A DNA stretch of 64,000 nucleotides from an uncultured Candidatus Peribacteria bacterium. Its GTDB lineage: Bacteria > Patescibacteriota > Gracilibacteria > Peribacterales > Peribacteraceae. Shown here piece by piece: positions 1-64,000 of the stretch (positions are counted from its first letter, which is position 1; every line of letters starts with the position of its first letter). The position numbers were made by a program, and so were the translations under genes. The DNA lies in the NCBI GenBank assembly GCA_964534565.1, contig CAZHON010000001.1:36152-100151 (forward strand), written 5' to 3'. The notes beneath the pieces were generated by a model, which saw nothing but the letters and a program-made list of their open reading frames with translations, was not told the origin of the DNA and searched no databases.

Positions 1-7652: not shown

Positions 7653-8765
7653 TTACTCTGTGCGTCCAAACGTCGAAATCGTTCGTTCCACCGCGTCCAT
7701 GAATTTGGAACGGAAATGCGTCTGGGAGAAACGCTCTGCCTCATGGCGAATCGTCGCTCGATCGAAATGCATTCCTTGGAATTTCGTGAGTGCTTGCTCC
7801 AGAGAGTCGGTGGTTTGAGCGTGGAACAGCACGCCGGTCTTGCCTTCCTCCACGGCATCCAACGCACCGCCTTTCCCAAACGCAATGGCAGGAGTTCCAC
7901 AGGCCTGGGCTTCCAAGAGCACCATTCCGGCATCTTCTTCCTGCGGGAAGAGAAGGGCCCTGGAAGAGGCGTAGAGGGCCGGAAGGTGTTCATCCTCGAC
8001 TCGACCCAGAAAACGCACCGTAGGCCCCGCCAATTGTCGTAGGCGAGCTTCCTCGCGGCCACCGCCGGCGATCCAAAGCGGCAATTGCAGTTTGTTGCAG
8101 GCCGCAATGATCAAATCAAACCGTTTGTAGGGGACCATGCGACCGATGGCAAAGAACGGCGCATCGGCGGCAGGGTGTTGGAGCGGGGTTTCGAAAAAGT
8201 GTGTGTGCACCGGAGGCGGAAGCACCTCGCTCGTGCGTCCGTAAATTCTGAAAATGCGTTCCTGCGTGGTGTGAGAGTTTGCGAGGAAAGTGTCCGTACG
8301 TTTTGCGGTGGAGAGATCCCACCGACGCAATCGACTGAGCATGCGTCGCACGGTTTTTCGAAGCAGGTGTGGGACATGGAAATCGTTGAGGTACTGCTCC
8401 TGCATTTCCCACGCGTAGCGCATGGGTGTGTGGCAGTAGCACACATGCACCGCAGTGCTGGGCACGATGATTCCTTTCGCAACCGCGTGTGACGAACTGA
8501 TGACGACATCGAATCCTTTCAGATCAAGTTCCTCCAGTGCGCGCGGCAACAACGGCAACAGAAGTTCGTGCTGACCGAGAAGTGTGTAGAGTTTTTGCAA
8601 ACGAGGAATCGTGCGAATGTCCGCATTTTTCAGCGGACCCAAACGCTCGGGTCGTGCGACTGTGGTGAAGAGCGGTGCGTCCGGAAAAAGCTCATGCAAT
8701 TCCGCGAGAACGTGTTCCGCTCCGCCGAATGTGACAAGCCAGTCTGCGACGATTGCGATCTTCAT
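7653..8765 (-). CDS. Glycosyltransferase family 4 (GT-B fold)
   Basis: MKIAIVADWLVTFGGAEHVL.. at the N-terminus and ..FPQEEDAGMVLLEAQACGTPAIAFGKGGALD.. (the E-x7-E region) at the C-terminus. The start is set at the internal ATG, which has TATACT 7 nt upstream. Confidence 0.85.
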   Translation of the reverse strand: MKIAIVADWLVTFGGAEHVLAELHELFPDAPLFTTVARPERLGPLKNADIRTIPRLQKLYTLLGQHELLLPLLPRALEELDLKGFDVVISSSHAVAKGIIVPSTAVHVCYCHTPMRYAWEMQEQYLNDFHVPHLLRKTVRRMLSRLRRWDLSTAKRTDTFLANSHTTQERIFRIYGRTSEVLPPPVHTHFFETPLQHPAADAPFFAIGRMVPYKRFDLIIAACNKLQLPLWIAGGGREEARLRQLAGPTVRFLGRVEDEHLPALYASSRALLFPQEEDAGMVLLEAQACGTPAIAFGKGGALDAVEEGKTGVLFHAQTTDSLEQALTKFQGMHFDRATIRHEAERFSQTHFRSKFMDAVERTISTFGRTE

Positions 8766-8918
8766 TGGGTGAAGTATAGAAGTATAAAAGTAGAAAAAGT
8801 ATAGAAGTATGGAAGGGATAGAGCGGCAAATTCTTTCGCCAAACATTTCTCAAGTATTCACTCGCGCTTTTTTACTTTTATACTTCTACACTTTTTCACT
8901 TAGATATACTCTCCCCCG
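8766..8918. promoter_or_regulatory. Divergent promoter region carrying CTTCTATAC(TT) repeat units on both strands
   Basis: Read on the minus strand: CATACTTCTATACTTTTTCTACTTTTATACTTCTATACTTCACCCA-ATG. Read on the plus strand: TTTTACTTTTATACTTCTACACTTTTTCACTTAGATATACTCTCCCCCG-ATG. TATACT lies 7 to 8 nt from each start codon. Confidence 0.6.
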
Positions 8919-9863
8919 ATGTTGCGTTCCCCCCGCCCTCTTCCGCGGCGGTTCAATCGTACGGTCACACCCTATACCAAGTCGTTGGTGCGCAAGCACC
9001 ACGGGGTCCGTCGGCAGTACACACGCGAGCGTTTTAGGCGGTCGTTTTCGCGAATGCAGGAGAGTGCGCAGAATATCGGACAGCGTCTTGCGGCATCATT
9101 CTGGTGGGTCGTCGGAGCGATGGTGGTGGGAGTATTCATCGTCACGCTCTTCTCTCCACTCTTAACCGTGCAACAAATCAAAGTCGCACGTCGCGACCCG
9201 CGAGTCGATGTGGAATTGGTGGAGCACGCACTCAAACCGCTCTTTGGAAAACGCATGATCTTCGTGTCGCAGCAGGAGGTCGCTGCTCTGCTGAATGCGG
9301 AATTGCCCGAGGTGAAGCGCGCCGCGATGCCCGATCTTTTGAGTATGAGCATCAGCAAGCAGTACCCATCGACCCTCAGCATCGAACTCGTTCCCGATCG
9401 CATCGTGGCCAAGCTCAACATTCTGCAACCCAACCAACAGACGGCGGTCACGGCGACGGGTTCTCAGCTGCGCGACTTTGTCACCGAGCAGGGGATGCTC
9501 GTGTCGTACCTGCCATCCGAAATTACCGACGCTGCGTCACTCCCCGCGATTGATATCATCGATTGGGGTGCGCATCCGCAACCGTGGACGAAGATTCTCT
9601 CTCCGGAGTTTTTGCAGGATCTGAAAAAATCGGAGGCACTGTTGAACGGACAGTTCGGACGAAAGGTGCAACGTCGTGTCGTGTACCTGCGCGCACAGGA
9701 GTATCACTTCTTGCTCGATGACAAAAAAACGTTGTGGCTCGATCGCAAGAGTACGGTCGAAGAACAGCTCGCTCGCTATCGACTATTCCTACAGGTCGAT
9801 ACGCACCCGGTTGCCAATCAGTACATCGACTTGCGTTTACGCGACAGAATCATCTATCGCTAA
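8919..9863 (+). CDS. FtsQ/DivIB-like cell division protein (basic N-terminal tail, one TM helix, POTRA-like region)
   Basis: The architecture is an Arg-rich cytoplasmic tail, the TM helix LAASFWWVVGAMVVGVFIVTLF, then VQQIKVARRDPRVDVELVEHALKPLFGKRMIFV, which resembles the POTRA start of FtsQ. Confidence 0.5.
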   Translation: MLRSPRPLPRRFNRTVTPYTKSLVRKHHGVRRQYTRERFRRSFSRMQESAQNIGQRLAASFWWVVGAMVVGVFIVTLFSPLLTVQQIKVARRDPRVDVELVEHALKPLFGKRMIFVSQQEVAALLNAELPEVKRAAMPDLLSMSISKQYPSTLSIELVPDRIVAKLNILQPNQQTAVTATGSQLRDFVTEQGMLVSYLPSEITDAASLPAIDIIDWGAHPQPWTKILSPEFLQDLKKSEALLNGQFGRKVQRRVVYLRAQEYHFLLDDKKTLWLDRKSTVEEQLARYRLFLQVDTHPVANQYIDLRLRDRIIYR

Positions 9864-9936
9864 GCGGTTTTGAGCCCTTGCTCAAGCCGTTTTAAGTTGT
9901 TGCGCACTCGTCTTAAAATGGTCCAATGCCTAGCCG

Positions 9937-10839
9937 ATGGCAGGCGTCTTCCGTAGACTCTCCCCAATGGTCGACGCACTCCTCTCCGTGTTCCTCATGG
10001 GGCTCCTGCCGGTTGCCGGTGTTCAAGGGGAACCACAGAACACTCTCGGAGCAAATTTGCTTTCGGTTTCAGCGCCCGCTCAACTTGAAGAGCCGGGTGC
10101 CCAATCGTTGTTGGAGTTGCAGCAACGTCTGTCTGCGTCGGGTGTGTTGATTGTCGATCTCGATAGCGGTCAGCCGCTCTTCCGACGCGCTGCGGATGTT
10201 CCTCGTCCGATGGCGAGTCTGACGAAGCTGATGACGGCGCTCGTCATTGTCGAGCATCACGACATGGGTGAGTGGGTGACGATTCCCGAAGACATCACCA
10301 GCATCGAAGGCAGCAAAGCCGACCTGCACCCTGGCGATCAGTACACGGTGGGGGATTTGCTTTCGGCGATGCTCATTCTTTCCGCCAACGATGCCGCCGA
10401 AACATTGGCGCGCTATCACAGCGGGAACGAGAAGTCGTTCGTGAAAGAGATGAACGATCGAGCAGCAGTGTTGGGATTGAAAGAGACCATGTACATGAAT
10501 GCAGACGGAATCGATGCGAAGGGGCAGAAGATGAGTCCGCAAGATTTGGCATGGCTCACGATGTTCGTGCTCAAGTACCCCGACATCCGCGTGCGCATGG
10601 GCACCCCCGAGGCCACCATTCAAAGTAAAGGCGGTCACTTGATCAGCCTTCGCCATACGCACGAGCTGCTGCACGAAGACAGCCCCGTCATTGCAGGCAA
10701 AACGGGCACCACCGACGGTGCGGGTCAGTGCCTTCTCTCGGTGGTACAAGAGGGAGGAAAACGCTACCTTGTCATTCTTCTGCACTCCTTCAATCGTTAC
10801 GCAGATATGCGAGCTGTCCTGCAGGTTCTCCGCGTGTAA
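9937..10839 (+). CDS. D-alanyl-D-alanine carboxypeptidase (peptidase S11, PBP5-like), secreted
   Basis: SLTK (SxxK), SAND (SxN) and KTGTT (KTG) motifs appear in the correct order, after an N-terminal signal peptide. Confidence 0.85.
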   Translation: MAGVFRRLSPMVDALLSVFLMGLLPVAGVQGEPQNTLGANLLSVSAPAQLEEPGAQSLLELQQRLSASGVLIVDLDSGQPLFRRAADVPRPMASLTKLMTALVIVEHHDMGEWVTIPEDITSIEGSKADLHPGDQYTVGDLLSAMLILSANDAAETLARYHSGNEKSFVKEMNDRAAVLGLKETMYMNADGIDAKGQKMSPQDLAWLTMFVLKYPDIRVRMGTPEATIQSKGGHLISLRHTHELLHEDSPVIAGKTGTTDGAGQCLLSVVQEGGKRYLVILLHSFNRYADMRAVLQVLRV

Positions 10840-10845
10840 TCCCCT

Positions 10846-11898
10846 ATGCGAGCTTTGCACCCCGTCCATCACTGGTTGTCTCTCCGCGTCCGCCTGCTCT
10901 GTGGGCTCGCGTTTGCAATCGGTACCATTCTTCCGCCCTACGTTCCCAACGAGGCGCTCGCGCAACACGCGGAAGAAGAGGGTCCTCCCTCTCCACAATT
11001 CCTTCTCGTGGAAGATGGATTTTTGATGAAGTCATCCTCCCTCACGATGCAGGGAAGTCGCCGCGCGTATGCGGAAGGAATCATTCACACCGTGGCCGCG
11101 GGAGAAAATTTGCAACAGATTGCACAACGATATTCCATCTCTGCAGAGACCATTCGTTGGGCCAACAAATTGGATGAGGCCGCTCCCGTTCAACCGGGTG
11201 ATGATCTGCTGATTTTGCCGGTCGACGGAGTGGTGCACACGGTGGCAAAGGGGCAGACCCTTGCGAAGATTGCCGAGATGTACAGCGTGCAACCGGAAGC
11301 GATTGCTCGACAGAACCGTTTGGAAGGAGGTTACATTTTGGCAGGCCAAGAGTTGATCATTCCGGGTGGAGCGCCGATCGTCGCGAAGCCGACCGTGGTC
11401 GCACAGCAGCCGACGACACCCGACAAAAAGCCGCCGACCAAAACCACGCCATCCAAGACAACACTGCCTCCGGACGAGAAGGTGCAACCGACATCGGGCA
11501 CGCTCCAAATGCCGTGCAACGATTGCTACTACACGCAGTACTATCACCCGGGACACGAAGCAGTGGATATTCAGACGAAGGGTGGGGGACCCATCTTCGC
11601 GGCTGAAGACGGTATCGTGATTCGTGCAGATGGACGCGAAGCCGATGGCAGCGTCGATTACGATCAGTGGAACGGTGGATACGGAAACGTGATCGAGATC
11701 GATCACGGAAACGGAGTCGTGACGCTCTACGGCCACAACAAAGAGCTGTACGTGAAGGAGGGCGACCACGTGAAGCGCGGACAGGAAATCGCATTCATGG
11801 GTCATACAGGACGTGTCTACGGTGCAACAGGAATTCACACCCACTTCGAAGTGCGCGTAAACGGTGTCAAAAAGAACCCGCTGCTATACTTGCAGTAA
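10846..11898 (+). CDS. LysM-domain M23 metallopeptidase
   Basis: There are two LysM repeats (HTVAAGENLQQIAQRYSISAETIRWANKL and HTVAKGQTLAKIAEMYSVQPEAIARQNRL), a Pro/Thr/Lys linker, and an M23 core (HEAVDI, GNVIEIDHGNGVVTLYGH, GIHTHFEV). Confidence 0.85.
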   Translation: MRALHPVHHWLSLRVRLLCGLAFAIGTILPPYVPNEALAQHAEEEGPPSPQFLLVEDGFLMKSSSLTMQGSRRAYAEGIIHTVAAGENLQQIAQRYSISAETIRWANKLDEAAPVQPGDDLLILPVDGVVHTVAKGQTLAKIAEMYSVQPEAIARQNRLEGGYILAGQELIIPGGAPIVAKPTVVAQQPTTPDKKPPTKTTPSKTTLPPDEKVQPTSGTLQMPCNDCYYTQYYHPGHEAVDIQTKGGGPIFAAEDGIVIRADGREADGSVDYDQWNGGYGNVIEIDHGNGVVTLYGHNKELYVKEGDHVKRGQEIAFMGHTGRVYGATGIHTHFEVRVNGVKKNPLLYLQ

Positions 11899-11908
11899 AC
11901 GAGAAAAG

Positions 11909-11917
11909 TGCTATAAT
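11909..11917 (+). promoter_or_regulatory. Extended -10 element TGCTATAAT
   Basis: This is an exact TGnTATAAT, 14 nt upstream of the ATG at 11932. Confidence 0.5.
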
Positions 11918-11931
11918 AGTAATACAAACAT

Positions 11932-12051
11932 ATGCCAACAACACAACAGAACAAAGCCGGAGAGCAGAATCTTCTCCTTGTTGGAGCCATTTGGCTCGTG
12001 ATTGCAGGCTGCTTCGCATTCCTTGCGACAGCGTTGGCTGCAGGATTGTAA
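11932..12051 (+). CDS. Small hydrophobic peptide (39 aa)
   Basis: My own translation is MPTTQQNKAGEQNLLLVGAIWLVIAGCFAFLATALAAGL, which contains one TM helix. An extended -10 lies upstream. It is below the ORF-track length cut-off. Confidence 0.35.
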   Translation: MPTTQQNKAGEQNLLLVGAIWLVIAGCFAFLATALAAGL

Positions 12052-12057
12052 TCGGTG

Positions 12058-12615
12058 TTATGCGATCGCCCTCGCGCCGACCATGATCAGAAAGACACCA
12101 AGTGTATTGCATCCAAATGAGACCATCGCAAAGTCTCGCGAACTCATTTTTGAAATTCCACTCAACATAGTGACACCCAATTCGTCCGGCAAAGGAGAGG
12201 CGATGACAAAACCGGCAGCAAGCCACAGGAGCATGCGACGCACAGGTTCAGAGAACTTTTCACTGTGAATATGTGACCCAATGGAGCGAAAAAAGTGAGA
12301 TGATCGCAATTGTTTGATTTCTTTCGTGAACAAAGAAAAACGCAGAAGATCGAAAATGAGATAGTCCGATAAAAGTGCGCCGGCACCCGCGACGAGGGCT
12401 CCAAGAACGGGATGCGTGAACTGTGCCATCTCGATGAAGATCGCAATGCCAAAGGGGGTCGTGAATCCAAAACTAAACAAGAGCCCGCCAATGAAGATCG
12501 AGATATATCCAAACCCGCTCAGTCCATCCAGAAAATGCAGGTACCCCAAGTGATAGAGCGAGTACGCAATCACAAAGCTTGCGAGCAGGACGCAGAGATG
12601 AGGATATTTGTGCAT
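12058..12615 (-). CDS. Hypothetical integral membrane protein
   Basis: ORF 12058-12666 is trimmed to the Met of MHKYPHL, which has TATACT 7 nt upstream. It has 5 to 6 hydrophobic helices. No family was recognised. Confidence 0.55.
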   Translation of the reverse strand: MHKYPHLCVLLASFVIAYSLYHLGYLHFLDGLSGFGYISIFIGGLLFSFGFTTPFGIAIFIEMAQFTHPVLGALVAGAGALLSDYLIFDLLRFSLFTKEIKQLRSSHFFRSIGSHIHSEKFSEPVRRMLLWLAAGFVIASPLPDELGVTMLSGISKMSSRDFAMVSFGCNTLGVFLIMVGARAIA

Positions 12616-12679
12616 TCGCATCAGTATAGCAGAAAAAGGCCATTTTGTCTTGGGCCTAGGCTGCATTTCTATGCTTTGA

Positions 12680-12756
12680 TGGCGGGCCCGACGGGATTTG
12701 AACCCGCGACCTCCCGCGTGACAGGCGGGCGCTCTAAACCGCTGAGCTACGGACCC
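12680..12756 (-). tRNA. trnD: tRNA-Asp (anticodon GUC), CCA end encoded
   Basis: Cloverleaf GGGUCCG..., anticodon stem CCCGC/GCGGG with loop CUGUCAC, T arm GCGGGUUCAAAUCCCGU, 3' GCCA. Confidence 0.9.
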
Positions 12757-12845
12757 TTAAAAAAGCCTGCAAACGGTACCAGGGCAGAGAGCCACTTACA
12801 ATGCCTTCTCCAGGATCTAAATACGGAAAATAGAGCATGGTGAAC

Positions 12846-12873
12846 CTCCCGAGTCGCAATTGCGACTCGGGAG
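12846..12873. terminator. Perfect 13-bp palindrome hairpin downstream of the minus-strand gene 12930-13823
   Basis: CTCCCGAGTCGCA-AT-TGCGACTCGGGAG. No clean U-run follows on either strand. Confidence 0.4.
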
Positions 12874-12929
12874 AGTTCTGTGACACTTAGAACCGGATCA
12901 CGTTTTTGCTTTTGTGCGGAGAGAAGAGA

Positions 12930-13823
12930 CTAGCTCCCCGCGCCGACCGGCAAGCCGCCGCAGATCTCGGTCGCTTGGTCGATGTTTCCGGTAACGGCCG
13001 CCTCGCTGGCTTCGCTCGGGTTTAAGAACTCGAGCATGAGGGGGACCGTCGTCGGAATCACTTCTTCGACCACGTCGAGAACGGGCTTCCAGTCGAATCC
13101 CTCTTGGAGGGGGCCACGCTGCTCTTCGTTGCTACCGCCTTGGACGTAACCGGCGATGTGCAAGTACCCGATGATACTTTGGTACTGCCGCAACATTTCG
13201 ATCGGATCTTCTCCGGCCGAGATGCTGTGGTACACGTCGAGGCAGAGTCGGAAGTTCGGGTGATTGACCCGTTCCACGATGTTCGCCGCGAACTTTGTCG
13301 TACGACCGAGAACCTTCGGATGACCGCGCCAGGGGAGCGGGTTGCGGGTATTGAGCGCCTCGAGCACGATCGTGACGTTGTGTTCTCGCGCGATCGGTGC
13401 GAGCTTCTGGTATCCGTCGATCAGATACCGCGTCTGGTCGGCAAGCAAGCTCCCCGTATTCTGGCCAGTGAAGGCAATGACGTAGGGGATGCCGGCCGCC
13501 GAGGCCTGCTGAATCGTTTCGACGTATCGCTCGTGAACGCGTTCTGCAATTCGCGAGTTATTCGGCGCCGCGTGAAACGGCATGCCGTCCTTGGCGATGC
13601 CGGACATGTCGGCCATCACGCAGAGGATCGGGACATTGTTGGACTTCACGAGTTCGCGATCCTTCGGCGCGACGAGGTCGATGCCGAGTTCGTTTTCCTG
13701 AGCCCGTTGAATGAGCCACTCGAGAGTGCACTGAGGCGGAACAAAGTTCGGACCGTTGGTGGGATCCGGGTTGTGAACCGCAGTCCATGCTGCAATGGTC
13801 AGCTGACGTTGTGGAGAACCCAT
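12930..13823 (-). CDS. Sugar phosphate isomerase/epimerase (xylose isomerase-like TIM barrel, hydroxypyruvate isomerase-like)
   Basis: The 297-aa ORF carries EALNTRN..., RLCLDVYH and GYLHIAGY.., typical of the AP endonuclease 2 / xylose isomerase-like TIM barrel fold. Its codon style is CpG- and G3-rich, unlike its neighbours. Confidence 0.7.
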   Translation of the reverse strand: MGSPQRQLTIAAWTAVHNPDPTNGPNFVPPQCTLEWLIQRAQENELGIDLVAPKDRELVKSNNVPILCVMADMSGIAKDGMPFHAAPNNSRIAERVHERYVETIQQASAAGIPYVIAFTGQNTGSLLADQTRYLIDGYQKLAPIAREHNVTIVLEALNTRNPLPWRGHPKVLGRTTKFAANIVERVNHPNFRLCLDVYHSISAGEDPIEMLRQYQSIIGYLHIAGYVQGGSNEEQRGPLQEGFDWKPVLDVVEEVIPTTVPLMLEFLNPSEASEAAVTGNIDQATEICGGLPVGAGS

Positions 13824-14039
13824 CGTATTTCAAACTCCGAAAGTGCGCCCCTTGTTGAGGGGCAAAAAACGTAAACCGCTGTTGTTCACAGAACGGTGCT
13901 GCCCGAAAAGGTAGCCGCGGAATTATACGCGGAATACGACGTCAAGCAACCCTAACATTGGGCTGTAATGCTTTTGGAGGGCCAACGTCTGGTACTCTGA
14001 ACATCTAGATTTTTAGGTGTTTTCATTGCCCCCATCTCC

Positions 14040-14807
14040 ATGAATCATCGTTCTCTCCTCCTCGCTGTTGTTCTGCTTGCTGCTTGCTCCGAAGCGAAGC
14101 CGACCTTCGATACTCCCTCCGTGGTCTTCAGTGCTCCCTCTGTTTCCAGTGTGTCTTCCACGGCGTCCATCGCATCTGTGCCCACAGCATCGTCCAAGCA
14201 GGCAGTGCCCGTCTCCGCAACACCCGTAAATCCTTCTTCTAATCCCCCTAGCGTGTTGATTGAGGTGCCGTTCGCCCCACAGGCGCCCTCGGCCAACTGG
14301 GACGCGCTACACGAAGAAGCATGCGAAGAGATGTCTCTCATCATGGTGCAGCATTATTTGGATGGAACATCACTCAGTCTGACCGATGCCGAGACCGAAG
14401 TGCAGGCACTTGTGGCATGGGAGCGAAGCAAGGGGTACGCAGATGACGTGACGGCGTCTGAGATTGCCGATATTGCCGAGGCGAAGTACGGAAGCAAGGC
14501 GCGCGTGCTTACGAACGTGACTGCTGCAGAGTTGCGCAAAGAACTTGCCGCCGGTCACCCGATCATCATGCCCGCTGCCGGTCAGTTACTCGGCAACCCG
14601 TACTTCAGTGGTGATGGTCCTCCGTACCACATGCTCGTGATCGTTGGATACGATGCGAAAGGATTTATTACGAATGATCCAGGAACCAAACGCGGCAAGC
14701 AGTACTGGTACGCAACCGACGTGCTCATGAACGCTCTTCACGATTGGACGGGAGATAAGGCAACGATGAGTACGGGTGCGAAGACAGTGGTGGTGATTGA
14801 TTCCTAA
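14040..14807 (+). CDS. Lipoprotein with a C39-like (YvpB-type) cysteine peptidase domain
   Basis: Lipobox LLAAC, a Ser/Pro-rich linker, then VPFAPQAPSANW...ACEEMSLIMV...PYHMLVIVGYD...NDPG. The C, H and D residues are spaced as in Peptidase_C39_2 proteins. Confidence 0.5.
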   Translation: MNHRSLLLAVVLLAACSEAKPTFDTPSVVFSAPSVSSVSSTASIASVPTASSKQAVPVSATPVNPSSNPPSVLIEVPFAPQAPSANWDALHEEACEEMSLIMVQHYLDGTSLSLTDAETEVQALVAWERSKGYADDVTASEIADIAEAKYGSKARVLTNVTAAELRKELAAGHPIIMPAAGQLLGNPYFSGDGPPYHMLVIVGYDAKGFITNDPGTKRGKQYWYATDVLMNALHDWTGDKATMSTGAKTVVVIDS

Positions 14808-14840
14808 ATGAAGAATGTTTTCCACCTTTGTCCGAGATGA

Positions 14841-15171
14841 ATAAATGTCCTTTCTTGTCAGGGTGACAAGAAAGGACCAAAGAAACGCTCCGCCGCCTAT
14901 CGCCCCCAGTCCCGCCTTGTGTTTCGCTTTCGAACGCGTGGTCGGTTGCGCTCTCGAAAGCTCACAAGCTCGCTGCGGCTCGGCAAGGCTGCCCCTTCAC
15001 CCCCAAAGGCGGCGGGACACACTCCTTTGAGAAGAAACAAAAACAATACACAAAATCTCCGGACGGCATGCGCAAACGCCGGGGGTGGTGGGGCAGGCGG
15101 AGCGGGCACTCGTTTGCGCCGTATTTTCTTTCGCACTTTCTTTGTTACACGGACAAAGAAAGTGCATTCAA
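14841..15171. ncRNA. Modular structured element, copy 1 (candidate ncRNA or repeat family)
   Basis: The conserved blocks, stems and compensatory differences shared with 39804-40143 are itemised in the finding at 14841-15171. Confidence 0.6.
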
Positions 15172-15186
15172 CTCGGTTGAGGAATT

Positions 15187-15214
15187 AAAAAGAGCCCGAC
15201 AGTCGGGCTCTTTT
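15187..15214. terminator. Bidirectional intrinsic terminator
   Basis: AAAAAGAGCCCGAC-A-GTCGGGCTCTTTT, with an A-run on one side and a T-run on the other, between convergent genes. Confidence 0.7.
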
Positions 15215-15234
15215 AGAATCAATGGGAGAGTGAA

Positions 15235-16179
15235 TTACTCAGCGAGGACTTGGATCTTTGCGCCAACCTCAGGCTTCGCAAACTGGAAGTATGCGGACTT
15301 GTAGAGTCGTGTGTAGCTGTCTTCCTCGGCCATCCACTTGCGGAGGATGTCGATGTTTCCGTTCTCGTACACAACGAGGCTGCCTGGTTCTGCATCGCGC
15401 AAGCTGGAACCTGCATAGACCTTCTGGCTGACGTTTCCGATGAGCAAGCGGACGACTTTGTCCGGGCTCTGCTCGGCTGCCTTTGCAACTTCCTTCCAGC
15501 GCTGATCAACATTGTTGCAGTAGGAGATGAGGTTTCCGAAACGGTCGACGTACGCAAGTTCCCAACGGTCGTCTGCGTAGTCGGGGATCTTGTCGATTGG
15601 ATCCTTCTCGAGTGGCATGTTGTGCTCTGGGTGCAAAAGATACGCCGTGTAGCTGGAACGGAACTGTTCTGTCGGTCCGTACAAATTGTTGTCGAGGTTT
15701 GGGAGGTGAGACAATGTCTCGATGCGGTGTTTCACCGTGGAAAGGCTTGCGAGGTCCGTTGTCACGATGCGAATGTTTCCTGCTGTTGCGACGTGGAACA
15801 ATGCGCCGTTCTCCTTGTTCAAACGAGGAGCTGCGTTGATGAAGATTCCTGTGATCGTTTTCTTGAATTCCTCCTGCACGCCATGTGGGCACTCCGGGCT
15901 CAAGACATAGTCGTTGAGAGCGAAGATGAGACGCACGATGTGTCCCGTAATATTCTCACGTCCGTAAATATCGAACTCACGGCGGACCGGTTCGAGAGGG
16001 AATGAGCGGAAGTCCGTCGACAAAAGAGCATCTGCATCATCCTGGAGGAACGGGTTTTTACTGCGACCGTACGTGTCCGAGAAGGCGTAGATGCGGCGGA
16101 GAATATCCATCTGCATGATGAGTGGGGAGGAACAAGAAGGGCCCGAATGATAGACGAAAGATTTTGGCGAGCAAGCCAA
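15235..16179 (-). CDS. Hypothetical protein, possibly a divergent SAM hydroxide adenosyltransferase (DUF62)-like protein
   Basis: The C-terminal LAYVDRFGNLISY...G..VVYENGNIDIL resembles the DUF62 C-terminal barrel (IDRFGNLITN motif). The N-terminal half is not clearly alignable from memory. The ORF-track start is a TTG; Met codons at residues 22 and 24 are alternatives. Confidence 0.35.
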   Translation of the reverse strand: MACSPKSFVYHSGPSCSSPLIMQMDILRRIYAFSDTYGRSKNPFLQDDADALLSTDFRSFPLEPVRREFDIYGRENITGHIVRLIFALNDYVLSPECPHGVQEEFKKTITGIFINAAPRLNKENGALFHVATAGNIRIVTTDLASLSTVKHRIETLSHLPNLDNNLYGPTEQFRSSYTAYLLHPEHNMPLEKDPIDKIPDYADDRWELAYVDRFGNLISYCNNVDQRWKEVAKAAEQSPDKVVRLLIGNVSQKVYAGSSLRDAEPGSLVVYENGNIDILRKWMAEEDSYTRLYKSAYFQFAKPEVGAKIQVLAE

Positions 16180-16221
16180 ATCGATACAGATTTCTTGAGA
16201 GGAGCATCAGACCATTTTTCT

Positions 16222-17688
16222 TTACTTTGACGAGAGGTTCGGGCGCATCGTGTGCCACTCGGTTGCCTGCTCGTAGGCGTACGCGGCAGAGAGGATTTTT
16301 GCCTCTTCCCACTGCGGTCCCATCATCTGAAGACCGATGGGCAACTTGTCTTTCGAGAACCCACAGGGGACTGAGAGTGCCGGAATTCCCGCCATCACTT
16401 GGCCGTCCAAAAACACATCTTCCAAGTACATGGCGACCGGGTCATTTTCGTGCGCACCGACCTTGAACGAAGGGGTGGGGGAGACCGGGGAGAGGATCAT
16501 GTCGACTTTCTGGAATGCATCGTCGAAATCTTTCTTGATGAGCGTGCGCACTTTCTGTGCCTGGCGATAGTACGCATCGAAGTAGCCGGCACTGAGTGCG
16601 TACGTTCCGATCATGATGCGGCGCTTCACCTCGGGTCCGAATCCGTTGCTTCGAGCGGCCTCGTAGTATTCCAGCAGCGTCTTTGCATTCTCCGTGTGGC
16701 CGTAGCGAATGCCGTCGTAACGCGACATGTTCGAACTCACTTCACACGGGCAGAGCACGTAGTACGTCGGCGTTGCATACTTGGTGTGTGGCAACGAAAT
16801 CTCTTCAATCGTTGCGCCCAGATTCTGCAATACTTTTGCAGCGTCGCGGACTGCGCCTTCAACTTCGGCATTCATTCCATCGATGAAATATTCTTTCGGA
16901 AGTCCGATCTTGAGTCCCTTCACATCCTTCTTCAATCCCGCACGGTAGTCGGGCACGTGTACGTTCGATGTCGTTCCGTCGAGCGTGTCGTGACCGGCAA
17001 TCGCCTGGAGCACGATCGCAAGGTCTTCGACGTTCTTGCACATGGGTCCGATCGTATCGAGCGAACTTGCCATCGACATCACGCCAAAGCGGCTGACGCG
17101 GCCGTAGGTGGGGCGGATGCCGGTGATGTTACAGAACCCTGCAGGCTGGCGAATGGACCCTCCTGTGTCGGTTCCAAGGGCAAAGATCCCCTCATCGGCA
17201 GCGACTCCTGCGGCAGGTCCTCCGGAGGAACCTCCTGCAACGCGGGACGTGTCCCACGGGTTTCGTGTCACGCCGTAACACGAGGTTTCGGTGCTGGCAC
17301 CCATGGTGAATTCGTCGGTGTTCACCTTCGCAATACTGATCGCGCCCTTGTCTTTCAGTCGCTTCGTCGTCGTGGAATCGAATGGTGGTTTGTAGTCCTT
17401 CTTTCGGAGCATGTTCGAACACGCCGTCGTCGGAACTCCCTCTTCGCAGAACACATCTTTCGCAAGGTAGGGGATTCCCGTCAGCGGGTGATTGAATTCG
17501 CCGATGCGATCAACCTCTTTCGCTTCGTCCATCGCCTTGTCGAAGTTTTTGTAGACGACTGCATTCAATTCTCCATCCACAGAATCGATTCGATCGATGC
17601 AGGACTTCACCAACTCCGTCGCCGTAATCTGCTTACTCTTCAGTAAGTGGTGAGCCTCCGCGACGGTGTTGGCAAACAGCTTATCCAT
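16222..17688 (-). CDS. gatA: Asp/Glu-tRNA amidotransferase subunit A
   Basis: Amidase signature GGSSGGPAAGVAADE.., KDVF...G..TTA.S, and a full-length match to the GatA layout. The start is trimmed to MDKLFANTV and overlaps the gatC stop by 8 nt. Confidence 0.9.
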   Translation of the reverse strand: MDKLFANTVAEAHHLLKSKQITATELVKSCIDRIDSVDGELNAVVYKNFDKAMDEAKEVDRIGEFNHPLTGIPYLAKDVFCEEGVPTTACSNMLRKKDYKPPFDSTTTKRLKDKGAISIAKVNTDEFTMGASTETSCYGVTRNPWDTSRVAGGSSGGPAAGVAADEGIFALGTDTGGSIRQPAGFCNITGIRPTYGRVSRFGVMSMASSLDTIGPMCKNVEDLAIVLQAIAGHDTLDGTTSNVHVPDYRAGLKKDVKGLKIGLPKEYFIDGMNAEVEGAVRDAAKVLQNLGATIEEISLPHTKYATPTYYVLCPCEVSSNMSRYDGIRYGHTENAKTLLEYYEAARSNGFGPEVKRRIMIGTYALSAGYFDAYYRQAQKVRTLIKKDFDDAFQKVDMILSPVSPTPSFKVGAHENDPVAMYLEDVFLDGQVMAGIPALSVPCGFSKDKLPIGLQMMGPQWEEAKILSAAYAYEQATEWHTMRPNLSSK

Positions 17689-17980
17689 GGGCGGAAGGGG
17701 TTTCGATTTGATGATCTTCAATCGGCAGGGCACTTGTTTCGAGAAGCAAATCCGGGTGAGCCAAGCGTGGTTCCAAAATCACGTCGTCGCGCAGTTGGTT
17801 CGTCATCCCTGTCACCTGTGCGGTTGCGGGAACTCCCTCCGTATTCACTTCACTCAACTGATCGATGTATCCCAAAATCGAAGTGAGTTGTGTCGCAAGG
17901 CGCGTCACTTCGTCCTCACTCAGCGTGAGACGAGCGAGTTTTGCAATGTGCCGAACCTGGTCACCGGTCAGTTGAGACAT
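17681..17980 (-). CDS. gatC: Asp/Glu-tRNA amidotransferase subunit C
   Basis: VRHIAKLARLTLSEDEVTRLATQLTSILGYIDQLSEVNTEGV is the canonical GatC. It lies immediately upstream of gatA. Confidence 0.85.
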   Translation of the reverse strand: MSQLTGDQVRHIAKLARLTLSEDEVTRLATQLTSILGYIDQLSEVNTEGVPATAQVTGMTNQLRDDVILEPRLAHPDLLLETSALPIEDHQIETPSAHG

Positions 17981-18039
17981 GTCCCACGGATACTAGAGAA
18001 AAGCTCCCTACTTCGGAAGCTCTTCTGTATGCTCCTTTC

Positions 18040-18447
18040 ATGCGTTTACTCCGTCTCCAGGGGCGAAAGGTCTGTGACCTTGTTTTACGAAAAGGCACCG
18101 TCTGGAAAGGAACCCACATGAGTGCGCGCTTGCTTCTGGGCCATCCACGCCATCCCTCGGCACGCCCGGTTGCTCCGGCGATCTACGTCGGAACGTTCGC
18201 CAGTGCCAAATTGGACAAGTCTGCAGTGCGTCGAAACCGCATGCGCAGGCGTTGTCGCGAGGCGCTGCGGACAGAGCTCCTGTCGACCACATTGTCTCTG
18301 CCCCCTGTCCAGTTGTTGCTGTGCCCACGGTCCTCTAGTCTGGACTCTCCGTTTGCGGCGTTACACGCCGACATCCAACGCTTACTCACTTTCCTCGCCA
18401 CATGCCAGAAGCCGCTTCCAAAAAATCCCGCACACTCGAATTCCTGA
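18040..18447 (+). CDS. rnpA: Ribonuclease P protein component
   Basis: KSAVRRNRMRRRCREALR is the RNR motif of RnpA, and the gene is followed by yidC. TATGCT lies 6 nt upstream of the ATG. No rpmH lies upstream. Confidence 0.7.
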   Translation: MRLLRLQGRKVCDLVLRKGTVWKGTHMSARLLLGHPRHPSARPVAPAIYVGTFASAKLDKSAVRRNRMRRRCREALRTELLSTTLSLPPVQLLLCPRSSSLDSPFAALHADIQRLLTFLATCQKPLPKNPAHSNS

Positions 18448-19619
18448 TGATCTTCGTCGGGGTATACCTCGTCACAGAATTCGCTCTTCGAATGTTCATG
18501 CCCGCTGCTGCTCCTACTGCAGCCAATGCGCATGTCACATTGAAGGCGCAAGCAACGAGTGTTCGATTGGGGCACGCTCCTGCATTCATTCTCGAGAATC
18601 ACACACAGTCCGGCGTGACACTGCTCGCACGTTGTCCTCAGCCACCACTGAATGTCGGTGTGATGAACGGCACACAGCTTGCGCCACTGACGGCGTCGGG
18701 TACGGCAATTCCTTGTCCTATTGCTCCTCTCATTATTGCGTCGGGAGCCTCTGCAACGATCGACATGTCTCCTTGGAAGTACTCGCTCTTCTCCAAGGCG
18801 CAAACGTACGGCGTCAGCTTGCCCTCAACCTTTGAGAACACAGGAACAGGTTCTGTGACGTCCACCACTGTGACGATGACAGAGCCCGGAGTCTTTGTGC
18901 AGCTGTTCCGCGCATTCATCACGAAACCATTCCTCAACCTCCTCGTCTTCATCGCGTCTCTCCTCCCCAATCACGATCTTGGAATCGCCATCATCGTGCT
19001 CACGCTTATCGTGAAACTCGTGCTCTACATTCCAACGCAGCACGCACTCGAAGGACAGAAAAAAATGCAGATGCTGCAACCGAAGATCGAAGAAATTAAG
19101 CGTCAGTACAAAGGCAACGCAGTGAAGGTGAACGAAGAAACGATGAAGCTTTGGAAGGAGCACAAAATCAATCCGTTCTCATCGTGCTTGCCGGTACTGC
19201 TTCAGTTCCCGGTTCTCATCGGACTCTTCTACGTCATTCGTGACGGCTCAGTTCTCACGCTTTCGACCGAGTTCCTCTACCCGATGTACACACCTCCTCC
19301 ATTCCAGTTCGGTGTGCACTTCCTCGGGTTCGATCTCACGCAACCAAGCAAGATCATCTTCCCGGTCCTGCTCGTCGTGCTCCAGTTCTTGCAGATGAAA
19401 CTGACCTTCCATATCGCAAGCAAGAAGAAGGGTGCCGATGCTCCTGCAATCGACTCTGCTCAATTGATGCAGCAACGCATGATGCTCTACGTGTTGCCGC
19501 TCATGATCGGATTCTTCGCCTTCCGCTTCCCAACCGCTGTAAGCCTCTACTGGGCCGTCAGCACACTCTTCGCAATCGGGCAGCAATTGGTGGTGAATCG
19601 AAAGGCATTGGTGGCATAA
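18402..19619 (+). CDS. yidC: Membrane protein insertase YidC
   Basis: GIAIIVLTLIVKLVLYIPTQHALEGQKKMQMLQPKIEEIKRQYKGN....MKLWKEHKINPFSSCLPVLLQFPVLIGLFYVI is the YidC/Oxa1 core. The exact start is uncertain and overlaps the end of rnpA. Confidence 0.85.
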   Translation: MPEAASKKSRTLEFLMIFVGVYLVTEFALRMFMPAAAPTAANAHVTLKAQATSVRLGHAPAFILENHTQSGVTLLARCPQPPLNVGVMNGTQLAPLTASGTAIPCPIAPLIIASGASATIDMSPWKYSLFSKAQTYGVSLPSTFENTGTGSVTSTTVTMTEPGVFVQLFRAFITKPFLNLLVFIASLLPNHDLGIAIIVLTLIVKLVLYIPTQHALEGQKKMQMLQPKIEEIKRQYKGNAVKVNEETMKLWKEHKINPFSSCLPVLLQFPVLIGLFYVIRDGSVLTLSTEFLYPMYTPPPFQFGVHFLGFDLTQPSKIIFPVLLVVLQFLQMKLTFHIASKKKGADAPAIDSAQLMQQRMMLYVLPLMIGFFAFRFPTAVSLYWAVSTLFAIGQQLVVNRKALVA

Positions 19620-19628
19620 TATTTGACC

Positions 19629-20108
19629 ATGCATCCAGGTTTTACAGCCCCCAAGAGCGGCTCCGGAGTCATCTGCTATCTGCCTCAGGGTATTCCGGAA
19701 CAAAAGCCTGCTGAGAAGGAGAGTGTGAGCAAGAAAGCGTTGTCCATTCTGCAGCTTGCTCGTCGTAAATTTTTACAGGTGATGGGAGAGGTGATTCCAC
19801 CGGTCGTTCCGCCAGTCCAGCCGCTTCGTACGGTTCAGGTGGAATGTGTGTCTGCGAAAGGCAAAGATTTGCCCAAGATTTTTGAAGGATTACAAAGTAA
19901 GGGTTACCAGGTAGTGCATACCCTTTCCGGTCTCCGTCCCGATGAAGCAGCAAAATTAGAGAGTGATTTACGAGGGCCCTATCCTTGGAAAAATGTACAT
20001 CATCTTCGTTCACAATTTGAAAGCCAATACATTCTGACGACACACAGCTATGTCTCCACAGACGAAGACCCGCCGGAGCAGTATTCATCAATCTATGACA
20101 ACGATTAG
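19629..20108 (+). CDS. Hypothetical protein
   Basis: ORF 19623-20108 is trimmed to its first ATG. TGgCATAAT (19612-19620) lies 8 nt upstream. No family was recognised. Confidence 0.4.
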   Translation: MHPGFTAPKSGSGVICYLPQGIPEQKPAEKESVSKKALSILQLARRKFLQVMGEVIPPVVPPVQPLRTVQVECVSAKGKDLPKIFEGLQSKGYQVVHTLSGLRPDEAAKLESDLRGPYPWKNVHHLRSQFESQYILTTHSYVSTDEDPPEQYSSIYDND

Positions 20109-20148
20109 GGCTTTTCAGGAATGTGAAGAAGGGTAGACTCCGCCCCTT

Positions 20149-20475
20149 ATGAATTCTTTTGCGAAAGTCGCAGTCGTCATCGGTGGTAAATGGAACAGTG
20201 TAGAGCAGTCGTTGCATCTCGATGCACGCGAGTGCGACAGCAATGATTTTGATATCGAGAGAATAAAAGACGCGCTGCGAGCGGCTCACATGGAGATCCT
20301 CGGTTACTGTGAAAATTTGGAACAAGGAGAGGCTGCAATGCTACTCACAGATCTCGATGGAGATGTTGCCGATGCGACGTTTGATCAAGCGATTGAACAC
20401 GTACACACAGTCTGCACGAATTTCGCGACCGAGAATCTGGATGATCCGCATCTATACTTGCATTTAGAGGATTAA
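20149..20475 (+). CDS. Hypothetical acidic protein
   Basis: 108-aa ORF. TAGACT lies 9 nt upstream of the ATG. It forms a same-strand series with its neighbours. Confidence 0.4.
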   Translation: MNSFAKVAVVIGGKWNSVEQSLHLDARECDSNDFDIERIKDALRAAHMEILGYCENLEQGEAAMLLTDLDGDVADATFDQAIEHVHTVCTNFATENLDDPHLYLHLED

Positions 20476-20525
20476 TCCTTGCCCGAATGCCAGAAAGGAA
20501 TGAAAAGTTCTGTTAACATTTTTCT

Positions 20526-20852
20526 ATGTCAGCAACAGCAGAAGCATGCGAACACCCGTACGGTTTGGTAGTCGGTATCCGCAAGGAACCAGACGATTCA
20601 TTCAAAATCGATTCCGTTGCTGTGAAAGGAGATGAAGATAAAGCAATTCGCGATACAGTGGATAAGCTTCTTACCGATGAAATGTTAGTAGTCGGCACAT
20701 GGAGAAAGCTGACTCTTGATCAAGTCGTCAGCTTGTTTGAAACGATCGAGGATCGGGCAGAAAATGTTTCACGGCGCGAACTTCTTGTCCTGTTGCGGGC
20801 TGGTATTTCAGAGATCATTCGAGAAATAGTTCGAGAGGGTGAAATTTTGTAA
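20526..20852 (+). CDS. Hypothetical protein
   Basis: 108-aa ORF, third in a same-strand series of unknown small proteins. Confidence 0.4.
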   Translation: MSATAEACEHPYGLVVGIRKEPDDSFKIDSVAVKGDEDKAIRDTVDKLLTDEMLVVGTWRKLTLDQVVSLFETIEDRAENVSRRELLVLLRAGISEIIREIVREGEIL

Positions 20853-20926
20853 AAATTGCACAGTAAAACCTACCATTGCGAGTGAAAAGTCGGCACACTA
20901 TTTCCGACTCTTTCCCACCCTCTCCT

Positions 20927-21811
20927 ATGGATCTCTCACAAGCATCCGCTCGCGTCGCTGGCCCGGGCTTCATTGCAGCGCTCGACCAAAGTGGCGGTAG
21001 CACACCCAAGGCACTCATTGCCTACGGTATTCCCGAAGGCTCCTGGAGCACGGAAGATGAAATGTTCACATTGATGCACTCCGCACGCAGCCGCATCATC
21101 ACCAATCCTGCATTCGACAAGCGTGTGATGGGTGCGATTCTGTTCGAGAAAACGATGCGCAGTTCCATCGAAGGAATGCCATCCGCCCAGTACCTGTGGG
21201 AGAAGAAGAATGTCGTCCCATTCCTCAAGATCGATAAGGGGCTGTTGGAGGAACAGAACCACGTTCAACTGATGAAGCCGATGCCAACTCTCGACGAACT
21301 TTTGAAGAGCGCCGTCGAGCACGGAATCTTCGGAACGAAGGAGAGATCTGTCATCAACGATGCAGACGAGAAGGGGATTGCCGACGTGGTCGCACAGCAA
21401 TTCGAAGTCGCACAGCAGGTGCTCAGCCACGGTCTCATGCCGATTTTAGAGCCTGAAATTAACATCAAGGCACCGAACAAGAAGGCAGCAGAAGAAATGC
21501 TGCGCGCAGAGCTCCTCAAAGGCCTCGACGCATTGCCCGAGTCACAGAAGGTGATGCTCAAGCTGACACTTCCAGAAGAGCCAAACTTCTACGCTCCCCT
21601 CATCGCGCATCCACGCGTACTGCGTGTCGTCGCGCTCTCCGGTGGCTACTCCTGTGCAGACGCAAACAAAAAGCTCGCACAGAACCACGGCATGACTGCC
21701 AGCTTCTCTCGCGCTCTCGTAGAGGACTTGCGCGCAGGTCAAACCGACGAAGAATTCACACAGAAATTGAACGCTGCCATCGAAGGAATTTACGAGGCAT
21801 CGCTCAACTAA
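20927..21811 (+). CDS. fda: Class I fructose-bisphosphate aldolase
   Basis: GPGFIAALDQSGGSTPKAL..YG and PFLKIDKGL (Schiff-base Lys region) match the Staphylococcus-type class I aldolase. The start is trimmed to MDLSQ. Confidence 0.85.
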   Translation: MDLSQASARVAGPGFIAALDQSGGSTPKALIAYGIPEGSWSTEDEMFTLMHSARSRIITNPAFDKRVMGAILFEKTMRSSIEGMPSAQYLWEKKNVVPFLKIDKGLLEEQNHVQLMKPMPTLDELLKSAVEHGIFGTKERSVINDADEKGIADVVAQQFEVAQQVLSHGLMPILEPEINIKAPNKKAAEEMLRAELLKGLDALPESQKVMLKLTLPEEPNFYAPLIAHPRVLRVVALSGGYSCADANKKLAQNHGMTASFSRALVEDLRAGQTDEEFTQKLNAAIEGIYEASLN

Positions 21812-21833
21812 TTGATAGGAAAAGACTTGAAGA

Positions 21834-21859
21834 AGCCCCTCGCGAAGAGGGGCTTTTTT
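21834..21859 (+). terminator. Intrinsic terminator
   Basis: AGCCCCTC-GCGAA-GAGGGGCT followed by TTTTTT. Confidence 0.8.
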
Positions 21860-21893
21860 GTTGTTCGTTAGCCAAAAAGAATGTGCGGCAGAC

Positions 21894-21921
21894 TTGACAT
21901 GAATTTTTTGATGGGGATAAT
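21894..21921 (+). promoter_or_regulatory. Sigma-70-type promoter (TTGACA-16-GATAAT) of small-gene cassette A
   Basis: TTGACA is at 21894-21899 and GATAAT at 21916-21921. It is nearly identical to the promoter at 22421-22448. Confidence 0.6.
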
Positions 21922-22003
21922 GCCCCCACTTCAGTTTCGTCATGGATGTTCGGTGTCGAACGAGACGAATGGAAGCGTACTAGAGAAAAGGGTTTCCTTT
22001 TCA

Positions 22004-22294
22004 ATGTTAGTGTCTACTGAAACACGCGGTACTGATTTTTTACTTCAACAAGGGTTTGAATACGTGATCGGGAATGTACCCGTCACGTACTCGGACGAAG
22101 GGATTCTTTGCATCAATGGTGCATCTTGTTCTGTACCCCCCAAGAACGCAGTCTATTGCGGAGATTGGCTCGTACAGATCATGAAAGATCCTCTTGGTGT
22201 TCGCCTCACATGCGCGAGCCAAATTCCCTTTCGCTACTCCAACCCAGAAGAAGTAGAAGAAATGTTGGCCGAGCTTGCCGCACTCGTCCGCTAG
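22004..22294 (+). CDS. Hypothetical small protein, cassette A (96 aa)
   Basis: This is the in-frame Met of ORF 21881-22294 downstream of the promoter. It shares (C/V)SVP.(K/G)NA and a C-terminal PEE(V/I) with the cassette B protein. Confidence 0.4.
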   Translation: MLVSTETRGTDFLLQQGFEYVIGNVPVTYSDEGILCINGASCSVPPKNAVYCGDWLVQIMKDPLGVRLTCASQIPFRYSNPEEVEEMLAELAALVR

Positions 22295-22336
22295 TACAGC
22301 ATGAATCGACACGTTCGATTCTGCACCCTTACAAAT

Positions 22337-22372
22337 CCACCGGTCGCGACTCGTTCGCGATCGGTGGTTTTT
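22337..22372 (+). terminator. Intrinsic terminator of cassette A
   Basis: CCACCGGTCGCGA-CTCGT-TCGCGATCGGTGG followed by TTTTT. It is a sequence paralog of 22833-22869. Confidence 0.75.
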
Positions 22373-22420
22373 ATGAATCAAAAAATGGCTACACAGAGAC
22401 ACATAGTATGTGCACTGTTC

Positions 22421-22448
22421 TTGACATGACTGCTCTTGCGAGGATAAT
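22421..22448 (+). promoter_or_regulatory. Sigma-70-type promoter (TTGACA-16-GATAAT) of small-gene cassette B
   Basis: TTGACA is at 22421-22426 and GATAAT at 22443-22448. Confidence 0.6.
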
Positions 22449-22534
22449 CCCCGCACTTCGCAATCGTCATGGAAGATGGCAATCGTTGCCGTTCGATGGT
22501 TGTGAAGAGTCTGTAGCTTGGAGATCTTTCAAAG

Positions 22535-22804
22535 ATGGAATCGTTGAAACTCGGTGAAGCGCGTCGAATTCAGGGCCTTGTTGTTGTGCACCATCCGCAA
22601 GGGCACATCACAGTGCAGGGTCAGGACGCTCCCCTCAAGATTAGAAAACAAGGGGTCAGTGTTCCCGTTGGCAATGCACACGTCCAGGCGGTGCCTGTCA
22701 AAAAAGGGCCGATCAATCTGCAGCATTCGCGCACATTGGTTGTGCTGAACAACGTCAAGCCCGAAGAGATCGCAGCTCTCACGCAAAAGCTCCAGCTCGC
22801 GTAA
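22535..22804 (+). CDS. Hypothetical small protein, cassette B (89 aa)
   Basis: An ORF-track entry flanked by a promoter and leader upstream and a conserved terminator downstream. Confidence 0.4.
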   Translation: MESLKLGEARRIQGLVVVHHPQGHITVQGQDAPLKIRKQGVSVPVGNAHVQAVPVKKGPINLQHSRTLVVLNNVKPEEIAALTQKLQLA

Positions 22805-22832
22805 CGAACATTTCGTCACGCAAAAAACACTA

Positions 22833-22869
22833 CATCGGTCGCGACCCGTTCGCGGCCGATGGTTTTTTT
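22833..22869 (+). terminator. Intrinsic terminator of cassette B
   Basis: CATCGGTCGCGA-CCCGT-TCGCGGCCGATGG followed by TTTTTTT. Confidence 0.75.
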
Positions 22870-22894
22870 ATATCCACACATCTGATTTGTAGAC

Positions 22895-22925
22895 CAGTAG
22901 CCGCGCACTTTGTGCGCGGCTACTG
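22895..22925 (-). terminator. Hairpin downstream of the minus-strand zinc-finger micro-gene
   Basis: CAGTAGCCGCGCAC-TTTG-TGCGCGGCTACTG (13-bp stem). Confidence 0.5.
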
Positions 22926-22963
22926 AAGGGTGTGGAGACGCCATCAGCCGTTTCGTCCGTCCG

Positions 22964-23113
22964 CTATTCTTTCTTGTGGCGGACGCTGATGTGGTGAGGA
23001 AGCCGTTTGGCTTTCATAGGTTCCGAACAGTGCGGGCACTGCACGATTTTGTTACCGGGTTTCTTCTCACTCGCATCAGTGCGATCGGGGGCCGTGGCCG
23101 AGGGGCTGGACAT
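22964..23113 (-). CDS. Small C2H2-type zinc-finger-like protein (49 aa)
   Basis: My own translation is MSSPSATAPDRTDASEKKPGNKIVQCPHCSEPMKAKRLPHHISVRHKKE (C-x2-C-x12-H-x4-H). AGGAGA lies 8 nt upstream of the ATG, and a hairpin lies downstream. It is below the ORF-track cut-off. Confidence 0.45.
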   Translation of the reverse strand: MSSPSATAPDRTDASEKKPGNKIVQCPHCSEPMKAKRLPHHISVRHKKE

Positions 23114-23248
23114 CGAAAGGTCTCCTACTGCCTTGTGAATAGGAACAGTGAGAGCGCGTTGCTCTCGTTACTCTGTTCGTTCTTCTCAAAACAGGTGTGT
23201 AAGTACAGGTGATTTAAGGATAGAAATAGAAGTGAATTCATTGAGGAC

Positions 23249-23281
23249 GACCGAGGTACTGGAAATTCCAGTACCTCGGTC
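23249..23281 (-). terminator. Perfect 15-bp hairpin downstream of the minus-strand small basic ORF
   Basis: GACCGAGGTACTGGA-AAT-TCCAGTACCTCGGTC. Confidence 0.5.
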
Positions 23282-23316
23282 AATGTTTTCCGTTGCCACT
23301 TCATGATGACGAAGGG

Positions 23317-23517
23317 CTACTTCTTCTTGTCGCCTTTTTGAGAACCGCCTCGGGGCTTCCAGTTCGGCTTGTCGAATTTCTTTTGGTTCTTACGGCGGAT
23401 GCCCATCAGTGAAATCCTTTCGAACAACGGAGGAAGTGATCCAGCAAGGCCACGGACGCCATGTCCAATGACTCTTCCGAATACACGTCTATTTCTGTCA
23501 GTCATGTGAAGAATCAA
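23317..23517 (-). CDS. Small basic protein (66 aa), or alternatively a 29-aa version at 23317-23406
   Basis: The ORF-track entry ends ...MGIRRKNQKKFDKPNWKPRGGSQKGDKKK. The internal Met has AAGGA about 10 nt upstream. Confidence 0.3.
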   Translation of the reverse strand: MILHMTDRNRRVFGRVIGHGVRGLAGSLPPLFERISLMGIRRKNQKKFDKPNWKPRGGSQKGDKKK

Positions 23518-23624
23518 CTGCTGAATTTTCGCAAAGTCTACGCTTCGCCTTTCAGAACACTACAAATATTAAATACTAATTTGGTAAAATGTCAATATTC
23601 GGTAAAGGGGAGAGGTAGCTCGTT

Positions 23625-23747
23625 ATGAGCTGCTTCTCCCCGATTGTGAATGTGTCAGACCAACTCCGATTTAACCCTTTTTCTGCTTCCGGCGAACGCG
23701 ACGAGCTCTCCAGAGAGCACTGTCTCGGCGGGTACGGCGGAAGATGA
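23625..23747 (+). CDS. Candidate micro-ORF (40 aa)
   Basis: My own translation is MSCFSPIVNVSDQLRFNPFSASGERDELSREHCLGGYGGR. It is preceded by AAAGGGGAGAGG and by the 11-mer TGTCAATATTC, which recurs at 24788. Confidence 0.2.
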   Translation: MSCFSPIVNVSDQLRFNPFSASGERDELSREHCLGGYGGR

Positions 23748-23910
23748 GCCAGGCTATTTCTTTTCCTACGACGCAACGCATAAGGAATCTCCTTACTGAC
23801 ACACAACTGCATCTGTCTTCTTTTCCCAGGGAGGGAAAGATATGAGAAGACAGATTGAATCGTGCGCGATGATGAATGAACAACGAAGGATCTGTGCCTG
23901 AGAGAAAAAC

Positions 23911-24047
23911 CACGTGCGAGCTGGGACAACCAACTCGCACGTGTAAGGTAGCCGTAGGGCAGGGCTCTTTCGGAGGCCCCGGTCCCTAAGATAGTGCGTG
24001 ATTACTCGCGCCGGAAGGGCGCAAGGTCAACGCGATCACCTCCTTTC
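23911..24047. other. 16S rRNA 3'-minor-domain look-alike module, not part of an rRNA gene
   Basis: On the plus strand: a hairpin ACGTGCGAG..CTCGCACGT, then AAGGTAGCCGTAGGG (23945-23959), a hairpin with a CC-GGAA-GG loop, then GATCACCTCCTTTC (24034-24047). On the minus strand the same bases read as strong SD sequences ahead of 11 to 14-codon ORFs. Confidence 0.35.
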
Positions 24048-24296
24048 AACGTGGAATGAAACTCCAATAAGCGTGACTCATAATGGGAGTACCTCCTTTC
24101 GAATGGTGGTGAATCGGCTCCTGCCCTTTGAGTCTCACGTGAGGCTCTGGCGCAGGTCTTTCGTTGCGAATTCTGCTGTGAATGATCGACAGCACCGACC
24201 TACTTTCTTCGCAAAAATCGTAAACCTTTCTTGTCTTTTGGCAAGGGCCTGGAAGCGGTCTTTTGACCGCCTCCAAGCCACTTACAGCACTTCATC

Positions 24297-24440
24297 TCAG
24301 ACCCCCTGCATCTGAAAGTTTTCGTCGTTCCACGGATGACTCGCGTCACCGCGAATCAATTCCAACACACGTTCCATTTCTTCCTCAGTCATTCGAGTCA
24401 TGGCATCACCTTCTTCCTTTTCAAAGTGTTCAACGGTCAT
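24297..24440 (-). CDS. Candidate micro-ORF (47 aa, acidic)
   Basis: My own translation is MTVEHFEKEEGDAMTRMTEEEMERVLELIRGDASHPWNDENFQMQGV. GGAGGAGAAGG lies upstream, and the start overlaps the stop of the upstream ORF (ATGA). Confidence 0.3.
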   Translation of the reverse strand: MTVEHFEKEEGDAMTRMTEEEMERVLELIRGDASHPWNDENFQMQGV

Positions 24441-24556
24441 TGTCCTTCTCCTCCGTGCTGCAAGTTGATATGCAAACCACCGTGGTCTGCGTGCATTTTT
24501 ATTCCTGTCGTCCCGTCGGAAAACAGATCGGCACTGTCGCGGCGTAGCTCTCGCAT
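24437..24556 (-). CDS. Candidate micro-ORF (39 aa), translationally coupled to 24297-24440
   Basis: My own translation is MRELRRDSADLFSDGTTGIKMHADHGGLHINLQHGGEGQ. There is a 4-nt ATGA overlap with the next ORF. Confidence 0.25.
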   Translation of the reverse strand: MRELRRDSADLFSDGTTGIKMHADHGGLHINLQHGGEGQ

Positions 24557-24871
24557 GAGCGCAGCCGGATTGCTGTGTTGTAAATGATCTGCAAAATTCC
24601 CCCGTTCGCAGTGGGGGCGGTGAAGGCTGAGTTCTACGATTTTTTAGTTCAGCCGTCGCCCCACTCGATTAGAGTTCTTCTTAATGGAGACGACGAGGGC
24701 GACGCAGTGCATCACTGGCCGGACTTTACCCTTGTGGCTGTTTTAAGAGCAAGAGGGGAGATATTATGTAATGAACTAGTATTGACGATTGTCAATATTC
24801 TAGGCACACTAAAGGTAGTCAGTTCCGCGCACGATGCGCAAACGACTGTCACTGCATGTAGGAGTAAAAGC

Positions 24872-25096
24872 GTGGCAACTGTTCTTTTGGAAGAAGTTGA
24901 AGAGGTCCACATTGATAAGGTTCCCGAACACGTTCACGAACGTCTACGGACTCTCTATCAATACACGGAAATTGAAGCAGATCGTGCCTCAATAAACTTC
25001 TTCAGACGGTTAATCACATCGAAGCATGGGAACAAGAAAAAGTACCCCATCAAAGATGTAAACGAGGAACTCACTGAATTCCTCCAGCGAATATAG
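24872..25096 (+). CDS. Hypothetical small protein (74 aa, GTG start)
   Basis: This is the 3' part of ORF 24584-25096. AGGAG lies 8 nt upstream of the GTG, and a terminator hairpin follows. Confidence 0.35.
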   Translation: MATVLLEEVEEVHIDKVPEHVHERLRTLYQYTEIEADRASINFFRRLITSKHGNKKKYPIKDVNEELTEFLQRI

Positions 25097-25123
25097 GGCT
25101 CTAGCCCGTTCGCAACGAAACAT

Positions 25124-25156
25124 CGCCGGCGGCCACTCATCTGAGGGCTGCCGGCG
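25124..25156 (+). terminator. GC-rich hairpin terminator candidate
   Basis: CGCCGGCGGCC-ACTCATCTGAG-GGCTGCCGGCG followed by TTAATTTA. Confidence 0.5.
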
Positions 25157-25304
25157 TTAATTTATAAGCCAAGAAAACGAAGTTTGACGCAATAAAATTC
25201 TATTGTAATACGTTAAAACAGGGGGAGAATGAGGATAGTTCTATGCGTCGCAGAGCACGAAGCTCTCGAGCCTCTAGGACTCGCTCAACATAGGATGGAA
25301 TCTT

Positions 25305-25520
25305 ATGGGCGCTCTTTTACATCCCCGATCGGGGAGCAAGGTGTCATCCCTTCTGAACGGCGCGCAACTGCTCGCTGCGATGGGGGCGCAAGAGCCACTG
25401 ATCGATCGATGGCTTTTGCTGACATTGAAACGAATGGCAGCTGAAGGCGAGAGAGCCATAGGCTCTCAAGTCCAAAGACTCCCGTTCGACAACCTTGCGG
25501 GCGACGAATCTCTCAACTGA
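25305..25520 (+). CDS. Hypothetical small protein (71 aa)
   Basis: An ORF-track entry followed by a clean intrinsic terminator. Confidence 0.35.
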   Translation: MGALLHPRSGSKVSSLLNGAQLLAAMGAQEPLIDRWLLLTLKRMAAEGERAIGSQVQRLPFDNLAGDESLN

Positions 25521-25551
25521 TTCGTTGCTTCGCACTTCGGTGCACTTCGGT

Positions 25552-25581
25552 CCGGCGCGCTCTGCGCCGGATCGATTTTTT
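25552..25581 (+). terminator. Intrinsic terminator
   Basis: CCGGCGC-GCTCT-GCGCCGG, then ATCGA and TTTTTT. Confidence 0.7.
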
Positions 25582-25590
25582 CGTTTCCTT

Positions 25591-25640
25591 CTTTGTACAC
25601 TTCTATACTTTTACACTTCTATACTTCTATACTTCTCCCG
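25591..25640 (+). repeat. Tandem ACACTTCTATACTT / CTATACTTCT units forming the cysS promoter
   Basis: CTTTGTACACTTCTATACTTTTACACTTCTATACTTCTATACTTCTCCCG-ATG. The last TATACT (25628-25633) is 7 nt from the ATG. Confidence 0.7.
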
Positions 25641-27149
25641 ATGCCACTCCGACTCTACAACTCACTGACCAAGAAAGATGAAGATGTGATTCCTCAGAAG
25701 AAGAAAGAGATCACGATGTACACCTGTGGTCCGACGGTCTATGGGCGTCCTCACATCGGAAACTATTCCAGCTTCCTCATGGCCGATCTTCTTCGACGTT
25801 GGCTCGAAGTTGGTCATGGTCTTTCCGTGAAGCATGTGAAAAATATTACGGACGTCGGTCACCTTGTTGCCGATGCCGACAGCGGCGAAGACAAAGTAGA
25901 GAAGCAGGCGAAAATTTTTGCAAAAGAAAAAAGAGGGGAGAGTGCCGTGGTCACACACGACGATGTGATTGCAGTCGCACGTATGTACGAAGAGCAGTAC
26001 GTGGAAGATGAGAAGAATCTCCGCTTCCTAGAGCCCTTCGCACGACCACGTGCTTCTGAGTATGTTGAGCAAATGAAGGAGATGATTACGCAGCTTTTGA
26101 AAGATGGTCACGCGTACGCAGTGTCCGATGGAATTTATTTTGATGTGACGTCGAAACTCAAAACCCCCTACGGAACACTCTCCGGAAATAAACTCGAAGA
26201 CCTCAACGCAGGTTCACGCGTGGAAGTGAAAGAAGAAAAACATCATCCTGCGGATTTCGCTCTGTGGAAATTCTGCGTTGGCTTCAACGAACATCACTTC
26301 CTTCGTTGGGAATCACCCGCGTCTCCGACAGGAGAGAAGTTTCCCGAAGGATTCCCGGGCTGGCACATCGAGTGCAGTGCGATGAGTCGATCACTCCTTG
26401 GAGATACCATCGATATTCACACCGGAGGAGAGGACAACATCTTCCCGCATCACGAATGTGAGATCGCGCAGTCCGAGAGCGTGACCGGAAAACAGTTCGT
26501 AAAACTGTGGCTGCACAAGCGTCGCATCCAAATGGGCGAGAAAAGTATGTCAAAGAGCCTTGGCAACGTGTTAACGATTCCAGACATGATTGCCAAAGGA
26601 TACAGCCCAATGGACGTTCGCTACTACTTCCTCTCCGTGCATTACCGCACACAGCTGAAGTTTAGTGAAGAAGGATTGGAAGGCGCAAAGAAAGAACGTA
26701 CACGCATCGTCGAATGGTTCACCGACATTCGTCGTCGTGCGAGCAATGCACAACTTTCCTACGAAGAACTCGCTGCATCGAATGCGTCGTGCGAGGCGCT
26801 CGAAAAATTCAAAGAGGCGATGGATGATGACCTCAACACTTCAAACGCGCGTGCGGTCATTTTTGAAGGAATGACAAATTATTTTAAGTACACCGACACC
26901 GGAGGAGAGTTGAATCATCAACAACTGAAAGAGCTCGCAACATTCGCAGAGTTGGTAAGCAAAACATTCGGCTGTTTCGATATTGATGACGAGTCGATTC
27001 CTGAGGATGTTCAAGCATTGATTGATGAGCGCGCAGCGGCACGAAATGCAAAAGACTTTGCAGCCAGCGATCGGCTTCGTGAAGCCATTTTTTCGAAGGG
27101 CTACGAAGTGAAAGATGTGAAGGAAGGACAGCGTATTCGAAAGCTCTAG
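25641..27149 (+). CDS. cysS: Cysteinyl-tRNA synthetase
   Basis: MYTCGPTVYGRPHIGN (HIGH region), GWHIECSAM, KMSKSLGN (KMSKS). The start is trimmed to MPLRLYNS. Confidence 0.9.
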   Translation: MPLRLYNSLTKKDEDVIPQKKKEITMYTCGPTVYGRPHIGNYSSFLMADLLRRWLEVGHGLSVKHVKNITDVGHLVADADSGEDKVEKQAKIFAKEKRGESAVVTHDDVIAVARMYEEQYVEDEKNLRFLEPFARPRASEYVEQMKEMITQLLKDGHAYAVSDGIYFDVTSKLKTPYGTLSGNKLEDLNAGSRVEVKEEKHHPADFALWKFCVGFNEHHFLRWESPASPTGEKFPEGFPGWHIECSAMSRSLLGDTIDIHTGGEDNIFPHHECEIAQSESVTGKQFVKLWLHKRRIQMGEKSMSKSLGNVLTIPDMIAKGYSPMDVRYYFLSVHYRTQLKFSEEGLEGAKKERTRIVEWFTDIRRRASNAQLSYEELAASNASCEALEKFKEAMDDDLNTSNARAVIFEGMTNYFKYTDTGGELNHQQLKELATFAELVSKTFGCFDIDDESIPEDVQALIDERAAARNAKDFAASDRLREAIFSKGYEVKDVKEGQRIRKL

Positions 27150-27265
27150 TCAGGTTGAGTTGACGTAGCAAAAACGCTCTGTACTCTGTGGGCCCCTGCA
27201 GTCGGTGTTCGATTGTAATAGGGTCCCCCGGTTTTTCATTTCATCTACTCAAGGAGGTTCCAGCC

Positions 27266-27550
27266 ATGCTGGTCCTGTCACGGAAGAAGAACGAAAGTAT
27301 CGTGATCAACAACGACATCACTCTCGTCGTCGTCGAAATTCGCGGCGACAAAGTGAGACTCGGAGTTGAGGCACCCAAAGAGGTGCCCGTCCATCGACGC
27401 GAAGTCTACGAAGCAATTCAAAGGGCTCCCAAGCCCGATGATGACGAAGTGCCGAAGGAGACTCCTTCCACTCCTCCTGTGCGTCAGCACAATCCGCCGC
27501 CTCGAACCGATCGTGGTCGACGACGCGCAGACCGCAGAAAAGGAGCGTAG
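27266..27550 (+). CDS. csrA: Carbon storage regulator CsrA with a long basic, Pro-rich C-terminal tail
   Basis: MLVLSRKKNESIVINNDITLVVVEIRGDKVRLGVEAPKEVPVHRREVYE is canonical CsrA. It is one of the few genes here with a strong SD (AAGGAGG 8 nt upstream). Confidence 0.8.
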   Translation: MLVLSRKKNESIVINNDITLVVVEIRGDKVRLGVEAPKEVPVHRREVYEAIQRAPKPDDDEVPKETPSTPPVRQHNPPPRTDRGRRRADRRKGA

Positions 27551-27581
27551 TAGATTGATGTATCAATCGGGTCATCAGATG

Positions 27582-27612
27582 TCGGTGTGTTTCTCTCTGA
27601 GAAACACACCGA
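27582..27612 (+). terminator. Hairpin terminator candidate after csrA
   Basis: TCGGTGTGTTTCTC-TCTG-AGAAACACACCGA. Confidence 0.6.
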
Positions 27613-28338
27613 TTGCCCGTGTTCGCCATTGGGTTTCTTTATTGCCACTTATAGCCTATTTTAGACATTTCTATTGAGAAAAATGGCGAGAAAAGACAAG
27701 TTTACTTAACAAAATGTTAATTTATATTACCTAACTAAAAATAGCGGCCCCGAGCCAAACTCATTTCGAACATAAGAACAAATAATTTCAACAACAATTG
27801 AGGGGGCAATTTCCTTCGGCCAAACGCCGTTTTGACCAAGAATTCAAACGAGAAATCGTCAAATTAAGACATTTTAAAGCCTCCAATAGCATTTCCATTC
27901 CAAGACCATGCGTAACACATGGCTTCCCTGGCCGTTTGTACTCATGCACATGCAGTGCGCAGGTGCTTGCGGGGCAGTAATGCCTATCGCTACCATCTCC
28001 GCTGATCCGCCTCCTCACGGGGGTGAGGTCCTGTGTCAAGGATCTTTCACAACTCGGCAGCTCGCCTTTCCATCTACGGATGGAATGACAAGTTTTCCAC
28101 ACTTCCACTTCCTTATATATAAGGCTGCGGGGGTCGTGCTCACTCCAGTTGTTGAATTGCTTCCCGCACTCACGTGCGCGGCGGCGTCGTGTGTATCCCT
28201 CTTTAGTTGTAAGGAGATGCGCAAAAGTTTGTCGCCCTCCCCAACACCGACACCCGTCGATCTAACGAAGCGATCCTTCCTCTGACATCAACTACACACA
28301 GATCACATCTTCTATTTCTTTTTTTCTTCTCCCCTTCT

Positions 28339-31300
28339 ATGAACGTTTCTTTTAAGAAAATGTTCGCAGGAGTGTCTGCTGTTGCAGCAACTGTCGCCCT
28401 CATGGGTTCCGCAGTCGCCGCTTACAGCGACGTTCCAGCAGGGGCTTGGTACGGAGAGGCAGTCAAGTCCTTCACGGACGCTGGCTACCTTGACGGCACC
28501 CAGCCTAAGTTCCGCGGTGGCGATACAGCCAACCGTGCAGAATTCATCAAGCTCTTGGTCGAGCTCAACGGTGGAATCCTTTCCACTCCGCCAGCTGTTC
28601 CAAGCTTCGATGACGTAGCTCCAGGAGCCTGGTACTACGGATACATGGAGGAAGCAGGCAAAGAGGCATGGGTAAAAGGTGATGGCAACTGCTACGGCAG
28701 CCACCCTTGCTACGCACGCCCAGGTGCTTCCATCAACCGCGCTGAAGCAGCAGCTCTCATCGTCCGCGCCTTCGGGCTCACGGCGACGGGTGACGCTCCT
28801 CAGTTCGTTGATAACCCATCCGGCCAGTGGTACACGAGCGCAATCCAGACTGCTGCAGACGCTTGCGTCTTGCAGGGTAACGATGGACGCGTTCGCCCAT
28901 CTGACATGATGAACCGCGCTGAAATGGTCACGATGCTTTACCGCGTCGACCAGAACTTGTCATACGGACAGGACTGTGGAGGTTCCACGTCTGCATCCCC
29001 AATGATCAAGAGCGCAGTTGCAACATCAGCAACAACAGTGGAAGTCGAATTCACAGTTGACGTCGACGCTACTGTTTCCATGGACAAGTCTAACTACACA
29101 GTGACGAACAAGAACGGATCCAAGGTGACCGTTTCTTCCGTTTCTAAGGTTAGCTCTTCCGTTGTTGAGCTCACGCTCGACTCCGGTTTGTCCGCTGGTG
29201 ACAAGTACACTGTTTCCGTTGAAGACATGAAGTCTTCCGACGGTGACATGTTCTCTGACTCCGCAGACTTCTCTGGATTCACGTCCGTTCCAAAGGGCAA
29301 CGGAACCCTCGAGGTTTCTCTTGCTGCGAACAACCCATCCGGTGACACGATTCCTCGTGGCGCAGTTGGTGTGACGTTGGCTTCCATCGATATGACGGCT
29401 TCTTGCGACGATTCCGTTTCTCTCCAGCAGCTCACTGTCCTTCACGAAGGATTCGGTGACGAGCAGGACATCGACGGTCTCTACGCTTCCGTTGACGGTG
29501 CTCGCGTATCCCGCAAGCGCACAATCGACAGCCAGAACCAGACATCCGATCTTCGCTTCGCAAGCCAGCTCAACATCCCAGCTTGTGGCACAGTGACAGT
29601 CGACATCATGGCCGACTTCAACTCCACAGCAGTTGTTTCTGGTGAGCACAACGTGACGGTTGAATTGCCTACAGACGTTGATTCCAACGCTAAGGCAGTA
29701 ACAGGAAACTTCCCTTTGCGCGGTGCAACATTCAAGGTTGCTGCTGTGACAAGCGGAAAGATCACTGTTAGCTACCGCACAGTTACACCAGATAAGGTTG
29801 AAGTAGGCGACAAGGCTATGGTCGTTGGTCGCTTCGAACTCAACACGAACTCTGTTGAAGATCAGACAATCTACTCCATGACACTCGAGCAGAACGGTTC
29901 TGCTGGTGATGGCGACATCACGAACATCAAGATCCGCCGCTCCGACGGCACAGTGCTCACGAACGCAGCAGCTTCAACTGTTGGCGACTTCGTCACACTC
30001 GTCTTCGATCCTCCATTCACAGTTCTCCAGGGTGACAAGATCACAATGGAAGTTGTGGCTGACGTTTCCGGAGGCGCTTCAAACACAGTTGTCATGCACT
30101 TCGAAGAGTCTTCTGACCTCTTCGCAGTCGGTAGCCTCTACGGTTACGGAGTGAATGGCCAGCTTTACGGCTCCCAGGTCACAATCCCAACCGATAGCGC
30201 TACAACAGTGACAATCGATGCAGGTCAGTTCACTGTCGAAGTCGACGGTCCTGTCCAGCAGAAGTACACACGCGATGACAACAACGCAGTGCTCGCTAAT
30301 ATCGTCTTCACGACGGGTGGTGAGTCCGTTGATCTCAAGAAGCTCTTCGTTGCAATCCAGGGCCAGACATCTACGGGTGCAGGTCTCGGTGTTGGTAACG
30401 ACGTAAGCACGGTTCTCGAGAACGTCCAGTTGCGCAACAAGACGACAGGCCAGACAATCTCTGCTGTTCGTCAGACTTCCAACACGACGGATCGCGACTC
30501 CACAGCAACACAGACGTACCAGGTTTACCGCTTCGACGACTTCGTCGTGAAGGGCAAGGAAACATGGGAACTCCGCGTTGACTTCATCAACAACGGTTCT
30601 ACTTCTCACCCAAAGAACGGTGACAAGTTCAAGGCAATCGTTTGTGGTGAGCCACAGTCCATCTTGGGCACAGACAACTCTTTGTCCTCCAACCCAGATG
30701 GTTGTAACTTCGGTTTGACCGGAATCAACTCTTTGGCTTCCAAGAACTACCAGATGGAAGTCGAAGGTCTTTCCACAGGTGACTCTGTCGGTGATGTTCG
30801 CCCACGCGGAAACATCGCAGGCAACTTCCACCGCATTTCCACTCCACAGCTTAACGTTGCTGTGAAGGGATCTGTTGCTACAGACACAGCTGTGAAGAAC
30901 TCCAAGGACGTCAACTTGTTCCGCTTCGAGGCTCGCGCCGGTGAAGCTCAGGACATTTTGTTCACCAAGGCAGTCTTCAAGGCTACAAGCGGATCTCTCT
31001 TCAACGGCCAGAACTACTCCTTGTGGGTAGACACGGACGGTGACGGAAAGGTCGACACTGCAATCGAAAAGGGTAAGTCTGCTCAGTCGAGCAAGATTTC
31101 CTTCGATAGCCTCACAGGTGGTGGCTACGTCATCCCTGCTGAACAAGCTACGACATTCGAAGTGCACGCTGATATCGCTTCCTCTCTCGTCAACGGTGAC
31201 CTCAAGATCGGATTTGATTCCGGTTCCACAGGCTTCATCGAGGCAGAACAGGTTGATAACGGTTCCAGCTTGTCCGGTTACACAATCAACGGCAGCACAT

Positions 31301-32553
31301 CTTGCGCTGTTGTGTGCTCCACGTCTGCTGACTTCATCGTCACAACGTCGAACGCAACTGTGACGGACTACATCTTGGTTAGCCAGGGTGACCTCTTCGT
31401 TTCTAAGGACACGACGCCAGCTCGCGCTCACCAGCTCCTCGGTGGAACACTTGGTGACGCAGTTCTCCGCATCTTGATGCGCGCTCAGAACGAAGACGTC
31501 GATGTTACAAACCTCCAGGTGACATCTTCCGGTTCGACAACTTCCTCCGTGGATCGCCTCGAACTCTACAAGGAAGGTTCCGCTACAGCATTCGCTACGG
31601 CTACGACTTCCGGTTGTGGCTCTGACCAGGTTTTGACGGTCAACCCAGGTGCTGGCAACGCAACTGTGCAGACATTCTGCGCAAACATGCAGAGCCACCA
31701 GTTGGTGATCCCAGACGGTCAGCGCATCGCAGTCTTGGTCCGCCCACGCATGAAGACAGACGACGCAGGTGCACAGTCCAGCACTTCACCTCTCGCCTTC
31801 TTCATCACGAAGACAGCTGTTTCTAACAGCACCACAGGTTCCGGAGCAGTCCGCGCTCGTGGTCTCCAGTCCAGCAACGACCTCTCCGCTAACGGCGGCG
31901 ATACGTCTGCTGACGGAGAAATCTTCATCGGTACAGACAGCGCTACGACGAACAGCAACATTGTTGGAAACAACAACAACGTTGTTCTCTCCAAGCTCGC
32001 CTCTATCGTGAACGCAGGTCCTGCAGACGGCACAGCTGTTCCATCAGGTGCTGGTAAGCAGATCGGTGCATTCCGCTTCACCACAATGGCTGCAAGCAAC
32101 TTGTTCAACGGTCCTAACAAGTGGACACTCTCTGGCGTGATCTTCAACATCACTGCTACGAACGTTGACTTCGACTCTTCTGCCTTCAAGATCTACAACA
32201 CGAAGGACACGTCGAGCCGCGTTGCTTGTACGACAGTCGGTGCAACCGGATCATCCGGTGCTCTCGTTGTTCGCTGTGATAACCTCGCTGTCTCTGGCAG
32301 CGCGATCTCAACAGCAATCAACCCGAACGACAGCGCAACATTCGTTCTTGAAGGTTCCATCACGAACCCAAACACAGGAACGAACCAGTCTACGCTCCAG
32401 GTCTCTCTCCAGAACTTCAACACGATCACGAACACAACGTTCAGTTCTGCAACAAGCCACATTCAGTGGCTCGATCAGGACACGCAAATCGCGATCTTCA
32501 ACTGGGTTGAGTCCGATGACGTCAGCGTCTTCTCTACCACATACCGTGGTTAA
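28339..32553 (+). CDS. S-layer-type surface protein (1404 aa) with an N-terminal signal peptide and three SLH repeats
   Basis: The signal peptide is MNVSFKKMFAGVSAVAATVALMGSAVAA. The SLH motifs are YSDVPAGAWYGEAVKSFTDAGYLDG, FDDVAPGAWYYGYMEEA and FVDNPSGQWYTSAIQTAADACVLQG, each followed by NRAE. The rest is a Thr/Ser/Val/Gly-rich beta-rich body with strong codon bias. A ~200-nt or longer leader precedes it. Confidence 0.8.
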   Translation: MNVSFKKMFAGVSAVAATVALMGSAVAAYSDVPAGAWYGEAVKSFTDAGYLDGTQPKFRGGDTANRAEFIKLLVELNGGILSTPPAVPSFDDVAPGAWYYGYMEEAGKEAWVKGDGNCYGSHPCYARPGASINRAEAAALIVRAFGLTATGDAPQFVDNPSGQWYTSAIQTAADACVLQGNDGRVRPSDMMNRAEMVTMLYRVDQNLSYGQDCGGSTSASPMIKSAVATSATTVEVEFTVDVDATVSMDKSNYTVTNKNGSKVTVSSVSKVSSSVVELTLDSGLSAGDKYTVSVEDMKSSDGDMFSDSADFSGFTSVPKGNGTLEVSLAANNPSGDTIPRGAVGVTLASIDMTASCDDSVSLQQLTVLHEGFGDEQDIDGLYASVDGARVSRKRTIDSQNQTSDLRFASQLNIPACGTVTVDIMADFNSTAVVSGEHNVTVELPTDVDSNAKAVTGNFPLRGATFKVAAVTSGKITVSYRTVTPDKVEVGDKAMVVGRFELNTNSVEDQTIYSMTLEQNGSAGDGDITNIKIRRSDGTVLTNAAASTVGDFVTLVFDPPFTVLQGDKITMEVVADVSGGASNTVVMHFEESSDLFAVGSLYGYGVNGQLYGSQVTIPTDSATTVTIDAGQFTVEVDGPVQQKYTRDDNNAVLANIVFTTGGESVDLKKLFVAIQGQTSTGAGLGVGNDVSTVLENVQLRNKTTGQTISAVRQTSNTTDRDSTATQTYQVYRFDDFVVKGKETWELRVDFINNGSTSHPKNGDKFKAIVCGEPQSILGTDNSLSSNPDGCNFGLTGINSLASKNYQMEVEGLSTGDSVGDVRPRGNIAGNFHRISTPQLNVAVKGSVATDTAVKNSKDVNLFRFEARAGEAQDILFTKAVFKATSGSLFNGQNYSLWVDTDGDGKVDTAIEKGKSAQSSKISFDSLTGGGYVIPAEQATTFEVHADIASSLVNGDLKIGFDSGSTGFIEAEQVDNGSSLSGYTINGSTSCAVVCSTSADFIVTTSNATVTDYILVSQGDLFVSKDTTPARAHQLLGGTLGDAVLRILMRAQNEDVDVTNLQVTSSGSTTSSVDRLELYKEGSATAFATATTSGCGSDQVLTVNPGAGNATVQTFCANMQSHQLVIPDGQRIAVLVRPRMKTDDAGAQSSTSPLAFFITKTAVSNSTTGSGAVRARGLQSSNDLSANGGDTSADGEIFIGTDSATTNSNIVGNNNNVVLSKLASIVNAGPADGTAVPSGAGKQIGAFRFTTMAASNLFNGPNKWTLSGVIFNITATNVDFDSSAFKIYNTKDTSSRVACTTVGATGSSGALVVRCDNLAVSGSAISTAINPNDSATFVLEGSITNPNTGTNQSTLQVSLQNFNTITNTTFSSATSHIQWLDQDTQIAIFNWVESDDVSVFSTTYRG

Positions 32554-32594
32554 TAGGGCCTGAGTCATTCGTATCCCGCGCGATACATCCAATC

Positions 32595-32620
32595 AGCCCC
32601 CTCGCAAGAGGGGGCTTTTT
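32595..32620 (+). terminator. Intrinsic terminator of the S-layer gene
   Basis: AGCCCCCTC-GCAA-GAGGGGGCT followed by TTTTT. Confidence 0.85.
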
Positions 32621-32748
32621 GGTTAAAGCGCTTAGGGGAACCTGCGGTTCCCCTCCGCGAATCACCCCTCCCTCAAAGGTGTTCCTCCAGCGAAGCAAAG
32701 CTCCGCTTCGGAACGATTCGTTATGTTGCCTGCGGGCGTTCATCTTTG

Positions 32749-32775
32749 TGTCACTTCGAGCGGAGCGAGAAGTCT
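32749..32775. repeat. 27-nt repeat, copy B (inverted relative to copy A)
   Basis: TGTCACTTCGAGCGGAGCGAGAAGTCT is the exact reverse complement of 285-311. Confidence 0.7.
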
Positions 32776-33758
32776 TATCCCAATAATTTTCTCTTCAACT
32801 GCAACGCTTTTGCTATCCACGGACGCAGAACCAACTGTTGTTCGTGCGGATACGAGATCAACTCTCCACCGAACTTTTCTTTGAAGCTCGAGATACCTGC
32901 CCATGCATGGTCAGTGCTTGCGCCCATCGGTGCGACTCCGAGGAGATCGTAGTGCACACACCCTTGGGATTTGCAGTGACGCATTGCTTCCCATTGGAGA
33001 AGGTACGGCGCCATGAGAGCGCGATGTTCGTAGGCAGAGGCACCGTAGTAGTAGATTCCGGTGGTGCCATGGACCACTCCCAAGAGCCCTGCAACCGGGG
33101 TTTCTTTCAGGTAACACAGAAGGAGGAAGGAGCCAGGTAAACGCTCTAGAAAGGCCTTATAACGTGTTTTTGGACCGATACCGAATTGATCTCGTTCGCC
33201 TGTTCCTTTGAGCAGGCGGTAGAACGCATCGATGTCGGTCGAAGAACGCACCGTCAAGTTCGATCGTTGTGCGACAGAAATGTTGTACCTCCCCTTCGGT
33301 TTCATCTGCGCGAGCATCTCCTCTTCTGTTTTTGTAAGATCGATGATGCGCGTGGCGTCGGGTTGTTCGTGACGAGGAGAGGAGGCAGTGCGCAGTATGC
33401 AGTATGCAGTAGGGTCGGTGAGCGGGGAGAGAAAAATACTGACGCAACGATCAGCTTTTGCATCTTCAATTATTTTTTCTAGCAAGCGTACTGCCAGCTG
33501 CGTACTGCCAGCTGCCGTGATCGGCCCGCGGGGGATGTCCCACACACTCAATCCAAAACTCGTTCGATCGATCGTCACCAGAGCGCTTCCAACGAGGCGC
33601 TCTTTTTCGTATGCGGTGTACAGACGCACCTTCCTCCCCAATGCTTCTTGGTACGTTTTCCATGCGAGCGATTGCCACAGGGATCCGTTGGGATGCGCGG
33701 AGATCCACTCATCGTATACGCTCAATTCTTCCGGTGAGTTGGCAAGTCGAATGTCCAT
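32775..33758 (-). CDS. FemAB family peptidoglycan interpeptide-bridge aminoacyltransferase
   Basis: WQSLAWKTYQE..G, MKPKGRYNISVAQR, and a C-terminal YYYGASAYEHRALMAPYLLQWEAM follow the FemAB/MurM layout. CATACT lies 7 nt upstream of the chosen ATG. Confidence 0.75.
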   Translation of the reverse strand: MDIRLANSPEELSVYDEWISAHPNGSLWQSLAWKTYQEALGRKVRLYTAYEKERLVGSALVTIDRTSFGLSVWDIPRGPITAAGSTQLAVRLLEKIIEDAKADRCVSIFLSPLTDPTAYCILRTASSPRHEQPDATRIIDLTKTEEEMLAQMKPKGRYNISVAQRSNLTVRSSTDIDAFYRLLKGTGERDQFGIGPKTRYKAFLERLPGSFLLLCYLKETPVAGLLGVVHGTTGIYYYGASAYEHRALMAPYLLQWEAMRHCKSQGCVHYDLLGVAPMGASTDHAWAGISSFKEKFGGELISYPHEQQLVLRPWIAKALQLKRKLLG

Positions 33759-33897
33759 TGCGGGCAGTATGGCAGGGGACGGCGAATAGCGCACCCTAGC
33801 CTATCAAAATGCCTCAATCTGACAAATGGAGAGCAATGACATCGTCTCCGTAAGTCGGTACCATCCAGGGCGTCTCAACGACACTTCCCCCTCAACC

Positions 33898-34506
33898 ATG
33901 CACACGCTTCCGCAATTGGAATACGCCTTCGACGCTCTCGAGCCACACATCGACGCAAAGACGATGGAGATTCATCACGACAAGCACCACCAAACATACG
34001 TCGATAAATTGAACGAAGCGCTCGCAAAGCATCCGGAGTTGGAAGACACAATGCTTGAGGAGTTGGTGGCCGACTTGGACATGGTGCCGGAAGACATTCG
34101 CACCGCTGTTCGCAATCACGGTGGAGGTCACTTAAACCACTCGATGTTCTGGGAGATGATTGGACCGAACGGTGGGGGACAACCATCGGGAAAGTTGGGA
34201 GAAGAAATTACGAAGACGTTCGGAGACTTCGCAAAATTCCAGGAGCAGTTTGCAGCCGCAGCCGCAGCACGATTCGGTTCCGGTTGGACGTGGCTTGTGA
34301 GCGACGAAGGAAAGCTCTCGATCATGAGCACAGTAAACCAGGACAACCCCATCACCGAAGGAAAGACGCCGATTCTTGGATGTGACGTGTGGGAACATGC
34401 CTACTACCTCAAGTACCAGAACAAGCGCCCGGACTACGTGAAAGCCTTCTGGAACGTCGTGAACTGGAAGGATTGCGAGGCCAGGTATATGGATGGACAG
34501 ATGTAG
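33898..34506 (+). CDS. Fe/Mn superoxide dismutase
   Basis: [32 protein letters not shown] ... [21 protein letters not shown] is the canonical Fe/Mn SOD. Confidence 0.9.
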
Positions 34507-34543
34507 TAATTGACTAAAACAATTAATATTGTATTGTTTTAGT

Positions 34544-34906
34544 ATGCTTACGCACGAACAATTGCTTCAGCAGGATGCTCAAACTCTTCGAGAGTTGGGT
34601 ATTGAGAAAGTAGAAGAGCCATCGCGCGATCAGGATGCCGCCTATTCATTTGTTGCCTGGTCTGTCCGTACCGCAACGGCGCTGTTGTGCGACCCGAATA
34701 TTGAAGGGCAATTGTTGCTGAGAGCAGCTCTTGATCGTCAGTTACGACATATGCAGGTTCCTCTGGAGCATTATTTGGCCCATCGAAATGGCGCTGCACT
34801 TGATGTGCTTTCTGTGAGCGGCAAATTTCATGAGGCGCTTAGAATTGCCAAAGGAGATCAAAAAACCAGCCATTGGGGTCGTACGGATATTCATACAGTG
34901 ATCTAG
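34544..34906 (+). CDS. Hypothetical protein
   Basis: ORF 34529-34906 (TTG in the track) is trimmed to its first ATG. No family was recognised. Confidence 0.35.
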   Translation: MLTHEQLLQQDAQTLRELGIEKVEEPSRDQDAAYSFVAWSVRTATALLCDPNIEGQLLLRAALDRQLRHMQVPLEHYLAHRNGAALDVLSVSGKFHEALRIAKGDQKTSHWGRTDIHTVI

Positions 34907-34931
34907 AATTCCATCAACATATTCTTGACGG

Positions 34932-35195
34932 ATGTATAAAATGATTTACATTACCCGTATGGGTAAATGGGAAGACATTTGCGGGCAGTTCGGAGTCGAT
35001 CCTAAGGAAGCAGGGTCACTTGCGGGGTTTGATCCGTATGGAGCCGTCTCGAGCAGAGGTCGTCGACCGGATTACGATACGCGCGAAGATGAAGCAACTA
35101 TTGAGGCGAATCGTCGTGTTCGCCAACGCCGCGAAGATTATCAGCGAGCGCTCGAAAGAGGTCAGGCGTTGCCGTCGGAATACGATCGGGAATAA
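34932..35195 (+). CDS. Hypothetical small charged protein
   Basis: An ORF-track entry. ATG 34959 (MGKWED) is an alternative start. Confidence 0.3.
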   Translation: MYKMIYITRMGKWEDICGQFGVDPKEAGSLAGFDPYGAVSSRGRRPDYDTREDEATIEANRRVRQRREDYQRALERGQALPSEYDRE

Positions 35196-35275
35196 TCATT
35201 GAATGGGTATTGAAGTCGAAGGAGCCTGGCGCTATGCGCAAAGCTCCTTGATCTGCCGATCGTTGTTGGCTGCTT

Positions 35276-35425
35276 TTAGCGGCAGCCTTCGCGAATGCTC
35301 ACGTAGATCATGGTGAGAATTGCGAACGCCAAGGACCAACCTTGCCAGCCTTGGAACATCGGTTCTCCCAGATTTCGATCTTCGCTGCCGGGGAGTCTGT
35401 TGCCGCTGTTACGTCTTTTCGCCAT
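35276..35425 (-). CDS. Small membrane peptide (49 aa)
   Basis: My own translation is MAKRRNSGNRLPGSEDRNLGEPMFQGWQGWSLAFAILTMIYVSIREGCR. GGAGG lies 9 nt upstream of the ATG. Confidence 0.35.
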   Translation of the reverse strand: MAKRRNSGNRLPGSEDRNLGEPMFQGWQGWSLAFAILTMIYVSIREGCR

Positions 35426-35624
35426 GGGGCGAACCTCCAAAGAATAAATGGATCGGACAGTATGTTTATTTAAATATAATATAGTAAATATGTCAATCTC
35501 TCTTCTTTATTAAAGGGTACAGAAAATTTGACCCTTTTATGCTTTTCTCTACAATTCCTCGCGTCACAGCTGGTTTCGATTGAGTATTGAGCGCTGCGTA
35601 CGATGTTTCGTGTCTTCATGTGCA

Positions 35625-35650
35625 AAGTTCTCGCTCCGCTCGAACTGACA
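35625..35650. repeat. 27-nt repeat family, variant copy C
   Basis: AAGTTCTCGCTCCGCTCGAACTGACA. Confidence 0.55.
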
Positions 35651-35711
35651 CCGTGATCGTACGAACTCCGTCGCAGAGCTGTTTTCTTTAGACTTTTTCT
35701 CCCCACTCTCC

Positions 35712-38700
35712 ATGGCCAAGAAGCCCGCAAAGAAAGTTGCCAAGAAGGCAACGAAACCAGCCAAGAAGGCTGCTCCAAAAAAAGTCGTCAAAAAGGCGGC
35801 TCCAAAAAAGTCCGCTCCAAAGAAGGTCGCCAAGAAAGTTGTGGTGAAGAAAGTGGCACCGAAAAAAGTAGAGAAGAAGGTTGCTCCTAAAAAGGCAGCG
35901 CCTGCTCCAAAGAAAGTTGAAGTGAAAAAAGTAGAGAAGAAGGCAGCTGCACCTGCCGCAAAGAAAGTGATGGTGGGAAAGAAGGAGATCATCACGAAGG
36001 CAACGAAGGGCCAGGTGAACATGGGACGCGGAAAGTACGAGATGGATGTTGGAGAGGAAATCCTCCCACGCTTGGTTCCACACATTCCTGCAGCGAACGG
36101 TCGCGTTCCTGCGGTGTTCAAGGATTTGCCTGCATACTTGCAGCCAAGCAAGATGGTGGAGAACCGCGTATTCCTCACAAATGATCAGGGAATTACGCAC
36201 GTGCCATCTCTCATCGAAATGCAGATCGAAAGCTACAAGTGGTTCCTGACCGACGGTCTCAAGGAACTTTTGGAAGAAGTGAGCCCAATCACAGACTTCT
36301 CCGGTCGCAAGATGGAACTCCGCATTCTCGGACACACCTTCGATCCACCAAAGTACGATCCCGACACATGCCGCCGCCGCAACCTCACGTTCGAGGCTGC
36401 CATGAAGGGATACGTTCAGTTGATCAACAAGGAGACGGGCGAAATCAAAGAACAGGATGTGTTCTTGGGTTCGATTCCACTCATGACCGAGCGCGGAACA
36501 TTCATCGTCGGAGGAATTGAGCGTGTCGTGGTGCACCAGTTGGTGCGCTCACCGGGTGTGTTCTTCTCCCCAATGACAGAATTCCCAAAGTACCACGCTG
36601 CAAAAATCATCCCAAAGCGCGGTGTGTGGTTGGAGGTTGAAACCGATCGCCGTGGTGTCATCACCTGCAAAATCGATCGCAAGCGCAAGATCCCTGTAAC
36701 GCAGTTGCTCCGTATTTTCGGATACACAACGGATGCAGATATCTTGGATTTGTTCAAAGACATCAAGTTCGAAGCTGATCACGATTTCATCCAGGTCACG
36801 CTCGATAAGGACACAGCTGCAACGGTTGAAGACGCTTACCAGAGCATCTACCGCCGCATCCGTCCGGGTGACTACGCCACGGCCGAGAATGCAAAGCAGC
36901 TCATCGACTCTCTCTTCTTCGATTTCAAGAAGTACGACATGGGAACGATCGCTCGCTACAAACTCAACCGCCGATTCGGTGTTGAGACTCCAAGCGACGA
37001 AGCACACCGCGTGTTCCAGGTGAAGGACTTCATCGAAATCATCCGCGAACTTATTCGCCTCAACAGCGGCGAAGGTGCAGCTGATGATATCGACCACTTG
37101 AGCAACCGCCGCGTTCGCTCCGTTGGAGAGTTGGTGCAGAACAAGTACCGCGTCGGTCTTGCTCGCACAGAGCGCATTGTGAAGGATCGTATGACGGTGA
37201 TGGATTTGGAAACGGTTACGCCGACTCAGCTCATCAACTGCCGCCCAATCACGGCTTCCATGCGCGAGTTCTACGCTTCGTCTCAGTTGTCCCAGTTCAT
37301 GGATCAGACGAACCCACTCTCCGAACTTGCTCACAAGCGTCGTCTCTCCGCAATGGGTCCAGGTGGACTCTCCCGCGAGCGCGCAAGCTTCGACGTTCGC
37401 GACGTGCACACAAGTCACTACGGACGCATCTGTCCTATTGCGACTCCAGAAGGACCGAACATCGGTCTCGTTGTGCACTTGGCCGGATTCGCTCGTGTGA
37501 ACCCCTACGGATTCCTCGAGACTCCGTACCAGGAAGTGAAGCACGAATTGCCACTCGATCCAGATAAGTTGGTGGGTCGCATGGTCGGTGAAGACATCAA
37601 GGATGGTCGCAAGATTTTCCTCAAAGAAGGTGAAGTGATTAAGACGAAGGACATCGCGAAGAAGCTCTGCAGCCTCTGCAAGGCAGAAGGATTGGTCACA
37701 GCGCCTGTGCGCGCATTCGTGACAGGAAAGACGATGTACATGGACGCCGAACAGGAGCGCCGCCTGGTGATCGCTCAGGCTCAGAAAGCCGATGCCTACA
37801 ATGAATTTGGAGAGTTCGTCTCGGACCGCGTGTCCGCTCGTCGCCGCAACGATCCCGTGCTCGCAAACGTGCAGGACGTGACGCACATCGACGTGTCTCC
37901 AAAGCAGATTCTCTCGATCTCCACATCCTTGATTCCATTCTTGGAGCACGACGACAACACCCGCGCATCCATGGGAACGAACATGCAACGTCAGTCCGTT
38001 CCGCTCATCCGCCCACAGGCTCCGCTCGTCGGAACGGGTATGGAGAGCATTGCAGCTCGCGCATCCGGTCACGCTCTTCTTGCGGAAGATGACGGTGAAG
38101 TGACGTCCGTCGACGCCGACGAAATCACGATCATCGAAAAGTCCGGTCGCAAGCAGACATACAAGCTCGAGACCTTCCTCCGTGGAAACCAGGGAACATG
38201 CTTCCACATGCGCCCAACGGTGCAGCGTGGAGACAAGGTACACAAGGGTCAGGCAATCGGAGATGGAACTGCGGTGCAGGATGGAGAATTGGCTCTTGGA
38301 CAAAACCTCCTCGTCGCCTACATGTCCTGGCAGGGATACAACTTCGAAGATGCCATCATCATCTCTGACCGTGCGGTTGAACGCGGTGACTTCGATTCGA
38401 TTCACATCGAGTCCTACATCACAGACGTGCGCGAAACCAAACTGGGTCCAGAGACTGTGACGCGCGATATCCCGAACGTCGGTGAAGCAAAACTGAAGGA
38501 CTTGGATGCAGACGGTATCGTCCGCATCGGAGCAACCGTTCACGAAGGCGACATCCTCGTCGGAAAGATCACCCCAAAGGGTGAAACCGAACTGACACCG
38601 GAAGAAAGGCTTCTGCAAGCCATCTTCGGAGACAAGGCGAAGGATGTGAAGGACAGCTCTCTCCGCCTCCCGGGTGGAGCAGGAGGAAAGATCGTCGGTG

Positions 38701-39746
38701 TGCATATCTTCGATCGCGCACAGGGTGATGAATTGCCAACAGGAGTCATGAAGCAGATCGAAGTCTTCGTCGCCCAGACCCGCAAGATGCAGGTTGGAGA
38801 CAAGATGGCCGGTCGCCACGGAAACAAGGGTGTCGTCGCTCGCATTGTTGCGAAGGAAGACATGCCATTCCTGGAGGATGGAACATCCGTCGATATCATT
38901 TTGAACCCACTCGGTGTGACGTCCCGTATGAACATCGGACAGATCCTCGAGACCCACCTTGGTTGGGCTTGTGGAGTGCTTGGCATCAAGATCGCCACAC
39001 CTCCATTGGACGGTATTTCCACCGATCAAATCGCTCAATTCCTCACAGCTGCCGGTCTTCCAGAAGATGGAAAGGTTCAGCTTCTCGATGGACGCACAGG
39101 GGAAAAATTCGCACACCGCACAACGGTTGGAATGGTGTACATGTTGAAACTTCTCCACTTGGTCGAAGACAAGATTCACGCTCGCTCCGTCGGTCCTTAC
39201 TCTCTCGTTACGCAGCAGCCACTCGGAGGAAAGGCACAGCACGGAGGACAGCGCTTTGGAGAAATGGAAGTGTGGGCACTCGAGGCGTACGGGGCTGCGT
39301 ACACGCTCCAGGAAATGCTTACGATCAAGTCCGACGATGTCATCGGTCGCGCAAAGGCCTACGAATCCATCGTGAAGGGCGAAACGATCGGACGCCCATC
39401 CATCCCTGAATCCTTCAACGTGTTGGTCAAAGAACTCCAGGCTCTTGGTCTCAAGGTCGATCTGCTCAAGTTCAAGGAAGAAGTCGCTCCAGCTGAGCGC
39501 TTGCTCGCTGACGAAGATGAGATCGAGAAGGTTGAACTCCAGAGCCGTGTTGATGCTGAAGAGGAGAGCGAAGAGTCCCTCATGCCACCATTGGAACAGA
39601 TCGCTGAGCTGACGGACGGCATGCTCGAAGAGGACGAGGAAGTCATTGCCGGCGTCGAAGAAGGCGCTGAAGTCGAAGCCTCCGGCGAAAGTCAGAAAGA
39701 CGAAATGGCAGACAGCGTCTCTGAGGAATCGATGAACGACGCCTAA
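35712..39746 (+). CDS. rpoB: DNA-directed RNA polymerase beta subunit with a ~95-aa Lys/Ala/Pro-rich N-terminal extension
   Basis: The RpoB core is recognisable from ~aa 130 (SLIEMQIESYKWFL) through RFGEMEVWALEAYGAAYTLQEMLT. The N-terminus is AKKPAKKVAKKATKPAKKAAPKK... repeats. Confidence 0.95.
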   Translation: MAKKPAKKVAKKATKPAKKAAPKKVVKKAAPKKSAPKKVAKKVVVKKVAPKKVEKKVAPKKAAPAPKKVEVKKVEKKAAAPAAKKVMVGKKEIITKATKGQVNMGRGKYEMDVGEEILPRLVPHIPAANGRVPAVFKDLPAYLQPSKMVENRVFLTNDQGITHVPSLIEMQIESYKWFLTDGLKELLEEVSPITDFSGRKMELRILGHTFDPPKYDPDTCRRRNLTFEAAMKGYVQLINKETGEIKEQDVFLGSIPLMTERGTFIVGGIERVVVHQLVRSPGVFFSPMTEFPKYHAAKIIPKRGVWLEVETDRRGVITCKIDRKRKIPVTQLLRIFGYTTDADILDLFKDIKFEADHDFIQVTLDKDTAATVEDAYQSIYRRIRPGDYATAENAKQLIDSLFFDFKKYDMGTIARYKLNRRFGVETPSDEAHRVFQVKDFIEIIRELIRLNSGEGAADDIDHLSNRRVRSVGELVQNKYRVGLARTERIVKDRMTVMDLETVTPTQLINCRPITASMREFYASSQLSQFMDQTNPLSELAHKRRLSAMGPGGLSRERASFDVRDVHTSHYGRICPIATPEGPNIGLVVHLAGFARVNPYGFLETPYQEVKHELPLDPDKLVGRMVGEDIKDGRKIFLKEGEVIKTKDIAKKLCSLCKAEGLVTAPVRAFVTGKTMYMDAEQERRLVIAQAQKADAYNEFGEFVSDRVSARRRNDPVLANVQDVTHIDVSPKQILSISTSLIPFLEHDDNTRASMGTNMQRQSVPLIRPQAPLVGTGMESIAARASGHALLAEDDGEVTSVDADEITIIEKSGRKQTYKLETFLRGNQGTCFHMRPTVQRGDKVHKGQAIGDGTAVQDGELALGQNLLVAYMSWQGYNFEDAIIISDRAVERGDFDSIHIESYITDVRETKLGPETVTRDIPNVGEAKLKDLDADGIVRIGATVHEGDILVGKITPKGETELTPEERLLQAIFGDKAKDVKDSSLRLPGGAGGKIVGVHIFDRAQGDELPTGVMKQIEVFVAQTRKMQVGDKMAGRHGNKGVVARIVAKEDMPFLEDGTSVDIILNPLGVTSRMNIGQILETHLGWACGVLGIKIATPPLDGISTDQIAQFLTAAGLPEDGKVQLLDGRTGEKFAHRTTVGMVYMLKLLHLVEDKIHARSVGPYSLVTQQPLGGKAQHGGQRFGEMEVWALEAYGAAYTLQEMLTIKSDDVIGRAKAYESIVKGETIGRPSIPESFNVLVKELQALGLKVDLLKFKEEVAPAERLLADEDEIEKVELQSRVDAEEESEESLMPPLEQIAELTDGMLEEDEEVIAGVEEGAEVEASGESQKDEMADSVSEESMNDA

Positions 39747-39766
39747 TAGGTTCAAAACCAGCGTTC

Positions 39767-39796
39767 AAAACGGGTCCCGAAAAGGGGCCCGTTTTT
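39767..39796 (+). terminator. Intrinsic terminator of rpoB
   Basis: AAAACGGGTCCC-GAAAA-GGGGCCCGTTTTT. Confidence 0.8.
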
Positions 39797-39803
39797 GTAA
39801 TTC

Positions 39804-40143
39804 ATAAATTGTTCTTTCTTGTCAGGGCGACAAGAAAGAACGAAAGAAACGCTCCGCCGCCTATCGCTCCTCCACATCGCCCCGGGTCTCCTGTTTTCGC
39901 CTTCCAAGGCTTCAGGCGAAAACACTCGACGCGCTCGCTTCGCTCGTCGGGGCTGCCCCTTCACCCCCAAAGGCGGCGGGACACACTCCTTTAAAGAAGA
40001 AACCTGGATTCGTAACTTGGAAGTAATAGTGAGATCCGTCGACGCACCGCGGAACAGTGGGCGGGCAAGTGGAGTGTGGCGATTGCGTCGACCGCATTTT
40101 CTTCGTCCATTCTTTGTTGCACGGACAAAGAATGGACATTGAA
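39804..40143. ncRNA. Modular structured element, copy 2
   Basis: It has the same conserved blocks and stem positions as 14841-15171, with different stem sequences (GTTTTCGCCT/AGGCGAAAAC, CCCCG/CGGGG, GTCGACGC/GCGTCGAC, GTCCATTCTTTGT/ACAAAGAATGGAC). Confidence 0.6.
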
Positions 40144-40158
40144 GAATGAAATAGATCT

Positions 40159-41727
40159 CTAATTTTGCTCCACAAGCTCCAATACCGCCTTTCCTTGCTT
40201 CACTCCCTCAATTGCACGAATTACAGTTTCATCCGTTGGGTCCAATGCGAGTGCTTCTTCCAGTGCTTTCAGCGCTTCGGCAAAGTCCCCCTGCTGAGAC
40301 AGAAGAGCACCCATGCGAATGAAGGCATCGCGTTGCAGTGGACTCTGTTCCACGGATTTCTGGTACGCCTGGAGGGCAATATCCGGCTTCTTCACGTGTT
40401 CCAAGAGAAGTCCCAAATCGTAGTAGGTAATGCTGTCCGGGCGGATGGCGAGTGATGCTCCATACTCCATCGCCCCTCCTTGGATATCTCCTTTCTGTAC
40501 GAGAATTGTTCCCAAATTGGTGTGCGCCAAGTAGGAATTTGGTGAAGCCTCGATGCTGTAGCGGAAGAAGGACTCTGAATTGTGCCATGTGAGCGTTTGG
40601 CGAATGGAAAGCCCTGTGAAGAGAATGCTTAAAACCCCTAATCCTGCCCATGCAATTGTGGACCATCGGTGCTCGATCCATACGAAACACAAGCCCAAAA
40701 GAAGGAGTGGTCCCAGTGCGGCGATATATCCATAGCGATCGGACCCGACGTAAATATCCCACAACTGATTCTGACTGCGTGCGAGTGTTGCAAAACTTGG
40801 AACCAAGAATGCGATGAACCATGCCCATGCAAAGAGCGGCCATTTGCTCCATCGAACAGACGCGATGCAGACGATGGTGATCAGAATGATTCCGATGACA
40901 GAGAAGAGAAGATCAGGATTTTGAATCGAGACTGCCTGTGTGTAGGGGTAGAACGCAGAGAGGTGATAGGGGACGATGATGTGCCACAAGCTGAACATGA
41001 CGGACGCACACCAGATCAGCGTTTTCTCGAGCAAAATCGAACCTTGGCCAATTTTTCCAAAGAAGGCGATGGCTCCGGCAATGGCACTCAGAAGCCAAAA
41101 AGGCGCCGTTCGCATGGCACCGCGCATTGTCAGCCGCTCGCCCATGAGCCATGGGACAAGGAGGAACAGAGGAGGTGCGAAAATGACGCTGACCTTGGAA
41201 AGAAGTGCGCCTGCAAAGCACGCGATGCTGAGGATGAGATATCGACGTTCGCTTCGCTCTTGTGCAATGAGCCACAACAAGAAACTTCCGAAGAGGAATG
41301 TGCCCGACAGAACATCCTTACGTGCGCTCGCCCAGGCAACAGTCTCCGCATTGAATGGATGTACGGCGAAAATAGCCGCAACGAAGATCGCAGCAACTTC
41401 GTTCCTGGCAAGTCGTCGAACAATCGCAAAAACAAGAAGAGTGTTTGCAATGTGCAATGCAAGGTTTGTCCCGTGGTACATCCATGGGTCTAGTCCTGCG
41501 ATTGCGTAATTCAGTTGATAGCTGAGTGTCGTCAGTGGAACGTACAGTTCGGGATCGAAGGATGTGAAGGCGTGGTAGATGTTTCCAGGCGTAAGGCCAG
41601 CAATCCACGTATTCTGCACGATCAGCACCGTATCGTCCCACGTCACGAACTCTGCACTCAAACAGGCGCCAAAGGCGATGAGAGGAAGTGCAATAAGGAG
41701 GCCGAGAACCAGGCGACGGTCGAACAT
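40159..41727 (-). CDS. Multi-pass membrane glycosyltransferase with C-terminal TPR repeats (PMT/TMTC-like), paralog of 672-2558
   Basis: FVTWDDTVLIVQN after TM1, the ARKDVL motif, ~11 helices, and a C-terminal TPR region (GDIQGGAMEYGASLAI.., PDIALQAYQKSVE.., GDFAEALKALEEALAL). TAGGAT lies 6 nt upstream of the ATG. Confidence 0.7.
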   Translation of the reverse strand: MFDRRLVLGLLIALPLIAFGACLSAEFVTWDDTVLIVQNTWIAGLTPGNIYHAFTSFDPELYVPLTTLSYQLNYAIAGLDPWMYHGTNLALHIANTLLVFAIVRRLARNEVAAIFVAAIFAVHPFNAETVAWASARKDVLSGTFLFGSFLLWLIAQERSERRYLILSIACFAGALLSKVSVIFAPPLFLLVPWLMGERLTMRGAMRTAPFWLLSAIAGAIAFFGKIGQGSILLEKTLIWCASVMFSLWHIIVPYHLSAFYPYTQAVSIQNPDLLFSVIGIILITIVCIASVRWSKWPLFAWAWFIAFLVPSFATLARSQNQLWDIYVGSDRYGYIAALGPLLLLGLCFVWIEHRWSTIAWAGLGVLSILFTGLSIRQTLTWHNSESFFRYSIEASPNSYLAHTNLGTILVQKGDIQGGAMEYGASLAIRPDSITYYDLGLLLEHVKKPDIALQAYQKSVEQSPLQRDAFIRMGALLSQQGDFAEALKALEEALALDPTDETVIRAIEGVKQGKAVLELVEQN

Positions 41728-41879
41728 AGGCCCATCCTACCAGGCTTGTTCCATATTCCGTGAGAACCACGGAACACCGCATCCGATTGAGCCTTAGAAA
41801 GGAAGACGCCTCCGAAGCGGCAACGGAAGCACTCGTCGATTCCTACGATGGGTCCGTTCATTTCTTTCCCCATTTTTTT

Positions 41880-42263
41880 ATGCGATCTGTGAACAAGATC
41901 ATGTTGCTCGGAAACGTCACGCACGATGCCGAGTTGAAGAATACGACTGGAGGCCAGTCCGTTTGTACATTCGGTCTTGCGACCGACCGCTCCTGGAAAG
42001 ACCAGAGTGGCGAGCGCAAGAAACAGACCGAGTTCCATCACCTGGTCACCTGGGGTGGCCTTGCGGAGGTGTGTGGAAAGTCGGTGAAGAAAGGCAGTCC
42101 CTTGTACGTGGAGGGATACCTCAAGACCAACAGTTGGGAGAACAAGGAAAAGAAGAAGCAGCAGCGTACGGAGGTGATTGTGGAGAATCTGGTGTTCTTA
42201 GCTCCTAAAGCAGGTGCAGACGAGCAGGCGAATGATCACGTGGATGAGGTCGTGGCCGCCTAA
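41880..42263 (+). CDS. ssb: Single-stranded DNA-binding protein
   Basis: MRSVNKIMLLGNVTHDAELKNTTGGQSVCTFGLATDRSWKD....TEFHHLVTWGGLAE is an OB-fold SSB. The C-terminus lacks the usual DDDIPF tip. Confidence 0.85.
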   Translation: MRSVNKIMLLGNVTHDAELKNTTGGQSVCTFGLATDRSWKDQSGERKKQTEFHHLVTWGGLAEVCGKSVKKGSPLYVEGYLKTNSWENKEKKKQQRTEVIVENLVFLAPKAGADEQANDHVDEVVAA

Positions 42264-42288
42264 CAGGGGTGCCCGAGACAGGGTCAGA

Positions 42289-42316
42289 GGAAGGAGAAAA
42301 AATCTCCTTCCTTTTT
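42289..42316 (+). terminator. Intrinsic terminator of ssb
   Basis: GGAAGGAG-AAAAAAT-CTCCTTCC followed by TTTTT. Confidence 0.8.
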
Positions 42317-42318
42317 CC

Positions 42319-42346
42319 TTGACGGTCTCTCCGAACTCGATAGAAT
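42319..42346 (+). promoter_or_regulatory. Sigma-70-type promoter TTGACG-16-TAGAAT
   Basis: TTGACG is at 42319-42324 and TAGAAT at 42341-42346. Confidence 0.55.
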
Positions 42347-42352
42347 CTCCCA

Positions 42353-42437
42353 GCTCTATGAAGCTTCACGTCTACCCGTAGGAATAGTGAGTCTAAAAAC
42401 TATTTCTGCGGGTGTGCGTGAGCCACCCGCTTTTTTT
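42353..42437 (+). ncRNA. Candidate ~85-nt small RNA, or an attenuated rRNA leader
   Basis: It is bounded by the promoter above and by the strong terminator GCGGGTG-TGCGTGAGC-CACCCGC plus TTTTTTT (42408-42437), 200 nt before the 23S 5' end. Confidence 0.3.
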
Positions 42438-42640
42438 ATCCCCAAAACGGATAAAAACGCATGAGCTAGTCGAAGGGATTTTCCTTTCTTCCAGTTCAAG
42501 TGCCTGGGTGTGCTGCGTCATCGATGCCCCTTCACAACAACGGTCATCGAGAGAAAATTTTAAACCGACATGTGTGAGCACGTTTTGCTCGCGCATGTCA
42601 CAGAAACAGTACAGTTCAAAGCAGCAATGTTTTGAATTAT

Positions 42641-46139
<3,499 letters not shown>

Positions 46140-46281
46140 TCTGTCGTCATCTTCTTAGTCGCAAAAGCTAACGAAGCATCGGCGTACTGTTTCTATGGCA
46201 TGGCGGGCGAAATGTGCTCATACAACGAGCAATTTCCACGCTGTCGGTCATCATTTTCTCTTCGACGACATTGATTTCTGC

Positions 46282-46399
46282 GTCCTGGTGCTACGAGCGG
46301 AGGGGTCACACCCGATCCCATATCGAACTCGGCAGTTAAGCCCTCCAGCGCCGATGGTAGTGGTCCATTTGGGCCGCAAGAGTAGGCCAGTGCCAGGAC
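46282..46399 (+). rRNA. rrf: 5S ribosomal RNA
   Basis: GTCCTGGTGCTACGAGCGGAGGGGTCACACCCGATCCCATATCGAACTCGGCAGTTAAGCCCTCCAGCGCCGATGGTAGT...CCAGTGCCAGGAC, with terminal helix GTCCTGG/CCAGGAC. Confidence 0.9.
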
Positions 46400-46444
46400 A
46401 GAGCAATCAATGACCTCGTCAAAGATGATCGTTGTGAACGATGT

Positions 46445-46468
46445 ACAACCTCAAAGAGAGGTTGTTTT
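46445..46468 (+). terminator. Intrinsic terminator after the 5S rRNA
   Basis: ACAACCTC-AAAGA-GAGGTTGT followed by TTT. Confidence 0.65.
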
Positions 46469-46790
46469 GTCGTACGTATCGTTTCGTTCTTATGCAGCTT
46501 GCTCAGGCTCCTGCTTCTTTTGAGAAGGTGTATTCACCCATTCTCTCAATCCCAATACTTCATGTGCATTATTCAAAAAATCACTGCTTACAACTCCGAT
46601 GGGTAAATGTGGCCTTTCAAGATCTCCTCGAGGCGCCGCTTCGCGTTGATTGAGTGATTCTGCTGACATGAGAATAATGGGAAGAATGGATATATGGTAG
46701 GACAGATTGAAACGAAAGAAAGGCTAAATGATGCGTTTTATAGCCTTTTTGACCATGGGTAAGGACAGTGAACAAGAGTAGAATCCCCGC

Positions 46791-47501
46791 ATGCTCGAGC
46801 GCATTCAAAAGATCCTGTCGGCCCGTGGCATTGCCAGTCGTCGCAAGGCAGAAGAGTACATTTTGGCTGGTCTCGTGAAGGTAAACGGCAAAGTGGCCGA
46901 ACTGGGGCAGAAGGCCGATGCGCAAACCGATACGATCGAAGTCGATGGCAAAGTAGTCCAAGACCGCCTCGAAATGCTCTACCTCCTGTACTACAAACCG
47001 GTGGGGGTTGTGACGAGCAATGCATCACTCGAGGGTCATCGCACACTGGCGACGGAATTGCCCGCAGAACTTTTGGGCAAAGTGTTTCCTGTCGGCCGAC
47101 TCGATAAAGACAGTGAGGGATTACTCCTTCTGACGAATGACGGACCGCTCACCCTGCGACTGACGCATCCTCGCTACGATCACGACAAAGAATACGAAGT
47201 GACGACCGTCGAGTCGCTCTACGACAGTCAGTTCAAAAAACTTGGCGAGAGCATGATCATTTTGGGAGACAAAACAAAACCCGTTCAATTGAAGAGAATG
47301 GGTCCCAATAAATTCCGCATCACCCTCACCGAAGGAAAGAACCGCCAGATCCGCCGCATGGTCGAAAAGGTCGGTGGAGAGGTTCTGACTCTCAAGCGTA
47401 TTCGTATCATGACGTTAATGGATATGTCTCTGAAGGCGGGTCAATTGAGGAAATTAACCGATCGCGAGACGAAGGAGATTTTGGCTTCTGTTGGGTTATA
47501 A
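46791..47501 (+). CDS. Pseudouridine synthase, RsuA/RluB family (S4 domain plus catalytic domain)
   Basis: RIQKILSARGIASRRKAEEYILAGLVKVNG is the S4 domain. PVGRLDKDSEGLLLLTNDG holds the catalytic Asp motif. KEYEV and GKNRQIRRM are also present. TAGAAT lies 6 nt upstream of the ATG. Confidence 0.85.
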   Translation: MLERIQKILSARGIASRRKAEEYILAGLVKVNGKVAELGQKADAQTDTIEVDGKVVQDRLEMLYLLYYKPVGVVTSNASLEGHRTLATELPAELLGKVFPVGRLDKDSEGLLLLTNDGPLTLRLTHPRYDHDKEYEVTTVESLYDSQFKKLGESMIILGDKTKPVQLKRMGPNKFRITLTEGKNRQIRRMVEKVGGEVLTLKRIRIMTLMDMSLKAGQLRKLTDRETKEILASVGL

Positions 47502-47551
47502 GCCTCTAGAAGACGGATTGACGAAATTCGCAGTGATTATACCATGGGTAT

Positions 47552-48052
47552 ATGGGTCTTCCTGTTTTGGCAAACGACTCAGTCGAAAGATCTCCTCAAG
47601 AGGAAGGAGTGTCTTCTTTGAAAGAGAGTACGCAAAAAATATTGCAGTGGAAAAATCGCTCTCGATTGTTTCGCGTGTTGCATGTTCGTCAGTATAAAAA
47701 AACGAAGCAAGCGCTTGCAAAAAAAGATGGAGAAGGCAAAAAATCCCCCGAACCTTTCCTGTCTGCGAGCAAAAAGAATGCGCAAAATAGACTGCATGAA
47801 TTTGAAAAAGTGGAAGGTGCCGACCCTCAAACATTGAAAGTTTTGCGAGAAATTGCAGATGAAATTCCTACAGATAATTCAGTGCCAGTGACGGAGTTGC
47901 GCGATCGTGCATGGGCTCGTGTCCGACTCCTTGCAAATGCAGACCCTGCAATTCTTGCTCTGCATGAAAGCATTGCGATGCTTCTTGATCACGAGTGTCA
48001 GGCTGCAACCAATGACTCCTCTCGCCGTACAAGCGAAAAACCGCTATACTAA
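47552..48052 (+). CDS. Hypothetical protein
   Basis: 166-aa ORF, charged. No family was recognised. Confidence 0.35.
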   Translation: MGLPVLANDSVERSPQEEGVSSLKESTQKILQWKNRSRLFRVLHVRQYKKTKQALAKKDGEGKKSPEPFLSASKKNAQNRLHEFEKVEGADPQTLKVLREIADEIPTDNSVPVTELRDRAWARVRLLANADPAILALHESIAMLLDHECQAATNDSSRRTSEKPLY

Positions 48053-48058
48053 GAGTAA

Positions 48059-49474
48059 ATGAAAATCATTCCACACGGAGCCGCACAAGAAGTGACAGGA
48101 ACCTGTCATGAAGTGCAATTTACGGGCCCCGATGGAAAAATGAGACGCGTTCTTTTTGATTGCGGACTCTTTCAAGGGCGCCGCGCGGAGACTGCGGTCA
48201 AAAACTCACAATTCACGTTCAACCCCGCCACCGATATCGATGCCGTAGTGCTCAGTCACGCACATGGCGATCACGCTGCGCGTATTCCACTTCTGTGGAA
48301 GAGGGGATACCGAAACAAGGTTCATTGCACACACGCAACAAAAGACCTTTCCGCAGTGATGCTCAGTGACAGCGGCTATGTGCAGGAAATGGATGAAGAA
48401 TTCTTCAAGAAGCACCTCGACAAAAGCATGATGAAGTCCGATGGACCGCTCTATACCCAACAGGACGCAATTGACTGTATGGTGCTGTTTAAGGGTCACA
48501 ATTACACCGAATGGATCGAGGTGGTTCCGGGCATGCGCGTGTATTTTTTGGAGGCCGGACACATCCTTGGAGCAGCGATGGTGCATATCGAAATTACGGA
48601 GAATGGAAAGACACGCTTCATTGGGTTCAGTGCCGACCTTGGTCGCAGCAATCTTCCGATCATTCGCGATCCTGCCAAGATGCCGCCGGTGGAACTTCTC
48701 ATCTGTGAAAGTACGTACGGCAATCGCCATCACACACCGATCAATTTGGCTCGGGAACAGCTTAAACTAGCCGTTTTAGAGACTGCGCAGCGCGGAGGAA
48801 AATTGATCATTCCGGCATTCTCCCTCGAGCGCACACAGGAAATTGTCTACGACCTCCACGTGCTTTGGGACACGAAAGAAATTCCTGCAATCCCGATCAT
48901 CATCGACTCTCCGTTGGCATCGCGCGTGACCGAAGTCTTCATGAAACATCCGGAGTGCTATGACCAAACAATGTTCGAGGATTTCCTCAGTCGCCAACAC
49001 AATCCGTTCCAGTTCTCCCTCGTGCGATACACGGAATCTGTTGAAGAAAGCAAAGCGCTCAACGGAACGCCGGGTCCGATGGTGATCATGGCGGGGTCCG
49101 GCATGTGCGAAGCCGGTCGTATTCGCCATCACTTGGCAAATGAATTGGAAGACGAGCGCAACACCGTGCTCGCGGTGGGGTACATGGCCGAAAGCACTCT
49201 GGGTGCCAAAGTCGTTGATCCAATCGTGACGGAAGTGAAGATCTTCGATCGTATGTACCGCAAGCGTGCCAAAATCGTCTCCGTCGATGCCTACTCGGGT
49301 CATGCGGATTGCGACGATTTGGATAAGTACGTTGGTGCTGTCCAAGGAGTGAAGACGATTGTGCTTGTCCATGGAGATATCCTTCAAATGCAGCCATTTG
49401 CAGAGCGTATTACCAAGAATATCCCCGGATGTTCGGTTCTTATGCCAAAGCGAGAAGATGTGATTGAGATTTAG
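48059..49474 (+). CDS. MBL-fold beta-CASP ribonuclease (RNA-metabolising metallo-beta-lactamase)
   Basis: LFDCGLFQG, LSHAHGDHAARIP (HxHxDH), a beta-CASP region and a C-terminal YSGHAD...VHGD. TATACT lies 8 nt upstream of the ATG. Confidence 0.8.
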   Translation: MKIIPHGAAQEVTGTCHEVQFTGPDGKMRRVLFDCGLFQGRRAETAVKNSQFTFNPATDIDAVVLSHAHGDHAARIPLLWKRGYRNKVHCTHATKDLSAVMLSDSGYVQEMDEEFFKKHLDKSMMKSDGPLYTQQDAIDCMVLFKGHNYTEWIEVVPGMRVYFLEAGHILGAAMVHIEITENGKTRFIGFSADLGRSNLPIIRDPAKMPPVELLICESTYGNRHHTPINLAREQLKLAVLETAQRGGKLIIPAFSLERTQEIVYDLHVLWDTKEIPAIPIIIDSPLASRVTEVFMKHPECYDQTMFEDFLSRQHNPFQFSLVRYTESVEESKALNGTPGPMVIMAGSGMCEAGRIRHHLANELEDERNTVLAVGYMAESTLGAKVVDPIVTEVKIFDRMYRKRAKIVSVDAYSGHADCDDLDKYVGAVQGVKTIVLVHGDILQMQPFAERITKNIPGCSVLMPKREDVIEI

Positions 49475-49530
49475 TGATCAATTTATTTAGATGGCCTGTA
49501 AAAGCCAAAAAATATGAATACATTTTTTGT

Positions 49531-49558
49531 TTGACAAGTTTAGTTGTGTCGATAGTAT
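49531..49558 (+). promoter_or_regulatory. Sigma-70-type promoter TTGACA-16-TAGTAT
   Basis: TTGACA is at 49531-49536 and TAGTAT at 49553-49558. The first ATG downstream is at 49588. Confidence 0.55.
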
Positions 49559-49587
49559 GGGCGCTCCGTATTTTTCACCCATACCGT

Positions 49588-49953
49588 ATGTCATCAGACG
49601 TCCAAAGCGCCGATTTCGTATCTTCTGCCATCTTTACACAAGATGAAGGAGTAGAAACCGTAGAAAATAGTGATTCTATCTTTAAGGAAGGAACTCATTT
49701 GGCTCAGTTTACAGTTTCAACAATGTCCGGGGATCAACGTGAGCGCATCGAAGAGATTGTTCTTACTCGTGGAAATCACGTTCGACATGGCGAAACAGTT
49801 GGTTTAGTTGAAACAGGCGAGCATATCGTTATCAATCAGCGTTTCCATGTCCTGCACTCCGTCCAGGCGCTTATTGCACAATTAAAGGCAGCAAGCATTC
49901 CAACAGAGCTCAAGATTACATGGGATGACGACGTTACTGCGCCAAAAGCTTAA
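49588..49953 (+). CDS. Hypothetical protein (121 aa)
   Basis: ORF 49474-49953 is trimmed to the first ATG after the internal promoter. Confidence 0.4.
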   Translation: MSSDVQSADFVSSAIFTQDEGVETVENSDSIFKEGTHLAQFTVSTMSGDQRERIEEIVLTRGNHVRHGETVGLVETGEHIVINQRFHVLHSVQALIAQLKAASIPTELKITWDDDVTAPKA

Positions 49954-52082
49954 AGTCCCAATTCCTTTGCGACGGTCTTCATCGCATTCAACGTAATGTC
50001 GATGAATTCGTCGAGGGTGATTCCCAAAAGCTCATCGCATCGGTTGATTTGGGATCGATCGACTTGAGCAGCAAAGCCTTTGTCCTTTAGCTTCTTTTTT
50101 ACAGAACTCACCTCCACATCGGCGATCTGTTTGCTTGGGCGCACTTTGGTGACGGCAATAATGAAGCCGGTCAGTTCATCGACACAGTAGAGCGACTTCC
50201 TCAGCATTGTATCAAGTGGGTAGTCGGCACCGTACTTGGCGGCATAGTGCGCACGGATATCTCCCAACAATTCTTCAGGCGCTTTGATGGTCGCGAGCAA
50301 CTGTTCCAGCGTGTTACCACAGTGAGCTTCTGCATCCTTTGCCAAGGAATCCCAGTCCAAATCGTGGAGCATGCCGGCAACCTTCCAGGTCTGGGCATCG
50401 CCCCCGAACTTCTTTGCCAGCGCCTCCATCGCGGCCCCCGTGGCGATCAGGTGGGCAGTCGTTTCGTTCGTGTGATCGGACACCAGTTGATGAGCAGCAG
50501 GAAGCAGGTGACCGTACTCCACATTCTGCAGAAGCATCTCGTGTGGAGCGGGCAATTCATGCGCACCTTTGTCTGCGGGGAGCTTCTTGGGAGTTGTTTT
50601 TGCTGCCTTGGACGATCCTGTCTGTTCCGGTTTCATAATCGGGAACAGCACAACATCGCGCAGGTTTTCTTGAGCTGTCAGAAGGGTGACGATGCGGTCG
50701 ATTCCCATGCCCCAACCGGAGCAGGGAGGACAGCCATAACTGAGCGCTTCCACAAACTCATCATCCTTGCCGTGGGCGTCGGCATCTCCTCCTTTTTTGG
50801 CTTCAGCTTGGGCTCCAAAGCGTTCTGCTTGGTCGACTGGATCAACCAATTCGCTGTAGGCATTCACAATTTCCCATCCTCCGACCACAAGCTGGAATCG
50901 GTCTGTGATTGCAGGATTTTCGTCGTTTCGGCGTGCAAGAGGGGACAGATCGAGAGGGTGCTTGGTGACGAATGTTGGGTGGATGATTTTGGGGCGGCTG
51001 ACCTTCTTGTAGAGCTGGTCGATCAGGTTGCCACGACCCAGCTTGGACACGTCGACTTCCAGCTTAATGCCTTTCGACTTTATGGCTTCACGCAGGGCTC
51101 CAGCAGAATCGCAAGTATCGATATCAATGCCAGAATCGCTCATGATCAGGTCCCGCATGGAGACCCGGGGCCACTCTTTTGCGAAACTCACCTCCTGCAA
51201 ATTCCCATCTCGATCGGGGATCTTCATCGTGCCCGACATTCCGGGGACCGTCTGCTGCATGGAACGGAACATTTGCTCCGTGAATTCCATGTTTTTCTCG
51301 TAATCCCAGTAGGCGGCATAGTGCTCGCACATCGTGAATTCCTGCAGGTGACTGGGGTCCATTCCTTCATTGCGGAACACAGGACCAATACTGAAGGTAC
51401 GGTCGAATCCTCCCACCAAACATTCCTTCTGATGTGTCTCGAGAGCGATTCTCAAAAATACATCCAAATCGAGCGCTTCGTGGTGGGTTGTGAATGGTGT
51501 TGCAAGCGCTCCGGAAGCGGAGTTTACGAGCACCGGCAAATCCACTTCCGTAAAATCATTGCCCCAGTAGAACTGGCGCATGGCGCGGATGAAATTGCTG
51601 CGGAAGAGGAAACGATCGAAGCTGTCACGATTGCTCATCGTGTCGAGATATCGCTGTCGATAAATCGTTTCGCGATCGACTACTCCATGCCATTTTTCCG
51701 GTGGCTGACTCAATGACTTCGAGAGCATCTGCCAACGTACGACTTCAACCGTCGGTTCACCTGTTTTTGTCGTGATGCGCTTTCCTTCGACTCCAATGAA
51801 GTCGCCAAGATCGAGGAGCTTACTCGCATTTTTATACGCCTCATCTCCCACCAATTCCTGACGGATTAAAATCTGCAAACGACCCGTGTGGTCCTGCAGT
51901 GTCGCAAATGTCATTTTGCCCATATCGCGCCACAGAACGATGCGTCCGGCGATTTTGAGCGCAGTACCTTCTTTCGATTCGTGACCATCTTTGCACACGT
52001 GACTGCGATCGAATTTTGCAGCATACGGTGTGATGCCGCGCTTGCGCAGTTCTTCTAATTTTTGAAGGCGAATGGGTTCCAT
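49950..52082 (-). CDS. lysS: Lysyl-tRNA synthetase (class II) fused to a C-terminal HD-domain hydrolase (COG2316-like)
   Basis: The N-terminal ~500 aa form an OB anticodon-binding domain plus class II motifs (FRNEGMD..H..EF, GWGMGIDR). A Lys/Pro linker follows. The C-terminal ~185 aa carry GMLHDLDWD, YCVDELTGFIIA and SVKKKLKDKGFAA, as in stand-alone HD proteins. Confidence 0.9.
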   Translation of the reverse strand: MEPIRLQKLEELRKRGITPYAAKFDRSHVCKDGHESKEGTALKIAGRIVLWRDMGKMTFATLQDHTGRLQILIRQELVGDEAYKNASKLLDLGDFIGVEGKRITTKTGEPTVEVVRWQMLSKSLSQPPEKWHGVVDRETIYRQRYLDTMSNRDSFDRFLFRSNFIRAMRQFYWGNDFTEVDLPVLVNSASGALATPFTTHHEALDLDVFLRIALETHQKECLVGGFDRTFSIGPVFRNEGMDPSHLQEFTMCEHYAAYWDYEKNMEFTEQMFRSMQQTVPGMSGTMKIPDRDGNLQEVSFAKEWPRVSMRDLIMSDSGIDIDTCDSAGALREAIKSKGIKLEVDVSKLGRGNLIDQLYKKVSRPKIIHPTFVTKHPLDLSPLARRNDENPAITDRFQLVVGGWEIVNAYSELVDPVDQAERFGAQAEAKKGGDADAHGKDDEFVEALSYGCPPCSGWGMGIDRIVTLLTAQENLRDVVLFPIMKPEQTGSSKAAKTTPKKLPADKGAHELPAPHEMLLQNVEYGHLLPAAHQLVSDHTNETTAHLIATGAAMEALAKKFGGDAQTWKVAGMLHDLDWDSLAKDAEAHCGNTLEQLLATIKAPEELLGDIRAHYAAKYGADYPLDTMLRKSLYCVDELTGFIIAVTKVRPSKQIADVEVSSVKKKLKDKGFAAQVDRSQINRCDELLGITLDEFIDITLNAMKTVAKELGL

Positions 52083-52183
52083 CGCTCGAAAGAATATAGG
52101 TTCAGCAGTTTGAACGCTACCTGCTGGGCAAAATTGACGTCCAATAGTAAATTGGTTATTTTATATTTTGTCGTTCTTCGACA

Positions 52184-52516
52184 GTGTCGGTTCAGGAACA
52201 ATCTCTTGAAAGGGAATATATGCAGGAAATGTATCGAATCCGTTGGAAAAAGAACGCGCTCATCGGTGTGGGTTTTCTTACAGGGCTCGCCGTTATTGCA
52301 GCGATTGGGTGGATCATTCTTCCCTACGCATGCAGCTACGGCTTGATCCTGCCGACAAAGGAAAACTATTTCCGAATATGTGTATTCACCATCGCGGTGC
52401 CTCCATTTCTTCTCGTTCAGCAGGAGTACAAGTGGTTCGCCGTCGGCTTGATGGCAGGATTGTCGATCGCTATTCCGATTATGGGTATTTTTCTTCTTCG
52501 GATAGAACTCACCTGA
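52184..52516 (+). CDS. Hypothetical small membrane protein
   Basis: 110-aa ORF with a GTG start in the track; ATG 52220 is an alternative. It has three hydrophobic helices. Confidence 0.4.
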   Translation: MSVQEQSLEREYMQEMYRIRWKKNALIGVGFLTGLAVIAAIGWIILPYACSYGLILPTKENYFRICVFTIAVPPFLLVQQEYKWFAVGLMAGLSIAIPIMGIFLLRIELT

Positions 52517-52547
52517 ACCGACGGTCATCTTCGGATGGCAACAACAA

Positions 52548-52578
52548 CCGCCCGCCCCGCACTTTGTGGGGCAGGTGG
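52548..52578 (+). terminator. GC-rich hairpin terminator candidate
   Basis: CCGCCCGCCCCGCA-CTT-TGTGGGGCAGGTGG, with G:U pairs, followed by TTTGTCGCGCCTTTTT. Confidence 0.4.
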
Positions 52579-52860
52579 TTTGTCGCGCCTTTTTGGATGG
52601 CGACTTCCTTATATATAGCAATCCTGGAGGGTCACTTGAAACGGGGGGAGGGGAACTCCCTCAAGGCCCCCAAATGCTTTCAGTACTTTTCATGCAGATT
52701 TTCCTTGACGGTATCGTTTCTAATCCTTAAAGTCCCCCAGCTCACGACCAATTCCTTGGTCAGTGATCGACTTGTGTTCAAGCGGGACGTCCCTAGGGAC
52801 CAATCCAGCCAGAGGAACCGACAAGTCACTTACGAGCACTTGCTCACGCTTCTCACTCTT

Positions 52861-53463
52861 ATGCCTGGTCTTATCGCCAAGAAAGTCGGTATGTCTCGCG
52901 TCTTCCTGCCAACAGGGGAGACGGTTCCAGTGACGTACTTGGAAGTGGAACCAAACACAGTCGTTCGCGTGAAGACAACGGAGAAGGACGGTTACAACGC
53001 AATCGTTTTGGGTGTCGGTGCCAAGCAATGGCGCACACGCAAGGGAACGGAACTCACTCGCTACGCAAAGCAGAAGGAATGGAGTGTTGAGAACTTGGAC
53101 GGAATGGAAGCAGGAAAGTCTCTGACAGTTGATCTTTTGCCGGTCGAAAGCATGGTGACTGTGATCGGTATCACGAAAGGAAAAGGATTCCAGGGAGTTG
53201 TCCGTCGTCACGGATTCGGAGGAGGACCTGGCTCACACGGATCTCACTTCAAGCGCGAACCAGGTTCGATCGGTATGCGTGCCGACCCAGGACGCGTGTT
53301 TAAGGGCCACCCAATGGCCGGACACATGGGAGTCGATCAGCTCACGATCAAGCATCGTGCGGTGATGGTCTCCGATGCAGCCAAGGGAATCATTGCGATC
53401 AAGGGACCAGTCCCTGGAGCAAACGGTTCTCATGTCTACCTTACCCTCGAATCCACAAAGTAA
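52861..53463 (+). CDS. rplC: 50S ribosomal protein L3
   Basis: MPGLIAKKVGMSRVF....GKGFQGVVRRHGFGGGPGSHGS. ORF 52243-53463 is trimmed to this Met. Confidence 0.9.
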   Translation: MPGLIAKKVGMSRVFLPTGETVPVTYLEVEPNTVVRVKTTEKDGYNAIVLGVGAKQWRTRKGTELTRYAKQKEWSVENLDGMEAGKSLTVDLLPVESMVTVIGITKGKGFQGVVRRHGFGGGPGSHGSHFKREPGSIGMRADPGRVFKGHPMAGHMGVDQLTIKHRAVMVSDAAKGIIAIKGPVPGANGSHVYLTLESTK

Positions 53464-53473
53464 TCCCTCTCTT

Positions 53474-54187
53474 ATGACGATTGATGTCTTCACCAAAACC
53501 GGCACCAAGTCAGGGACGATGAGTCTCCCAGAAACGCTGTTCGCAGCGCCAATCCATCACGGACTCATCCAGCAGGCTGTGTTGCTCCAACAGGGCAACG
53601 CAAAGCAGAACGTCGCGCACGTCAAAACACGCAGCGAAGTTCGTGGTTCCACACGCAAGCTCTACATGCAGAAGCACACAGGTCGCGCTCGTCGCGGTTC
53701 TGTTCGCAGCCCAGTGCTCCGCGGAGGAGGAAAGGCCTTCGGTCCACGCAATCTCCGCACATTCGAACGCGAAATGCCAAAGGCGATGCGCCATGCAGCT
53801 CTCCGCGCTTGTCTGACCCTTCAGGCAAACAAGAAGATCATCATGGGTCTCGAAGGATTCAACGACGATATCAAGACGAAGGCAGCACACACGATGCTTG
53901 AGAAGATGTCTGTGAACATCGGCCGCCCAGTTCTGATTGTGACATCCGAGAAGAACGCATCACTCACGAAGTCGACGCGCAACATCCCGGGTGTGAAAAC
54001 TCTCCTCGCTTCCTACTTGAACCCCATCGACGTTCTCGGTGCACATCACATCATCTTTGTGACCGGTGCAGTCGAGCGCGCAGTCGAGGTGTTCGCAAAG
54101 AAGTCTGTTCTCGCTGAGGACGGAGAGCCAAAGCCAAAGGCTGCAAAGAAGCCAGCCGCAAAGAAGTCTTCCCCAAAGAATTCCTAA
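53474..54187 (+). CDS. rplD: 50S ribosomal protein L4
   Basis: KTRSEVRGSTRKLYMQKHTGRARRGSVRSPVLRGGGKAFGP. Confidence 0.9.
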   Translation: MTIDVFTKTGTKSGTMSLPETLFAAPIHHGLIQQAVLLQQGNAKQNVAHVKTRSEVRGSTRKLYMQKHTGRARRGSVRSPVLRGGGKAFGPRNLRTFEREMPKAMRHAALRACLTLQANKKIIMGLEGFNDDIKTKAAHTMLEKMSVNIGRPVLIVTSEKNASLTKSTRNIPGVKTLLASYLNPIDVLGAHHIIFVTGAVERAVEVFAKKSVLAEDGEPKPKAAKKPAAKKSSPKNS

Positions 54188-54193
54188 TCTCTC

Positions 54194-54496
54194 ATGCAAC
54201 TCACATCCGTTATCGTCGGCCCCGTTGTCACTGAGAAGGCAGAGATTGGCAAGGCAACTGCACGCACCTACACGCTGCACGTTCGCCCAGAGGCCACCAA
54301 GATTGATCTTAAGAATGCACTCCAGAAACTCTACGGAGTGGAGACAGCGTCCATCCGCGTGATGCGGGTCATTGCAAAGTCTCGCGCAGTCGGCGCAGGC
54401 AAAGTGGTGACGAAGCGCAAGCGCGCAAAGAAAATGATTGTGACGCTCACTCCAAAGAGCCCAACACTTGATCTTACCCAAGTTAAAACCGCCTAA
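54194..54496 (+). CDS. rplW: 50S ribosomal protein L23
   Basis: VIVGPVVTEKA....YTLHVRPEATKIDLKNALQKLYGV. Confidence 0.9.
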   Translation: MQLTSVIVGPVVTEKAEIGKATARTYTLHVRPEATKIDLKNALQKLYGVETASIRVMRVIAKSRAVGAGKVVTKRKRAKKMIVTLTPKSPTLDLTQVKTA

Positions 54497-54498
54497 TT

Positions 54499-55341
54499 AT
54501 GACGCTCAAGCAGATGAAACCAACGACTCCCGGACGCCGCACCATGACGGTGGCGGACTTCGGGGAGATCACACGCACGGAGCCTCTCAAGAGTCTTACG
54601 GAAGGAAAGCAGCGCAGCTCCGGTCGTGACAACAAGGGTCGCATCACGAGCCGCCGCCGCGGTGGTGGACACAAGAAGCTCTATCGCATCATCGACTTCA
54701 AGCAGACAGACAAGGCAGGAATCCCTGCAACGATCATGTCCATTGAATACGATCCAAACCGCTCCGCACGCATTGCGCTTGTGCACTACGTCGACGGAGA
54801 GCGCCGCTACATCTTGGCTCCACAGGGTCTTGCAGTAGGGGAGCAGGTTGTCGCCGGTGAGCGCACGAAGGTGAAGGTCGGAAACCGCATGCACCTCGAG
54901 AACATCCCCGTGGGATACAAGGTCTGCAACATTGAAATGCATCCAGGACGCGGCGGACAGATCGTTCGCTCCGCAGGAACATCCGCAACACTCGTCGGTA
55001 TCGACGGTGACCACGCGTTGATCGAATTGCCGTCCGGAGAAATGCGCAAGATCCGCAAGCAGTGCGCAGCAACAATCGGAACCCTCTCAAACGGTGAGCA
55101 CAACCTCATCAACATCGGAAAAGCAGGTCGCTTGCGTTGGATGGGTCGCCGCCCAGAAGTGCTTGGTAAGTCTATGAACGCGGTGGATCACCCACACGGA
55201 GGAGGAGAAGGTCACAACTCTATCGGTCTCAAGGCTCCAAAGACTCCATGGGGCAAGAAGGCACTCGGTGTCAAAACGCGTCTCAAGCGAAAGTCTTCGC
55301 ACCTCATTATCCGCCGCCGACCTTCCCGCAAGAAGAAGTAA
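54499..55341 (+). CDS. rplB: 50S ribosomal protein L2
   Basis: [26 protein letters not shown] ... HPHGGGEG. Confidence 0.95.
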
Positions 55342-55384
55342 ACCACTCCCCTTACAACTCACGATTCTCTTTTTTCTCCCCCTT

Positions 55385-55702
55385 ATGTCTCGCTCGCTCA
55401 AAAAAGGCCCTTACATCGATGCAAATCTCCTGAAGAAGGTGATGGGCATGGTCGAGCGTAGCGAAAAGAAGATCATCAAGACCTGGGCTCGCGACAGCGA
55501 TATCCCACCGGAGTTCGTCGGATTCACCTTCGCAGTTCACAACGGGAAAGAATTCACTCCTGTCTACGTGACAGAACAGATGGTCGGTCACAAACTCGGT
55601 GAATTCTCCTGGACAACGAAATTCAAGAACCACGGCGGAAAGATGGCCGATGCCAAGGAAGCAAACGCCGCTCCTGCTCCTGCTGCCGCTCCCAAGAAAT
55701 AA
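55385..55702 (+). CDS. rpsS: 30S ribosomal protein S19 (with a short Ala/Pro-rich C-terminal tail)
   Basis: [19 protein letters not shown]...[26 protein letters not shown]. Confidence 0.9.
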
Positions 55703-55721
55703 CCTCTAGCCTCCAACTCTT

Positions 55722-56159
55722 ATGAAAGCTTATCTCCACTCAGCGCGCATTGCTCCAAAGAAGGCGAACTTGATCGCCATGCTGGTGCGTGGCATGCCCG
55801 TGGAAGGCGCAGTGTCTCTCCTCGAGCGCACACATAAGAAGGGTGCTCGCCTCGTCGAGAAGCTCGTGAAGTCTGCAGTTGCAAACGCTTCCCACAACGA
55901 CAAACAAGATGTGTCCCAGCTCTACGTGAAGACGATCGTCGTCAACCAGGGCACAGGACTCCAGCGCGGAGTACCGATGGCACGCGGTCGTATGCGCCCA
56001 ATGACGAAGTTCATGAGTCACATCACGGTGGAATTGGGAGTTCGCACACCAGGCAGCGAAAAGGCTTCCAAAAGCGCCAAAGCATCAGTAGTATCCAGGC
56101 CCGCAAAGAAGGCGGCTGCCAAGAAAACTTCCTCCGAATCTTCCTCACATTCTTCCTAA
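55722..56159 (+). CDS. rplV: 50S ribosomal protein L22
   Basis: ARIAPKKANLIAMLVRGMPVEGAVSLL...RGRMRPMTKFMSHITVEL. Confidence 0.9.
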   Translation: MKAYLHSARIAPKKANLIAMLVRGMPVEGAVSLLERTHKKGARLVEKLVKSAVANASHNDKQDVSQLYVKTIVVNQGTGLQRGVPMARGRMRPMTKFMSHITVELGVRTPGSEKASKSAKASVVSRPAKKAAAKKTSSESSSHSS

Positions 56160-56161
56160 CT

Positions 56162-64000: not shown

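Follow-up and report, generated by a model that had tools for sequence, protein, structure and literature searches.

Two elements of about 330 nt in the window (the 64,000-nt stretch of DNA analysed here) are best read as members of a new family of structured intergenic repeats of the Peribacteraceae, REP/BIME- and BOX-like in kind and situated in 3' UTRs, a reading in which we place about even confidence. Each element is an inverted pair of units, in which a full unit forms the left arm, a truncated unit forms the right arm, and the hairpins of both point outward. The reading as a repeat of the REP/BOX/ERIC type follows from the dispersal of the units, their occurrence in both orientations, the inverted doublets and the truncated copies, as well as from the homogeneity within a genome, the quick turnover of loci, the lack of room for a promoter, and stems that are strand-symmetric and Watson–Crick only. 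It is further supported by the lack of a transposase in the window and of a conserved ORF in the element, and by the presence or absence of units among close relatives. The initial annotation had left the choice between a new structured RNA and a new repeat family; a new repeat family is supported, with negative Rfam searches and related units in four other Peribacteraceae genomes.

By its RpoB homologues the host belongs to the Peribacteraceae (Peregrinibacteria, CPR), and the nearest RpoB in the databases is 84% identical by BLASTP, or 87% over well-aligned columns. Two copies of the element are visible in the source genome, within 64 kb of a 695,617-bp contig. Both were found on the + strand with the common architecture that had been described for them (Table 1). 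Their placement in convergent gaps was confirmed from the gene neighbours: copy 1 is flanked by a Peptidase_C39_2 gene (+) and a 314-codon ORF that converges on it, and copy 2 by the rpoB terminator and a convergent TPR gene, whose stop codon it adjoins. The remaining genes of the window are of the housekeeping kind (ribosomal proteins, aaRS, rnpA, yidC, csrA, ssb, 23S-5S).

The conserved blocks that had been listed for the two copies are all present and exceed chance. Block B, a 42-mer (GGCTGCCCC...CTCCTTT), is identical at 14987-15028 and 39951-39992, as is block A, a 25-mer (AAAGAAACGCTCCGCCGCCTATCGC), at 14879 and 39843; neither has a further occurrence in the 64-kb window, and neither arose in 100 shuffles. 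Segment identities between the copies form two classes, namely 81-100% for the 5' hairpin with block A (91%), block B (100%) and block C with the 3' hairpin (81%), against 43-60% for the V1 segment (60%, gapped), the linker (43%) and the stem-2 domain (58%). That the blocks are identical within one genome while the neighbouring V domains are almost randomised is more than a simple recent duplication can account for. Logan short-read contigs (SRR14271359, SRR14271372) come from this organism; they match the window exactly and bring in no strain variation. Two of these contigs (L003 and L004) end at window position 15016, where a 31-mer first lies wholly inside the common 42-nt block, and another (L007) begins at 40117, within the 3' hairpin of copy 2. 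The practical effect is that short-read assemblies of such genomes break at the common block.

Table 1. Window coordinates of the two elements, their component features and the adjoining terminator hairpins. CM R1 is the covariance model seeded with the two left arms; L008, L009 and L013 are related Peribacteraceae genomes.
Feature	Position	Strand	Remarks
Copy 1	14841-15171	+	Sequence inspection
Copy 1, left arm (full unit, C-rich orientation)	14841..15035	+	Aligns with L013, L008 and L009 units
Copy 1, left terminal hairpin	14847..14877		GTCCTTTCTTGTC-AGGGT-GACAAGAAAGGAC, 13-14 bp, perfect
Copy 1, helix P1	14890..15015	+	CCGCCGCCT (14890-14898) with AGGCGGCGG (15007-15015)
Copy 1, closing stem	14914-14919/14984-14989		Inside P1
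Copy 1, V1 inner stem	14926-14933/14954-14961		Inside P1
Copy 1, 13-mer	14992-15004		CCCCTTCACCCCC, inside P1
Copy 1, A/T-rich linker	15036..15059		Between inverted units
Copy 1, right arm (truncated unit, G-rich orientation)	15060..15175	+	CM R1 on - strand; nhmmer
Copy 1, stem 2	15070-15078/15111-15119		Right arm
Copy 1, decayed G motif	15081-15093		GGGGGTGGTGGGG, right arm
Copy 1, T-tract	15124-15132		TTTTCTTTC, right arm
Copy 1, right-arm hairpin	15133-15165
Bidirectional terminator-like hairpin	15188..15214		AAAAGAGCCCGACAGTCGGGCTCTTTT, directly 3' of copy 1, outside element
rpoB intrinsic terminator	39766..39797	+	AAAACGGGTCCCGAAAAGGGGCCCGTTTTTG, directly 5' of copy 2, outside element
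Copy 2	39804-40143	+	Sequence inspection
Copy 2, left arm (full unit, C-rich orientation)	39805..39999	+	Aligns with units of relatives
Copy 2, left hairpin	39811-39841
Copy 2, helix P1	39854-39862/39971-39979
Copy 2, V1 inner stem	39893-39902/39914-39923
Copy 2, C-rich 13-mer	39956-39968
Copy 2, A/T-rich linker	40000..40029
Copy 2, right arm (truncated unit, G-rich orientation)	40030..40147	+	CM R1 on - strand
Copy 2, stem 2	40038-40045/40085-40092
Copy 2, T-tract	40097-40104
Copy 2, right-arm hairpin	40105-40137

Each copy had originally been taken for one RNA fold of ~330 nt, a view that has to be given up: the left arm is one unit, and the covariance model of that unit also finds the right arm, read on the opposite strand. 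The model (CM R1) was seeded solely with the two left arms of the window, so that its matches to these arms are by construction. Elsewhere it recovers units in three relatives (L013, 58 bits; L008, 38 bits; L009, 34 bits), and it matches the right arms of the window on the - strand (copy 2, 30.9 bits, E 9e-7; copy 1, 27.7 bits, E 6e-6). A unit profile built separately (nhmmer) also recovers units, the right arm of copy 1 at E 1e-15 to 2e-20. Further, the left arm, when reverse-complemented, aligns with single units of L013, L008 and L009, and in this orientation it is matched over the hairpin, block A, V1 and block B by the L013 element at rpoB/TPR, which is only ~190 nt long. As the right arm is an opposite-strand unit and the relatives L013 and L009 have single units, a single RNA architecture of ~330 nt is unsupported. 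To the two inverted pairs of the window, L008 adds a third. Terminal inverted repeats, a feature that the initial annotation had suggested looking for, are present, with the ends T(A/G)AATG, hairpin and AAAGAAA mirrored in both copies. The flanks hold imperfect A/T-rich similarities only (GAATAAAT / GAATTAAA; TCATAAAT / GAATGAAAT); no convincing target-site duplication was found at either window element, and no clean pair of filled and empty sites was seen.

The unit itself is ~150-195 nt long and has three modules, of which only the terminal hairpin (29-33 nt) is REP-sized. This hairpin is perfect over 11-14 bp and has the core CTTTCTT(T)G/C(A)AAGAAAG or CACTTTTG/CAAAAGTG. In the C-rich orientation it is followed by an A-rich linker, AAAGAAA, and by helix P1 (CGCCGCC/GGCGGCG), which encloses a variable stem-loop domain of 60-85 nt. 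Directly 5' of the 3' strand of P1, in all five full units, lies a single-stranded 13-mer that is identical in four of them and carries one change in L009 (CCGCTTCACCCCC). The left arm of copy 1 accordingly reads hairpin, AAAGAAA, P1, V1, C-rich 13-mer, P1 3' strand and tail. Read in the G-rich orientation, every unit shows UUU(U)CUUU(C) between a GC helix (P1 or stem 2), from which 4 nt separate it, and the hairpin. The outer stem of the right hairpin of copy 2, GTCCAT/ATGGAC, matches the L013 unit hairpin at the same rpoB/TPR site. At 1660-1850 of L009, the whole unit, with its hairpin, lies between the halves of a perfect outer inverted repeat of 18 bp (GGAGGGGGGCGCGCCGCC / GGCGGCGCGCCCCCCTCC), and the 3' strand of P1 therefore has two alternative partners. 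The window elements offer a like alternative, in that both block B and the right arm are possible partners of block A.

All twelve halves of the stems listed initially lie at the positions assigned to them and are fully Watson–Crick complementary, and the proposed long-range pairing of 14890 with 15007 proved to be helix P1, which covaries among units. The description of the variable stems as unrelated sequence did not survive, since the V1 arms are homologous and two compensatory pairs apart (GCTTTCGA/TCGAAAGC in copy 1, GTTTTCGC../..GCGAAAAC in copy 2). The longest perfect stems of four variable segments are longer than in dinucleotide shuffles, with p = 0.064, 0.001, 0.013 and 0.005, and the MFE of the GC-rich variable segments taken alone is unexceptional (z -0.2 to -2.7). 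Whole-element folding gives z = -6.6 and -6.2; these strongly negative scores, together with most of the long-range pairings, stem from the inverted duplication of units. The two strands of the element fold about equally well.

Covariation was assessed in a CM-guided alignment of five full units from four genomes, and because this alignment is fitted to the CM, the counts lean towards the model. With this reading in mind, 98.2% of cells pair, against only 43-58% in slid controls, and 15 of the 22 helix pairs (hairpin and P1) show double-sided changes. The helices contain 23 double changes and no one-sided (wobble) change. Likewise, neither a G-T pair nor a mismatch occurs in the 116 bp of nine hairpins read directly from the sequence. 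The proposal of a covarying functional RNA fold stands in part: the covariation is real, but the pairing is Watson–Crick only, with no G-U, and is not RNA-specific. Pairing that is symmetric between strands would fit a DNA-level or two-strand constraint as well as it fits RNA. Template-switch correction of quasi-palindromes is a known mutational process, and the perfect palindromes could be kept either by selection for pairing on both strands or by such correction.

The family was surveyed over about 205 kb from nine genomes, in which nine units were found at six loci. Besides the host, four Peribacteraceae genomes (L013, L008, L009 and L018) carry related units. The L013 unit (RpoB 82% identical) lies 3' of rpoB/TPR, at the site orthologous to that of copy 2, and L008 has an inverted pair between a 98-codon ORF and ssb. 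A single unit in L009 and a rearranged partial unit in L018 both lie 3' of cysS; the window contributes the loci 3' of the C39 gene and 3' of rpoB/TPR. All six loci are in convergent or co-directional gaps near stop codons or terminators, none is divergent, and units are found in either orientation relative to the neighbouring genes. At the rpoB 3' site, no unit was found in L009, L010-12, L014, L015/16, L017 or L018. The cysS-3' elements of L009 and L018, whose RpoB proteins are 92% identical, have only a 13-nt GC string in common. Blocks are 91-100% identical within the host genome and, by eye, roughly 60-80% identical to those of the L013 orthologous-site and L008 units; by this comparison, intragenomic copies are evidently much more alike in their blocks than same-locus copies in different genomes. 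The family is accordingly old, its motif and architecture being kept across RpoB identities of 82-87%, while its individual loci turn over quickly.

Several other features were observed in these regions. In L015 and L017, the closest relatives of L013 (RpoB 91-92% identical), the rpoB 3' site carries a different GC-rich palindromic repeat (CCCCTCTCCC...GGGAGAGGGG; GGGGTTGGGGAT.GGGGGT.AAAG; L015 1293-1360 and 14042-14109, L017 14023-14112), which is also found in L015 at the 3' end of an SLH-protein gene. In Peribacteraceae, structured repeats appear to have hot spots in such gaps. Between cysS and the gene for a large SLH-domain protein, the window encodes a 120-aa CsrA homologue (27188-27550); in L009 and L018 the repeat unit is directly downstream of cysS, and no csrA was called between cysS and the SLH-protein gene. 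The rpoB gene of the window (35712-39746) is without rpoC after it and has an N-terminal Lys-rich repeat extension (AAGAAG-type repeats of 27-39 nt, 35763-35948), and similar repeats occur in relatives too (L008 10028-10165, L009 10006-10152). The 23S gene (42643-46139) measures 3497 nt against a 2925-nt model, which implies about 570 nt of insertions, for which the Rfam search at gathering thresholds reported neither a group I intron nor another family; the 5S gene lies at 46284-46398. Directly before 23S stands ssb (41760-42263), and as there is no 16S gene upstream, the rRNA genes are unlinked. Finally, a 23-nt sequence, TTCTCGCTCCGCTCGAA(G/C)TGACA, occurs with 96% identity at 289-311, beside a tRNA cluster (370-620), and at 35628-35650, 60-85 nt upstream of the rpoB start, and could be a common promoter or regulatory motif.

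Searches against known families were negative. With Rfam 15 at gathering thresholds, only 23S, 5S and three tRNAs were found in the whole window, and at E<=1-10 the two copies and the L013 and L008 units gave sub-threshold chance matches only, in agreement with the initial failure to assign the element to a known RNA family. The element had no blastn match in plasmid and phage collections. An exact 20-mer from the core of block B (CACCCCCAAAGGCGGCGGGA) returned four chance matches with dissimilar flanks from GTDB species genomes, JGI metagenomes and IMG/VR, and a degenerate motif scan of IMG/VR returned none; this core is lineage-specific. No transposase or recombinase domain (including Y1_Tnp, OrfB, TnpA and TnpB) was detected in the window proteins, and transposases are absent from the Pfam labels of genes called in the relatives' loci. 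Subterminal hairpins are present, and no fixed flanking tetranucleotide was definable. No conserved promoter was found, and the units abut terminators or stop codons, which leaves no promoter room. Terminator-like features are weak: the gap between helix and U-tract is 4 nt, and a terminator consensus scan gave 1-2 sites per region, not above shuffles. A few specific candidates were also rejected. DGR-type diversification of V1 does not fit, as the differences involve all four bases; a CsrA sponge was set aside, as the GGA motifs looked, by eye, no commoner than base composition predicts and did not appear to be placed in loops. An RNase P-like similarity of GGGGGUGAAGGGG was rejected, as the other conserved regions were not seen and the element is multi-copy, and so was an independent sRNA gene with a promoter of its own, as no conserved one was found. 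The Peribacteria genome paper (PMC4736985) and full-text literature searches yielded no account of such dispersed structured repeats in CPR.

The 61-codon ORF pointed out at the start (14845-15030 and 39809-39994) can be read in both copies, but the evidence does not support it as a gene, and it is highly improbable that a small Arg/Pro-rich peptide encoded by it is itself the selected feature. The ORF is of equal length in both copies with its stop preserved (TGA/TAA), and in each of the five full units this frame runs through the 13-mer unbroken. However, stops are likewise absent from a second frame of the C-rich strand, so that the openness is compositional. From genome to genome, conservation is lacking for the start, the stop and the reading frame over P1, and the peptide hypothesis was rejected. 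Further, there is no Shine-Dalgarno sequence, one copy has a TTG start, the start sits at the foot of the 13-bp hairpin, and hairpin covariation alters amino acids. Eight element ORFs (both copies, both strands), used as a chimeric query, had no match in 5.8e9 proteins at E<=10, and a search of 1.84e9 representatives with a profile made from the two 61-aa ORFs gave one spurious match, to an unrelated repeat protein. The element has no coding potential.

Two alternatives on the level of the nucleic acid deserve more weight. A purely selfish repeat does not explain the conserved 13-mer, which, kept beside two covarying helices across RpoB identities of 82-87%, indicates purifying selection on a function. 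The 13-mer and the identical blocks beside the V domains are the reasons why a functional RNA, or a DNA structure recognised by a protein or recombinase, stays a serious alternative. It is possible, and we hold it tentatively, that the unit is a true structured ncRNA family, either derived from 3' UTRs or acting in cis as a regulatory RNA. The hairpin and P1 would then serve as scaffold for the C-rich 13-mer (CCCCUUCACCCCC), which would act as a single-stranded seed or a protein-binding site, while the variable domain is free to change as long as it still pairs and paralogues keep their functional blocks identical. The covariation of both helices, the near invariance of the 13-mer, and V domains that diverge yet keep their stems agree with this, as does the unit that L013 retains at its orthologous rpoB/TPR site; such an ncRNA family would be new, as no known family matches. 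Against it stand 116 bp of hairpin free of G-U, helices free of one-sided changes, and two strands that fold about equally well. The units also occur as inverted pairs and in both orientations relative to incoming transcription, they lack promoter room, a conserved promoter and a canonical terminator, and they are turned over and rearranged quickly at 92% RpoB identity, with several relatives having no element at the orthologous site.

Strict Watson–Crick pairing is what would be expected of a structure that forms in DNA, and the units might be non-autonomous substrates or remnants of ssDNA transposition of the HUH/Y1 type, comparable to REP-RAYT or to the IS200/IS605-derived PATEs, although we regard this as improbable. 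A transposase encoded elsewhere in the genome would recognise the perfect hairpin and an adjacent conserved single-stranded motif. The perfect hairpins are indeed terminal or subterminal, with a conserved core and covarying outer pairs, the inverted doublets resemble REPINs or BIMEs, a clear target-site duplication is lacking, and the location is extragenic at gene 3' ends. Yet neither the window proteins nor the relatives' Pfam labels include a Y1_Tnp, OrfB or other transposase, no conserved cleavage tetranucleotide is definable, and there is no phage or plasmid similarity. The unit is also far longer and more complex than a REP, and a P1 that spans ~110 nt is unusual for ssDNA recognition. 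A broader proposal, which is possible and which we hold as tentatively as that of the ncRNA family, is that the ~180-nt unit represents a new functional class of nucleic acid confined to the Peribacteraceae. It would be either a structured regulatory RNA that displays the 13-mer between the covarying hairpin and the covarying GC helix, or a folded-DNA substrate for a recombinase not yet recognised, and in both cases the inverted pairing would be part of its action.

Under the preferred reading of a lineage-specific structured repeat, the unit would be a non-coding element that moves among gene 3' ends by duplication, inversion and recombination, and recent spread or gene conversion would keep units uniform within a genome. 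Transcription would carry the unit into 3' UTRs along with the gene, and there the GC helix, U-tract and hairpin may end the incoming transcript or protect its 3' end. The long-range pairings are created by a full unit facing a truncated one with the hairpins outward.

Among known systems, the elements recall REP/BIME/REPIN sequences of Proteobacteria. Both are extragenic palindromes at gene 3' ends, often arranged as inverted doublets with a linker, in which compensatory changes conserve the hairpin; both are homogeneous within a genome and divergent between genomes, and co-transcription with the upstream gene, as known for REP, would apply here as well. In location, all six loci are extragenic at gene 3' ends, and three are inverted pairs with the hairpins outward. 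In size, a REP is an imperfect palindrome of about 20-40 nt with a conserved 5' tetranucleotide, whereas the unit has 150-195 nt. REP/BIME sequences come in tens to hundreds of copies per genome and with a cognate RAYT (Y1 transposase) gene. Unlike them, the Peribacteraceae unit has a long-range GC helix, a variable internal domain, a conserved internal 13-mer and a CPR host, and the window showed no RAYT gene. BOX elements of Streptococcus pneumoniae (boxA-boxB-boxC) are likewise mosaics of highly conserved and variable modules, with complementary end modules that let the whole element fold into a long and stable structure, and they are intergenic, non-coding and without a transposase of their own. 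The variable part of the Peribacteraceae unit, however, is a diverging stem-loop domain rather than a tandemly iterated module, and an inverted pair of like units replaces the A-B-C order; the comparison is one of architecture, as a sequence relation is not expected.

MITEs of the Correia/ERIC type share the length of about 330 nt, terminal inverted repeats of ~45 nt (hairpin and AAAGAAA), high folding stability and an intergenic position near terminators. They differ in that the Peribacteraceae half-units exist singly, the internal motif is more conserved than the termini, no target-site duplication is convincing, and no related autonomous IS was found in the window or in the plasmid and phage collections. 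Finally, paralogous sRNA families such as Qrr, and RsaE/RoxS with their C-rich seed, resemble the units in having a conserved single-stranded block within divergent sequence that keeps its structure, and in the RsaE/RoxS type this block is C-rich as it is here. In contrast to these sRNAs, the units, known here from sequence alone, have no evident promoter or terminator, occur in both orientations, contain no G-U pairs and show no Rfam similarity. On the best reading, the family is previously undescribed, and its general kind, a structured repeat like REP/BIME or BOX, is already known.

CPR bacteria have tiny, streamlined genomes, and to our knowledge almost nothing is known of their non-coding DNA. 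The repeat family offers a handle on transcript termination and stability, on genome rearrangement and possibly on an unrecognised mobilisation system in CPR bacteria. Should the RNA reading be true, the units would constitute a new CPR-specific RNA family.
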